DNA of 45,821 bases from a virus: IMG/VR virus record IMGVR_UViG_3300006151_000024, positions 1 to 45,821 of that record. One strand, given 5' to 3'. The position numbers and the translations under genes were made by a program. Positions 1 through 45,821 of this stretch are shown here, in pieces (within the stretch, counting starts at the first letter, position 1; each line of letters opens with the position of its first letter). The notes beneath the pieces are model-generated. The model worked only from the letters and a program-made list of their open reading frames with translations. It ran no database searches and was not told the DNA's origin.

Positions 1-77
1 CGGCACAGGGCCAGAATGTCATTGATCCGCTGGCGCTCCTCCGCCACGGCCCGCTGTGCGCTCTCCTCGCTGGTGGC
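1..77. repeat. Terminal direct repeat, copy 1 (identical to 45745..45821). Indicates a circular or circularly permuted genome, or an assembly overlap
   Basis: Bases 1-77 (cggcacagggccagaatgtc...ctcgctggtggc) recur base-for-base at 45745-45821. Unique length is 45744 bp. Confidence 0.95.
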
Positions 78-308
78 GCCGTGCGTCCCGGCAGGGGGAG
101 GGGTGGGGGTGTTCACGGGGTCCTGGCCGCCCGCGCTGCGCTGGCCGCCGGCAGGCTCCCCGCCTCCCTGGTCGTCCGGCTCCGCGTCGATCTTGCGCTG
201 GAGATCGTCATACTCCGCCTGTTCCTCCGCCGTCAGGCCCCGCCCGGCGGCGCGGGCAGCGTCCACAATGGCCTGCTGCCGCTCGATCCACTTTTTCTTG
301 TTTTTCAT
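1..308 (-). CDS. Major capsid protein (HK97-fold), 5' part. The gene wraps the contig junction and continues at 45744..44493 (519 aa in total)
   Basis: ATG at 308 is preceded by GGAGGTAAG. My hand translation stays open down to base 1 (MKNKKKWIERQQAIVDAARAAGRGLTAEEQAEYDDLQRKID...). It is in frame with ORF 44493..45791 once the 77-bp overlap is collapsed (308-47=261 nt). The coiled-coil N-terminus resembles a capsid delta/scaffold domain, and the gene lies directly after the prohead protease. Confidence 0.8.
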   Translation of the reverse strand, partial: MKNKKKWIERQQAIVDAARAAGRGLTAEEQAEYDDLQRKIDAEPDDQGGGEPAGGQRSAGGQDPVNTPTPPPAGTHGATSEESAQRAVAEERQRINDILALC

Positions 309-312
309 GCTC

Positions 313-870
313 TTACCTCCAATACCTGTTTTTGTTGATCTGGATTTGCCTCTCATACAGGGATAGATCCGGCGGCCCGTTATCGGACCGGCCCACGCCC
401 ACGGTTGCGTCCGCAGGCACGGAAACAATGGAAATTTCCAGCACCGTCCATTTCCGGGCGATTTGACACGGTCCGGTGAAACGTCCGTCCGCAGACACGG
501 CCCCGGCCTTGACCTCCTCCCAGGCGTCCACAGCGTAGCGCACGGACGTGGTTTTCAGGGTTCCGGTCTTGACCTTGCCGAAAATCTTTTCGGCGTCGTC
601 GTCGCTGTCGAACTCAATTTCTGCCATGCCCCGGTTGTTCTCCACCCAGGCCCGGATCACCCTGCCCACCACTCTGTCCACGTCATGGTTGAACAGGACC
701 ACGCCCACCGTGTTCATGCGGGACAGGTCCACAGCGCCAGGGCCGTGGTCCAGGATCTCCATGCCGAAATAACGCCGGTATGGCTCCTCACTGGAAAAGC
801 TAACTGTCCTCCGCCGGCTGTTCTCCGCCTCCGCCGGGCTGTTCGCCTCCCTGGTCAGGATTTCCCCCAT
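313..870 (-). CDS. Prohead maturation protease, HK97 type (peptidase S78/U35-like)
   Basis: The track ORF is 313..939; the likely start is the internal Met MGEILTRE at 870. The segment ...GMEILDHGPGAVDLSRMNTVGVVLFNHDVDRVVGRVIRAWVENNRGMAEIEFD..GKVKTGTLKTTSVRY.. matches the HK97 protease pattern. It sits between the portal and capsid genes. Confidence 0.8.
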   Translation of the reverse strand: MGEILTREANSPAEAENSRRRTVSFSSEEPYRRYFGMEILDHGPGAVDLSRMNTVGVVLFNHDVDRVVGRVIRAWVENNRGMAEIEFDSDDDAEKIFGKVKTGTLKTTSVRYAVDAWEEVKAGAVSADGRFTGPCQIARKWTVLEISIVSVPADATVGVGRSDNGPPDLSLYERQIQINKNRYWR

Positions 871-2383
871 GCTCCGGGTCGTCTGGTTCTTTTCCTCCTC
901 CGGCGCCGCTCTGCTGGGCTGCTGTCGTTCCAGTTCCAAAAATTACACCTCCCATATCAATTCCTTTTTTGCGGCCATACTCCAGGACCTCCGCCAGTTC
1001 GTCCACGGCCTCTTTCCAGTCCTTGCCCTTTTCGGCCTGGAGGTCCTGGAAAGTCTTTTGGCCGCTTTGCAGGGCGATCTTGTCCGCGCTTGCCTCTTTC
1101 GCCGGGTCGATCCACTTTTTCGGTGCCTTGACCCAGGAATGATCCATATAGTCCTCTTTGCGCTCCCAAAAATCTGGCACAGAAAACAGGCCAGACAGCA
1201 CCCCCGAAATTAGAAAGTTTTCGTACACCTCGGACATGAACGCGGTTAAAAGTTCGATTTCCTCCGTGTATGTGTTTTCATCCTCCAGGGCATTTTGACG
1301 GGCGGACGAATAGGTGGCCCCGCTCATGTCGCGGCTTACCGCCTCATAGGAAAGGCCCTGTCCCGCTCCAATTAGGCCCTGCTGTGTTTTCAGGAACGCG
1401 GTGGCGTCGGTGGCCGCCCCTTTGGGATCCACCACCTCCACGTCGTCCCCGGCCCCCAGTTCCATGATCATGCCGGGCGTCATTTTCTTGCCGGAATAGT
1501 CCACCTGTCCGCCCTTGCTGTTCCAGTTACTCCGCCCGGTGCCTCCGCTCGGCATGGTCTTTTTGATCACCAGTCCCACCAGGGCGGCGATCCGTTCCTT
1601 GATGGCCACGGCGGTGATAAATTCGTTTGTGTCCCGCACTCTGGTGATTGTCGGGGACATATCGGACATTTCCCGCAGTTGGCTTGGGCGGTGTTTGCTC
1701 TTGTAGAAAAACACGTCCTTTGCCTCGATGTATGCAGGCTCCGCCAGCTGCCAGCCCTCTATGTCATACTGGCGGATCCAGTAGCCCACAGGGCGGCGAT
1801 ATTGGTTATACTCAATTCCGCCCACCACCCTGTTTCCCTGGTAGCGCGGCGTTGCCTGGGTCTTGTCCAGTTCGTCCACTTCCAGGCATTGAAGTTTGAA
1901 CGGGACCACACCGCCGGGGGTGTAACGGTACAGGACGATCATGCCGCCGTCCACCTTTTTCCGCTCTACCATCATCCGCAGAATTTCATTGAAAGACTGT
2001 TCCCCGGTCACGTCGCAGTTTCTGGCCTTGCACCAGCGTTTCCACGCTTTTTCGATCTGTTTATCCAGGCTGTCGTTTCCGGTTGCGGCCCGCAGGGTAT
2101 AGCCCTTGCCCACCACGTTGCGCTTGTAGGCGTGGAGAACGGCCTGGGCTATATCGCTGTTTCGCTCCAGGTCCCGCGCCCGTGCCCGCACAATGTCCCG
2201 GCTGTATTTGTCGGTTGCCTCCGCGCTTTCGTTTGTGACCCGCCACCCGGAATTGATCCGGCCATTTCCGGCGGCGTCATAGCCCCGCAGTTCCTCCAGC
2301 CCTTGCCGCCACATTTCCCGCTCATAGGCCCGGCGCGGGGACACGGCGGCGATCACGTTATCAAACCAGCCCACGCCGATCAC
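800..2383 (-). CDS. Portal protein (lambda-family, Phage_portal_2-like)
   Basis: 527 aa, located after terL/gpW. The N-terminus is MIGVGWFDNVIAAVSPRRAYEREMWRQG..YDAAGNGRINSGWRVTN..DIVRARARDLERNSD, typical of lambda gpB-type portals. An alternative GTG start at 2374 lies 8 nt after GGGAGGTG. Confidence 0.85.
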   Translation of the reverse strand: MIGVGWFDNVIAAVSPRRAYEREMWRQGLEELRGYDAAGNGRINSGWRVTNESAEATDKYSRDIVRARARDLERNSDIAQAVLHAYKRNVVGKGYTLRAATGNDSLDKQIEKAWKRWCKARNCDVTGEQSFNEILRMMVERKKVDGGMIVLYRYTPGGVVPFKLQCLEVDELDKTQATPRYQGNRVVGGIEYNQYRRPVGYWIRQYDIEGWQLAEPAYIEAKDVFFYKSKHRPSQLREMSDMSPTITRVRDTNEFITAVAIKERIAALVGLVIKKTMPSGGTGRSNWNSKGGQVDYSGKKMTPGMIMELGAGDDVEVVDPKGAATDATAFLKTQQGLIGAGQGLSYEAVSRDMSGATYSSARQNALEDENTYTEEIELLTAFMSEVYENFLISGVLSGLFSVPDFWERKEDYMDHSWVKAPKKWIDPAKEASADKIALQSGQKTFQDLQAEKGKDWKEAVDELAEVLEYGRKKGIDMGGVIFGTGTTAAQQSGAGGGKEPDDPEHGGNPDQGGEQPGGGGEQPAEDS

Positions 2384-2607
2384 CTCCCATCGAAAAACGC
2401 CACATAGGTCCGCCCCAGCAGGCTGCCGCTTTCCTCATTGGCCAGTTGTGCCTCCAGGTCGTCCCGCATGGACTTTAACATGGCCAGGTCCGCACGGGTC
2501 AGGGACCGGCTGCCGATCTTGTATGACTGGCCACCACACAGCACGGTGGTGATGGCGGTATTTACCTGGGCCAGCATTTCCGCTGCCGTCATTTTCGTTT
2601 CGTCCAT
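2380..2607 (-). CDS. Head-tail joining protein, lambda gpW-like
   Basis: 75 aa, located between terL and the portal as in lambda. GGAGGG RBS precedes ATG 2607. The sequence ...AITTVLCGGQSYKIGSRSLTRADLAMLKSMRDDLEAQL resembles gpW. Confidence 0.7.
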   Translation of the reverse strand: MDETKMTAAEMLAQVNTAITTVLCGGQSYKIGSRSLTRADLAMLKSMRDDLEAQLANEESGSLLGRTYVAFFDGR

Positions 2608-2619
2608 GGTTCCCTCCGC

Positions 2620-4464
2620 TTAAATCCACTCGCCGCTTTGGCGGATCCAATTTTCCTCCGGGGCCGTTTCCTGCCTTGGCGTCTGGTCCGCCTTTTCCTG
2701 CGGTTTCTCCGCCGTGCCCTCCTGGTTCTGGAGGAACAGGGACCGGACCTCCAGCACGTCCGCCGCCGCTGCCGCGTACACCTCACAGTCCAGGTAATGG
2801 TTGGCCGCGTGGGAGGCTTTCAGCGCCCACCGCTGGACCACCTTTCCCTTGGACCGCTCCGTGATCTTATGCTCCGCCGTGACCTGTTCCGCATACTCCA
2901 GATCACAGTCTTTGTGTACCATCCAGGCGCCCCGCCCGTTTGGTTTCCTCATTCTGGAGGCGATCATGTCCTTGTATTTTCCGCCGTCCACCAGGACCAG
3001 CTGCATACCGTTGGCGCGGCTCCCGGCCTTGTCCACGGTGGAAATTCTATAATGCCCCTGCATGGTTGGGACGCCCTTACAGGCCCGCACCCACTCCGCA
3101 TTGATCAGGCAAAATTCATATACCGCGTCTGTCTGGTCGCCGCTGTCCATTAGTGCTAATTCCACCATCATTTTTTCCCCGGACGGCATGGAAAAGCTGG
3201 TATTCATAACCCGCTCCACCTCCGACATGGAAAGGGCCTGGCCGTGTGCCACGTTTTGGCTGGTCATAAAATCGCCCCAGGCCCGGATCGTCCAGTACAG
3301 ACAATTCTCCTGCACGTCGATCCCGCCGGTCAGCAGCTTGGTCCACTCTGGCAGTTCCCAGGCGGGCACCTCGGTCTGTCGCTCCATGACCAGATCCGCG
3401 TTGGTTTTCAGGGCCGTGTCCTCCCACGGCTCCGCCAGCCAGCTGTTGGTGAAGTTCTGCAGTAGTTCCGGGTCGTCCTTGCTCCGCATGAACTCCCGCG
3501 CTATATCGGAAAAGCGGGTAAAGGGGGAGTATAGCGTATTCATCCAGAACGCCACACTTTTGGCGGTCCCGCCCCGCTGCCGTACTGGCCGCCACTGTCC
3601 GGCCTCCAGCATTTTCCCCTTGTCCTGGTCTGTGATCACGCCCCCACACGCCTGGCACACATAGAACGCCATTTCCGCCCGCTCCGCGTTGTCCGGCACG
3701 TCGTCCTTGCTGGGCCACTTGATTTGTGCAAATTTCAGTTCTATGTACTCCCCACAATGGGGGCAGGGGACGAAATAGTGTTTTTCCATGTCCGCCCGTT
3801 CCAGCGCCCGCCATATATGGCCGCTTTTCAGTGTCGGTGTGGAGGCCATGAAAATTTTTCTGTTGAAAAACGTCTTTGTTCGCTCCCTGGCCAGGGAAAC
3901 GGGGTCCGCCTCCCGCTTTGACGCACCTGGGAACTTGTCCACTTCATCCAGAAATAGGTTTCGGATCGGCTTGCTGGATAGGTCCGCCGGGCTGTTTGCG
4001 CCGGTCAGGTATAGAAACATATCCCGGAATTTCAGCTGTAATTTTTTGCTTTCCGTTTCCCGGAACTTGCCCGCTATATCCGGGCAGGCTTTGAACATGG
4101 GCACCAGGCGGGTTTCCGCCGTTGTTTCCGCCAGGTCGTCCGATGGATAGACCACCATGGTGGGGGCCGGTTCCTGGTCCACCAGGGTGCCGATCATGTT
4201 TTCCATGGCTGTGGTGCCGCCCACCTGGGTGGGCTTGACGAATATAATTTCCTCGATCACGTCGTCAGAAAATGCGTCCATGATCTCCACCAGGTAGGGG
4301 GTCACGCTGTTGCGCCACGGCCCCGGCATGGCTCCGCCGGTCAGGGTCCGCTTTTTTTCCGCCCACTGGGAAACGGTCAGCCGCTCCGTCGGGCGCAGGA
4401 CTTGAATGGCCCGATATATCCAGCTTGGCACCGTGTAGGGCTTTATTTTTTGCCGCCGTTTCAT
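2620..4464 (-). CDS. terL: Terminase large subunit, GpA family
   Basis: 614 aa. Contains the N-terminal pattern TVSQWAEKKRTL..GPWRNSVTPYLVEIMDAFSD..EIIFVKPTQVGGTT (Walker A-like) and a CPHCGEY zinc motif. Its ATG overlaps the terS stop (ATGA at 4461-4464). Confidence 0.9.
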   Translation of the reverse strand: MKRRQKIKPYTVPSWIYRAIQVLRPTERLTVSQWAEKKRTLTGGAMPGPWRNSVTPYLVEIMDAFSDDVIEEIIFVKPTQVGGTTAMENMIGTLVDQEPAPTMVVYPSDDLAETTAETRLVPMFKACPDIAGKFRETESKKLQLKFRDMFLYLTGANSPADLSSKPIRNLFLDEVDKFPGASKREADPVSLARERTKTFFNRKIFMASTPTLKSGHIWRALERADMEKHYFVPCPHCGEYIELKFAQIKWPSKDDVPDNAERAEMAFYVCQACGGVITDQDKGKMLEAGQWRPVRQRGGTAKSVAFWMNTLYSPFTRFSDIAREFMRSKDDPELLQNFTNSWLAEPWEDTALKTNADLVMERQTEVPAWELPEWTKLLTGGIDVQENCLYWTIRAWGDFMTSQNVAHGQALSMSEVERVMNTSFSMPSGEKMMVELALMDSGDQTDAVYEFCLINAEWVRACKGVPTMQGHYRISTVDKAGSRANGMQLVLVDGGKYKDMIASRMRKPNGRGAWMVHKDCDLEYAEQVTAEHKITERSKGKVVQRWALKASHAANHYLDCEVYAAAAADVLEVRSLFLQNQEGTAEKPQEKADQTPRQETAPEENWIRQSGEWI

Positions 4465-5069
4465 GTTTCCTCCTGGCGCTGTTCCATAGCGGCGTCCGAA
4501 AATGCTGTCAGCATGGTTTCAAGTTCTTTCCTCATTGCCTTTTCCATGGTCCGTATGGTCAGCGCGTCCGCATAACCGGCCATGGTGCCCACCGTGCGGG
4601 GCGGGATATTCATGGCAAACTTTTTGAACATGGCCATAAACTCCGCCAGTTCCTCCGCCGCCTGGTCCGCCGGTATGTATTTCCCCTCTGCTATGGCCGT
4701 TTTCAGCTTGTGGAGCTGCCCCTGGCTTTCTTTCAGTTCCACCTCTGCCTCCAGCTTTTTCAGGGCCAATTCCTCCGCCCGGCCCCGCTCCCCGGTTTCC
4801 TGGGCCTTTTGCTCGATGTGGGCAATATACCGCTGGATCGTTTCGCAGGTCCGGTATTTCCGCGCCCCGCCGCCGGGCGGGATCTCGGTTTCCAGCACCC
4901 CGTCCTGGGTCAGCTGCTGGACCCTGCGGCACCCCTTAAAGCCCAGCATTTGGGCGATCACTCCCGTGCTGGACCACTCCGGCACGGTCCCGGTCAGGAC
5001 CGCCGGCTTTTCCGCTTTTGGCTTTTTCGGCGCCGCTTTTTTCACGGCTGTTTTCTTCTGCTCCGCCAC
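4461..5069 (-). CDS. terS: Terminase small subunit, Nu1-like (start uncertain)
   Basis: The C-terminal 200 aa has an N-proximal HTH-like segment (WSSTGVIAQMLGFKGCRRVQQLTQDGVL) followed by a coiled coil, as in lambda Nu1. I prefer the GTG at 5069, 9 nt after GAAAGGGGG. The track ORF reaches 5429, but that extension is low-complexity and crosses a strong hairpin. An alternative ATG lies at 5252. Confidence 0.65.
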   Translation of the reverse strand: MAEQKKTAVKKAAPKKPKAEKPAVLTGTVPEWSSTGVIAQMLGFKGCRRVQQLTQDGVLETEIPPGGGARKYRTCETIQRYIAHIEQKAQETGERGRAEELALKKLEAEVELKESQGQLHKLKTAIAEGKYIPADQAAEELAEFMAMFKKFAMNIPPRTVGTMAGYADALTIRTMEKAMRKELETMLTAFSDAAMEQRQEET

Positions 5070-5170
5070 TGGAGGCGGCCCCCTTTCCCGCCCCGGCGGT
5101 GGAGGTCCGCCGGTTTCGTTTTTTCCTCCCGCGTCCGTTTCGCATTTTGACCCGCTCCGGCCCGCTCGGT

Positions 5171-5193
5171 TATCCCCCCCTTTAGGGGGGATA
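5171..5193. other. Perfect 9-bp G/C-rich inverted repeat (tatcccccc-cttta-ggggggata) in the non-coding stretch upstream of terS
   Basis: Read directly from the sequence: tatccccccctttaggggggata. It lies inside a roughly 490-bp region (5070-5558) with no convincing ORF. Confidence 0.7.
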
Positions 5194-5558
5194 AATTCCG
5201 GCGGCGTTTTTGCTATGCGTAACGTAACAGGCCCAAAAATTTTTTGTTTCATGGGCAAAAATACCGGGCTTTCATTGCCCCGCGTTGGTTTTGCCTCCAG
5301 GGAGGACCCACGCAGGGGGTGGCCGCCGATCTCGCGGACCTGCTGGCCAGCGGCCCGGCCTCCCACCATGCTCATGGATGGCGGCGGGGTGAAAGGATAA
5401 AGCCCCCGCCGCGCACCCTCCACACCCATGGAGTGAAAAGCAGCGGGGCCACCAGGTTTCTGTCCCCTGGCGGCCCCTGTATTCCTTGCGGCTTTTCATG
5501 CTATCAATATAGCACAGGCAATAGTCCAAAAGCGTCCACACTTTTCAGCCCGGCCATT

Positions 5559-6065
5559 TTATTTCTTTGCCCCTCTGTTCCTGTCCTTAAAATCCCCCAG
5601 CAGTTTCCCGCTTTGCTCATTCCTGGCCAGCATATCCAGGGCCGCATTGTAGTAATTAAAAACCGCTGACCGGCTCATATAGACCGCCCCGGCGATCTGC
5701 TCCCATGACTTACAGTCTATGTGTCGCATTTCCACCACGGTCCGCTCCATGGACCCTATGGGCAGTAGGTCTATTAAGTCCATGACGTTCTGGGCGGCCT
5801 TGGCCATTTCCGCCTGCTGGGCCTCGATCCGCTCCTCCACGTCCGCGATCTGAAAGACAAGGGCGCCCGCCCCGTCCGGGTGTACCGGCTTGGCGGATGG
5901 CATGGCCCGGAACGCCGGGGCGGTGGATGGCCCCCGCAGTTCTGCGGATAGTGTGCGGCGGCGCTCCTCCAAAATCTGCTTTTTCTGTTTTGCCGCGTGA
6001 TATTGCTGCAGGTAGCGTTTCACCGCCTCCCGCTCCAGCTTTGCCCCCGTTGTCTTTCTGCCCAT
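5559..6065 (-). CDS. Putative late-gene transcriptional activator (sigma-70 region 4 / RinA-ArpU-like HTH)
   Basis: 168 aa, GAGGTG RBS. The C-terminus MERTVVEMRHIDCKSWEQIAGAVYMSRSAVFNYYNAALDMLA looks like a sigma region-4 HTH. It is the last gene before the packaging module. Confidence 0.55.
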   Translation of the reverse strand: MGRKTTGAKLEREAVKRYLQQYHAAKQKKQILEERRRTLSAELRGPSTAPAFRAMPSAKPVHPDGAGALVFQIADVEERIEAQQAEMAKAAQNVMDLIDLLPIGSMERTVVEMRHIDCKSWEQIAGAVYMSRSAVFNYYNAALDMLARNEQSGKLLGDFKDRNRGAKK

Positions 6066-6067
6066 GG

Positions 6068-6601
6068 TTACACCTCGGTTATGTCAATTCCCAGCTTGTC
6101 CTTTAGCATTTTTCGCTTTAGCAAATATTCCTTTGTCCGCGTGGGGCGGCTTTTCACGTCCTCCACCACCAGATCCCAGGGAAGTCCCAATTTATCGGAC
6201 CATTCCACTGGGTTGTCCGCATATATTGCCCACCTTTTTGCCGGCGGTGTCCGGTATGTAAAATCCGCCCTGTACCGGATGGCCCGCCACCGGCGGCCCT
6301 CGGTGTCCGTGTATGCCTCTTGCAAAGTAAAATCTACCTGCAGGCGCAGGTCCCGAATTTGCCCGGCCTGTTCCAGCGCGATCAGGTGATCATAGCGCCG
6401 TGCCTCTTTTTGGCTGTCGAAGTGGAGGACGGCCCCGGACGGCGTGACCCGCTCGGTTGGGCTGTTGTGGTATTTGCTGGCCTTTTGCGGCCCATCAGCG
6501 GCAGGGGAGGAGGGAGGCCCCCGCCGTTTCTGCTGGGCCATGTATTTCTGGAGCGCCTGGGCCTGATATTTTGGCGGCAGGTCTTTCACGTCAATGGCCA
6601 C
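6068..6601 (-). CDS. DUF1064-family protein (putative endonuclease/resolvase)
   Basis: SKYHNSPTE..SGAVLHFDSQKEARRYDHLIALEQAGQIRDLRLQVDFTL....IRYRADFTY...VVEDVKSRPTRTKEYLLKRKML matches the DUF1064 pattern (KY.N....FDSk.Ea.ry..L......I..L..Q). Confidence 0.7.
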   Translation of the reverse strand: MAIDVKDLPPKYQAQALQKYMAQQKRRGPPSSPAADGPQKASKYHNSPTERVTPSGAVLHFDSQKEARRYDHLIALEQAGQIRDLRLQVDFTLQEAYTDTEGRRWRAIRYRADFTYRTPPAKRWAIYADNPVEWSDKLGLPWDLVVEDVKSRPTRTKEYLLKRKMLKDKLGIDITEV

Positions 6602-6604
6602 CGC

Positions 6605-7006
6605 CTACACCTCCGCCGCCGCGTCCGGGATCTCCACATACCGCCACGACATTGGCGGGGTGTTCAGGCCGAACTCTGCCAGCGGGCTGGGTGTGTCATA
6701 TTTCTGCGGGTTCTCCACCAGCCACCCGTAAAGGCTCCCGCCCTTGGCATAGGTCCGCAGGTCCTCCAGCTTGACCCCGGACCGCTCCACCAGCATTTCC
6801 AGCAGGTTGGTTTTGATCCATCCCGGACAGGTAAATTGTCCTTGCACCGCTCCGGTCCCGCTGACATACACCAGCACGGTCAGCGGCCAGCGGAACACTC
6901 GCCCGTCTTTACTTTGCGGGGCGGACTTGCGGATCTCCAGCCCCTTTTCCCCGGACAGGATTTTCTCCCACCATTCCTGTTTCACGCTTGCAAGTACGGC
7001 TTTCAC
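6605..7006 (-). CDS. ASCH (PUA-like) domain protein
   Basis: GTG at 7006 overlaps the upstream stop (GTGA) and lies 7 nt after GGAGAGGAGG. The N-terminus VKAVLASVKQEWWEKILSGEKGLEIRKSAP is ASCH-like. The longer track ORF (to 7216) overlaps the upstream gene. Confidence 0.6.
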   Translation of the reverse strand: MKAVLASVKQEWWEKILSGEKGLEIRKSAPQSKDGRVFRWPLTVLVYVSGTGAVQGQFTCPGWIKTNLLEMLVERSGVKLEDLRTYAKGGSLYGWLVENPQKYDTPSPLAEFGLNTPPMSWRYVEIPDAAAEV

Positions 7007-7200
7007 TCCGCTGCCTCCTCTCCGCCCGGCGCTTTCTTGTTCTGGTTGAACAGGACGGCACCAATGTATGCCTGGATCAGTTTCATGGCCTCCTCCGGCG
7101 TGGCCCCGGCCCCTATGGCGGACCGGTAGAAGATCAGCGCCATTTCCGCCGTCATTCCCAGGGCGTTCCGCAGTTGCTCCAGTTTCTTTTCCTTGTCCAC
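7003..7200 (-). CDS. Hypothetical small protein (65 aa)
   Basis: The ORF is in operon context and tightly packed between neighbouring genes. No motif recognised. Confidence 0.5.
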   Translation of the reverse strand: MDKEKKLEQLRNALGMTAEMALIFYRSAIGAGATPEEAMKLIQAYIGAVLFNQNKKAPGGEEAAE

Positions 7201-7203
7201 GGC

Positions 7204-7947
7204 TCACACCTCCCACGGGAACGCGGACGCGGGGAGGTCCGGGAAATACTCCCGCAGATTGCCCTTGTAGAACACGGGGATCTCATTCTCCGCGCAAAAG
7301 GCCGTGATCTGGTCCACCCACTCCCGGCGGGGGATCACCTTGTCCTTGCGGTTCCCGGTTTCTGCCCCCAGGATCACCCACTGGGGCAGGCCCTCCGCGT
7401 CCTCCATGGGGACCGGCTCCAGCAGCGGCTCCATGCTCCAAAACGTGTTGATGTTCACCCGCGGCATGGGGTACATGGCCACCGCGTCCCTGTTCGCCAC
7501 CGTGGACCCATACCAGAAATTTTCCCTGTGGGGGAGGAGGGCCAGGTGGTCCAGTTCCAGGTAGCGGGCCGGGTTCTTGGTCAGAAACAGGTAACGGTGC
7601 TGCGGTGCCCGCAGGCAGGCGTCGATCACCTGGGCGATCCAGGAAGTTGGCACCCACTTCCCGAACAGGTCAGACATGGAACACACAAAAACGGTCTGCG
7701 GCTCCTCCACGCGCTCCGGCTGGTTCAGGCGGTAGCGGTGCAGGGTAGGCTCGAAACCGTAGGGGTAGGGGGTGGCTTTGATCTTCTTCTCCAGAACATG
7801 GAGGCCACCAGGCAGCGGGGCGGGATCCTCCAGCCCCTTGTCGAAACGGTGGGCGGTCCGCCTGGCGTAGCAGTATGGGCACCCATGACGGCACCCTGTC
7901 AACGGGTTCCATGACGCGCTGGCCCAGTCAATTTTTGTCTTGTTCAT
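7204..7947 (-). CDS. Phage Gp37/Gp68 family protein (DUF5131)
   Basis: The N-terminus MNKTKIDWASASWNPLTGCRHGCPYCYARR is the hallmark T.I.W....WNP..GC...C..CYA motif of this family. 247 aa. Confidence 0.8.
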   Translation of the reverse strand: MNKTKIDWASASWNPLTGCRHGCPYCYARRTAHRFDKGLEDPAPLPGGLHVLEKKIKATPYPYGFEPTLHRYRLNQPERVEEPQTVFVCSMSDLFGKWVPTSWIAQVIDACLRAPQHRYLFLTKNPARYLELDHLALLPHRENFWYGSTVANRDAVAMYPMPRVNINTFWSMEPLLEPVPMEDAEGLPQWVILGAETGNRKDKVIPRREWVDQITAFCAENEIPVFYKGNLREYFPDLPASAFPWEV

Positions 7948-8016
7948 CTTGTGATCTCCTTTCTGTTTTCCGGGGGCATCTGGTTCGTCCCCAAACTTTA
8001 CACATTTACAAGGCCA

Positions 8017-8040
8017 TAAAAAGCTGAACTTACATTCAGC
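8017..8040 (-). terminator. Weak intrinsic terminator after the Rep gene
   Basis: The minus strand reads gctgaa-tgtaag-ttcagc followed by TTTTTT (plus-strand A6 at 8017-8022). The stem is only 6 bp. Confidence 0.45.
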
Positions 8041-8791
8041 CCGATCCCGCCTTTTTCCGCCGGGTCCGCTTTACGGGTTCCGGCTGCCGCACATACTTAT
8101 AATATAGGTATCCGTATTTGGTGGCCTTGCTCTCCACGAATATGTAACCCTTTGGCGGGCGCGGCGGCTTATTCTCTGTATAGTTCCGTTTCACCAGGGT
8201 GGAGGGTTCCCGCTCCGGCTTGTCCAGCTTTCCGGCCTTTTTCCAGCGGTGCCCGCCCTGTTCCGGTGTCCAGTGGTCAAAAAGATAATTCGCCAGGCCG
8301 GTGTAGTCCTGGCCGTGGTCTATACCATTATAATAATTGTGGGCTTTCAGATTTTCGATCCGCACGATCTCACCCATGCCCCACAGCTTTGTGATCATGT
8401 CCTCCGGTATGCCCTCGGAAACCATGTGGAAATGGATCCGGTGGGTTCCCTTGCCGCGTCCCATATAGATCAGGATCTTGGCGTTTGGGAAATGGTACAT
8501 TAGGCGGCGGGTGAAGTTGTCCCGTATGCGGCGGGCCTCCTGGAATGTGTGGACCTCATATTCATTATTAAATGTTAGAGTGCTATATAGGGAGGTAGGA
8601 CCAAAATTAGCGTTGAACAGGCGGGCGTGGTTCCGGCGGGAAATTCCGATCCGGTGCTGTGCCCGCTCCTCCTCGGTCTTAAACCTTGGCCGTGGCTCCG
8701 CCTTTCTTATGTCCCGCACACGGTCCGGGACGTTGAAAACGATTTGCTCACACACGGCCCCCGAAAAAAGCCGCGTTTTCACTCTCTGCAT
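8036..8791 (-). CDS. Putative HUH-type rolling-circle replication initiator (Rep)
   Basis: 251 aa. Motif I-like LYSTLTF, HUH motif THRIHFHMV, and Tyr-rich segments (YTGLANYLFDH; KYGYLYYKY). It is the only replication-type gene I can see. Confidence 0.6.
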   Translation of the reverse strand: MQRVKTRLFSGAVCEQIVFNVPDRVRDIRKAEPRPRFKTEEERAQHRIGISRRNHARLFNANFGPTSLYSTLTFNNEYEVHTFQEARRIRDNFTRRLMYHFPNAKILIYMGRGKGTHRIHFHMVSEGIPEDMITKLWGMGEIVRIENLKAHNYYNGIDHGQDYTGLANYLFDHWTPEQGGHRWKKAGKLDKPEREPSTLVKRNYTENKPPRPPKGYIFVESKATKYGYLYYKYVRQPEPVKRTRRKKAGSG

Positions 8792-8836
8792 ATCCGCCCC
8801 GCCTTTTCCGTCGTGGTAGGCTCTGCCCCGGCGGCA

Positions 8837-9217
8837 TTATTCGCCGCCGGGGTCCTCTTTCCATTCTTTTACAATGCAATCACGGCACATATAGGGGGCC
8901 TGGCAGTATTCGCAAAGGTCCAGCCCATCCTCCGCCGCTCCCCGGACCATGGCCGCCAGGTCCGGCACGTTGATCTTGCGGTTTGGGTGGATCAGTTCCA
9001 GCACCCTGGGCAGGTAGTGGCCCGCCTGCCAGTCCCCGAAAACCTCCACCGGTCCGTCCGGCTCCATGGTGTCCGGGTTCAGCGGCACAATGGCCACACA
9101 GCTGCCCGCCGGGTCAACCTCAAATTTTGCCGGGGTTTCACTTACCACGTTTCCGTCCCGGTCCGTCTGCCGGCGGCCCAGGGTGCAGTTTCCCACCCCT
9201 ATGCTGATTATTCCCAC
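8837..9217 (-). CDS. Hypothetical protein with a Cys-rich C-terminus (126 aa)
   Basis: ORF in operon context. The C-terminus is LCEYCQAPYMCRDC. Confidence 0.55.
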   Translation of the reverse strand: MGIISIGVGNCTLGRRQTDRDGNVVSETPAKFEVDPAGSCVAIVPLNPDTMEPDGPVEVFGDWQAGHYLPRVLELIHPNRKINVPDLAAMVRGAAEDGLDLCEYCQAPYMCRDCIVKEWKEDPGGE

Positions 9218-9220
9218 GCT

Positions 9221-9478
9221 TTACTCCGCCTCCAATTCATCCAATTTTCCAGACAGGACCAGGGCCACCGCCTCGCACAAAATCCCCATTTTCACCCGCT
9301 CCAGGTTGTCCCAGCTTAGATCCTTTCCTCCACATTGCCCCGCTGTCTTTTGTGTGGCCATTTGGATCCATTGGTTTACCAGTTCTTTCAGGTTTTCAAT
9401 GTCTGCGTTTTGCCCTCCGGCTTGGAGCGCCGCCCACATGGAGAAGTCCTCCAGCGGTGCCGGGTTTTGGTGGCTCAT
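9221..9478 (-). CDS. Hypothetical protein (85 aa)
   Basis: The internal Met MSHQNPAPLEDF at 9478 overlaps the methyltransferase stop (ATGA). The longer track ORF (to 9730) lies inside the methyltransferase gene. Confidence 0.5.
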   Translation of the reverse strand: MSHQNPAPLEDFSMWAALQAGGQNADIENLKELVNQWIQMATQKTAGQCGGKDLSWDNLERVKMGILCEAVALVLSGKLDELEAE

Positions 9479-11397
9479 ACTGCCACCGCCTTTTCCAGCT
9501 GCTCCATGGTGGTGATCTCCTCCCCGCACCACTCCGGCAGGTTGGCCCGCACCAGGGCCGTGGCAAAGGGAGGCGGGACCGCGTTTCCGCACCTGGCCAC
9601 CTGCTTGGTTTTTCCGTACTCCCTCCCGGTGTAGTCCCGATCTATTTTGTAGTCGTCCGGGAAACCGTTTGCCCGGTACAGTTCGCGGGGCGTCAGCATA
9701 CGCAGGCCAATGTCCGCCATGAAATACCACGCCCCGCCGATGTAGAACAGAATCACCTCTGTGTCCTCCAGGTGGTAGCCGCAGAACTCATTCAGGGCTG
9801 CCCGGATTTTTGGCCAGTTCTGCAGGTTCACCCTCGGCTCCGCCTTTACGATCCGGGTTGTTACCACGCCATGGTGGCCGCCGCCTGCGGTGATAGTCTG
9901 GAGCGGGTCCTGGGCTTGTCCTCCCAGGTTGGTGCCTTTCATCTTGACCATGTGGGCGGTCTGGAGGGCGTTGTGGTCCACCGCTGTCACGGTTGGGAGT
10001 GGGTCAGACACCGCCGCGCCCACCACTCCGCCGTAGAACTTTGACAGGTTGGCCACGGTCACACCCTCCCGATCCCGCGTGGTTATCGTATGCAACGGGG
10101 CCGCCGCGTCCTGGTTGTGATCCCCGTTGTAATACTTTGTCAGAGTGGCCGCCGCCAGTCCGTAACGGTTGGAGGCGTCAATGGTCATTATGGGATCTGT
10201 CACTCCCTGGCCCCGGACCCGCTCGGTTTGCTCGGTGTGATACTGGATCATGGCCGGGCACACCACGCACTCCTCCGCCTTGGAAACCTGGGTGTGGGTT
10301 GGCTCCTCCATACTCCGGCAGCGGTCCCCGCCGCCCGTCTGGCCTATGGCCGCCAGGGTTGGGGTGATCAGCATTTGGTGGCCGCCCGCTCCGGTCCCCG
10401 TTATCGTGTTTACCGGCTCGGTGATAGCTGTGCCCACTGCGTTCTGGTTGTTGTGCATTGTCAGCGGCGCCATAACAGGGGAGGCCACGCCATACCCATG
10501 TTTTGCTGTGATGGTCTGGAGCGGTTCCGCCAGCCCTTGCCCCCGGAACTCCCCGGCGTGGTTGACGATTACCAGGAACGGGGAGGCGGACCGGATCACG
10601 AATTTGTCCACGCCTCTGGCCACCCGCCGCATGGTATTTCTGGCCAGCGGACGGACCGCCGCCACACCGTACCGCTCCCGGATCTCCTCCTTGGTTGCAA
10701 AAATGGAGGGGGTGGGCAGGTTCCAGTCTATGATCTCCGCCGCGCTGCGCCATGGCTTTTTAGTTCCCGCTCTGGCCTCCGGGCTGTCCGCCGGCGCGTG
10801 GGTAGGCTCCGGCCATACAATGGGCCGCCCGTCGCTGCGGGCGATCAGGAAAAAGCGTTTCCGCGTGGTTGGCGCTCCATAGTCCGCCGCCACCAGTTCC
10901 CGCCATTCCACGGTGTAGCCCAGGGCCTCCAGCTGGCCCAGCCATTGGCGGAACGTCTGCCCGGTCTTTGATTTCACGGGCCGCCCCCGCCGAACAGGTC
11001 CCCAGGTCTGGAACTCCTCCACGTTCTCCAGGATGATCACGCGGGGGCGTACCGTCCCGGCCCAGCGCAGGACGATCCAGGCAAGGCCCCTTATATTCTT
11101 GTCCACGGGCTTGCCGCCCTTGGCTTTGCTGAAATGCTTACAGTCCGGGGAAAACCACGCCAGTCCCACCGGGCGGCCCCTGCACACCTCCACCGGGTCC
11201 ACGTCCCACACGCTGGCCTGATAGTGCATAGTGTGGGGGTGGTTGGTCCGGTGCATTAGGATGGCGTCCGGGTCGTGGTTTATGGCTATGTCCACCACGC
11301 GGCCCGTGGCCAATTCGATCCCCGTGGAGGCCCCGCCGCCGCCGGCGAAATTGTCCACTATGATTTCATCCAGTAAATTGATCTGTCCATGGCTCAC
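9475..11397 (-). CDS. DNA (cytosine-5)-methyltransferase with an expanded variable region
   Basis: Motif I DNFAGGGG, motif IV FSPDCKHFS, motif VI ILENV, RMLTPRE and motif X GNAVPPP. GTG 11397 overlaps the upstream stop and lies 9 nt after AAAGGAGG. The central 300 aa or so holds six (D/E/A)P(L/V/I)xT(I/V)(T/D) modules. Confidence 0.9.
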   Translation of the reverse strand: MSHGQINLLDEIIVDNFAGGGGASTGIELATGRVVDIAINHDPDAILMHRTNHPHTMHYQASVWDVDPVEVCRGRPVGLAWFSPDCKHFSKAKGGKPVDKNIRGLAWIVLRWAGTVRPRVIILENVEEFQTWGPVRRGRPVKSKTGQTFRQWLGQLEALGYTVEWRELVAADYGAPTTRKRFFLIARSDGRPIVWPEPTHAPADSPEARAGTKKPWRSAAEIIDWNLPTPSIFATKEEIRERYGVAAVRPLARNTMRRVARGVDKFVIRSASPFLVIVNHAGEFRGQGLAEPLQTITAKHGYGVASPVMAPLTMHNNQNAVGTAITEPVNTITGTGAGGHQMLITPTLAAIGQTGGGDRCRSMEEPTHTQVSKAEECVVCPAMIQYHTEQTERVRGQGVTDPIMTIDASNRYGLAAATLTKYYNGDHNQDAAAPLHTITTRDREGVTVANLSKFYGGVVGAAVSDPLPTVTAVDHNALQTAHMVKMKGTNLGGQAQDPLQTITAGGGHHGVVTTRIVKAEPRVNLQNWPKIRAALNEFCGYHLEDTEVILFYIGGAWYFMADIGLRMLTPRELYRANGFPDDYKIDRDYTGREYGKTKQVARCGNAVPPPFATALVRANLPEWCGEEITTMEQLEKAVAV

Positions 11398-11696
11398 CGC
11401 GTCCCGCCTCCTTTGATCTCCATATACAGGGCGCAGTCTTTCCCGGTCCGCTTGCACCACGCCCATTCAATCATGGCGCCCGCGCTTTCCTGATAGTCCG
11501 GCAGGAACACGGCCAGGTCCGCCGCCTCCAGCATGGCCAGCGTGATCCGCATATAGTCCCGTTCTCCCAGGCCCGCCGGTAAAATGGCCGGGTTCAGGAC
11601 TACATGGCCCAGCGCCTCCATGGCTTTGGCCGCCTCCCGAAACTTGGCCCTGTATTTTTTGTCGCCGGTGATCTTTCCGGCTATGTAGATTTTCAC
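11394..11696 (-). CDS. DUF4406 / nucleoside 2-deoxyribosyltransferase-like protein
   Basis: KIYIAGKITGD....FREAAKAMEALGHVVLNP........DYMRITLAMLEAADLAVFLPDYQESAGAMIEWAWCKRTGK fits the DUF4406 pattern. I prefer the GTG at 11696, 8 nt after AAGGAG. Confidence 0.6.
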   Translation of the reverse strand: MKIYIAGKITGDKKYRAKFREAAKAMEALGHVVLNPAILPAGLGERDYMRITLAMLEAADLAVFLPDYQESAGAMIEWAWCKRTGKDCALYMEIKGGGTR

Positions 11697-11718
11697 AGGC
11701 TGCACTCCTTTTTCCGGC

Positions 11719-11746
11719 TTGCAAACCGCCCGGCGTGTGGTATAAT
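11719..11746 (+). promoter_or_regulatory. Sigma-70/SigA-type promoter pointing against the surrounding operon
   Basis: TTGCAA (11719-11724), 16-nt spacer, extended -10 TGgTATAAT (11738-11746), all on the plus strand. Confidence 0.55.
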
Positions 11747-11752
11747 GTATGC

Positions 11753-11829
11753 AGTCGGACGGTTTGCGCCGTTCACCTCACCACCTGCGCCGTGTTGTCA
11801 GCACCGGGCGCGGGTGGTTTTCTTTTTCT
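11753..11829 (+). ncRNA. Candidate ~75-nt small antisense RNA (promoter to intrinsic terminator)
   Basis: The predicted start is about 7 nt after the -10 box. Stem ccacctgcgcc (11781-11791) pairs with ggcgcgggtgg (11807-11817), one G-U pair, and is followed by TTTTCTTTTTCT (11818-11829). There is no ORF downstream of the predicted start. Confidence 0.45.
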
Positions 11830-12058
11830 CCAGGTATTCGTCCGCCATGCTCATGGCGTCTTCCATGTGTTCCTGGTCCACGATCTTCCATTTCCCCGGC
11901 TTTCCCGCCGCTGGCTCCACCGCATTGGCCAGCGACGTGGCGATCATGGACGGCGCACGTCTTACGCGCTCCAGGGCCTCCTCATACTTTCCCTTTTCCG
12001 CCCTGTACTCCATGAACTCCTGAAATTCCGCCGCGTCCATTTTCACGCTAATTTCCAT
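11798..12058 (-). CDS. Hypothetical protein (86 aa)
   Basis: ORF in operon context. The Met at 12058 (MEISVKMDAAEF) follows AAAGGCGGAG. Confidence 0.5.
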   Translation of the reverse strand: MEISVKMDAAEFQEFMEYRAEKGKYEEALERVRRAPSMIATSLANAVEPAAGKPGKWKIVDQEHMEDAMSMADEYLEKKKTTRARC

Positions 12059-12311
12059 TTGCTCCGCCTTTCTCTCTGGCCTCATAGCTGATATGGGCCG
12101 CCGCCACCAGCTTGGCGATCTCCGCGCCGATCAGCCCGTCCGGGTCCTCCACCGCGTTCATGGCCTCCGCCGAAACGGCGGCCCGCTCTATGCTGGTCAG
12201 CCTTGCCCAGTCCTCGGTGATACACAGGTGAAAATCACCGTTTGCCCATCGGTCAATCGAAATAATGATCCGGCCCCCGCCCTTTAGGGCGGTTCTCAAT
12301 TTATCGCTCAT
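12048..12311 (-). CDS. Hypothetical protein (87 aa)
   Basis: ORF in operon context. No motif recognised. Confidence 0.5.
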   Translation of the reverse strand: MSDKLRTALKGGGRIIISIDRWANGDFHLCITEDWARLTSIERAAVSAEAMNAVEDPDGLIGAEIAKLVAAAHISYEAREKGGANGN

Positions 12312-12319
12312 TTCATTAG

Positions 12320-13027
12320 TTATCCTTTCCGGCGGGCCATGGTGGCCAGCCGTCTAAGTATAGTTTTCAGGGCTACCCCCCACCCCCCCCCCGCAAAAAT
12401 GGACATTTGCGCGGTGTGGGCGTTGTATCGTTCCTCTTGCCCTGCAAAATAGTCCGGGTCGATCTCAAACCCCACAAAGTCCAGACCAGCGTCATGGGCC
12501 GCGATCCGGCTGCTGCCGCTCCCCAGGTGTGTGTCCAATATCCTGTCGCCTGGTTTTGCATATCTTGAAAAAATCCAGGAATATAGCGCCACTGGTTTTT
12601 GTGTTGGGTGTATTGTTCCGCCCTCTTTTTGCAGTTGCCCGCGATTTATGATCACCACTCTGGTTGGGGTGTCGAATGATGAATAGGCCAATTCGCAGTC
12701 GCTCATGGTTAAATCCTGCTGGCCTTTATACCAGACGATCCAGCCCTTGTGCCTTTGATTTATTGCTGGCACAAAATAATTTGCACCCCATATAATTTGG
12801 TGTTTTGAAACCCTTTCCAATTCCCTGAAATATTCGTCTGGCGGCGGGGCCGCGTCCCATCCCTTTGTCGGATGGTATTTTCTATTGTGCTTTGGGTTTT
12901 TGTTTATTGACAGCTTTTGACCGTCAATCCCTATTCCGTATGGCGGATCTACCACGGCCAGGTCGAAATAGTGATCCGGTATTTTCTGCATAGCTGCCAT
13001 GCAATCCATATTGTAGGCTACATTCAA
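12320..13027 (-). CDS. DNA methyltransferase, beta-class N6-adenine/N4-cytosine (DPPY)
   Basis: Motif IV FDLAVVDPPYG near the N-terminus and motif I ILDTHLGSGSSRIAA near the C-terminus (beta-class order). The TTG start at 13027 lies 7 nt after GGAGGAGGTG. Confidence 0.85.
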   Translation of the reverse strand: MNVAYNMDCMAAMQKIPDHYFDLAVVDPPYGIGIDGQKLSINKNPKHNRKYHPTKGWDAAPPPDEYFRELERVSKHQIIWGANYFVPAINQRHKGWIVWYKGQQDLTMSDCELAYSSFDTPTRVVIINRGQLQKEGGTIHPTQKPVALYSWIFSRYAKPGDRILDTHLGSGSSRIAAHDAGLDFVGFEIDPDYFAGQEERYNAHTAQMSIFAGGGWGVALKTILRRLATMARRKG

Positions 13028-13971
13028 ACCTGCGGCACCTCCTCCATTTTGATTTGGTCAAGCTGTGCCGTTGTGGCCGCGATCCGGTCCGTTGCCATTT
13101 TCCAATAGTCCGGGTTGATCTCCACACCCACAAAATTGCGCCGCAGGCGCTTGGCCACCACTCCGGTGGTCCCGCTCCCTGCGAATGGGTCCAGGACCGT
13201 CCCACCCTCCGGGCACCCTGCCAATATGCACGGTTCCACCAGGCGCTCCGGGAATGTGGCATAGTGGGCGGCCTTAAATTGCCCCGTTGCTATGCTCCAG
13301 ACGCTCCTTTTGTTTCTGCCCCCGGTGTTGTTCGCGCTGTTCCCGTGGCTCTCCCGCTCCACGCGGGCGCTGTTCTGGAACGACCGCCCGCCTGTATAGG
13401 CTCCACCGCCCCGGAACGTCCTGGCGTTCCCCTTGACCCCGCATGGCTCCCGGATTGCCGCCGCGTCAAAATAGTAATGTGGCGATTTTGACAGCAGGAA
13501 AATATATTCATGGGCTTTTGTGCAACGGTCCCGGACGTTCTCCGGCATGGCGTTGGTTTTGTGCCATATAAGATCCTGCCGCAAATACCACCCATCAGCC
13601 CGCAGGGCAAAGGCCAAAAGCCACGGGATCCCCATCAGGTCCTTGTACTTATACCCGCTCGGTCTGTGCTTTGCCGTGTGGCCGCAGGTGTTCCGCGTGT
13701 TGGTCGGTGGCTGCGGCCCGGACCTGGTGGCGTAGCTGTCCCCGATATTGACCCACAGCGTCCCGTCCGGGCGCAGGACCCGCCGGACCTCCCGGAACAC
13801 GTCCACCAGCTTGCCTATGTACTCCTCCGGGGTTTCCTCCATGCCGATCTGGCCGGCGGCCCCGTAGTCCCGCAGATTGTAATAGTGTGGGGAGGTCACA
13901 CAGGTGTGGACGCTTTCCGCCTCCAGTGTCCGCAGTTGCTCCAGGGCGTCACCGCAAAGGATCATTTCCAC
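13024..13971 (-). CDS. DNA methyltransferase, beta-class N4/N6 (SPHY variant of motif IV)
   Basis: VHTCVTSPHYYNLRDYG, then ..GMEETPEEYIGKLVDVFREVRRVLRPDGTLWVNIGDSY, and C-terminal VLDPFAGSGTTGVVA. This is typical of the PF01555-type layout. Confidence 0.85.
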   Translation of the reverse strand: MEMILCGDALEQLRTLEAESVHTCVTSPHYYNLRDYGAAGQIGMEETPEEYIGKLVDVFREVRRVLRPDGTLWVNIGDSYATRSGPQPPTNTRNTCGHTAKHRPSGYKYKDLMGIPWLLAFALRADGWYLRQDLIWHKTNAMPENVRDRCTKAHEYIFLLSKSPHYYFDAAAIREPCGVKGNARTFRGGGAYTGGRSFQNSARVERESHGNSANNTGGRNKRSVWSIATGQFKAAHYATFPERLVEPCILAGCPEGGTVLDPFAGSGTTGVVAKRLRRNFVGVEINPDYWKMATDRIAATTAQLDQIKMEEVPQV

Positions 13972-14314
13972 CGTCCGCCACCTCCTGGGCCAGAAACCAC
14001 GCCGGGCTGTTCCGCTCCGCCTGGTGGGGGCAGTTCTCCGCGTCGCAGTTCTCCGCCGAACAGGCGGCGCAATAGGTCCGCTGGAAAACCTTGTCCCACG
14101 GGGTATCTAATGCGGGGATGGAGGCCAGGAACTCCGCCAGGGCCTCCGGGGAGGCGGTGATCTGGTCAAAATATGTGGGGTGCAGTTCCCGATCCTCCAT
14201 GGCGTCCTCAATTTCCTGCAGTTTTTTCAGGGCCTGCGCTATGGGCCAGCTTTGCAGGTGGGAGGCCACAAAGTCACGATCAAAGTTAAAACCCCGCTGC
14301 GTCAATCTTTCCAC
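13949..14314 (-). CDS. Hypothetical protein (121 aa)
   Basis: ORF in operon context. Contains a Cys cluster, YCAACSAENCDAENC. Confidence 0.5.
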   Translation of the reverse strand: MERLTQRGFNFDRDFVASHLQSWPIAQALKKLQEIEDAMEDRELHPTYFDQITASPEALAEFLASIPALDTPWDKVFQRTYCAACSAENCDAENCPHQAERNSPAWFLAQEVADGGNDPLR

Positions 14315-14317
14315 GGT

Positions 14318-14896
14318 TTATTCCTCCTCTTTGTGGAGGTCCACACCCTCCAGGGCCTCCCACACGGCCCGCTCCCAGGCTTTTGCCCACCCGGACTTGG
14401 CTTTCCGCACGGCCTCCACCGCTATGGCCTCCCCGCCGTCGTCCCACAGCAGGCGGCAGTTATCCACCACAATGGCGCCGTCATGCTCCGCCGCGTCCCG
14501 CTCCACCATTCCCAGGTAGGACAGCCGGATCCCCCAGCAGGCCCCGGCCTCCGCCTGGAAAATCTGAAACCCCTGCATGATCACCGGCACCAGGTCCACG
14601 TCGTCGCCGCGCTCACCCACGCGCCAGTTGTTCATTTCCTCGGCGGCGGTTTCCGGGATCACCAGCTGCGGCTCCATGTCTTTCATAATGTTGGTGGGTT
14701 CCTTTTCGCCCGGTATCATTCCGGCGTGTTCCACGATGGCGGCCAGGACCTTGCGCGGCATGACCTCCCGGCGGGCCTGTATGTACCAGTTTTGTGTATA
14801 GATGGACATGATCCCGTCCTGGACGTTCACAGTGTACCCGCCGCCCTTATAGGCCCGCTTGATGGCCCGGACCACCCCGGCCTCATTGATCAACAT
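14318..14896 (-). CDS. Hypothetical protein (192 aa)
   Basis: ORF in operon context. No motif recognised. Confidence 0.55.
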   Translation of the reverse strand: MLINEAGVVRAIKRAYKGGGYTVNVQDGIMSIYTQNWYIQARREVMPRKVLAAIVEHAGMIPGEKEPTNIMKDMEPQLVIPETAAEEMNNWRVGERGDDVDLVPVIMQGFQIFQAEAGACWGIRLSYLGMVERDAAEHDGAIVVDNCRLLWDDGGEAIAVEAVRKAKSGWAKAWERAVWEALEGVDLHKEEE

Positions 14897-14911
14897 TTTT
14901 TCATCCCCTTT

Positions 14912-15178
14912 TTATATGATGTATGGCATTTTCACCGGCACGTCCCCCGGCTCCGCCGCCCACACCTGGGCGTCCGTGATCTCTGTCCAGTCACACCGCC
15001 ACACCTCCGCCGCGTTTTGTATGGCGGTCAGGTTGGAGGAATGGGGGACCACCACGGTGCCGTGGACGGGGTGGACCACTCTGGCCCGCCCTGGTGCGTT
15101 CCAGCGGCTTTCCCTGGCCCTCCGCTTTGCTGCTGCCACCGTGCGGGCGCGTTCCGCCGGGTCTATTCCCCGGCCCAT
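14912..15178 (-). CDS. Hypothetical protein (start uncertain)
   Basis: ORF in operon context. It overlaps the upstream gene end, and the RBS is weak. Confidence 0.4.
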   Translation of the reverse strand: MGRGIDPAERARTVAAAKRRARESRWNAPGRARVVHPVHGTVVVPHSSNLTAIQNAAEVWRCDWTEITDAQVWAAEPGDVPVKMPYII

Positions 15179-15912
15179 GCGTTCACCGCACACTCCCACC
15201 GTTCCATGGCCTCCAGAACGGCGTCCGTGTATTCGTTGGAGGTGATCCCGGCCTCCCAGGCTGCCCGCGCTCCAGCTTGTCCTCTGTTGTAGGCCATGGC
15301 CACCATGGCCACGTCCCCATATTCCGCCAGGTATTTCCCCAGCTTATAGCACCCGCCGGCTATGTTTCCCTCCGGGGTGGTGGGGTCCAGGCCGGTGGCC
15401 ACCTCCAGTTCCGCGTGGTAGGACCCGCCCGGACCAGGGTTTAATTGCATGATCCCCACCTCTCCGGCAGGTCCCGCGGCCTCCATGTTGAACTGGCCAC
15501 GGGTTTCCCAGTCCGCCACGGCCAGGGCCAGGGGATAGGGGCACCCGTACAGGTGGCAGTAGGTCCTCATATAGTCCTGGTATTCCCAGGGCAGGGGCAC
15601 CGCCGCCGAAAAATAGCCCTGGGCCTCCAGCGCCTCCCCAATCCGCTGTTTCTCCTCCGGGTCCTCCGCTGCCCGGTACAGGGCCGCAAATTCCCAGGCG
15701 TCGCCCACCAGCAGGGTGGCCTCCGGTTCCTGCGCCACGGTAAAGATCACGGCGGGCCGCTCCGCTTTCGCTGCCTCCTGGGCCGCCTTGCTGGTGTCCA
15801 TGGCCACAGCGGCCACGATCAGCGCCACAACGGCCAGCGCCAGCGCGATCACCGGGACCGCCCGCTGGATCTCCTCCAGATGGTTCACAATTTCAGCGTG
15901 TTTCCCTTTCAT
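15163..15912 (-). CDS. Membrane-anchored lytic transglycosylase (SLT domain)
   Basis: N-terminal transmembrane segment AVPVIALALAVVALIVAAVAM. The segment ..ALAVADWETRGQFNMEA.....GEVGIMQLNP....LGKYLAEYGDVAMVAMAYNRG fits the SLT catalytic E...GxMQ...AYN pattern. Confidence 0.75.
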   Translation of the reverse strand: MKGKHAEIVNHLEEIQRAVPVIALALAVVALIVAAVAMDTSKAAQEAAKAERPAVIFTVAQEPEATLLVGDAWEFAALYRAAEDPEEKQRIGEALEAQGYFSAAVPLPWEYQDYMRTYCHLYGCPYPLALAVADWETRGQFNMEAAGPAGEVGIMQLNPGPGGSYHAELEVATGLDPTTPEGNIAGGCYKLGKYLAEYGDVAMVAMAYNRGQAGARAAWEAGITSNEYTDAVLEAMERWECAVNAWAGE

Positions 15913-16091
15913 TTGGTCTTGTCCTCCTTTTTCCTGCGGGTGGTCCAGCCGGTCACGTCATACAGGAACCCAAACCGGCGGCGGCCACACTCCGCACAGG
16001 TGATTTTCTCGCACCGCATGGCGGCAGGTTTCACGGTCTTGCCCCGGTCCGCCAGGGCCACGGCGCAGGGCTTACACAGCAGTTTTTTCAC
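15909..16091 (-). CDS. Small zinc-ribbon-like protein (60 aa)
   Basis: GTG 16091 overlaps the HD gene stop (GTGA), with AAGGAG 9 nt upstream. Contains CKPC...CAEC. Confidence 0.45.
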   Translation of the reverse strand: MKKLLCKPCAVALADRGKTVKPAAMRCEKITCAECGRRRFGFLYDVTGWTTRRKKEDKTK

Positions 16092-16714
16092 TCCGCCGCG
16101 CTCCTTTCGTCGATCCAGGCGGCGCACATATCCGCCTCCTGCAGACGCCACACCCACGGGGTCATGTTCATGGCCTCGGTCATGGAGCGGGATCCGCCTT
16201 TCACCGCGTCGTCATAGGCCCCCATGTGCCACCGGATGGCCAGGGCCTCCTCCTCGGTCAGCGCCATGTGGCGGGTGATCAGAAACAGGCTTTTCTCCCC
16301 GTGGCCCAGCGGGAAAGTGTCCCGGAACTCATACGGGGCCATGGTGGCCAGTTTTCCCTCCATTGCTGCCTTGAATGGGTCCGTCTGGTGGTATACGTCC
16401 GCCTTGCACACGTCATGCAGCAGGCCCAGGAGCGCCACGGTTTCCTCCTCCGCCTCCGAAAGATGGCGCACCCCCGGCGCGTCCCGGTCCGTCAGGTCCC
16501 GGACGGTGATTTCCCGCAGGCGGCGCCACACGTTCAGGCTATGGATCACCAGGCCGCCCGGCTGTGCCAGGTGCTTATTGGTGGAGGCCGGGGCCGTGAA
16601 AAAGTCCGTTTCATTCTCCAGCCAATACTCCAGGGCGTCCTTTCCGTTCCGGCCTATGGTGTTTCTATACACCGCCAGAAAATCCGCCCGTGGGTCCCTT
16701 GCTATCTGTTCCAT
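16088..16714 (-). CDS. HD-domain phosphohydrolase
   Basis: Contains HSLNV...LLGLLHDVCK...GHGEKS...IRWHMG. The Met at 16714 lies 6 nt after AAGGAG. Confidence 0.75.
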   Translation of the reverse strand: MEQIARDPRADFLAVYRNTIGRNGKDALEYWLENETDFFTAPASTNKHLAQPGGLVIHSLNVWRRLREITVRDLTDRDAPGVRHLSEAEEETVALLGLLHDVCKADVYHQTDPFKAAMEGKLATMAPYEFRDTFPLGHGEKSLFLITRHMALTEEEALAIRWHMGAYDDAVKGGSRSMTEAMNMTPWVWRLQEADMCAAWIDERSAAE

Positions 16715-16892
16715 GTTGATCTCCTTTCTTTCCTGGGCGGCCATTTCTCCAGCGAAACGTGGCGCACCTGTTGTACTGCGTGTCCCACTCCCATCCGCCC
16801 GGATAGGTACACGCACCGCCGCCCCGGTCCGTGTGGTATAGGCAATTCCGGCAGTCTGGCCGGTAGTCGTCCAGGTTGATGATCTCCGCCAT
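16665..16892 (-). CDS. Hypothetical Cys-rich small protein
   Basis: ORF MAEIINLDDYRPDCRNCLYH....C. Its 3' end overlaps the HD gene, so its extent is uncertain. Confidence 0.4.
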   Translation of the reverse strand: MAEIINLDDYRPDCRNCLYHTDRGGGACTYPGGWEWDTQYNRCATFRWRNGRPGKKGDQHGTDSKGPTGGFSGGV

Positions 16893-16897
16893 TTTTC

Positions 16898-17470
16898 CTA
16901 TTCCTCCGGTGCCTCGTTTCCCCAGGCGTCCCAGCCGTCCGCCCGCTGGCGGGCAAATAGTTCAATGCGGGGCACGTCGCCCAGCAGGTCCACGATCCGC
17001 TGCCGCGTTTCGTCCGGCTTTTTGCTGTGCCCCTGAAAAGGGGCCTCTATGATCTGGTGTACCCGGTGACTTTGGATCCGCTCCTTTGCCTTAAAGCCTG
17101 GAGCAATCCCCAGCAGGCACACCTCCGCATTGGCGCGGGTATAGGCACCCATGCCCCAAAAATTCCCGCCGTTCCTGCGGTTCTTTTTGACCCATACAAA
17201 AGCGGCGGTGACATAGCGAAACCCCCACGCCTCCATGACCTTGATGGCCTCCGCGATATTTGGGAACGTGGCCCACATAAAACAGGCCGCACCCTCCGCG
17301 CAGATGGAGGGGACCGGCATGGCGCAGATCTCGGCGGTGGTCATGGTCTGGTAATGTTTCACCGCGTTGCCCCTGCTCTTGTCCGTTGCGCCACACTGGC
17401 GATATGACCACGGCGGATCCGCATAGATCACGCTGTACCGCCGATCAGGTAGCTGGAGCAAGTCCGCCAT
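16898..17470 (-). CDS. MT-A70 family DNA N6-adenine methyltransferase
   Basis: MADLLQLPDRRYSVIYADPPWSY (DPPW motif), then ..HYQTM..........FMWAT......A..VMEAWGF and C-terminal HSKKPDE. The ATG at 17470 follows GGAAAGGGGTG. Confidence 0.85.
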   Translation of the reverse strand: MADLLQLPDRRYSVIYADPPWSYRQCGATDKSRGNAVKHYQTMTTAEICAMPVPSICAEGAACFMWATFPNIAEAIKVMEAWGFRYVTAAFVWVKKNRRNGGNFWGMGAYTRANAEVCLLGIAPGFKAKERIQSHRVHQIIEAPFQGHSKKPDETRQRIVDLLGDVPRIELFARQRADGWDAWGNEAPEE

Positions 17471-17738
17471 AGCTGCCACCCCTTTCCACCCGGCGCTGGG
17501 TTGGCTTGTCCGCCCACGGGCAGGTCCGCCGGTGGGGCACAAAGGCCACGGGGAGGTCCCGGCGCTCCTCCTCCGGCCCGGCCTGGCGCCCGGTGATGGT
17601 TGCGCCCATATCGTCCAGGAACGCCTCCGGGCCGTCGTCCTCGATCACGAAAACGGGATCCGGGTCCACAGGGACCTGCTTGCCCTCCAGGCTGGTGATC
17701 CAGTCAATTTCCTGTCCGCAAAATTTACACCGTGCCAC
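17445..17738 (-). CDS. Small hypothetical protein (CxxC at the N-terminus)
   Basis: GTG 17738 lies 6 nt after GGAGAGGAGGG. The protein begins VARCKFCGQEIDW. The longer track ORF overlaps the upstream gene. Confidence 0.45.
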   Translation of the reverse strand: MARCKFCGQEIDWITSLEGKQVPVDPDPVFVIEDDGPEAFLDDMGATITGRQAGPEEERRDLPVAFVPHRRTCPWADKPTQRRVERGGSYGGLAPAT

Positions 17739-18069
17739 AGGCCGCCCTCCTCTCCGCCCGGCGGCGCTCCGCCGCCGTGGTGAACTCCTCCACCATGCCC
17801 CGCTCCAGCAGGTCCTTGGTGTCCAGGTCGTGGACCACGCGGGAAACCTGCGGCCCGCCGAACTCCTTTTTTTCAATGGACAGCATGGGCTTTCCCATGC
17901 AGGTGGAGAAAAACGCCTTGCACCACAGGCCGCCGCCGTCCGCCCACTCCAGCCACCAGTCCGGCGTCCGGGGCGCTTTGGTGATTGTCACCCGTCGCAT
18001 TGGCGGCAGGGCCTCATAGGTGCCTACCAGCTTGTAAAGGCTGGTTTTGTTTGCTTTCAGTCTGAACAT
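17725..18069 (-). CDS. Hypothetical protein (114 aa)
   Basis: The ATG abuts the upstream stop (TAAATG). No motif recognised. Confidence 0.5.
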   Translation of the reverse strand: MFRLKANKTSLYKLVGTYEALPPMRRVTITKAPRTPDWWLEWADGGGLWCKAFFSTCMGKPMLSIEKKEFGGPQVSRVVHDLDTKDLLERGMVEEFTTAAERRRAERRAACGTV

Positions 18070-18453
18070 TTACCCCAGCACCTCCCGAAACCAGGCCATG
18101 ATCCGCTTTTCGTATTTCTTGCGGGTCCGCTTTTTCTTTGTGTGGATATACCGGCGGGCCAGGTCCGGCTCAAATATCCGCGCCAGGTGTACGGCCATAC
18201 CTAACTCCAGGGAGTACATAAAAGCCCGCAGGCCCTCCGCCGCCACCTCCATGGTTACGGACACGTCCGCCCATGCCTTTGACACGGTGGCCATGGCCTC
18301 CGCTGCGTCCGCCGCCGAAACCCCGCCCGCCGAATAGTCCGGCGTGATCTCCGGCAGGGTCTGGCCGATCTCCACGGGCTGGCCGTCAAGATAGGCCGCC
18401 ACAGGGCCGCCGCTGTTTTCAGGTCCCACTTGGCCAGCCCTCCCCGCGCTCAT
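18070..18453 (-). CDS. Hypothetical protein (start uncertain)
   Basis: ORF in operon context. Basic C-terminus: HTKKKRTRKKYEKR. Confidence 0.45.
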   Translation of the reverse strand: MSAGRAGQVGPENSGGPVAAYLDGQPVEIGQTLPEITPDYSAGGVSAADAAEAMATVSKAWADVSVTMEVAAEGLRAFMYSLELGMAVHLARIFEPDLARRYIHTKKKRTRKKYEKRIMAWFREVLG

Positions 18454-18889
18454 ACCCCAGCAGGATATTGTGGCCCATGTCGCCCAGGCTGTGCGCCAGG
18501 ACCTCCAATTCCAGCAGGTCCCGGTATTTCAGCCCCTTGGCGTCCAGCATGGCGTGGAACTGCTTGGCCCGCTCGGTCACTTCCCGGATGGCGGCCTGCT
18601 CCCTGGCCATGTCCTCCGCCGCAAACTCCACCAGCAGGGCCTCCGGGTCAATCTCCCCGGTTGCGATCTTCTGGCAGAACTCTTTGGCGCCGTCCAGTTT
18701 GAAATGGAGGTGCCCCGCCGTACTCATGCCCAGGCTTTCAATATCTCTGTGCCGGACTACAACGGAATAGGTCATTTTCTCCGGGTCCGCCTCTCTGGCG
18801 TCACCATAAAGGGTAAAGACCAGATTTCCCCGCCGCCCCTCCAGGAAACCGCCGCGATCCCGGAACTTGATTTCCTTTTGTTTCGCCAT
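18419..18889 (-). CDS. Hypothetical protein (156 aa)
   Basis: AGGAGGA RBS before ATG 18889. No motif recognised. Confidence 0.55.
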   Translation of the reverse strand: MAKQKEIKFRDRGGFLEGRRGNLVFTLYGDAREADPEKMTYSVVVRHRDIESLGMSTAGHLHFKLDGAKEFCQKIATGEIDPEALLVEFAAEDMAREQAAIREVTERAKQFHAMLDAKGLKYRDLLELEVLAHSLGDMGHNILLGYERGEGWPSGT

Positions 18890-18898
18890 GGTGTCCTC

Positions 18899-19183
18899 CT
18901 ATCTCCCGGCGGCTCCCGCCGTCTTGCCGCTGTTTGTGGGCTGCCCGGTCCGCTTGCCCCGGCGCTCCAGCGACGCCTGCACCCGGCTCTGGGCCAGTTC
19001 CGCGCTATACCGCAGGCGCTGGTCCGGCAGGCGGGTCCCGTCCTGCCCCCTGGTCATTTCCTTATAAACCACATGGACAGACACGCCCGTGGTTTCGGAA
19101 ATTTCTTTAGGCGTCCGCCCATCCTCCCACAGCTTTTCAATTTTCTGGCGGTCCTCCAGGGTCCGAAAAGCATAGTCAGCCAT
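18899..19183 (-). CDS. Stand-alone HTH protein resembling the N-terminal DNA-binding domain of IS30-type transposases
   Basis: MADYAFRTLEDRQKIEKLWEDGRTPKEISETTGVSVHVVYKEMTRG....RYSAELAQSRVQASLERRG parallels the N-terminus of the transposase at 20717..21766 (..WEQRLKIEGALRTGAKPAAIAKEIGVCKKTIYNEIARG....RYCADVAERKYQENL). Confidence 0.55.
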   Translation of the reverse strand: MADYAFRTLEDRQKIEKLWEDGRTPKEISETTGVSVHVVYKEMTRGQDGTRLPDQRLRYSAELAQSRVQASLERRGKRTGQPTNSGKTAGAAGR

Positions 19184-19187
19184 ATTT

Positions 19188-19742
19188 TCACCCCTTTCCA
19201 TTTGCCAGGTTTTTCAGGTCCTCGACTTCCTTATAAAGTTCCTGGCGGCGCTTGTCCGTGATCATGCCCAGCTGCTGGGCCATATCCAGCGCCCCAATAT
19301 AGGACCAATACCACGCCAGCCTGCCCTCCCGCGTCTGGTTGTCATTGTCGGACCGGATAGCGCGTTCCGCCTCCGCCCTCATGGCGGCGATCAGCTTTTC
19401 CACGTTCTGGTCCATGTCTTTCCAGGCCGCCCCACAGCTGGGGCAATACTCAAACGGCGGTGACTTCTCGGCGCACACCGGGCAGGTTTCCCCCTCCTCG
19501 ATCTGGTACAGGGCCACAGTGTCGCCTTTCTGGCCGTCCTCCAGATACAGGTCGTCGCCGCCCATGGCGGCCTCGCTGCAGTTCAGAATAATGGCATAGT
19601 GGCCACAATACCGCTGGCGCTCCTCATACATGATCAGGTCCTGGATCTCCGCCAGCGTCAGCTTGCCGCGTTTCTTTTCGATCCGCAGGGCCAGGCGGCC
19701 CTTGTAGTCATATGCCCACGACATTTCAATACCGCGTTTCAT
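19188..19742 (-). CDS. Hypothetical protein with a zinc-ribbon motif (184 aa)
   Basis: Internal Met MKRGIEMSW at 19742. Contains CPVC....CPSC. Confidence 0.55.
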   Translation of the reverse strand: MKRGIEMSWAYDYKGRLALRIEKKRGKLTLAEIQDLIMYEERQRYCGHYAIILNCSEAAMGGDDLYLEDGQKGDTVALYQIEEGETCPVCAEKSPPFEYCPSCGAAWKDMDQNVEKLIAAMRAEAERAIRSDNDNQTREGRLAWYWSYIGALDMAQQLGMITDKRRQELYKEVEDLKNLANGKG

Positions 19743-19788
19743 GCGTTCCCCTTTCTTGCCCTCGTAACCTCCGGGGCGGGCTTTGGGT

Positions 19789-20427
19789 TTATCGGTACTG
19801 CGCACCCAGCACTCCGCAGATGGCGGTAGAAAGATCAAACGGGATCCCCTGGCTCACCCGCACCTTGTCCAGCATGGCGTTGATCCCGGCGATCATCCAG
19901 TCGTCCACGTCCTCCTCCATGTTCACCAGGATATTCACCGCCGCGATACAGTCCGTAATGCTGCCCATCGCAACGCGGGCGTTGTTCTCTGCGGTCAGCA
20001 CCATGCACTTGATTTCCCCGCCCTCTGTTGCGTCGTCCTGCATTTCTTTCACGGCGGCGTCCTCGCGCTTTTTGTTGTCCAGCTGACCGACATATTCCAC
20101 GGTGTAGAAATACGCAAGGCGCTGGATCCGCTTTGCCGTCTCGCGCCGCTCCTCTTTGGTGGCGCTCCCGCTGTCCTCGGTGTCCTTGGTGCTGTCGCTG
20201 GTGGCGGCCTCCGCAGGGGCCTGGATCCAGATGTTGACGCTCTTGCCGTCCGGCAGGTTGACCTCCAGGCGGTTGCCCAGGTCGCTGATCCAGGCGTTCA
20301 CGTCGCTGGCGGTACTGTAATAAATGGGGTAGCCCGCCCGCTCGCTGCGGCTGGCGTCATGCTCATAACGGGTGGGGAAAATCTTTTGCACCTCTGCCCA
20401 GGCGTCTCTAATGCTGGTAACTGTCAT
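19789..20427 (-). CDS. First early-operon protein, hypothetical (212 aa)
   Basis: GAGGAGGG lies 8 nt before ATG 20427. It is the first ORF downstream of the early promoter. Confidence 0.6.
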   Translation of the reverse strand: MTVTSIRDAWAEVQKIFPTRYEHDASRSERAGYPIYYSTASDVNAWISDLGNRLEVNLPDGKSVNIWIQAPAEAATSDSTKDTEDSGSATKEERRETAKRIQRLAYFYTVEYVGQLDNKKREDAAVKEMQDDATEGGEIKCMVLTAENNARVAMGSITDCIAAVNILVNMEEDVDDWMIAGINAMLDKVRVSQGIPFDLSTAICGVLGAQYR

Positions 20428-20473
20428 TTTTCAGGCCCTCCTCGCACTTTTCGGCGGTGTGATGTATAAAAAA

Positions 20474-20513
20474 ATTAGGTTACACTCGGTCGCTTGACCT
20501 TGTGTAACCTAAT
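20474..20513. promoter_or_regulatory. Palindromic operator candidate (12-bp arms, 16-bp spacer) overlapping the early promoter -10 and start site
   Basis: attaggttacac (20474-20485) and gtgtaacctaat (20502-20513) are perfect reverse complements. Confidence 0.6.
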
Positions 20514-20540
20514 ATTAACGCCTGCCGCGCCAAATGTCAA
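20512..20540 (-). promoter_or_regulatory. Early (leftward) promoter, near-consensus
   Basis: The minus strand reads TTGACA-tttggcgcggcaggcgt-TAATAT, with a 17-nt spacer. It lies about 85 nt upstream of the first early gene. Confidence 0.7.
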
Positions 20541-20580
20541 GACTAAATTACAAAAAATTATAAAAAGTTTTTAATGGCCC

Positions 20581-20614
20581 TAAAAACGGGGGTCCCGCTC
20601 CAGGTGGGATCCCC
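20581..20614 (-). terminator. Intrinsic terminator candidate after the transposase gene
   Basis: The minus strand reads ggggatccc-acctggagc-gggaccccc (one mismatch) followed by GTTTTTA. Confidence 0.5.
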
Positions 20615-20716
20615 ATTTTCCGCGCCTCCACGGCGCTGGCGGTGCAAAAATGGCGCAAAGAATTGGCCGGCGTCCCTGGGCGGTTCCGGCCTGGTCGTTT
20701 TCCCGTGTTCAGCTGG

Positions 20717-21766
20717 TCAGGCCGCCACGGTCATGTATTCGTCATAAAGCATTTGCGGCGTTTTCCACTCCAGGATCCGGCGCGGATAGTTGGCCAGCCA
20801 CTCCTCCACCTCCGCAACCTCCGCCGCGCTCACATTGTCAAAGTTGGTCCCCTTTGGAAAAAACCGTCTTATGATCCGGTTCATGTTTTCGTTGCTGCCC
20901 CGCTCATAGGCAGAATATGGGTGACAATAAAAAATCTTTGTGCGCGGTTTCCTGGCCCGCTTGGATCGCTCCATCCCCTCGCAGTCCTGGAACTCGCACC
21001 CATTATCTACCGTGATAGACCGGAAAACCTCCCGGAACTTTGCCCCCATGCGGCGCTCCATGCGGTCCAGCGCCCGGACCACGCTTTCCATGGTATGATC
21101 AGGCACCCGGACGATCACGGGGTAACGGGTCAGCCGCTCGGTCAGCACCACCAGCGCCGCCTTGCTGCCCTTGCACCCCATAACGCTGTCCATTTCCCAG
21201 TTTCCGAAAGTTTCCCGGCTGTTGATCTCCTCCGGGCGCTGTTCGATGGTGTCCCCCTTGGCCGGTCTGGCCCGGTTATTGTCGCCCGCTTTCCGCCCCT
21301 CGTTCCGCCGCTCCCCTTTATACAGCAGATCCGCCTCGGTCAAGTTCAGGAAAATGTCCCCGCGATAAATCCAGTTGTAAAGGGTGGTTTCGCAGATTTC
21401 TGTATCAAACTTTTTCCCGTCAATCTGGATCTGTGCCAGGGCAGCGCCTGGGGACCGCTTTTTATTTATGATCTGGTCCTCAATGTACTCTACAAAGGCA
21501 AAGTCTTTGCCCAGCTTAATGTCCGGCCCCTTTGCCCTCAAATTCTCCTGGTATTTCCGCTCCGCCACGTCCGCGCAGTATCTTTCCACAAATTCGTATT
21601 CACTGGTTTGCTGTACGCACATTCCCCGCGCTATTTCATTATAGATCGTTTTTTTACAGACGCCTATTTCTTTTGCAATCGCCGCCGGTTTCGCCCCTGT
21701 CCGCAGGGCACCCTCTATTTTCAGGCGTTGCTCCCACTGGATATGATGATAGCCCTTGTAATTCAT
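20717..21766 (-). CDS. IS30-family DDE transposase (349 aa)
   Basis: N-terminal HTH. DDE triad contexts are GNWEMDSV, ITVDNGCEF and YERGSNENMNRIIRRFFPKGTNF. ATG 21766 follows AAAGGAGG. No flanking inverted repeats were found by eye. Confidence 0.9.
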   Translation of the reverse strand: MNYKGYHHIQWEQRLKIEGALRTGAKPAAIAKEIGVCKKTIYNEIARGMCVQQTSEYEFVERYCADVAERKYQENLRAKGPDIKLGKDFAFVEYIEDQIINKKRSPGAALAQIQIDGKKFDTEICETTLYNWIYRGDIFLNLTEADLLYKGERRNEGRKAGDNNRARPAKGDTIEQRPEEINSRETFGNWEMDSVMGCKGSKAALVVLTERLTRYPVIVRVPDHTMESVVRALDRMERRMGAKFREVFRSITVDNGCEFQDCEGMERSKRARKPRTKIFYCHPYSAYERGSNENMNRIIRRFFPKGTNFDNVSAAEVAEVEEWLANYPRRILEWKTPQMLYDEYMTVAA

Positions 21767-21789
21767 AGCAGCCTCCTTTTGGCATGACA

Positions 21790-21820
21790 AAACCGGCGCG
21801 GTGCAATACCACGCCGGTTT
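21790..21820 (-). terminator. Hairpin between the XRE gene and the transposase gene (possible terminator/attenuator)
   Basis: aaaccggcg (21790-21798) pairs with cgccggttt (21812-21820), 13-nt loop. On the minus strand it runs into TTTTG. Confidence 0.45.
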
Positions 21821-22062
21821 CACTCTCTCCCCAGCAGCCACAACACGGAAACGTCCAGAATATCCGCTATTGTGGTAACTTCATAATCTGCCACATACCT
21901 GCTGCCGCTCTCAATCCTGCTTATGCTGTCCCGCTCCATGGGGATCCCTGTTAGTTGTAACTGTCTGCATAGATCAGACTGTGAAAAGCGTTTCGCCAGG
22001 CGGGCCAGTCTTATGCGATCACCACAAATATTTCTTTTTCCGTGAAATGTGTATGCCCTCAT
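21820..22062 (-). CDS. XRE-family HTH transcriptional regulator (CI/Cro-like, 80 aa)
   Basis: GDRIRLARLAKRFSQSDLCRQLQLTGIPMERDSISRIESGSRYV.DYEVTTIADILDVSVLWLLG is a classic HTH_3 domain. GGAGGA RBS. Confidence 0.8.
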   Translation of the reverse strand: MRAYTFHGKRNICGDRIRLARLAKRFSQSDLCRQLQLTGIPMERDSISRIESGSRYVADYEVTTIADILDVSVLWLLGRE

Positions 22063-22084
22063 GGTTTCCTCCAGCCGCCGAAAT

Positions 22085-22157
22085 AATCAAAATTTTTCTT
22101 AATATTACCACGGTTCCGTTTTCCGGCCCGTTGGAATATCCAGCAATCAAAAATTTT
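22085..22157. repeat. Two copies of AATCAAAA(T/A)TTTT bracketing a possible extended -10 (minus-strand TGgTAATAT at 22102-22110) for the XRE gene
   Basis: aatcaaaattttt at 22085-22097 and aatcaaaaatttt at 22145-22157. Operator candidates only. Confidence 0.35.
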
Positions 22158-22206
22158 GTTGTTTCGGCTCTGGAGGCTGGGCCGAAAGTGTCCCGGCCCC
22201 TTTTCT

Positions 22207-22392
22207 TTACTCCTCGGACAGTTTGCCCATGTCCGCCTCGATCAGCCCGATTATATAGGCGTTTAGGCTCTTTCCGCTCTCCTTTGCGTGTTGCATTATT
22301 TTTTCTTTTGCCCCCCCTGGAAAGCGGATGGTGTAATGGTCCAGTTTTTCAAGATACCGCTTGTTCCCCTCTAAATGCGCTTTTGTTGCCAT
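22207..22392 (-). CDS. Arc/MetJ-type ribbon-helix-helix DNA-binding protein (61 aa)
   Basis: The Met at 22392 follows GAGGTG. YTIRFPGGAKEKIMQHAKESGKSLNAYIIGLIEADM fits the Arc-like RHH pattern (lRlP..l...l...A...g.SlNa.I...L). Confidence 0.7.
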   Translation of the reverse strand: MATKAHLEGNKRYLEKLDHYTIRFPGGAKEKIMQHAKESGKSLNAYIIGLIEADMGKLSEE

Positions 22393-22458
22393 GTTTATCA
22401 CCTCGCCATTACTATACCACATTTCCATACATGAAACCATGAACATTTTACACAAAGT

Positions 22459-22509
22459 TCATGCAATCATGTTTGTGTATTCTGTCAATAGATATTCATG
22501 CAATCATGT
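22459..22509. repeat. 15-bp direct repeat TTCATGCAATCATGT x2 in the divergent control region (operator candidates)
   Basis: Exact copies at 22459-22473 and 22495-22509. An inverted repeat catgaac/gttcatg sits at 22439-22464. A TATAAT lies at 22512-22517 on the plus strand. Confidence 0.6.
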
Positions 22510-22565
22510 AGTATAATTCTTATTGTAAGGCAAGGGTACAGCCCTTTACGAAAGGAAGTGAGGAC

Positions 22566-22679
22566 ATGGACGAAATGAACACCACAATGGCCCTGCTCCG
22601 TGCGGTTCTGGAACTTATCGCTAAATGCGAAACGCTCGAAGAACTCCGCGAAAGCGTCAAGCGGATCATGGGCGAATAA
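22566..22679 (+). CDS. Small ORF (37 aa), below the ORF-track size cut-off
   Basis: ATG 22566 follows aggaagtgagg. Translation is MDEMNTTMALLRAVLELIAKCETLEELRESVKRIMGE. It lies downstream of the TATAAT at 22512. Confidence 0.4.
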   Translation: MDEMNTTMALLRAVLELIAKCETLEELRESVKRIMGE

Positions 22680-22683
22680 AAAA

Positions 22684-22760
22684 GGATAGCGGCTCCCCCG
22701 GTCAAAGGTAAGCCGCTATCCGCCACAAGGGCAGGCCGGTAGCCTTACACCGGCCCGCCC
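22684..22760 (+). other. Two consecutive 11-bp stem-loops between plus-strand ORFs
   Basis: ggatagcggct/agccgctatcc (22684-22694 / 22711-22721, perfect) and gggcaggccgg/ccggcccgccc (22729-22739 / 22750-22760, one mismatch). Neither is followed by a T-tract. Confidence 0.5.
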
Positions 22761-22805
22761 CCATAATAACAAAGTAAGGCGAAAAAAACAAGGGGGCAAA
22801 CGAAA

Positions 22806-23027
22806 ATGGCACAGTTTGAAGTTGGCAAGGAATACAAAACCCGCAGCATTGGTGATTATAATTGCATTTTTACCATTCTTATCACCGGGCGCACAGCGAA
22901 AACCGTTTCTTATAACTACCTGGGCCGGTCCCGCCGCTCCATGATCCACGTTGACCAGGATGGCGAATGGATCCAGCCGGACAGGTACAGCATGGCCCCC
23001 ACGTTCCGGGCCAGCCGCACAGCATGA
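22806..23027 (+). CDS. Hypothetical accessory protein (73 aa)
   Basis: Plus-strand ORF in an AT-richer island. A 9-bp GC hairpin follows it (cccccggca-cgg-tgccggggg, 23035-23055). Confidence 0.5.
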   Translation: MAQFEVGKEYKTRSIGDYNCIFTILITGRTAKTVSYNYLGRSRRSMIHVDQDGEWIQPDRYSMAPTFRASRTA

Positions 23028-23116
23028 CAAAGGACCCCCGGCACGGTGCCGGGGGCCTCGCTGTTGCCCCTACCTCTGCCATGTGGTAGAATTTTGGCGG
23101 GAAAGGGGGTGATAAA

Positions 23117-23347
23117 ATGGGCGGTCTGATCAAGTACACATTGTATCTTGAAAATGTTCCTATGGAAACCAGAGTGTCGCTATATGATACGTTTGACCCG
23201 GTTTCCTGGACGGGAGTATCTTGCAATAAAGATATTTCCGTTATTGAGTTCTTCCTGTTAGCGAATGAATATTTTGAAGATTACGCGAAACTCCCCCAAA
23301 ACTGCCGCATTATTGTCCAGCCGGATCATCCTCTTGGAAGAACTTAA
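23117..23347 (+). CDS. Hypothetical accessory protein (76 aa)
   Basis: AAAGGGGGTGA RBS before ATG 23117. AT-richer codon usage than the backbone. Confidence 0.45.
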   Translation: MGGLIKYTLYLENVPMETRVSLYDTFDPVSWTGVSCNKDISVIEFFLLANEYFEDYAKLPQNCRIIVQPDHPLGRT

Positions 23348-23591
23348 TCCTATCTGCCGCCGGGTCGTACTCCATTACGGCCCGGCACTTTTTTTCTGGC
23401 AACAGAAAACTTACCAGCCAGGGCAGCAGGGCCTCAAATTCCGTATAAGATGGATCCCCGGTCCTTTCGATCCGGTCTTTCCGCTCCGCCTCTATCCTGC
23501 GGTAAAACTCCCGCATAGTGGTTTCATATACTGCCCGTTTAACGCTGATATTTGTAATGGGTCTTATTCTTTCTTCCTTGCTACCCTCCAT
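23310..23591 (-). CDS. Hypothetical protein (93 aa), last gene of the late operon
   Basis: ORF immediately after the holin gene. It converges on, and overlaps by 38 nt, the plus-strand ORF 23117..23347. Confidence 0.45.
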   Translation of the reverse strand: MEGSKEERIRPITNISVKRAVYETTMREFYRRIEAERKDRIERTGDPSYTEFEALLPWLVSFLLPEKKCRAVMEYDPAADRIKFFQEDDPAGQ

Positions 23592-23593
23592 AT

Positions 23594-23929
23594 CTATTTC
23601 CCCCGGCTCTCCAGGCGGGTGATCTGCTCCAGCATTTGCCGGAATTTATCCCACCCAAACATGGCCGCAAAGGCCACGAAAAAGCCCAGGCAGATGGCGG
23701 CGGCCACCATGTACCAGACAATGGGGACGGCCATGATCCGGCACACGGCGAAAAACGCCAGCAGGGTCACGGCCATGGCCACGATAAAGGCCAGCAGGTT
23801 GGTGGGCACCTTGTCCCAGGTCAGTTTCTTGACCACCTCCACAATGATGTTGGTGATCACCATAAGGATCAGCACCGCCAGCAGGACGGCGGAAAGAACG
23901 GCGGGAATGTACTGCAGAATGGTTTCCAT
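23594..23929 (-). CDS. Holin (three predicted transmembrane segments)
   Basis: 111 aa. Hydrophobic segments are IPAVLSAVLLAVLILMVITNIIV, LLAFIVAMAVTLLAFFAV and IVWYMVAAAICLGFFVAFAAMF, with a charged C-terminus. It is adjacent to the endolysin gene. Confidence 0.65.
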   Translation of the reverse strand: METILQYIPAVLSAVLLAVLILMVITNIIVEVVKKLTWDKVPTNLLAFIVAMAVTLLAFFAVCRIMAVPIVWYMVAAAICLGFFVAFAAMFGWDKFRQMLEQITRLESRGK

Positions 23930-23950
23930 GGTTATGTCCTCCCTAAATGA

Positions 23951-24952
23951 TTATTTCACAGCCCCGCCCAGGGCGCACAGCAGCGCGTCCAGGCTGGGGA
24001 ATGTGCTGTAATTGGCCAGCCAATAGTCCGGCGTGTCGATCACGCCAGCGGCCACCAGGGCGCCCACGGCGTTGGGCACGGTGCTGGAGCGCGGCCCGGC
24101 CTTGGTGATCTTCTCCGCCGCCTTGACCAGCAGGCGGTCCAAATACTTGACCTTGCCGGACGCGGCGGCCTGCTGCCAGTAGTCCGGGGAGTTGATCACG
24201 CCCAGCCGGGCCAGCTTGCCCACAGCCGCCGCCGCCTCGGTCAAATAGATCACCTGCCCCACATGGATCAGGTTCTTGTTTTTGATCCCGTTGATGGCCG
24301 CCAGGGCGTCCACAGTGGTGCCATACCGGACCGCGATCTTTCCCAGGGTATCACCCGCCACAACGGTGTGGGCGGTGCCCTGGGCCGCGCTGGAGGCCCC
24401 CGTGGTTCCCTGCGTGGTTCCGGCGGTGGTCCCGCCCATTTTCCTGGCGATCTCCGCAAAGTCCGGGCAGATAAACCCGCGAATATACCGGCCATTTATG
24501 GCCATTGTCCGCTTGCCCACCTTTCCGCCGCTCATGTTGCCCTCTGTCACCACAAAGGACCCGGTGGAAACCTTTGTCACGATCCCGATGTGGTCCCCGG
24601 CTCCGGTGCAATCGCCCGCGCCGTTGTCCTGCCAGTCATACACGCAGGCGTCCCCGATCTTGGGCGTGTGGGCGTCGTTCTCCACCCAAATGCCCAGCTT
24701 TTTTGCCACAATGGTGTATTTCTCCACGCCGCACTCGGTCCCGGTGTACTTGGCGATCCCGGCCCGGATATAGGCCGCGCTCACCGTGGTGGCACAATAG
24801 GCGTCTTTCACCTGGACCTTGTACCCCCGCGCCAGGGGGCGGTAATTGTTGTAAACCTCCAAAATGTCCATGTGTTTGGCGCTGCCTACGGTGGCCCCCA
24901 CCCATGCGTTGATGGTGTCCGCCACTTTCTGGCGCAGTTGGTTCTCTGTCAT
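23951..24952 (-). CDS. Endolysin: CHAP/NlpC-P60-type amidase/peptidase + LysM + two C-terminal GVIxxPDYW repeats
   Basis: Cys/His context KDAYCATTVSAAY ... GDHIGIVTKV. LysM is HTVVAGDTLGKIAVRYGTTVDALAAINGIKNKNLIHVGQVIYL. The repeats are LGVINSPDYW and AGVIDTPDYW. Confidence 0.85.
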   Translation of the reverse strand: MTENQLRQKVADTINAWVGATVGSAKHMDILEVYNNYRPLARGYKVQVKDAYCATTVSAAYIRAGIAKYTGTECGVEKYTIVAKKLGIWVENDAHTPKIGDACVYDWQDNGAGDCTGAGDHIGIVTKVSTGSFVVTEGNMSGGKVGKRTMAINGRYIRGFICPDFAEIARKMGGTTAGTTQGTTGASSAAQGTAHTVVAGDTLGKIAVRYGTTVDALAAINGIKNKNLIHVGQVIYLTEAAAAVGKLARLGVINSPDYWQQAAASGKVKYLDRLLVKAAEKITKAGPRSSTVPNAVGALVAAGVIDTPDYWLANYSTFPSLDALLCALGGAVK

Positions 24953-24968
24953 TTGTATGTTGCCTCCC

Positions 24969-25382
24969 TTACAGGCCCACGTCCGGGGGTTCCTCCCGCT
25001 CGGTGGGCGGGTCCATGGGCGCGGCCTGGTAGCCGCTCCCGCTTGTTTTGGCGGCCTCCGCCGCCTTGTCCTTGTTGGTCTTGATCCAGCCCATGACGCC
25101 GTTTTCCAGGCCGCAGACGCCGAACACGCAGGCGGTCAGGGTCGCCGGTTCGTTTCCCGTGTGCCAGAACACGGCCAGCGCGGCCACCGTGTAGGCCACC
25201 AGGATCACCGCCTCCAGGATCAGCACCTTGTCCATGACGCCCATTTTCCCCTTGTCCCCGCCAACCTCCGGTTGGAGGCGGCGGGGACGGTACAGGCGCG
25301 GCACCAGGACCCGGCACAGCAGGAAACCCATGGCGGTCCCTGCGGCCATGGCCAGTGCGGCCACCACCACAGTTTTGGTCAT
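24969..25382 (-). CDS. Holin-like membrane protein (137 aa)
   Basis: Met MTKTVVVAALAMAAGTAMGFLL at 25382 overlaps the XhlA-like stop (ATGA). There are further hydrophobic segments and a charged tail. Confidence 0.55.
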   Translation of the reverse strand: MTKTVVVAALAMAAGTAMGFLLCRVLVPRLYRPRRLQPEVGGDKGKMGVMDKVLILEAVILVAYTVAALAVFWHTGNEPATLTACVFGVCGLENGVMGWIKTNKDKAAEAAKTSGSGYQAAPMDPPTEREEPPDVGL

Positions 25383-25714
25383 GCCGCTGCCGTCAGCAGG
25401 TGGATCAGCCCAGCGCCCAGGGCGGCGGCCAGCACCCCCAGCGCGCCGTAAAACAGCTTTTCCACCATGCCGTCCCACCGCTTGCCCGGTTTCTTTTCGA
25501 TGGCGTCCACCTTTTTCCCGACACTGTTCACATCGTCCTCAATCCGCTTAATGGTTTCCGCCTGGTATTCCATTTTTTTAGCCATGACCTCCATTGCGGT
25601 GGCCAGCTTATTCAGTGCGTCAAGCCGATCCTCCAGTTCGTCAAGTCTGTGCGTATTGCTTTTGGCCCTGGCGTCTACTTCCACCAGCCGGACCGCCATT
25701 TCCTCCGCGTTCAT
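25379..25714 (-). CDS. XhlA-like lysis-associated membrane protein
   Basis: 111 aa with an N-terminal coiled coil (RLDELEDRLDALNKLATAMEV...) and a C-terminal transmembrane segment (LFYGALGVLAAALGAGLIHLL), the XhlA architecture. GGAGGTG RBS. Confidence 0.65.
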   Translation of the reverse strand: MNAEEMAVRLVEVDARAKSNTHRLDELEDRLDALNKLATAMEVMAKKMEYQAETIKRIEDDVNSVGKKVDAIEKKPGKRWDGMVEKLFYGALGVLAAALGAGLIHLLTAAA

Positions 25715-25718
25715 ACCT

Positions 25719-25880
25719 TCACACCTCCAATTTTTCAGCGGTGCCGCCGATGGCCTCCGCGTATTTTTGCCGCAGGGTGTTAATCTCCTCTGCGCGGGTC
25801 AGTGCGTCATGCTGGGCCAGTTCCATGGCCTGGGCCTGTATAATCACATTTTGCTGGTCAATGATGGCGCACAGGCTCAT
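25719..25880 (-). CDS. Hypothetical small protein (start uncertain)
   Basis: ORF in operon context. I prefer the Met at 25880, which follows the upstream stop. Confidence 0.35.
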   Translation of the reverse strand: MSLCAIIDQQNVIIQAQAMELAQHDALTRAEEINTLRQKYAEAIGGTAEKLEV

Positions 25881-25893
25881 GATCAACCCCGCA

Positions 25894-26103
25894 TTATTCA
25901 CCGCCGCCACCGCTGGCCATGGCGTCATATTCCGCCGTCACGTCCTTCTTGACCTGCTCCGCAAAGTCGAAAAATGCCTGGTATTCCTCCGGCTTGGTGT
26001 CTTTCTGGCGCAGAATCGCGATCTGGTCGTCCACGCTGTACCTGGTATTGATCACCTTGGCGATCATCTGCTCACGGTTGATCCTCATGTTCTGATTTTC
26101 CAT
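25894..26103 (-). CDS. Hypothetical small protein (69 aa)
   Basis: ATG 26103 lies 8 nt after GGAGG. It sits between the DGR RT gene and the lysis genes. Confidence 0.45.
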   Translation of the reverse strand: MENQNMRINREQMIAKVINTRYSVDDQIAILRQKDTKPEEYQAFFDFAEQVKKDVTAEYDAMASGGGGE

Positions 26104-26121
26104 TTTCGCTGCCTCCAAAAA

Positions 26122-27330
26122 TTATTGTAGTTTGCACCTTGGCGCCGCCGCCCCAAACAGTTCACGGAATAGCTTGTCCATGCTCTGGACGGCTTTTCTG
26201 CCACCCCGGTGCAGGGCGTAGCCCTTCCATGACCCGTATGCTGCCGCCGCGCCCTCTGCGGTCATTTCTCCAGCTGCCACTTTTGCGGCAAACTTTTTTA
26301 ACCGCCGCCGTTGTCTTGTGATACTCTCCCGGCACATTCTCCGCTCAACCTTTCCCGTTTCTGTCAGCCGGTGCTTTGCTTTCAGAAATTTGAAACCATG
26401 CCGGATTGGGACGATCCTGGTTTTCCTCTGATTGACTGAAATGCCCAGGGGTTCGCAAAATGAAATTACAAGCCCCACCGCCTCCTTTGCCTCTTTCTTT
26501 GTCCGAAATAACATATAGCCGTCGTCCATATATCTGGCATACCAGCGCACACGCAAAACCTGCTTAATGAAATGATCCAGGCTATTGGGATAACTCACCG
26601 CCGTGATCTGTGAAATTTGACTGCCTAGCCCCAGGCTTTTCCCGGTGTACTGTTCCGCGTCCTGCCGTTTTACCCTTTGCCAGTTCGTTGTTGCTGTCGG
26701 ATAGCCAAAGGGAATTACAAAATCTTTCAAAAGCCGCAGGATCCGGTGGTCCCGAAATGCTTTTGAATAGACGTTGAAACATTCCCGGTGCAGGATATTG
26801 TCAAAATATCCCGAAAAATCGAATACCACTGCCCAGCCGTCATTACTGAAACCGTTAGCCCTGTAAAACTGCTGCAGGTGCGCGGTCAGGCGGTCCATGC
26901 TCCGGTCCACGCCCTTGCCCTCCAGGCAGGCACCATTATCATAAATCAGGCCACGGCCCAGCATGGGCACCAGGGCACTGTCGCAGGTGCTCCGTTGTAC
27001 CACCCTTTCCGAATAGTGGACGCTGCGAATATGCCGCAGTTTCCCGCGCTCTATGGTGTCGAACTCCACAAAGCCCTTTGTGATGTTCTCCCCAGCCTCC
27101 AGCTTTTGGTTCGTTTCCTCCATGTTCCGCAGCAGGTTCATTTGATACCTCTGGACGCTGGTTTTCCAGCTGACATTCCGCATAGATTTCTGGTTGCCCC
27201 GGTATAGCGATTTATACCGGGCTATGTTTTCCAGCCGGTCATTTTCTGCGTATCGTTTCCATTTCTTTTCCTCTCTGGCAGCTTTCCGCCTCTTGTATCT
27301 GGCCTCCCGCCGCCGCTCCAGTGAAGTCAT
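26122..27330 (-). CDS. Diversity-generating retroelement (DGR) reverse transcriptase
   Basis: Contains GKSLGLGSQISQ ([LI]GxxxSQ, DGR-typical motif 4), ARYMDDGYML (YxDD) and FKFLKAKH. ATG 27330 lies 8 nt after AAGGAG. It is directly downstream of the TR. Confidence 0.9.
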   Translation of the reverse strand: MTSLERRREARYKRRKAAREEKKWKRYAENDRLENIARYKSLYRGNQKSMRNVSWKTSVQRYQMNLLRNMEETNQKLEAGENITKGFVEFDTIERGKLRHIRSVHYSERVVQRSTCDSALVPMLGRGLIYDNGACLEGKGVDRSMDRLTAHLQQFYRANGFSNDGWAVVFDFSGYFDNILHRECFNVYSKAFRDHRILRLLKDFVIPFGYPTATTNWQRVKRQDAEQYTGKSLGLGSQISQITAVSYPNSLDHFIKQVLRVRWYARYMDDGYMLFRTKKEAKEAVGLVISFCEPLGISVNQRKTRIVPIRHGFKFLKAKHRLTETGKVERRMCRESITRQRRRLKKFAAKVAAGEMTAEGAAAAYGSWKGYALHRGGRKAVQSMDKLFRELFGAAAPRCKLQ

Positions 27331-27640
27331 GCGAATTTCTCCTTTAGGTCTTGTGGGTCCTTGTACGGCAGGCCCGCCCCGTCGGTTCGCCACTCCCGGC
27401 GCGGTGGGTGTGTCTTTCCGAAATAGCCGCGTAATGATACCGGGCATGAAACTGGCGTGATACACACAGACACGCCAGCCATGCACAAAAGCGTCCGCCC
27501 GATCATATCAAGGCCCAAATTTACCCTTGCGGGATGGTTATGCGCTCCTTCCAAATAAAAATTGATTTTTGAAAATCAGGCACGGCTTTCACCGCCATTT
27601 CTGGCGTTTACTCGGTCTGGCCCAGCCCGCAGGAAACGGG

Positions 27641-27782
27641 CTGTATTGGAATCACAGGGGCGCGTAAATGCCGCCGTTCGTGGCCACGTTGTTGTTGGCG
27701 TTGCCGTTGTTGTTGACAATGCACACGTTAGTGGCGGACTGACGTTGCGCGGACGCCTCCCACCAGTTGCAGCGGCCACCAC
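27641..27782 (-). repeat. DGR template repeat (TR)
   Basis: Gap-free alignment to 28308-28449 at a constant offset of 667 nt. The coding-strand reading is AAC-rich (..GTC AAC AAC AAC GGC AAC GCC AAC AAC AAC GTG..). Nearly all differences from the other copy fall at its adenines. It is non-coding, between avd and the RT gene. Confidence 0.9.
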
Positions 27783-27817
27783 GACGACGGTTTATCAGCG
27801 CATAACCAATACAAAAA

Positions 27818-28243
27818 TCAAGGTGTTTGATCCTTGAATTTTGCTATGAATTTATTGTCTGATTTCCTCCAGCCTCGCAGCAGGGATCCCTCTTTGATCA
27901 GCAGTTCCGTTACCGGCTGGAATTTATCGGGGTTGACTGGCAGGGTTGTGAGTATGTACTGCAAAAGCTGGAGAATTTGCTCCGCGGTTATAATGGCCTG
28001 TGTCTGATAGTCGCGCCGTCTTTCCGCCTCCCGTAAATTTTGCGGATATATGGTATTTGCCGCCGTAATGTAGTCGATCAATTTTATAATCTTCTCCACC
28101 ATGGGAAACGTGAACACAGGCCGCCACCGCTTTGGCACGATTTTTTCATTCATTACAAACCGGGTCAATTCCGCCCGGATCAGCGTGGCCGTGTGGTAAA
28201 ATTCCAGTTGGCTCTCGCTGCGTTTATTTTTTAGTACGCTCAT
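27818..28243 (-). CDS. avd: DGR accessory variability determinant (Avd-like four-helix-bundle protein)
   Basis: 141 aa, basic and helical, with ...ANTIYPQNLREAERRRDYQTQAI.... It sits between the VR-containing gene and the TR, as in canonical DGRs. Confidence 0.75.
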   Translation of the reverse strand: MSVLKNKRSESQLEFYHTATLIRAELTRFVMNEKIVPKRWRPVFTFPMVEKIIKLIDYITAANTIYPQNLREAERRRDYQTQAIITAEQILQLLQYILTTLPVNPDKFQPVTELLIKEGSLLRGWRKSDNKFIAKFKDQTP

Positions 28244-28270
28244 TTACCTGCCCTTCTTTCCGTTCTCTCC

Positions 28271-28295
28271 ATCCCGCCCCACATGGGGGCGGGAT
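28271..28295 (-). promoter_or_regulatory. GC-rich hairpin just 3' of the VR (DGR target-recognition hairpin/cruciform candidate)
   Basis: atcccgcccc (28271-28280) pairs with ggggcgggat (28286-28295), a perfect 10-bp stem with a 5-nt loop. It starts 12 nt beyond the end of VR homology and is absent at the equivalent TR position. Confidence 0.8.
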
Positions 28296-28303
28296 GGCCC
28301 TGA

Positions 28304-29200
28304 TTAACCGATACGGAAGCACAGGGGCGCGTAAACGCCGCCGTACGTGGCCACGTAGTTGGTGGCGTCGCCGGCGTCGTCGACAACGCACACGTAAGTG
28401 GCGGCCTGACGACGCGCGGACGCCTCCCACCAGTAGCAGCGGCCACCACCGTTGCCCGCGCCCTTGATGATGTGCTTTGCCCCGCCGTAGAAAATAGGGT
28501 ACTGAAGGTTGCAGCCACCGCCGCCGGTCCATCCCGCGTCACCGTCAGACCAGAACGTGTTACTGAATACCTCCACCTCGGTGGGCACCCACAGCTTGCC
28601 CATGGTGTTCCAGTCCCAGCCGGTATCGCTTTCCAACGCCCCAGCCGCAGAAAAACGATGCTCCAACAGGGCGATTTTTTCCACAATGCAGGGTTTCAGG
28701 TCAGCAGGCAGGGCCGCGTATACGCCTACCGTTTCATCGTTCAAGGTATGGAACAGCTTGGAGGCCCGCCACGGATTGGGTTCGGCTGCGGTTCCGTTGT
28801 TGGTGGCGGTGTCGTTGAACACCTTCGTACCCGCCAGACAGTCACGGGAAATAAAGTCAACATGATGGCCGATCATGGTGGGATAGCCGCACTTGTAATA
28901 GTGGTCAATTCCGGCCACCTCCATGATCACCACCTCGCCGGTAGTCAGGGTGATGGTCTTATAGTCACCGATATGGATCCCGGCCATGTCACCGGCCAGA
29001 ATACGCGCCCGCAGGTTTGCCCAGCTGTCGGTCAGTTCCTTGCCATAGGGGACCCCGCCGGCCAGAAAGGTTTCCTTGAAAAACTCGGTTGCCGCGTCAA
29101 GCGGCGCCCGCCCCGTCCCCTTTGCGTCTGTGTCCACCAGGATCGTGTCCGTCCCCTGCAGACCAGTGATTTTCTGCAATTCGTTTGTTTTCAAACTCAT
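28304..29200 (-). CDS. DGR variable (target) protein; putative receptor-binding tail protein with a C-type-lectin-like variable C-terminus
   Basis: 298 aa, directly after the tail fibre gene, GGGAGGA RBS. The C-terminus GGRCYWWEASARRQAATYVCVVDDAGDATNYVATYGGVYAPLCFRIG is encoded by the VR. KLWVPTEVEVF precedes it. Confidence 0.85.
   Translation of the reverse strand: MSLKTNELQKITGLQGTDTILVDTDAKGTGRAPLDAATEFFKETFLAGGVPYGKELTDSWANLRARILAGDMAGIHIGDYKTITLTTGEVVIMEVAGIDHYYKCGYPTMIGHHVDFISRDCLAGTKVFNDTATNNGTAAEPNPWRASKLFHTLNDETVGVYAALPADLKPCIVEKIALLEHRFSAAGALESDTGWDWNTMGKLWVPTEVEVFSNTFWSDGDAGWTGGGGCNLQYPIFYGGAKHIIKGAGNGGGRCYWWEASARRQAATYVCVVDDAGDATNYVATYGGVYAPLCFRIG
28308..28449 (-). repeat. DGR variable repeat (VR)
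   Basis: Counterpart of the TR, and the last 142 nt of coding sequence of ORF 28304..29200. By hand count 121/142 positions are identical to the TR. 19 of the 21 differences are at TR adenines. Confidence 0.9.
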
Positions 29201-29215
29201 TGTCTTTTCCTCCCG

Positions 29216-30052
29216 TTAAAGTATTTTGACAGCGGAAATTTCCGCGCTGTCCCTGGTTGTAATGACCGCCCCATTTCTCCCCGCCAGCGGTGTGGCCAGA
29301 CTGCCGGACATGATGGCATTGGTAAGCGCCTGGAGGCGGCGGGTGTAGTCCGCCCGAATATCGTTGACCAGTTGGAACAGCAGGGCGGTTTCTGCTCCGC
29401 AGCTGCATTTCTGGCGGTTTTCGGGTTCCTTCCTATATACGGATATTCCGGCGCCGTCCCTGGTTACGATCTCCTCCCCGGCCCTGTCTGCCAGCGGCGA
29501 ATAAACCCGCCCGGTCAGGATTTCCCCAGCAATTTGTCCGTAAATTTGCGGCATGACGGCAGCGGTACAATATTCCGCCACGTCCTGGGCAGTCATCCAC
29601 GCCTCTGCCGGATAGCCCAACGAAACCTCCACGCCTGCGGTCACAGTTATGGACACCTGATAGCGGCGCACGTCCGGGGCCATGCCCTGGGTGTATGCGC
29701 TGACATACTGCTTTGCGTCGCCCAGGGAGCCATAGTAGACCATGACATTTTCCCGCGTGTCCGGGTCCCTGGCATAGATGGCAAAGCCGCCGATCCAGAA
29801 ACCCACGGCAAGGCCACCGTTTAAGTCGCTGCGGTATTCCACCGTCATGGTGGCCGTGCTGTCCTTTACCGTGGGCACGGTGCTGGTTCCGGCAGGCCCC
29901 GGATCAATGGGGGCAGTCAGTTTTCTGGCCGCGTCCGCGCTGGCCGCCGTTCCCTTTTCCATGATCACGCCGGACAATTCCAGCGTTTGCCCCGCCACCA
30001 TTTTGGCCAGCAGGCGGTTTCCGGCCTCTGTAATTACAAAACCGTAAAACAT
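29216..30052 (-). CDS. Tail fibre protein (tail-collar fibre N-terminal domain)
   Basis: MFYGFVITEAGNRLLAKMVAGQTLELSGVIMEKG....GFWIGGFAIYARD resembles the phage tail-collar fibre N-domain. It follows the baseplate J/I genes. Confidence 0.65.
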   Translation of the reverse strand: MFYGFVITEAGNRLLAKMVAGQTLELSGVIMEKGTAASADAARKLTAPIDPGPAGTSTVPTVKDSTATMTVEYRSDLNGGLAVGFWIGGFAIYARDPDTRENVMVYYGSLGDAKQYVSAYTQGMAPDVRRYQVSITVTAGVEVSLGYPAEAWMTAQDVAEYCTAAVMPQIYGQIAGEILTGRVYSPLADRAGEEIVTRDGAGISVYRKEPENRQKCSCGAETALLFQLVNDIRADYTRRLQALTNAIMSGSLATPLAGRNGAVITTRDSAEISAVKIL

Positions 30053-30064
30053 GGTTTCCTCCTT

Positions 30065-30802
30065 TTACCCTGCCGCCGGCATAGCGGTGGCGGTGATTGT
30101 TCCGAAAATGCCAGCGGCGTATGCGTTGGCGTTCATGCCGTATTCCGTCCCCGCCTCCGGCAATGTGGTGGCGGTGAAAGAATCAAAAGCGCCGCCCATT
30201 TGAATTTCTGCTGTCAGCGGATATTCCTTTTTGATTTCCGGCAGGGGCGTGGACATATACCCGCGCCCCATTCTGCTGATAAAGTTTAGGATCTCCGCCT
30301 CAAATGTGGAAAGAGTGATCACGCCGTCCAGCCAGCTGGACAGGCGCTTGACGCTCCCCAGTACCCGCCGGAACTCCTCCAGGTCCTCCGGGTTGATCTG
30401 CCCGCCGTTCTGCCCTACACAGGCGCGAAAATGGTGCGGATCCCCGTCGTAGTCGTACCACTCCTCTATGTAACCGGCCCCGAAAATGATTTCTATGATC
30501 CGGTTACACGCCGCCGGGGTTCCCATGTGTGCGTAAAATGCCAGGGTTCCCTCCACCAGCGCCCGCTTGACCTCAATGGAAAATTTCTGATTATAGGCCG
30601 GGGTCCGCAGTTCCACCGCCAGCACGTCCAGGATCTTCTCCGGCATGGAGGCCACGGCGGCGTAAATATGCACCCCGTCCGCGTAGGCGCACAGTTTTTC
30701 GATCTGCCGCCCCAGGGCATAGGCAAAAGCCTGGGTTTCCAGTTGGCTGGCCAGGTTCTCCGGCATAATGTCCGTGAAACGGCTGCCCCGCAGGTCAATC
30801 AT
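30065..30802 (-). CDS. Baseplate/tail protein, P2 gpI-like
   Basis: Met MIDLRGSRFTDIMPENLASQLETQAFAYALGRQIEKL at 30802 lies 7 nt after GGAGGG. Contains ..ILDVLAVELRTPAYNQKFSIEVKRALV. It follows the J-like gene. Confidence 0.7.
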   Translation of the reverse strand: MIDLRGSRFTDIMPENLASQLETQAFAYALGRQIEKLCAYADGVHIYAAVASMPEKILDVLAVELRTPAYNQKFSIEVKRALVEGTLAFYAHMGTPAACNRIIEIIFGAGYIEEWYDYDGDPHHFRACVGQNGGQINPEDLEEFRRVLGSVKRLSSWLDGVITLSTFEAEILNFISRMGRGYMSTPLPEIKKEYPLTAEIQMGGAFDSFTATTLPEAGTEYGMNANAYAAGIFGTITATAMPAAG

Positions 30803-31949
30803 CCTCCAGCCCTCCATAGCGGACGGCCTGGCCGGTCAGGACCGCCACGGACTTGGCGCCCACGATCTGGTGGACGGGGGCGGCCATTTCCACCCGCTTG
30901 GCCCCCGCCGCCATGACCATTTCCCCCAGCTTGGAGGGGTTAATGTCCCGGCCTATGGCCCGCTGCCATGCGGTATATTGACCCACAGCGGCGGCCACGG
31001 CGGTCTGAATATCCACGGCCCGGTTGCTGTCGCTCCGGTTGATGTAATAGGTCAGGTCGATGGAGTATTCCACCTCCGCCGGGGCGGCCACCCGCACCAG
31101 GTCCGTCATGGGTCTAATGTTGTTGTCCCGCAGGTAGTTTTCCAGGCCGGTGATCATTTCCTCCGGCGGTTTGCTCCCGTCCGTCATAAGGAAATAAAGA
31201 TCCACGGTGCCCGCCGCCTGGTCGCTCACCACCACCACGTCGCCCACGTTCACGTTGAACTTTTTGGCGTGGTATTTGTAATTTGCCTCCGGTCCGGCGG
31301 TGGAGTAGGATCCGGGGAACAGGTAGACCCGCTCCGCCAGGTGGTCGTCGCTCTCCACCTCCGCGCCGCCGGCGGTCACGGTGATATTGGACACGCTGGC
31401 CATGTAGGGGATCGGATCCACCAGCTTGGACAGTTCCCCCACGGCCAGGCGGTTGCCCGCCTCTCCGGTCATGGTACAGGCCGCCGACACGTCCACCGAC
31501 ATGGCCCCCGCCGGGATCTCCATATATTGCGTGGTTGCGAAATACACGGACCAGTCCGGCACCGCCGCCCTGGTGCCCACCGGGATCCCCGTGGCCGCCT
31601 CCCGCTCCGCCGAAAGAGTAAAGCGCAGGGTGGTGGTGGCCGCCGCCGCCGGTTCCCGTGTCAGCCCCTTAAAGGCCGCCAGGTGGTCCAGGAATTTGGA
31701 ATAGCTGTATTTCAAAAGGTTCTGCTTGCCCGCTCGGTCAATGTACTGCAGGGCGTGGTAGATTTGCGCCGCCGCTGCGTATAACTCCATACGGTGGGGG
31801 CTGGCCCGGTCCAGGGTCAGCGGGCGCCCGGTGGCCTGGGACATAAATGCCTCATAGTCCGCCACCATTTCCCCGCGTATATCCTCCACCGTTGCCCCGT
31901 CAATGAAACTAACGTCCGGCAGGTTCTTCACCACCGAAATTTCAGGCAC
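30795..31949 (-). CDS. Baseplate protein J-like (P2 gpJ / Mu gp47)
   Basis: 384 aa. The N-terminus ..PDVSFIDGATVEDIRGEMVADYEAF and its position between the W-like and I-like genes are typical of the Baseplate_J family. Confidence 0.85.
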   Translation of the reverse strand: MPEISVVKNLPDVSFIDGATVEDIRGEMVADYEAFMSQATGRPLTLDRASPHRMELYAAAAQIYHALQYIDRAGKQNLLKYSYSKFLDHLAAFKGLTREPAAAATTTLRFTLSAEREAATGIPVGTRAAVPDWSVYFATTQYMEIPAGAMSVDVSAACTMTGEAGNRLAVGELSKLVDPIPYMASVSNITVTAGGAEVESDDHLAERVYLFPGSYSTAGPEANYKYHAKKFNVNVGDVVVVSDQAAGTVDLYFLMTDGSKPPEEMITGLENYLRDNNIRPMTDLVRVAAPAEVEYSIDLTYYINRSDSNRAVDIQTAVAAAVGQYTAWQRAIGRDINPSKLGEMVMAAGAKRVEMAAPVHQIVGAKSVAVLTGQAVRYGGLEDD

Positions 31950-32256
31950 GGGTGATCACCACCTTTGGCTTGATGTGCCCTTGTTCTCCATAATTCCATG
32001 TAACTTCATAGACCCGCACCCACGGAATGAACTGCGGGACCTTTTTTGTTACCTCCGCCGTGTATAGGCTTTTTACCACCTCCGGGGGCTTGTCCACATA
32101 GTTCTGTTGGATCCCAAACTCCCGATCCAGCGGCATGGTGCCCACCTGGGTGGACAGCAGCAGGGCCAGCTGCCGGTCCAGTTCCTCCAGGGCGTTGTCC
32201 TGGAACGTGTATTCCAGTTTGAAGTCGTACAGTTGCAAGTTGGTCCCGTGTGTCAT
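31942..32256 (-). CDS. Baseplate wedge protein, gpW/gp25-like
   Basis: The Met at 32256 lies 7 nt after GGAGGA. LDRQLALLLSTQVGTMPLDREFGIQ fits the GPW/gp25 pattern. Confidence 0.75.
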   Translation of the reverse strand: MTHGTNLQLYDFKLEYTFQDNALEELDRQLALLLSTQVGTMPLDREFGIQQNYVDKPPEVVKSLYTAEVTKKVPQFIPWVRVYEVTWNYGEQGHIKPKVVITRA

Positions 32257-32645
32257 GTGTATTCCTCCAGGGTAATGGTCAGGTTTGCCTTGGCCAGTTC
32301 GCCGTGGGCGTACATATCGCCCCATGTTTCACTGGAGGAGGCCAGACAAAACGGGTGGCGGCCCACTGGCCTGCCCTTTATGATCAAATATTCCGCGTCG
32401 CCGCTCTCCACCATGCGCTCCACCAGTTCCAGCATTTTGCGGGGCTTGACGCCCAGGGCGGCGGACAGGGTAATGGGCAGGTTGATCTTCTGGTTGCCCG
32501 CCCCCAAAAATTCCTTTTTGGGTTTTACGCCCATGACCTCATGCTCCACCCACCGCCCGGAAACCTCGCGGGTCATGCCCTTAAAGGTCAAAACGGCGCT
32601 GTCGCTCACCTGAAAGACGATCCCGCCCAGCGATCCAATGGCCAC
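32253..32645 (-). CDS. Tail protein, possibly P2 GpU-like
   Basis: 130 aa. MAIGSLGGIVFQVS..........RWVEHEVMGVKPKKEFLGAGNQKINLPITL loosely resembles GpU-type proteins. It lies within the baseplate cluster. Confidence 0.45.
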   Translation of the reverse strand: MAIGSLGGIVFQVSDSAVLTFKGMTREVSGRWVEHEVMGVKPKKEFLGAGNQKINLPITLSAALGVKPRKMLELVERMVESGDAEYLIIKGRPVGRHPFCLASSSETWGDMYAHGELAKANLTITLEEYT

Positions 32646-32648
32646 AGC

Positions 32649-32939
32649 TTACCCCCCTATCCTCACATTGTCGCTGCCGTCCTTGACCGTCCCGCCGATG
32701 GAAACGGCGTCCCCGGTCCTGGCGGCTGGTTTTCCGTTTATAAATACCGTGGCACTCCCGGCGGCGATCACGTCCTGGTGGCCGGGGTGGGCGACACAGC
32801 CGTGGGTGGAATAGTGATCCCCCACCCGCCCGGCGCCCCGTTTGTTTACGTTCACGTCCGGGCTATACTCCACCAGGGGGACAGGGGGGCAGGCGTCGTG
32901 TCCGGTGCATTGGTCCCCTTTTCGCGTTGCCGCCGGCAT
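32649..32939 (-). CDS. PAAR-domain spike-tip protein
   Basis: 96 aa. Contains MPAATRKGDQCTGHDACPP, ..HYSTHGCVAHPGH and ..VFINGKPAARTGDAVS. It follows the gpV-like spike gene. Confidence 0.75.
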   Translation of the reverse strand: MPAATRKGDQCTGHDACPPVPLVEYSPDVNVNKRGAGRVGDHYSTHGCVAHPGHQDVIAAGSATVFINGKPAARTGDAVSIGGTVKDGSDNVRIGG

Positions 32940-32958
32940 GGCCTCCGCCTCCTCTCCT

Positions 32959-33369
32959 TTAGTTCAGGTCAATGGTTTTCCCGTTGATGGTGATGGCGCC
33001 GCCCGCCGTAATGTTCAGGGTCCCGTCACAGTGGATCGTCAGGTCCTTGGCCTTGCCGTCATAGCGGACCATGGCCACGCCTGGGGCGCGGTCCATGTCC
33101 AGGCGGTACAGCTTTTCCGCCCCCTCCGGCGGTTTTGTTTTCCCGCTCCAGGGGCGGCCCAGGACCACCCCGGCCTCGCTGCCATTGGACAGATGGAGGA
33201 CCAAAACCTGATCCCCCACCTCCGGCATACTGTAAACCCCGGAAAAAACCGTGGACAGAATGGGGATCATGCGGGTCACGTCGTCGTCTTTTTCGTGGTA
33301 CACCACCCGCACCATGCCGGCGGGGTGGTCCACGGCTGAAACCTTGCCCAGCCGGATCTCGTTTCCCAT
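32959..33369 (-). CDS. Baseplate spike/assembly protein V-like
   Basis: RLGKVSAVDHPAGMVRVVYHEKDDDVTRMIPIL...PEVGDQVLVLHLSNGSEAGVVLG is typical of P2 gpV / Mu gp45. Confidence 0.75.
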   Translation of the reverse strand: MGNEIRLGKVSAVDHPAGMVRVVYHEKDDDVTRMIPILSTVFSGVYSMPEVGDQVLVLHLSNGSEAGVVLGRPWSGKTKPPEGAEKLYRLDMDRAPGVAMVRYDGKAKDLTIHCDGTLNITAGGAITINGKTIDLN

Positions 33370-33384
33370 GTGCGCCTCCTCTCC

Positions 33385-34377
33385 TCATTCCACCAGGGAC
33401 AGGTCCAGGTCCATGGTGTAGCCGCTGCCGCCGATGTGGTGGGTGATCTGGTCAATGTAATATTTCCCGGACAGTTTCCCCAGGCCCACCATGGCCACGC
33501 ATTGGGAGGCCACCAGGGAGGCAGTGCCCATGATGGTCACGGACATTTTGCTGGCGCCATGGTTGGCGTTGGCCACCGCCGCCTTGATCTTGCGCTCCGC
33601 GTCGGCTTTGTTGTCCGCCTTGCCGGAAACTTTCAGGATCCGGGGACCCTCTCCCACGTTGACCTTTATTTCCTCCTCGGTGCCGGGGTCCGTGTATGTG
33701 TACTCCCCGCCGGTGTAGGTGCCGGCCAGTTTCCGGTCCCAGTTCCAGGACTGGATCATGTCCGGGGTGATGGTGGCCGCCGGCCCTTTGGCCTTGTATG
33801 CCTCCCGGTCAAAAACCACGATTTTTTTAGAATAGACTTTCATGGCCAGGCCGTAGGTGCTGCACAGTTCCATGTAAAAATCGCAGTCTGTCCGCTCGGA
33901 TTGCTCTATGGTCTTGATCTGAATGGGGCCGCCCTCCACGTCATAGGACAGGGACACGCCCGCCCGGCCCGCGATCTCCTTTCCGATCTCCTCCACGGTG
34001 ACATTTTCCCAGGTTTTGCTCCGCTCGGTTTCCCGGAAAGAACTGTCCGCTGGGACGGACACGCCGGAAATGGTGCCCGCTATGGGCCAGCCGGAAAAAT
34101 TGAAGTTGTCCAGCACAAAGGACCCGCAGGGCAGGATCCGGGTGTCACCCGGTCCGGCCCAGTCCATGGCCTTGATGGTGGCCGCCAGGGTGTCCCCGGT
34201 TTCAGGAAACCACGGGCCGATCCACGTCCCGCCCCGGTCATGGATCGAAACGTCTATACTGTCCGCCTCTCCGCTGGCCGGGTCTGTATAGGTCACGTCT
34301 TTTTGGTAGCCGCTCATTTTACCGGCCACGGCTGCGCCGTTCCAGGTCAGATCCACATACGCCCGCCGTGTCCTCAT
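33385..34377 (-). CDS. Late control gene D-like baseplate hub protein
   Basis: 330 aa from the Met at 34377 (ATGA overlap with the gpX-like stop, GGAGGA 7 nt upstream). Size, position and ..YTDPASGEADSIDVSIHDR.. are gpD-like. Confidence 0.8.
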   Translation of the reverse strand: MRTRRAYVDLTWNGAAVAGKMSGYQKDVTYTDPASGEADSIDVSIHDRGGTWIGPWFPETGDTLAATIKAMDWAGPGDTRILPCGSFVLDNFNFSGWPIAGTISGVSVPADSSFRETERSKTWENVTVEEIGKEIAGRAGVSLSYDVEGGPIQIKTIEQSERTDCDFYMELCSTYGLAMKVYSKKIVVFDREAYKAKGPAATITPDMIQSWNWDRKLAGTYTGGEYTYTDPGTEEEIKVNVGEGPRILKVSGKADNKADAERKIKAAVANANHGASKMSVTIMGTASLVASQCVAMVGLGKLSGKYYIDQITHHIGGSGYTMDLDLSLVE

Positions 34378-34586
34378 GCCTCGGTCCTCCATATCGGCAT
34401 ATTATCCGCCAGACTGTCCGCCGGCGGGTCCGGTGTCTGGAGGACCACCCCGGCCTGAAACCGGAACGTGTCCAGGTTGGGGTGGTTGTTCTCCATCAGC
34501 CAGCCGGTATATTTCACGCTGCCATAAACCCGGTGGGCGATAGCGTCCCAGGCGTCCCCCTGCCGGGTGGTATATGTGCCTGCCAT
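34374..34586 (-). CDS. Tail protein X-like (LysM-like)
   Basis: 70 aa. YTTRQGDAWDAIAHRVYG.......LMENNP resembles P2 gpX. It lies directly after the tape measure gene. Confidence 0.7.
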   Translation of the reverse strand: MAGTYTTRQGDAWDAIAHRVYGSVKYTGWLMENNHPNLDTFRFQAGVVLQTPDPPADSLADNMPIWRTEA

Positions 34587-34600
34587 GGTCCGCTCCTCCT

Positions 34601-37573
34601 TTACCGTGTGGACGCGCTCAAATTCTTGCGGCGCTCCTCCGCTTTCAGTTGGTTATACAGGCGCTTGAACTCCGCAAAACTCACTTTCCCGGCCTCCACG
34701 GCCTCCTCTTTGGTAACTCCCCCGTAGAAGTTGAACACGGGGGCAAAGGTGATCGTGTCCACGCCGCCGCCCGGCGGGTTTTGTCCGCCTGCCGGGGGCG
34801 TGTTTTCGTTTGCTCCGGGGCGCTGCGGATCCGGTGGTTCCCATGCACCGCTGCCGCCCTGACCCGGCCCATGCGGGTCCGGTTTGTTGTTCCTGGTCCA
34901 GTCGTCCAGCATTTTGGCCAGCTGGGCCAGGGGCGCCTCCTCCGGTCCGTCCTCCCGGTTCCCCAGGTCCGGGATCTCCGGCGCATTGGCCACGCTCTGG
35001 AGCATGGCGGCCAGTTTGGACAGCGGCAGGATTGCCTCCGCCTCTCCGCCCTCGCCCGCCTCCAGGATGGTGGGGGCGGTCACAATGCCGCCGGTGGCCA
35101 GCTGCGGAATAGTCGGAATATTAAAGCCCAGGGTTGTCCCACCCACGCCCGGCACCCAGTCCGGGATCGTGACAGATATGCCGTTGATCTTCTCCAGCAC
35201 AAAATTGATGGCAGAAATGACCCCGTTAATGGGGGCTTTTGCCAGATTGACGATCATGCCGAACAGGTTTCCGAAAATATCCACAATGTTCTGCCACGCG
35301 GCGGACCAGTTGCCGGAAAATACATTCTGGACAAAATCAATAATTCCGCTGAAAATTGCCTTTATGTTCTCAATGGCGGCGGAAATACTGGCGGCCCAGC
35401 CGGAAAAGAGGGCGCCCAGGAACGGGAATTTTTCAGACAGGAACGCGGCCACGGAATTGATGGCGGCCTGCACTCCGCTGGCCAGCATATTCATGGGCGC
35501 CAGCGCCTTGGCCACCACGGTGCTGAAAATTGCGCCGAAGATGTTGGCTACATTCTGCCAGGCGGCGGACCAGTTGCCGGAAAATACATTCTGAACAAAC
35601 TGGATCGCGTTCTGGAGGATCACCTGGATATTGGACCACACTTTTTGAACGGTGGACCACAGGGACCCCAGGACCGCTCCCAGCACCGGGAAACGGTTGG
35701 AAATAGCGGCGATCCCTTTTGCCGCCAGACTATCCAGACGGCTCCAGATAGCAGATCCGATTTCCAAAACGCCGGACAAAATCGCCGGTACAATTTCGAT
35801 TATGGCTTTCAGTCCTGCTGCCACCGTGTTTCCCAGTCCGGCGATCACATTCCAGACGATGGACTTTATGCCCTGCCACGCTTTATCCCAGTCACCAGAA
35901 AACACGCCGCCTATAAAATCTGTGATCCCGGTGAAAATCCCCATGATATTTTTTACCACAGGGGCCAGCAGTTCCACCGCCCGCTCCAAACCGCTTAAAA
36001 GCGCGGTGCCCAGTTTTTCCAGCAGCGGCCCCGCAAACGCCCACACGCTCCTGGCCAGTTCCGCTATTGATCCGCCCAGGGTTTGCAGCTGGCCCCACAG
36101 GACCATGACGGTTTCCCGGAATTTCTCGCTTTTGTTCCACAGCAGGACGAAACCCGCCGCCACCGCCGCGATCACTCCGGCAATTATGGCCAGCTTTACG
36201 CCGCCTATGCCCAATACCGCATTTAGTATTTTCCCTCCGCCGGACGCCGCTTTGAATATGGTGGACAGGTTTTTCACCGCTCCCACAGCGGCGGTGGCCA
36301 CCTGCAGCGCCTTAAAGGCCCCCACAGCCGTTATTGCCGCACTTGCAACGGCCAGTATTGCCGTTTTATTCTCACCGATCCATTTCACGGCCTTTTCCGC
36401 TGTTGGTATGATTGTGCTTTCTACATAGTCCCCGGCGGCCTCCAGTGCGTTTTGCACTTTTGGCAGGGCGGTCTCCGCCAGATTGTTGACATACGGCAGT
36501 ATGTTGGTCCCGATCTGTGTCAGAAAATTTTGGCCCAGGTTTTTGACTGTTTGGATCGTATATTTCAAGGTGTTTGTCTGTCTCAGAAAAGCCGTATCTG
36601 CCGCCCCGGCGGCCTCATACATTTCCGCTGTTTTGCTGGCCAGTTGTTCCGATAAATCCCCAGTTAGTCCCAGCGCAAGGTTTAATGCCTCGGTGCTTGA
36701 AAACATTGCTGCCATTGCACTGGAATCTTTGTTTACTGAATTTGCTAATGCGTCAAGTGTTCCTTGGAATCCCAAATCTGCAATTGCGGCTTGCCCGCTT
36801 GTGTACCCTAACTGTTCAAGTGCTTTTTGCATGGCCGTGGTTGGTTTTAATAAATTGGAATATACGGCCTTTAGCTGTGTTGCTACCTCGCTTGTTTTTC
36901 CTGTAACTCCTGTCGCAGTTGCGAATACTCCAAACAGTTCTTCCTGCTTTACACCTAATGTATTTGAGGCATTTGTTACTTGCATAACACTTGCGGCCAG
37001 TTCCGGGAAAGAGGTTTGCCCCAGCCGCACGGTGGCAAAAGACAGGTCCGCCGCCTTTTGGACGGCTGCCGCCGATGTATCACCATAGCCCTTTGTCACG
37101 GCGGACAGCAGGTTAATACTGTCCGCCGTGGTAGCGTTTCCGGCTGCCGCCGATTTTGCGGCGGTTTCCAGAATGCTGGCCGCGTCTGCGCTGTCACCAA
37201 ATGCGGAAATGACCTGATACATTCCGTCGGTCAGGTTGTCAGTGACCACCCCGGTTTTGTTGGAAATTTCCAGGACTTGATCCCCGATCTCCGCTGTTCT
37301 GGCGGCCACCTCCGCCTCGGTCCCGGTCAGCAGGGTGGAGATATTGGCAAGTTGGGTCTGGTATTCCGCCGCTGCATTAACGGCGGCGGCTCCCATGGTG
37401 GCAGTTGCTCCCACGATAGCGGCGGACGCGCCTGCCACCACTTTGCCGGCGGTTTTTGCCGCATTTCCCACCGTTTCCAGGTTTTGCGCTGCCGCCGCAC
37501 AGGCTTTTTTCAGGGAACTGTCCAATTTGCCGTTGATCTTTATGGCCAGTTCATAAACTTTACTTTTTGCCAT
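34601..37573 (-). CDS. Tape measure protein
   Basis: About 990 aa, Ala/Gly-rich and helical, with internal repeats. It lies after the tail chaperone gene. I prefer ATG 37573 (MAKSKVYELAIK) downstream of GGAGGAGG; the track ORF starts at 37618. Confidence 0.85.
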   Translation of the reverse strand: MAKSKVYELAIKINGKLDSSLKKACAAAAQNLETVGNAAKTAGKVVAGASAAIVGATATMGAAAVNAAAEYQTQLANISTLLTGTEAEVAARTAEIGDQVLEISNKTGVVTDNLTDGMYQVISAFGDSADAASILETAAKSAAAGNATTADSINLLSAVTKGYGDTSAAAVQKAADLSFATVRLGQTSFPELAASVMQVTNASNTLGVKQEELFGVFATATGVTGKTSEVATQLKAVYSNLLKPTTAMQKALEQLGYTSGQAAIADLGFQGTLDALANSVNKDSSAMAAMFSSTEALNLALGLTGDLSEQLASKTAEMYEAAGAADTAFLRQTNTLKYTIQTVKNLGQNFLTQIGTNILPYVNNLAETALPKVQNALEAAGDYVESTIIPTAEKAVKWIGENKTAILAVASAAITAVGAFKALQVATAAVGAVKNLSTIFKAASGGGKILNAVLGIGGVKLAIIAGVIAAVAAGFVLLWNKSEKFRETVMVLWGQLQTLGGSIAELARSVWAFAGPLLEKLGTALLSGLERAVELLAPVVKNIMGIFTGITDFIGGVFSGDWDKAWQGIKSIVWNVIAGLGNTVAAGLKAIIEIVPAILSGVLEIGSAIWSRLDSLAAKGIAAISNRFPVLGAVLGSLWSTVQKVWSNIQVILQNAIQFVQNVFSGNWSAAWQNVANIFGAIFSTVVAKALAPMNMLASGVQAAINSVAAFLSEKFPFLGALFSGWAASISAAIENIKAIFSGIIDFVQNVFSGNWSAAWQNIVDIFGNLFGMIVNLAKAPINGVISAINFVLEKINGISVTIPDWVPGVGGTTLGFNIPTIPQLATGGIVTAPTILEAGEGGEAEAILPLSKLAAMLQSVANAPEIPDLGNREDGPEEAPLAQLAKMLDDWTRNNKPDPHGPGQGGSGAWEPPDPQRPGANENTPPAGGQNPPGGGVDTITFAPVFNFYGGVTKEEAVEAGKVSFAEFKRLYNQLKAEERRKNLSASTR
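35289..35599. repeat. Internal direct repeat in the tape measure gene (47 bp, 45/47 identical, 264 bp apart)
   Basis: 35289-35335 versus 35553-35599 (ttctgcca[c/g]gcggcggaccagttgccggaaaatacattctg[g/a]acaaa). Both encode FVQNVFSGNWSAAWQN. Confidence 0.8.
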
Positions 37574-38122
37574 TGCGGCGTTTCGCCTCCTCCCAAATGG
37601 CTTTGACCGTTTCCGCATATTCGTTCAGGTCGTCCACCTGCAGGGATAGGAAAAACTCCTGGCTGCTATGTAACTGTAGGGACAGGGCCACACAGCCCTT
37701 GCGGATCGCCTCCGGGGTTAGTCCTCCCCATCCCCGCCGTACAAAAAACCCGTTACCATGGTTTTCAGCTTGATGGCCTCCCTGGCCGGCAGTTTCTCGA
37801 AGAACTCCAGGGGAAGCTTGGCCACCCGCTGGGCCAGGCAGGTGCAGAACGTCAGGGACATTTCCTGCAAGGCCGGGTTCATGCCGGGGTTTTTCTTGGC
37901 CGCAATCTTGCCCACGTTCTCCAGCACCCCCGCCGTCACGTCCTCCAGGCCGGACAGGTCCACCTCGGTGTACTCCATCCCGCCGAACTTGTACGGCTTG
38001 GCAAACCGCAGCACCAGATCCTCCGGCTCAGCGGCCTCTCCGTCCTCGGCCTCGGCCCGCGCCTCCAGGGCCTCCATTTCCTCCCGCTCGGTGGCGGCAG
38101 TCTCCAGCTTGTTCTTTTCCAT
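37560..38122 (-). CDS. Tail assembly chaperone, -1 frameshifted long form (G-T / E-E' type), predicted
   Basis: The -1 frame after the slippery site is open for about 62 codons (VRRGWGGLTPEAIRKGCVALSLQLHSSQEFFLSLQVDDLNEYAETVKAIWEEAKRRNGKK). It ends at the TAA at 37560-37562, just inside the tape measure gene. Confidence 0.55.
37718..38122 (-). CDS. Tail assembly chaperone (short form)
   Basis: 134 aa and acidic. LRFAKPYKFGGMEYTEVDLSGLEDVTAGVL is typical of gpE/XkdN-type chaperones. It lies between the tube and tape measure genes. Confidence 0.7.
   Translation of the reverse strand: MEKNKLETAATEREEMEALEARAEAEDGEAAEPEDLVLRFAKPYKFGGMEYTEVDLSGLEDVTAGVLENVGKIAAKKNPGMNPALQEMSLTFCTCLAQRVAKLPLEFFEKLPAREAIKLKTMVTGFLYGGDGED
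37742..37748 (-). promoter_or_regulatory. Slippery heptamer T_TTT_TTG for a programmed -1 frameshift
   Basis: The minus strand reads ggT TTT TTG tac in the zero frame (X_XXY_YYZ), 7 codons before the chaperone stop. Confidence 0.55.
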
Positions 38123-38161
38123 GTCGGTTTCTCCTTTTCGTTTTTATCCGCCGCCGGCGGG

Positions 38162-38677
38162 TCAGCACATTTCCTTGATCTTGGCCAGAACGTCCACGCC
38201 CCGGATCTTGAAAACCTCGTTGATCTTGTCCAGTTCCACCATGGGCTTGTCCTCCAGTTCGATCAGGATATAGAGGATCGTCAGCTTTACGCTGGTTTCC
38301 ATTCCGTTGCCGGCCTTGACCTTGCCGGGATCAAACCCCACCATGCGGCCACGGACCACCACGCGCATGGGGCGGAACTCAATGTCCCCATTGGAATCCG
38401 TGGTCTGCTGGGCGCCCCGCAGCTCCAACTGGACCGCCTTGGTCTGGTCCAGCATATCCACGGCCTCCTCGTCCATTACCCGGAACGGGATCTCCTGCTC
38501 CATGTTGGAGAAATAGCCCACGGTGGGATCGTCGAACTCGCCCAGGACGCCCGCGCCGCTCACCGTTTCGCTGGACGCCTCGAAACTGGGAAGGGTGACT
38601 TCATCCCCCATGCCCAGCAGGCGGTTTCCGGCGTTGTAGACGTTGTATTTATTGATCTTGGTCGGAATAGTTTTCAT
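38162..38677 (-). CDS. Tail tube protein (P2 FII-like)
   Basis: 171 aa. KINKYNVYNAGNRLLGMGDEVTLPSFE........G.LGEFD.P..G and its position after the sheath gene. Confidence 0.8.
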   Translation of the reverse strand: MKTIPTKINKYNVYNAGNRLLGMGDEVTLPSFEASSETVSGAGVLGEFDDPTVGYFSNMEQEIPFRVMDEEAVDMLDQTKAVQLELRGAQQTTDSNGDIEFRPMRVVVRGRMVGFDPGKVKAGNGMETSVKLTILYILIELEDKPMVELDKINEVFKIRGVDVLAKIKEMC

Positions 38678-38690
38678 GTGTACCTCCCAT

Positions 38691-40151
38691 TTACGCGGTC
38701 AGGGCCGCCGTCAGGGCGTCCACGTCATACTCCCGGATATTCTCGATGTACTCCGCCGGGATATAGGGCGCCAGGAACGTGTGGACGGTCAGGTGGCCGT
38801 TCAGCAGATTTGTGGCCGGGTTCTCGCTCTCCAGGAACTCCAGCCGGTAGCCGGCGCAGTAGTCGCGTTTCACATAGCCGTTGCCCACAATGTTCTGGCT
38901 GTCCACGATGGACCGGATCAGCCGCTTGTTGCCCGGCTTGTCCACTTTCTGGAAATATGTGCGGATAAAATTGTTTCCGTCCCAGTCGAAGAAACGCCGC
39001 ACAGCAAACCACATATCTTTGGGATCCGTGGTGGAGGGATAGGCCGCCGTCTTGTTCCCCCAGGACTTGAAACCGTTCATATTGATAGCGGTGGTGATCC
39101 CGTTGGCGTTCAGCATATCGTTGGCCTGCTGCTGATCCAGGACCACCTCGGTGCCGTCCGCCAGCACCGTTGCGGTGATCCGCAGGTCCTTATTGGACGG
39201 GCTTTCATAGGGCACGTCGGCATTGGTGGCGTCCGTGTAGGCGGTCAGGGCGCCGAACATGGCGGAATAGTGGTAAATCTTATCCCCCACCGCCACCATG
39301 GGCCACAGGGCCATGGCGTGGTTGGAACTGGCCCCCATTTTCTCCTTGGCCACCTTGGCGTCCGTGTAGATGGCGGCCCCGTTCTCCCCGTCCGTGGGAA
39401 TATCCAGCAGGCAGTTGCAGACGAAAACGCCGTTGATAGCCTCGGTTTTCGCCTGGAGCGCCGCCGCCACCACCGCGTCCTCACTCCAGCCGGGGGCCAG
39501 CAGCAGGCCCGGCACCATGCCCAGTTTGGGGTAGATGTGGCGGATCAGCTCCATGCCCGTTTCCTGGCCCGTCAGGGCGTCCACGCCGCCCACCACGTCC
39601 GCACGGGTCACACCGGCGGGGTTCAGGCTCTTGGACGCCACGGACAGCGTGGCCGCCTCCTTTGCCGCCTGGGCCAGAATGGTGATCAACACGTTGCCGT
39701 CATTGTCGTGGGCGGCAATATAGTCACTTTCCGCCAGCAGGGCGGCGTCCCCGTTCTTGACCTCCAGGGTGTCCAGCAGGACATAGGGCTTTTTATAAAC
39801 CACCTGGCCGTCCGCCACGGGGCAGTCCTCCGCCGCGTTCTCCTTGGTGTGGCTGGCCTTTTTCGGGTCCAGCACGTTCACCAGAATAATGGGCGCCACG
39901 TTGAACACGCGGAAACAGGCGTCAATGCTCTGGCACAGGGTAAAGTCCTTGAAATTGTCGGAATAGCCCACATTCTGCTGGCACTCCGCGAAAGAGTAGC
40001 ACAGCATGGGCTTGTTTACCGCCGCCGCCGGATCCCTGGACAGGTGAATGGGGGCGGTGCCGAAAATCACCTGCAGGCCCGCGCTGCCCTGAATAGGGGC
40101 GGTCAGGCTTGTGTCGATCTCGCTGTTATATACGCCGTGAAAATACGCCAT
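38691..40151 (-). CDS. Contractile tail sheath protein
   Basis: 486 aa. MAYFHGVYNSEIDTSL....GLQVIFGTAP and ..GQETGMELIRHIYPKLGMVPGLLLAPGWS are typical sheath motifs. Confidence 0.9.
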   Translation of the reverse strand: MAYFHGVYNSEIDTSLTAPIQGSAGLQVIFGTAPIHLSRDPAAAVNKPMLCYSFAECQQNVGYSDNFKDFTLCQSIDACFRVFNVAPIILVNVLDPKKASHTKENAAEDCPVADGQVVYKKPYVLLDTLEVKNGDAALLAESDYIAAHDNDGNVLITILAQAAKEAATLSVASKSLNPAGVTRADVVGGVDALTGQETGMELIRHIYPKLGMVPGLLLAPGWSEDAVVAAALQAKTEAINGVFVCNCLLDIPTDGENGAAIYTDAKVAKEKMGASSNHAMALWPMVAVGDKIYHYSAMFGALTAYTDATNADVPYESPSNKDLRITATVLADGTEVVLDQQQANDMLNANGITTAINMNGFKSWGNKTAAYPSTTDPKDMWFAVRRFFDWDGNNFIRTYFQKVDKPGNKRLIRSIVDSQNIVGNGYVKRDYCAGYRLEFLESENPATNLLNGHLTVHTFLAPYIPAEYIENIREYDVDALTAALTA

Positions 40152-40166
40152 TTTGTTTTCCCTCCT

Positions 40167-40424
40167 TTAGCCTTTCCCCTGGGCCTTGCGGTACAGGGTA
40201 TAGTAGCGCCCGGCCCCGGCGTGGAACTGGCGCCGGACCTCCGGCAGCTGCTCCAGGGGGACCACCAGGCCGCCCAGGACCGGGTTTTCCTTTGTGGCCT
40301 CCTCCAGCGCGGTGGGCACCCCGTTGGTGTAGGTCGTGAACTGTACGGCCACGCCGGGGATGGTGGGGCCGCAGTAGACCACCGGGCCAGCGGCCTGGGT
40401 GGTCTTTTTGGGGTCTTTGCTCAT
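40167..40424 (-). CDS. Hypothetical structural-module protein (85 aa)
   Basis: Met MSKDPKK at 40424 follows AAGGAGGTG and overlaps the upstream stop (ATGA). Confidence 0.5.
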   Translation of the reverse strand: MSKDPKKTTQAAGPVVYCGPTIPGVAVQFTTYTNGVPTALEEATKENPVLGGLVVPLEQLPEVRRQFHAGAGRYYTLYRKAQGKG

Positions 40425-40960
40425 GTTTCTGGCACCTCCTTGAAGATGGCCGGCGCGGCCAGTTTCAGCGCCATGCCGGCAAAATAATAGGGGTGGGTGT
40501 CCTCCTCTTGTGTCACCCACTTTATGGGGTATTGCACCTCATACCGCCGGCCCACTATGCCGTTTTTGCCGTAGTGGGTCAGAATGGTGTTGACGATGTG
40601 GAGCGCGTCCCGGAAACCCTGGCGGCCCGGATCCGGGTCGCAGACGCACACCACCAGAATGATCTCCACCTGCTGGCGGGTGTCCTGGTCCGGCAGTTCC
40701 CCGCCCGGCACCCGGACGATCACATAAGGCTCCGGCACGTCCTCCGGCTCGGTTTCCTCCGTGGTCTGTCCCTCCGCCTGGTCCGCCTCCAGGTCCTCCT
40801 CCACGGGGTCCGGTTCAATGTCCGCCCCCGCTCGGATCGGCAGGTCCTGGGGATAGACCCGGATCCGCCGATCCACGCCGGCGGAATTTTTCAGGGTTTC
40901 CCCCTGGAAAAGCTGTTCCAAGTCCGCCACCACGGCGTCCTGCAAAAATTCTTGCGTCAC
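40421..40960 (-). CDS. Putative tail-completion/neck protein with an acidic insert
   Basis: GTG 40960 lies 9 nt after AAAGGAGGAGG. The longer track ORF (to 41215) runs into the plus-strand moron region with no RBS. It lies just upstream of the sheath gene. Confidence 0.5.
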   Translation of the reverse strand: MTQEFLQDAVVADLEQLFQGETLKNSAGVDRRIRVYPQDLPIRAGADIEPDPVEEDLEADQAEGQTTEETEPEDVPEPYVIVRVPGGELPDQDTRQQVEIILVVCVCDPDPGRQGFRDALHIVNTILTHYGKNGIVGRRYEVQYPIKWVTQEEDTHPYYFAGMALKLAAPAIFKEVPET

Positions 40961-41062
40961 CTGGTTGTGTCCTCCTCCTTTCGTTTTTCTCTCCATTCTG
41001 CTATACTGAATTTGGTGGCATGGCATTGTCGCTAAATTCGATACAGAAAGGAGGCGTAAACT

Positions 41063-41275
41063 ATGGATCGCTGTCCTGCTTGTGGAACTCCATACAAGAG
41101 TTCCCGCTCTATGTTCTGCGCAAATTGTGGTGAACGTCGCCCCACAGTTGAGAGAAACACATGCACAAACCCCGGCTGTGATAACCATGACCGTCCTCTT
41201 GGTCAAGACGAACACTACTGCGATTTGTGCGGCTCACCCACCACCCTTGGTGAGTTGATTGACAGCATGACCTGA
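41063..41275 (+). CDS. Double zinc-ribbon protein (70 aa), accessory gene
   Basis: AAAGGAGG RBS. Contains CPACG...CANCG and C..PGC...CDLCG. It is on the plus strand, in an AT-richer island. Confidence 0.55.
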   Translation: MDRCPACGTPYKSSRSMFCANCGERRPTVERNTCTNPGCDNHDRPLGQDEHYCDLCGSPTTLGELIDSMT

Positions 41276-41287
41276 TTTCCCCCGCTG

Positions 41288-41317
41288 CCTGTCCGCTGAA
41301 ACTAACCAGCGGACAGG
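41288..41317. terminator. Bidirectional intrinsic terminator between convergent accessory genes
   Basis: cctgtccgctg (41288-41298) pairs with cagcggacagg (41307-41317), a perfect 11-bp stem, followed by cccTTTATTTTGTTT. Confidence 0.7.
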
Positions 41318-41321
41318 CCCT

Positions 41322-41582
41322 TTATTTTGTTTCGTCGATCAGTTTGGCGCCGCAGTTGTAGCAGAAAACCGCCTCCGGCCTATGCCATTGCTTTCCGCAC
41401 TTGCACAAACAGTGTTTTGTCCGAATGATTTTTTCTGCTGTTTCCAGATAAAATCTGTGCGAACTTTGGGCCATAAAGTTGAGGGCTTTCCTTGCGGCGT
41501 CCTGCGTGTGGCACTTGGCTTTAATTTTGATCTCCACTTCTGTGCCGTCCTCGCTGCGGTAAATATTGCTGTGTTCGGTCAT
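41322..41582 (-). CDS. Hypothetical protein with a C-terminal zinc ribbon (86 aa), accessory gene
   Basis: Contains HCLCKCG....CYNCG. AT-richer than the backbone. Confidence 0.5.
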   Translation of the reverse strand: MTEHSNIYRSEDGTEVEIKIKAKCHTQDAARKALNFMAQSSHRFYLETAEKIIRTKHCLCKCGKQWHRPEAVFCYNCGAKLIDETK

Positions 41583-41609
41583 AAAATCCCGGTTCCTTTC
41601 TGCGGCCTC

Positions 41610-41638
41610 TTGACTTGTGACTTTTTGCCGCTTATAAT
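41610..41638 (+). promoter_or_regulatory. Near-consensus promoter for the lipoprotein gene
   Basis: TTGACT (41610-41615), 17-nt spacer, TATAAT (41633-41638). Confidence 0.7.
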
Positions 41639-41704
41639 AACTTTGTGGGAATAATCAGTATTACACTGAAATATCCAACATAACAAAGTAGAGGGGATTG
41701 CACT

Positions 41705-42508
41705 ATGAAACGTACAAAAATGCTTTTTTCCGTTCTTTTCCTTGTTTCACTGTTGCTATTGTTGGCAAGTTGCGGCTGGGTCACTATTTCAGACGGCCCC
41801 AATGCCGAAACTTCTGGTTCCGAACAAAACCCGCCCGCTGAAAGTTCTGCGCCGGTTGCTCCTCCCGCACCTACCCCCGCAAACCCGCTCATGGAGACGG
41901 AACTACATATTGCCGATGTAATGAATGGTTTTGGCACTGAAAAAATCGGGGAATGGGGCTATGTCGAGATTTCAAAAACCGACATGGCCACCGTAACCGG
42001 CGAACAGCTTACAGAATTTTGTCAAAACAAATATGACGGCAAGGGTTTAAATTGGGTTGGTATCATTTTTGAGGACGGCACCGGCCTCCGCGTTGGCCCC
42101 GGATGGAAAGCGCAAATTGACTATGGCCAAATTGATGTTGAAACTGTCACGTTTTCCGATACTGTTGGAACTATCACACCAGAAACCTGGGAAAACGGCG
42201 AAACCCCGACAAGCTACAAATACACTTCCTATGAGGAAATGCACGAAATTCAAGCGGCCATTGAGGCGGCTATACCCGATGAATACAAAGGCACATTCTA
42301 TTCCTGTGATGTCCTCTTGGAAACCGACGGAACATACAGCGTTCTTTTGTCCATCATGGTCAACGTAGTTCCTCCAGAAAGCACCGAAATAATCAAAACT
42401 TTGGAAGATACGATAAACAGCCTTGGCTATGATAATATTTCCTCTATTGATATTTCTGCTTACATGGAAACGCAATCCGGCCTTGAGCGCGTAGACAGCA
42501 ATATGTGA
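41705..42508 (+). CDS. Secreted lipoprotein (267 aa), moron
   Basis: Signal peptide MKRTKMLFSVLFLVSLLLLLASC with lipobox LASC, then a Pro/Ala/Ser linker. It has its own promoter and terminator. Confidence 0.8.
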   Translation: MKRTKMLFSVLFLVSLLLLLASCGWVTISDGPNAETSGSEQNPPAESSAPVAPPAPTPANPLMETELHIADVMNGFGTEKIGEWGYVEISKTDMATVTGEQLTEFCQNKYDGKGLNWVGIIFEDGTGLRVGPGWKAQIDYGQIDVETVTFSDTVGTITPETWENGETPTSYKYTSYEEMHEIQAAIEAAIPDEYKGTFYSCDVLLETDGTYSVLLSIMVNVVPPESTEIIKTLEDTINSLGYDNISSIDISAYMETQSGLERVDSNM

Positions 42509-42521
42509 TTTATCCACACTT

Positions 42522-42545
42522 GCGGCCCTCCGGGGCCGCTTTTTT
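42522..42545 (+). terminator. Intrinsic terminator after the lipoprotein gene
   Basis: gcggccc-tccg-gggccgc followed by TTTTTT (42540-42545). Confidence 0.75.
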
Positions 42546-43143
42546 ATGCCGCTTTTCTCTCCAGCGTCCGCTCTATCTGCCTCCGGATATGCTTTTGCAG
42601 AATAGCGTAATAGTCCATTTCCGCCTCCTCATAGCTTTTTCCATACAGGAGTGGGACTGCCGGTGACATCAACGGATATATTGGCAGTCTGTTTTCCCCC
42701 AGCCTCCTTACAATGGCGGTGTGCCCGCTGTCAAACGTGGTTTCAAACGCTTTCCGCCCACCTACTTCCAGCGCCGTCAGCTGGCTTTCGTTCAGCACTT
42801 TCAGCATGGCCGCCGTGGCTCCCTCGTTCTTGCGCGTCATGTAGGCCATAGCCTCCACCAGCGCCCCCTTAGAGATCAGCCGTGCCTCCAGGTCCTGGCC
42901 GCTGGCCTTTTCCGTGAACATACCGCCCCGCTTTTTTTCTTTCAGGATCCTGTCGTCCGTGATAGCATACCGTTTTCTGGCTTTCTTTCCCATTGTCCGC
43001 CGCATTTCATTGGCTGTTGCGTTCAGCGCGGACGCCAGCACGCTTGGGGCCTTTAATTGATCCGGTATACTGTCCAGCTGACGAATAATTTTTTGCAGCT
43101 CTGCGTCTGTGTCTATCTGCAAAATGTTTTGATTATCGCTCAC
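42544..43143 (-). CDS. Putative tail-completion protein, lambda gpZ-like
   Basis: 199 aa. GTG 43143 overlaps the upstream stop. HTAIVRRLGENRLPIYPLMSPAVPLLYG resembles lambda Z (..HVMQRVAGKNRYPIDVVKIPMAVPL..). The similarity is recalled from memory only. Confidence 0.4.
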   Translation of the reverse strand: MSDNQNILQIDTDAELQKIIRQLDSIPDQLKAPSVLASALNATANEMRRTMGKKARKRYAITDDRILKEKKRGGMFTEKASGQDLEARLISKGALVEAMAYMTRKNEGATAAMLKVLNESQLTALEVGGRKAFETTFDSGHTAIVRRLGENRLPIYPLMSPAVPLLYGKSYEEAEMDYYAILQKHIRRQIERTLERKAA

Positions 43144-43475
43144 GATTTTGGCACCCCCAATTCAATGGACAGGATCCCGGCCTCCTCTTTACAGTCCACA
43201 ACCCTGTACTGCTGGCGGTCCAGCGTCAGGACGGCCCCGATGGCCGGGCGCGATCCGAAGTCTGGCCGGGCCACATAGATCAGGCGGCGGGATTTGTAAA
43301 GGCCGGTCTGCTGGACCCCTAACTTTCCCTTGTCCCGCTCCAGCAGTTCGTTTTCATCCACCAGCACCGCCATTTTTTTGCCGTTGACGGTGTGTGTGTC
43401 TGCAAACTCCAGGCGGTTCAAAAAGACGTTGGACACGTCCGCCGCTATGCACTCCTTAAAGCTGGGGGCGCCCAT
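43140..43475 (-). CDS. Putative head-tail connector protein (111 aa)
   Basis: Called from its position in the head-tail joining cluster and translational coupling (TAATG). No specific motif recognised. Confidence 0.4.
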   Translation of the reverse strand: MGAPSFKECIAADVSNVFLNRLEFADTHTVNGKKMAVLVDENELLERDKGKLGVQQTGLYKSRRLIYVARPDFGSRPAIGAVLTLDRQQYRVVDCKEEAGILSIELGVPKS

Positions 43476-44095
43476 TACAGGGCACCCCCGTCATTCTCCT
43501 GGGGGTTGGCGGTGGCCTGGACCTCCGCCGCCGCGATCAGCTGCGCCCGCTCCTGCTGGTTCTTGGCCGCCGAAACGTCCACGCCCAGCTTTGCCGCCAG
43601 GTCCAGCAGGTCCTCCTTTTTCATGCGCTCCAGTTTCGCCGGGTTCATGTGCCCGGTCAGCATGGCGGGCGCTCCGCCGCCCTGGCCGTTTTCACCCTCT
43701 CCCGGCGCGTTCTGGCCGCCCTGGGCGTCGTTTTCACCGTCGCCGTGGTCCAGCCCCTCCCCGGCTCCTCCGCCGTTCTGGAGGCTCCCAGGGGCAAACA
43801 TGGCGCGGATCTGTTCCTCCATGCTGGCCACGCCCACAAACTCCCCGGCGTCGTCCTCAATGGTCAAGCCCATGGCCCGGATGGCCTCCGCCGCCAGGTC
43901 GTTCACCTTGGATCGCCTGGCGGCCTCCCGGACAGCGGCGCGGGCCGCGTCCTCCATGTCCGCACCCGTCCACGCCGCGCTGTTGGCTTTCAGCCAGGCC
44001 GCCACCATTTTGGGATCCTTGGCGGGGATGGCCTCCCCGCGCTCATAGGTCCGGCCCATGTACTGGATCGGGCGCTGGGCAATCAGCTTTTTCAT
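43475..44095 (-). CDS. Hypothetical head-module protein with a Gly/acidic low-complexity centre and an HeH/Rho-N-like C-terminal motif
   Basis: 206 aa. Contains ..MKKEDLLDLAAKLGVDVSAAKNQQERAQLI. Confidence 0.45.
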   Translation of the reverse strand: MKKLIAQRPIQYMGRTYERGEAIPAKDPKMVAAWLKANSAAWTGADMEDAARAAVREAARRSKVNDLAAEAIRAMGLTIEDDAGEFVGVASMEEQIRAMFAPGSLQNGGGAGEGLDHGDGENDAQGGQNAPGEGENGQGGGAPAMLTGHMNPAKLERMKKEDLLDLAAKLGVDVSAAKNQQERAQLIAAAEVQATANPQENDGGAL

Positions 44096-44110
44096 GCTCC
44101 AGCCCTCCGA

Positions 44111-44473
44111 TCAGCCCAGCAGCTTGACCAGCACACTGGTGGCGATGGTGGCAGCGTCCGCCGCCGCATAGCCGGCGGGCGTGTTGTTCACCGTTTTTTT
44201 GGTGTCGCCCGCCCCCTCCTCCTTGGAGGCGGTGGCGGTGATCACGTCCGCGTCGGCGTCATAGTAGACGGCGGCCCCCTGCTTGATCTCCTCGGTGTTG
44301 GCCTTGGTCATGGCGAACACGCCCACAACATGGACGGCTCCCTGTTCGCCGGCGCGGATAGGCGCGGCGGCCACGCCGATCCGGGTGCCCAGGCTCACCA
44401 CCGCGCCGTTTTCCACGTTCTCGGTGGGGAAGTAGTCCAGGGTTTCGCCTCTCTGGTAATAGTTCGCTTTCAT
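44111..44473 (-). CDS. DUF2190-like head protein (decoration/cement-type)
   Basis: 120 aa. GAVVSLGTRIGVAAAPIRAGEQGAVHVVGVFAMTKA....IKQGAAVYYDA fits the DUF2190 pattern. It lies directly after the capsid gene. Confidence 0.65.
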   Translation of the reverse strand: MKANYYQRGETLDYFPTENVENGAVVSLGTRIGVAAAPIRAGEQGAVHVVGVFAMTKANTEEIKQGAAVYYDADADVITATASKEEGAGDTKKTVNNTPAGYAAADAATIATSVLVKLLG

Positions 44474-44492
44474 GCTTTATTCCTCCTTACTG

Positions 44493-45821
44493 TTACAGGG
44501 CCACGCCGTTGTTGCGCAGGATCCCACGGAAGTCCGCCGCATTGATCCCCCAGTCCAGCCAAATGTCCCACAGATAGCCCAAATAGCCGGCCTTTTCGGA
44601 CCGCCGGAAACTGGGCGCGGTGGTCCCGTTCAGATAGTCCACCTGTACGGACTTCACCAGCCTGGGATCGGACGCCATAAACCAGGGGCAGGCCGCGCCG
44701 GCGGCCAGAATATTCAGGACGGCCTCCTGTACCACCTTGATCTTGTTCTTATACTTGGTGTTCAGCACGTTGACGGTGTGGTTTCCGATCCCCTCCACGT
44801 CAATCTGTGCCGTGCCCAGGATCTGCTCCACTTTCATGCCGTAGCCCACAGGCACCACAATGGTGGCAGGCTCCACCATAATGCTTTCCCCAAACTGGTC
44901 CGTCTGCAGGCCCATCATCTCGATCATCTTCATCAGCACCGCAACGCTGGGGGCGCTGCCCGTGGTGATCAGGTTCTTGTGGGCCGCGTCGAACATGGGG
45001 GCGCCGTCAAAAATGGCGGGATTGTTGTAGATCAGTTCATACACCTGGCGGTTGATCTTCTGCTTGGCCTTGCGGGTGTACTGTTTCGGCATATTGGCCA
45101 GGAAACCAATGTCGTCATTGATAAACGCCTCGCGGGTCATGCTGAACTGGGTGGCGTAGGTGTCCAGCTTGCGGGTGGGCAGCAGGTCCGTCTGCAGGGT
45201 GCTGGCCTTGATCTCCCCGCCCTCGGTCACTTTCTGGAAGTCGCCGCCGCCCATGACGTACTCGTGATCCTTGCTGGCCTTAAAGTCCGGCAGGGTCCCC
45301 TTGCTGGTCCACTCCTCAAATGTGGCCGGCTGGAGGTCGTACTGCTGGACAATGGCCTTTTTGATGGCGTTATCCATGATGGCAGGGAAGTCCGCCGTGG
45401 AACTAAAGAACTGCCGCACCGCCGTGTCCCACAGGTCGGCACGGGACCGGCGCAAAAGTTCCGTAACGGTGCCCTCACCGCTGCGGGCCATGCACTCGAT
45501 CAGCATATCCCGCATGGACATACCCCGCATATCCTCCGCGCCCTGGGCGGGCTTGTCCAGTTCCACGCCCGCCTGGATCAGCATGGCGTCCCTGGCGGCG
45601 TCCCGGAAATTGTCCATTCCGCTGTCCCTGGTGCCTACCACCACCGGGGTGCCGTGCTGGATCATGTAGTCCACGGCGGCGGCCCGCACCTTGTCCATGG
45701 TGTCGCCGTTGCGGATATGCTCCGCCGGGTCCATTCCGGTCTGTCGGCACAGGGCCAGAATGTCATTGATCCGCTGGCGCTCCTCCGCCACGGCCCGCTG
45801 TGCGCTCTCCTCGCTGGTGGC
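44493..45821 (-). CDS. Major capsid protein (HK97-fold), 3' part. The 5' end is at 308..1 across the junction
   Basis: The track ORF 44493..45791 begins at an internal GTG, and the frame stays open to the contig end. 45745-45821 duplicates 1-77. Confidence 0.8.
   Translation of the reverse strand, partial: ATSEESAQRAVAEERQRINDILALCRQTGMDPAEHIRNGDTMDKVRAAAVDYMIQHGTPVVVGTRDSGMDNFRDAARDAMLIQAGVELDKPAQGAEDMRGMSMRDMLIECMARSGEGTVTELLRRSRADLWDTAVRQFFSSTADFPAIMDNAIKKAIVQQYDLQPATFEEWTSKGTLPDFKASKDHEYVMGGGDFQKVTEGGEIKASTLQTDLLPTRKLDTYATQFSMTREAFINDDIGFLANMPKQYTRKAKQKINRQVYELIYNNPAIFDGAPMFDAAHKNLITTGSAPSVAVLMKMIEMMGLQTDQFGESIMVEPATIVVPVGYGMKVEQILGTAQIDVEGIGNHTVNVLNTKYKNKIKVVQEAVLNILAAGAACPWFMASDPRLVKSVQVDYLNGTTAPSFRRSEKAGYLGYLWDIWLDWGINAADFRGILRNNGVAL
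45745..45821. repeat. Terminal direct repeat, copy 2
   Basis: Identical to bases 1-77. Confidence 0.95.

Follow-up and report, generated by a model that had tools for sequence, protein, structure and literature searches.

The window (the whole analysed stretch of 45,821 nucleotides, IMG/VR record IMGVR_UViG_3300006151_000024) holds a gut-bacterial virus, a complete 45.7-kb Oscillospiraceae myovirus. The minus strand of its tail module carries the parts of a diversity-generating retroelement (DGR): a reverse transcriptase (RT) gene, an avd-like gene, a template copy (TR) and a variable copy (VR) of a repeat, and the target gene that VR ends. Bordetella phage BPP-1 is the one model in which DGRs are well understood, and most natural DGRs lie in gut phages outside experimental study. 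Searching a 6-kb region against deposited phages with blastn returned matches of only ~70%, in baseplate genes alone, and hence no close deposited relative. Along the minus strand, the features are:

29216-30052, minus strand: proximal part of the tail fibre, 278 aa, immediately upstream of the target (phrog_7037, tail fibre, 1.5e-36)
28304-29200, minus strand: DGR target, probable distal tail-fibre module of 298 aa, DUF6273-like (C-type-lectin-like) by its homologs and fold
28315-28449, minus strand: VR, the last 45 codons of the target, a 135-nt gap-free repeat of TR
28269-28297, minus strand: GC-rich inverted repeat that could form a hairpin or cruciform, with a 12-bp stem and CATGT loop, 6 nt past the target stop codon
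27818-28243, minus strand: avd-like accessory gene, 141 aa, predicted four-helix bundle (phrog_3206, AF2, Foldseek, synteny)
27648-27782, minus strand: TR, 135 nt, with 30 adenines and 10 AAC codons in the VR frame
27623-27643, minus strand: stem-loop CAGCCCGU-uuccu-GCGGGCUG, 4 nt after TR
27336-27625, minus strand: structured RNA (Rfam RT-2, RF03077) that occupies the spacer between TR and RT, immediately ahead of the RT start codon
27541-27555, minus strand: conserved single-stranded UUUGGAAGGAGCGCA inside RT-2, from cross-locus comparison
26122-27330, minus strand: DGR reverse transcriptase, 402 aa from the ATG at 27330 (RVT_1, phrog_1423, LGSQISQ, YMDD)

TR and VR align without gaps at an offset of 667 nt, with 16 mismatches over 135 nt, 15 of which fall at template adenines (hypergeometric P=9e-11, computed on a 133-nt core with the same counts of 16, 15 and 30 as the 135 nt). 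An earlier, sequence-only reading of this DNA had counted by hand 121 identical positions out of 142 between 27641-27782 and 28308-28449 at the same constant offset, and pairwise alignment reproduced this count and its 21 mismatches exactly. Nineteen of these lie at coding-strand adenines of the 27.6-kb copy (nine A>G, seven A>T and three A>C; 11 at codon position 1, five at position 2 and three at position 3), and the others are one T>G and one T>A. The adenine specificity claimed in that reading therefore stands, with mismatches concentrated at one template base rather than spread over four; its figure of 19 substituted adenines out of 34 does not, being slightly inflated by a non-homologous end, and becomes 15 of 30 because the final 7 nt of the 142-nt span (27641-27647 and 28308-28314) lie outside the homology. 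Within AAC codons, the variable adenines are those of the first two positions. The sole non-adenine change within the 135-nt repeat is a T>G (Ser266Ala) that is private to the window copy. As had been proposed, VR shares the reading frame of the minus-strand ORF 28304-29200 at its 3′ end, and so forms the C-terminus of the 298-aa protein. Scanning both strands with adenines masked found no second VR in the window.

The RT matches Pfam RVT_1 (9e-13) and phrog_1423 (2e-65), and the reading's ORF coordinates and its LGSQISQ and YMDD motifs are all present. The best PDB match is the Bordetella DGR reverse transcriptase (8ub7_A, E 2e-11), whose IGSLTSQ and YMDD align to the two motifs; a group II maturase (5e-3) and a ‘retron-type’ RT chain (7e-3) follow. 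Relatives occur in 89 phage records that include known DGR carriers (Bordetella, Faecalibacterium, Bacteroides, nd4 and nd12 phages), and by this similarity the enzyme appears to be of the DGR type, as previously suggested. Could it instead belong to another bacterial class (retron, group II intron or Abi/DRT defence RT), with the repeat an ordinary duplication? Several database records do call its homologs ‘retron-type’, and there are weak NCBIfam and PADLOC matches to group II, Drt and UG RT models, those of PADLOC being generic RT matches only. These matches fall far under the family cut-offs, however (64 versus 300 bits for group II, at most 64 bits for PADLOC), the best solved relative is a DGR enzyme, and the LGxxxSQ motif is present. 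Neither intron RNA domains nor a retron msr/msd accompany the gene, RT-2 being the sole Rfam match, and the mismatch pattern is adenine-specific (P about 1e-10). We consider such an origin extremely improbable. None of the three findings that the sequence-only reading had named as contrary to a DGR (mismatches away from adenine, an RT outside the DGR type, an out-of-frame VR) was seen.

The accessory protein is harder to place. It matches phrog_3206, ‘Avd protein of DGR’, at E 1.7e-5, and shares 31% identity with the Avd annotated in Roseburia phage Shimadzu; Pfam (including PF05635) and NCBIfam gave no match, and a single-sequence search of the PDB gave nothing meaningful. Its AF2 model (pLDDT 88.7) has four helices, and the top Foldseek matches were 2gsc, 2rld, 8ub7_B and 4dwl (Avd), with TM 0.5-0.7 and E between 1e-2 and 0.2. 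A four-helix bundle is a fold of low information content, and we therefore describe the protein as a divergent four-helix bundle whose assignment as Avd is weak by sequence. The genomic setting adds that, among 100 loci encoding a homolog, 88 have the VR-avd-TR arrangement with adenine-specific mismatches. The canonical layout target-avd-TR-RT was borne out, and the same order is found in phage Shimadzu, where Avd and RT are annotated.

Both features expected for target recognition are present, namely an A/C difference resembling IMH/IMH* and a GC-rich hairpin after VR. The former is one of the 15 adenine differences, TGA in TR versus TGC in VR, 5 nt before the repeat end. Since the C is fixed in all 13 related VRs (13 TR/VR pairs compared), this site looks like an IMH/IMH* marker rather than a product of mutagenesis. 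The latter, at 28269-28297, is a candidate DGR target-recognition element by analogy with BPP-1, in which a GC-rich inverted repeat follows VR (PMC3240598). The feature is conserved and covaries across loci. A post-VR hairpin with a stem of at least 7 bp and a 5-nt loop is present in 58 of 70 distinct related loci, in 37 different stem sequences, compared with 43 of 1780 in a random control. An intrinsic terminator was considered for the same hairpin and rejected, because the T-run is absent in the window and rare in relatives (2 of the 58 hairpin-bearing loci).

Downstream of TR, the spacer scores 107.1 bits with the RT-2 covariance model, against a gathering score of 40, and covers model positions 1-222 of 222. 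The match ends at a ribosome-binding site, in support of an RT start at the ATG at 27330. Of 35 related loci scanned, 23 have an RT-2 match that begins 3-30 nt past the end of TR, and phage Shimadzu has one as well. The family was published as an orphan ‘RT-associated’ motif (PMC5737381); in that work, by Weinberg et al., only RT-10 was assigned and the other RT motifs were speculated upon. We found no paper that links RT-2 to DGRs. Between TR and the body of RT-2, the stem-loop at 27623-27643 changes its stem sequence with pairing kept in four related loci (L006, L008, L015 and L002), and is a candidate Avd-binding stem-loop by analogy with the BPP-1 ribonucleoprotein structure (bioRxiv 10.1101/2023.10.23.563531).

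Within RT-2, the conserved UUUGGAAGGAGCGCA segment may be the partner of the TR 3′ end (UUCCAA, 27646-27651). Among 22 distinct TR/Sp pairs, 17 have A:T and 3 have G:C at the position next to TTCC:GGAA; at the position beyond it, 19 have A:T and 1 has T:A. Together these describe a 6-bp TR:Sp helix with limited covariation. No duplex could be defined with RNAduplex between the TR 3′ end and the spacer, the output being too noisy. An anchored comparison retained just one short helix, TTCC:GGAA; a second, GCGCCCC:GGAGCGC, is not claimed as its register is ambiguous across loci. We think it reasonably likely that RT-2 serves a large clade of Firmicutes-phage DGRs as their cis-acting spacer RNA (Sp equivalent), that its conserved single-stranded GGAAGGAG pairs with the TR 3′ end and so sets up cDNA priming, and that the target hairpin of this clade is a distinct one, with a YWTGT loop of 5 nt.

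Comparison with related contigs bears on whether the element still works. A 5,463-bp contig of the same phage (L001, 99.7% identical) differs from the window at 17 positions, all 17 in VR and 16 of them at TR adenine sites. A second contig (L083) departs from the window at 16 VR positions and is unchanged in avd, TR, the spacer, the fibre and the remaining target. These two and a third (L084) have TRs 100% identical to that of the window, and all the VRs are different. Protein alignment extends the pattern: for 14 members of the target's 313-member 90% cluster, 17 of the 19 adenine-containing codons vary, with up to nine residues per site, and in the last 47 residues of the same 14 members the only varying non-adenine codon is the window's private S266A. 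One alternative is that the DGR is a relic, its parts present but no longer working, with TR/VR differences that are historical. The comparison covered assembled contigs only, and one VR difference sits at a non-adenine, both of which leave some room for this reading. It is nevertheless very unlikely, given the confinement to VR of every difference from the 99.7%-identical 5.4-kb contig, the three further distinct VRs that accompany identical TRs, and an RT, Avd, TR and RT-2 RNA that are all intact and conserved. The assembled contigs of different samples thus point to a recently active DGR whose natural variation is confined to template-adenine sites. L084 is a 95%-identical prophage in a cultured mouse-gut isolate, Pseudoflavonifractor sp. 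524-17 (NZ_QWEK01000012, about 126.9-135.3 kb), and the system could therefore be induced and manipulated. We conclude with high confidence that the window contains a complete, recently active DGR within the tail module of a temperate Oscillospiraceae myovirus.

What the DGR diversifies is less readily named from sequence. The target had no match in Pfam (even at E up to 10), NCBIfam, PHROG or PDB sequences, and a 73-sequence profile found nothing meaningful in the PDB. It does not reach the gathering threshold of Pfam DUF6273 (PF19789), which an 80%-identical homolog (P0009) just passes with 23.6 versus 23.5 bits. In Foldseek, the AF2 model (pLDDT 80.5, with a low-confidence stretch at residues 209-243) matched the IgA peptidase 9qa6, which has a DUF6273 domain at its N-terminus (PMC12402451). 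It also matched 23 viral models, many of which carry the names DUF6273, receptor-binding protein or tail-collar fibre; the classic C-type-lectin targets of DGRs (Mtd, TvpA) were not retrieved. DUF6273 membership of the target is thus supported via homologs and predicted fold only.

Gene order and a gene fusion speak to its role in the tail. By Pfam and PHROG the order is J-I-fibre-target, the target lying directly after baseplate J, gpI and the fibre gene. In phage Shimadzu, the fibre N-terminal part and the diversified DUF6273 domain are one 431-aa protein (orf22, annotated ‘tail fibre protein’), whereas the window has two genes of 278 and 298 aa. The N-terminus of the 278-aa protein is homologous to the N-terminus of the Shimadzu fibre, and residues 55-297 of the target are 45% identical to its C-terminal part; it is the fusion of both in orf22 that links fibre N-terminus and target. 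The N-terminal extension of 449-aa target homologs (P0019) showed no similarity to the window fibre gene. The earlier proposal of a tail receptor-binding protein draws its support from synteny, the Shimadzu fusion and the fold matches, with the amendment that Foldseek matched DUF6273 and did not directly recover the classic C-type-lectin fold. A different possibility is that the DGR is real but its DUF6273 target lies outside the virion, or serves as an adhesin that binds mucus, host or immune ligands; diversification would then leave host range unchanged. In favour of this, receptor binding is itself an inference, the one DUF6273 domain with a solved structure belongs to a bacterial IgA peptidase (PMC12402451), and the tentaclin paper raises non-bacterial ligands for DGR-diversified gut-phage proteins (PMC10743442). 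Against this are the position of the gene directly after the baseplate and fibre genes, the equivalent domain at the C-terminus of the Shimadzu tail fibre polypeptide, and Foldseek neighbours named receptor-binding or tail-collar proteins. We regard a role outside receptor binding as unlikely, though less so than the alternatives above; most likely, VR diversification alters receptor specificity, and with it would affect host range.

The closest known system is the Shimadzu DGR (LR596903, orf22-orf24), already annotated for Avd and RT, with an identical module order of gpU, W, J, I, fibre/target, Avd, TR, RT-2 RNA, RT and lysis. Identity is 44% for RT, 45% for the target domain and 31% for Avd; TR and VR are about 130 nt, and the repeats are spaced 647 nt apart versus 667 nt in the window. 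The Shimadzu host is of Lachnospiraceae, that of the window of Oscillospiraceae. The BPP-1 prototype (mtd-avd-TR-brt) has the same target-avd-TR-RT order. In both systems mutagenesis is adenine-specific and falls on a C-terminal VR in a tail-fibre receptor-binding protein, the RT has [I/L]GxxxSQ and YMDD, Avd is a four-helix protein, and a GC-rich inverted repeat follows VR (PMC3240598). The prototype differs in that the window target is DUF6273-like, with neither a sequence nor a Foldseek match to Mtd, in that the window Avd is undetectable by Pfam, and in its hairpin (8-bp stem and GRNA tetraloop, versus a 12-bp stem and 5-nt YWTGT-type loop); the window spacer RNA is Rfam RT-2, not RT-10 (PMC5737381). 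DUF6273-type targets of other gut phages (‘tgt2’ of nd4/nd12; Faecalibacterium phages Lelie, Roos, Pioen and CP11) are likewise small single-domain proteins, of 234-294 aa, in which VR occupies the C-terminal end of a DUF6273 domain similar to C-type lectins (PMC10743442, PMC11792537). RTs of these phages are 26-32% identical to that of the window, and tblastn of the target detected no similarity to them, only Shimadzu being matched. Unlike this group, the window has one target, not two, and is without tentaclin.

For the mechanism we take BPP-1 as paradigm, and from it we infer the RNA-protein interactions, the priming site and homing. The RT and the Avd-like protein would together bind an RNA that runs from the avd 3′ end through TR and the structured RT-2 spacer, and cDNA synthesis would start in the GC-rich 3′ part of TR. 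The RT would be faithful on C, G and U and misincorporate opposite A, which would randomise up to 17-18 codons, including 10 AAC codons. The substituted codons would lie on a beta-hairpin region of the DUF6273/C-type-lectin-like domain, which would form the distal end of a tail fibre encoded by two genes.

This DGR is a genuine but ordinary representative of a well-known class, and the current picture of DGR biology is unchanged by it. The cassette is a clean and complete natural example from a gut phage, in which the split versus fused fibre arrangement pins the DUF6273 target to the fibre tip. Its main side value would be a functional home for the orphan Rfam family RT-2, now probably tied to DGRs.

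The diversity-generating retroelement (DGR) proposed in the sequence-only reading is correctly identified, and the element, complete and of canonical type, has been active recently; its parts are as follows.

Components of the DGR locus
28304-29200, minus strand: target, 298 aa; homologs reach DUF6273, with fold matches
28315-28449, minus strand: variable repeat (VR); last 45 codons of ORF 28304-29200(-), in frame
28269-28297, minus strand: inverted repeat; 12 bp, GC-rich, CATGT loop, 6 nt past the target stop codon
27818-28243, minus strand: Avd-like (accessory) protein, 141 aa; phrog_3206, predicted four-helix bundle, locus context
27648-27782, minus strand: template repeat (TR); 135-nt gap-free repeat, 30 adenines
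27623-27643, minus strand: stem-loop; 4 nt past TR, stem varies yet stays paired
27336-27625, minus strand: Rfam RT-2 RNA (RF03077); full-length match in the TR-RT gap
27541-27555, minus strand: conserved TTGGAAGGAG segment in RT-2; complementary to the TR 3′ end
26122-27330, minus strand: reverse transcriptase (RT), 402 aa; Pfam RVT_1, phrog_1423, LGSQISQ and YMDD

Pairwise alignment of 27641-27782 with 28308-28449 (minus strand) is gap-free at a 667-nt offset. It gives 121 identities in 142 positions, and at 19 of the 21 mismatches the 27.6-kb copy has an adenine (9 A>G, 7 A>T, 3 A>C), which reproduces an earlier hand count exactly. Most of the A mismatches in this span affect the first (11) or second (5) codon position. 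The mismatches are thus A-specific as claimed, but the adenine tally was slightly inflated, as the final 7 nt of the span are non-homologous; the true repeat covers 135 nt (27648-27782 and 28315-28449), with 16 mismatches, 15 of them at the 30 template adenines. The hypergeometric P for this bias is 9e-11, calculated over a 133-nt core that has the same counts. The VR lies in frame within the target ORF, also as proposed. The template holds 10 AAC codons, which alone give a theoretical repertoire of 5.8e11, and no second VR was found in the window when both strands were scanned with adenines masked. T>G (S266A), the sole change at a base other than adenine, is seen in the window copy alone. 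Close to the end of the repeat, all 13 VRs examined share an A>C change (TGA/TGC), which therefore looks like the IMH/IMH* distinction, the marker difference at VR and TR 3′ ends. The most 3′ adenine observed to vary is A118 (TAC), so the mutagenised tract is about TR nt 15-118.

Three related loci, an IMG/VR contig (L001), a Clostridia MAG (L083) and a 173-kb scaffold of the cultured isolate Pseudoflavonifractor sp. 524-17 (L084), carry TRs 100% identical to that of the window over 135 nt, and their VRs are all different, each departing from TR at adenine positions only. L001, by sequence comparison the same phage, shows 17 differences from the window in 5,463 aligned bases, all 17 in VR and 16 at template-A positions. 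L083 has 16 VR differences and none in avd, TR, spacer, the remaining target or the fibre gene. The L084 segment (NZ_QWEK01000012.1, 126882-135304) is a 95%-identical prophage that shares TR, but not VR, with the window, and the isolate is a possible experimental system. The 90%-identity protein cluster of the target contains 313 distinct sequences; among 14 full-length members, variation affects 17 of the 19 codons that contain A, where a single site can show as many as 9 residues, and is singleton or biallelic elsewhere. Four cluster members are 297 aa long, one AAC codon short, implying that TR/VR also vary by indels.

The RT motifs LGSQISQ and YMDD are confirmed, and the nearest solved structure is a DGR RT. 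In the PDB search, 8ub7 chain A (E 2e-11; ‘Diversity-generating retroelement ribonucleoprotein reverse transcriptase’) places IGSLTSQ opposite LGSQISQ and YMDD opposite YMDD, with weaker matches to a group II maturase (5e-3) and a ‘retron-type’ chain (7e-3). NCBIfam and PADLOC gave only generic RT matches, weak and sub-threshold. RT relatives were found by tblastn in 89 deposited phages, including Roseburia phage Shimadzu, nd12, nd4, and Faecalibacterium, Bacteroides and Bordetella phages.

The Avd-like protein matches phrog_3206 (‘Avd protein of DGR’, E 1.7e-5) and has no match in a Pfam search. Its model, a four-helix bundle, is a confident prediction (pLDDT 88.7); its closest structural matches are 2gsc and 2rld, with the Bordetella Avd chains 8ub7_B and 4dwl ranking next, at TM 0.5-0.7 and with weak E-values. 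The annotated Shimadzu Avd is 31% identical. The strongest support for an Avd identity is contextual: among 100 loci fetched via alignment of Avd-like homologs, 88 have an avd homolog between VR and TR with at least 75% of mismatches at adenines. Close Avd homologs (76-80% identity; L089, L090, L091) occur in MAGs labelled Mailhella (Desulfovibrionaceae), Selenomonas and Synergistales; so wide a spread of phyla for one phage group could come from errors in binning or from an exceptionally broad distribution.

The target has no sequence match in Pfam, PHROG or PDB, and its homologs barely reach Pfam DUF6273. The lone significant PDB neighbour of its AF2 model (pLDDT 80.5) is the T. ramosa IgA peptidase 9qa6; the N-terminal domain of this peptidase is DUF6273 (PMC12402451). 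Significant neighbours among viral proteins number 23, and many of these bear the names DUF6273, receptor-binding protein or tail-collar fibre. In gut phages, DUF6273 domains have been described as DGR targets that resemble C-type lectins and carry the VR at the C-terminus (PMC10743442, PMC11792537). The target may have the C-type-lectin/FGE fold that the sequence-only reading put up for testing, but Foldseek matches of the target model, in which residues 209-243 are poorly defined, did not include classic CLec targets. Upstream of the target lie, in order, Baseplate_J, Tail_P2_I and a 278-aa tail fibre protein (phrog_7037). The Shimadzu module is the same (gpU, W, J, I, ‘tail fibre protein’ orf22, ‘Avd’ orf23, ‘Reverse transcriptase’ orf24, endolysin), except that orf22 (431 aa) is a fusion whereas the window has two genes, the 278-aa fibre and the 298-aa target. 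The orf22 N-terminus is homologous to the window fibre (E 8e-5), and its C-terminus (196-428) is 45% identical to target residues 55-297. The fusion speaks for the target as the distal module of a two-gene tail fibre, and we infer a receptor-binding function for it, as the sequence-only reading had proposed. Several target homologs of about 449 aa (P0019, P0020, P0024 and others) are extended at the N-terminus by about 150 aa, a stretch that has no similarity to the window fibre gene.

At 107 bits, the RT-2 match exceeds the gathering score of 40, and no other Rfam family has a match in the window. Of 35 related loci scanned, 23 have RT-2 starting 3-30 nt past TR, as does Shimadzu (145 bits). 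No function was assigned to the family when it was published; the paper defining the RT-1 to RT-19 motifs tied only RT-10 to a DGR, that of the prototype Bordetella phage BPP-1, and speculated that other RT motifs might serve DGRs (PMC5737381). Our literature search found no paper linking RT-2 to DGRs. The stem-loop at 27623-27643 changes in sequence with pairing kept among close relatives, and its position matches that of the Avd-binding stem-loop reported downstream of TR in 207 of 278 DGRs (bioRxiv 10.1101/2023.10.23.563531). The conserved TTGGAAGGAG segment contains a complement of the TR 3′ end (TTCC plus 2 nt), and flanking pairs covary (the first A:T in 17 and G:C in 3, the next A:T in 19 and T:A in 1); this pairing is a candidate, not an established, equivalent of the BPP-1 duplex between TR and spacer RNA (TR:Sp) that serves in priming. 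A second TR:RT-2 helix is ambiguous. Past VR, 58 of 70 distinct loci have a hairpin with a stem of 7 bp or more and a 5-nt loop; the stems are of 37 different sequences, and the loops are mostly CTTGT, CATGT or TATAT. In random segments the figure is 43 of 1,780, and only 2 of the hairpins are followed by a T-run. The hairpin parallels the BPP-1 hairpin/cruciform required for homing (PMC3240598), although loop size and consensus differ.

The first 77 nt of the window (1-77) equal its last 77 (45745-45821), an assembly overlap, so the sequence is a circular assembly of about 45.7 kb and probably a complete genome. Gene order wraps around, with portal and terminase at the low end and a head gene at the high end. 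On a single strand lie genes for terminase, portal, head, sheath, tape measure, baseplate, fibre, DGR and lysis functions, together with those for two DNA methyltransferases that may be phage anti-restriction functions and one transposase-like protein that may represent an integration function or an inserted IS element.

Further genes of the window
9475-11466, minus strand: DNA methyltransferase, 663 aa; phrog_116
13024-13971, minus strand: DNA methyltransferase, 315 aa; phrog_67
20717-21841, minus strand: transposase-like protein, 374 aa; phrog_4646 ‘transposase’, E 3e-120, early/lysogeny region
23951-24952: CHAP+LysM endolysin, lysis region
25379-25714: XhlA-like, lysis region

The hosts of close relatives are Oscillospiraceae of the mouse gut. 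Outside the DGR, window and L083 show roughly 290 differences, nearly all in the lysis region (window 23813-26121, compared with L083 and L084), whereas DGR, target and fibre are identical except for VR, which suggests mosaic exchange of the lysis module.

This DGR group is already annotated in a named phage, Shimadzu. What is modestly new is the assignment of the RT-2 RNA to DGRs, the clade-specific hairpin past VR, the evidence from split and fused tail fibres, and the availability of a cultured lysogen.
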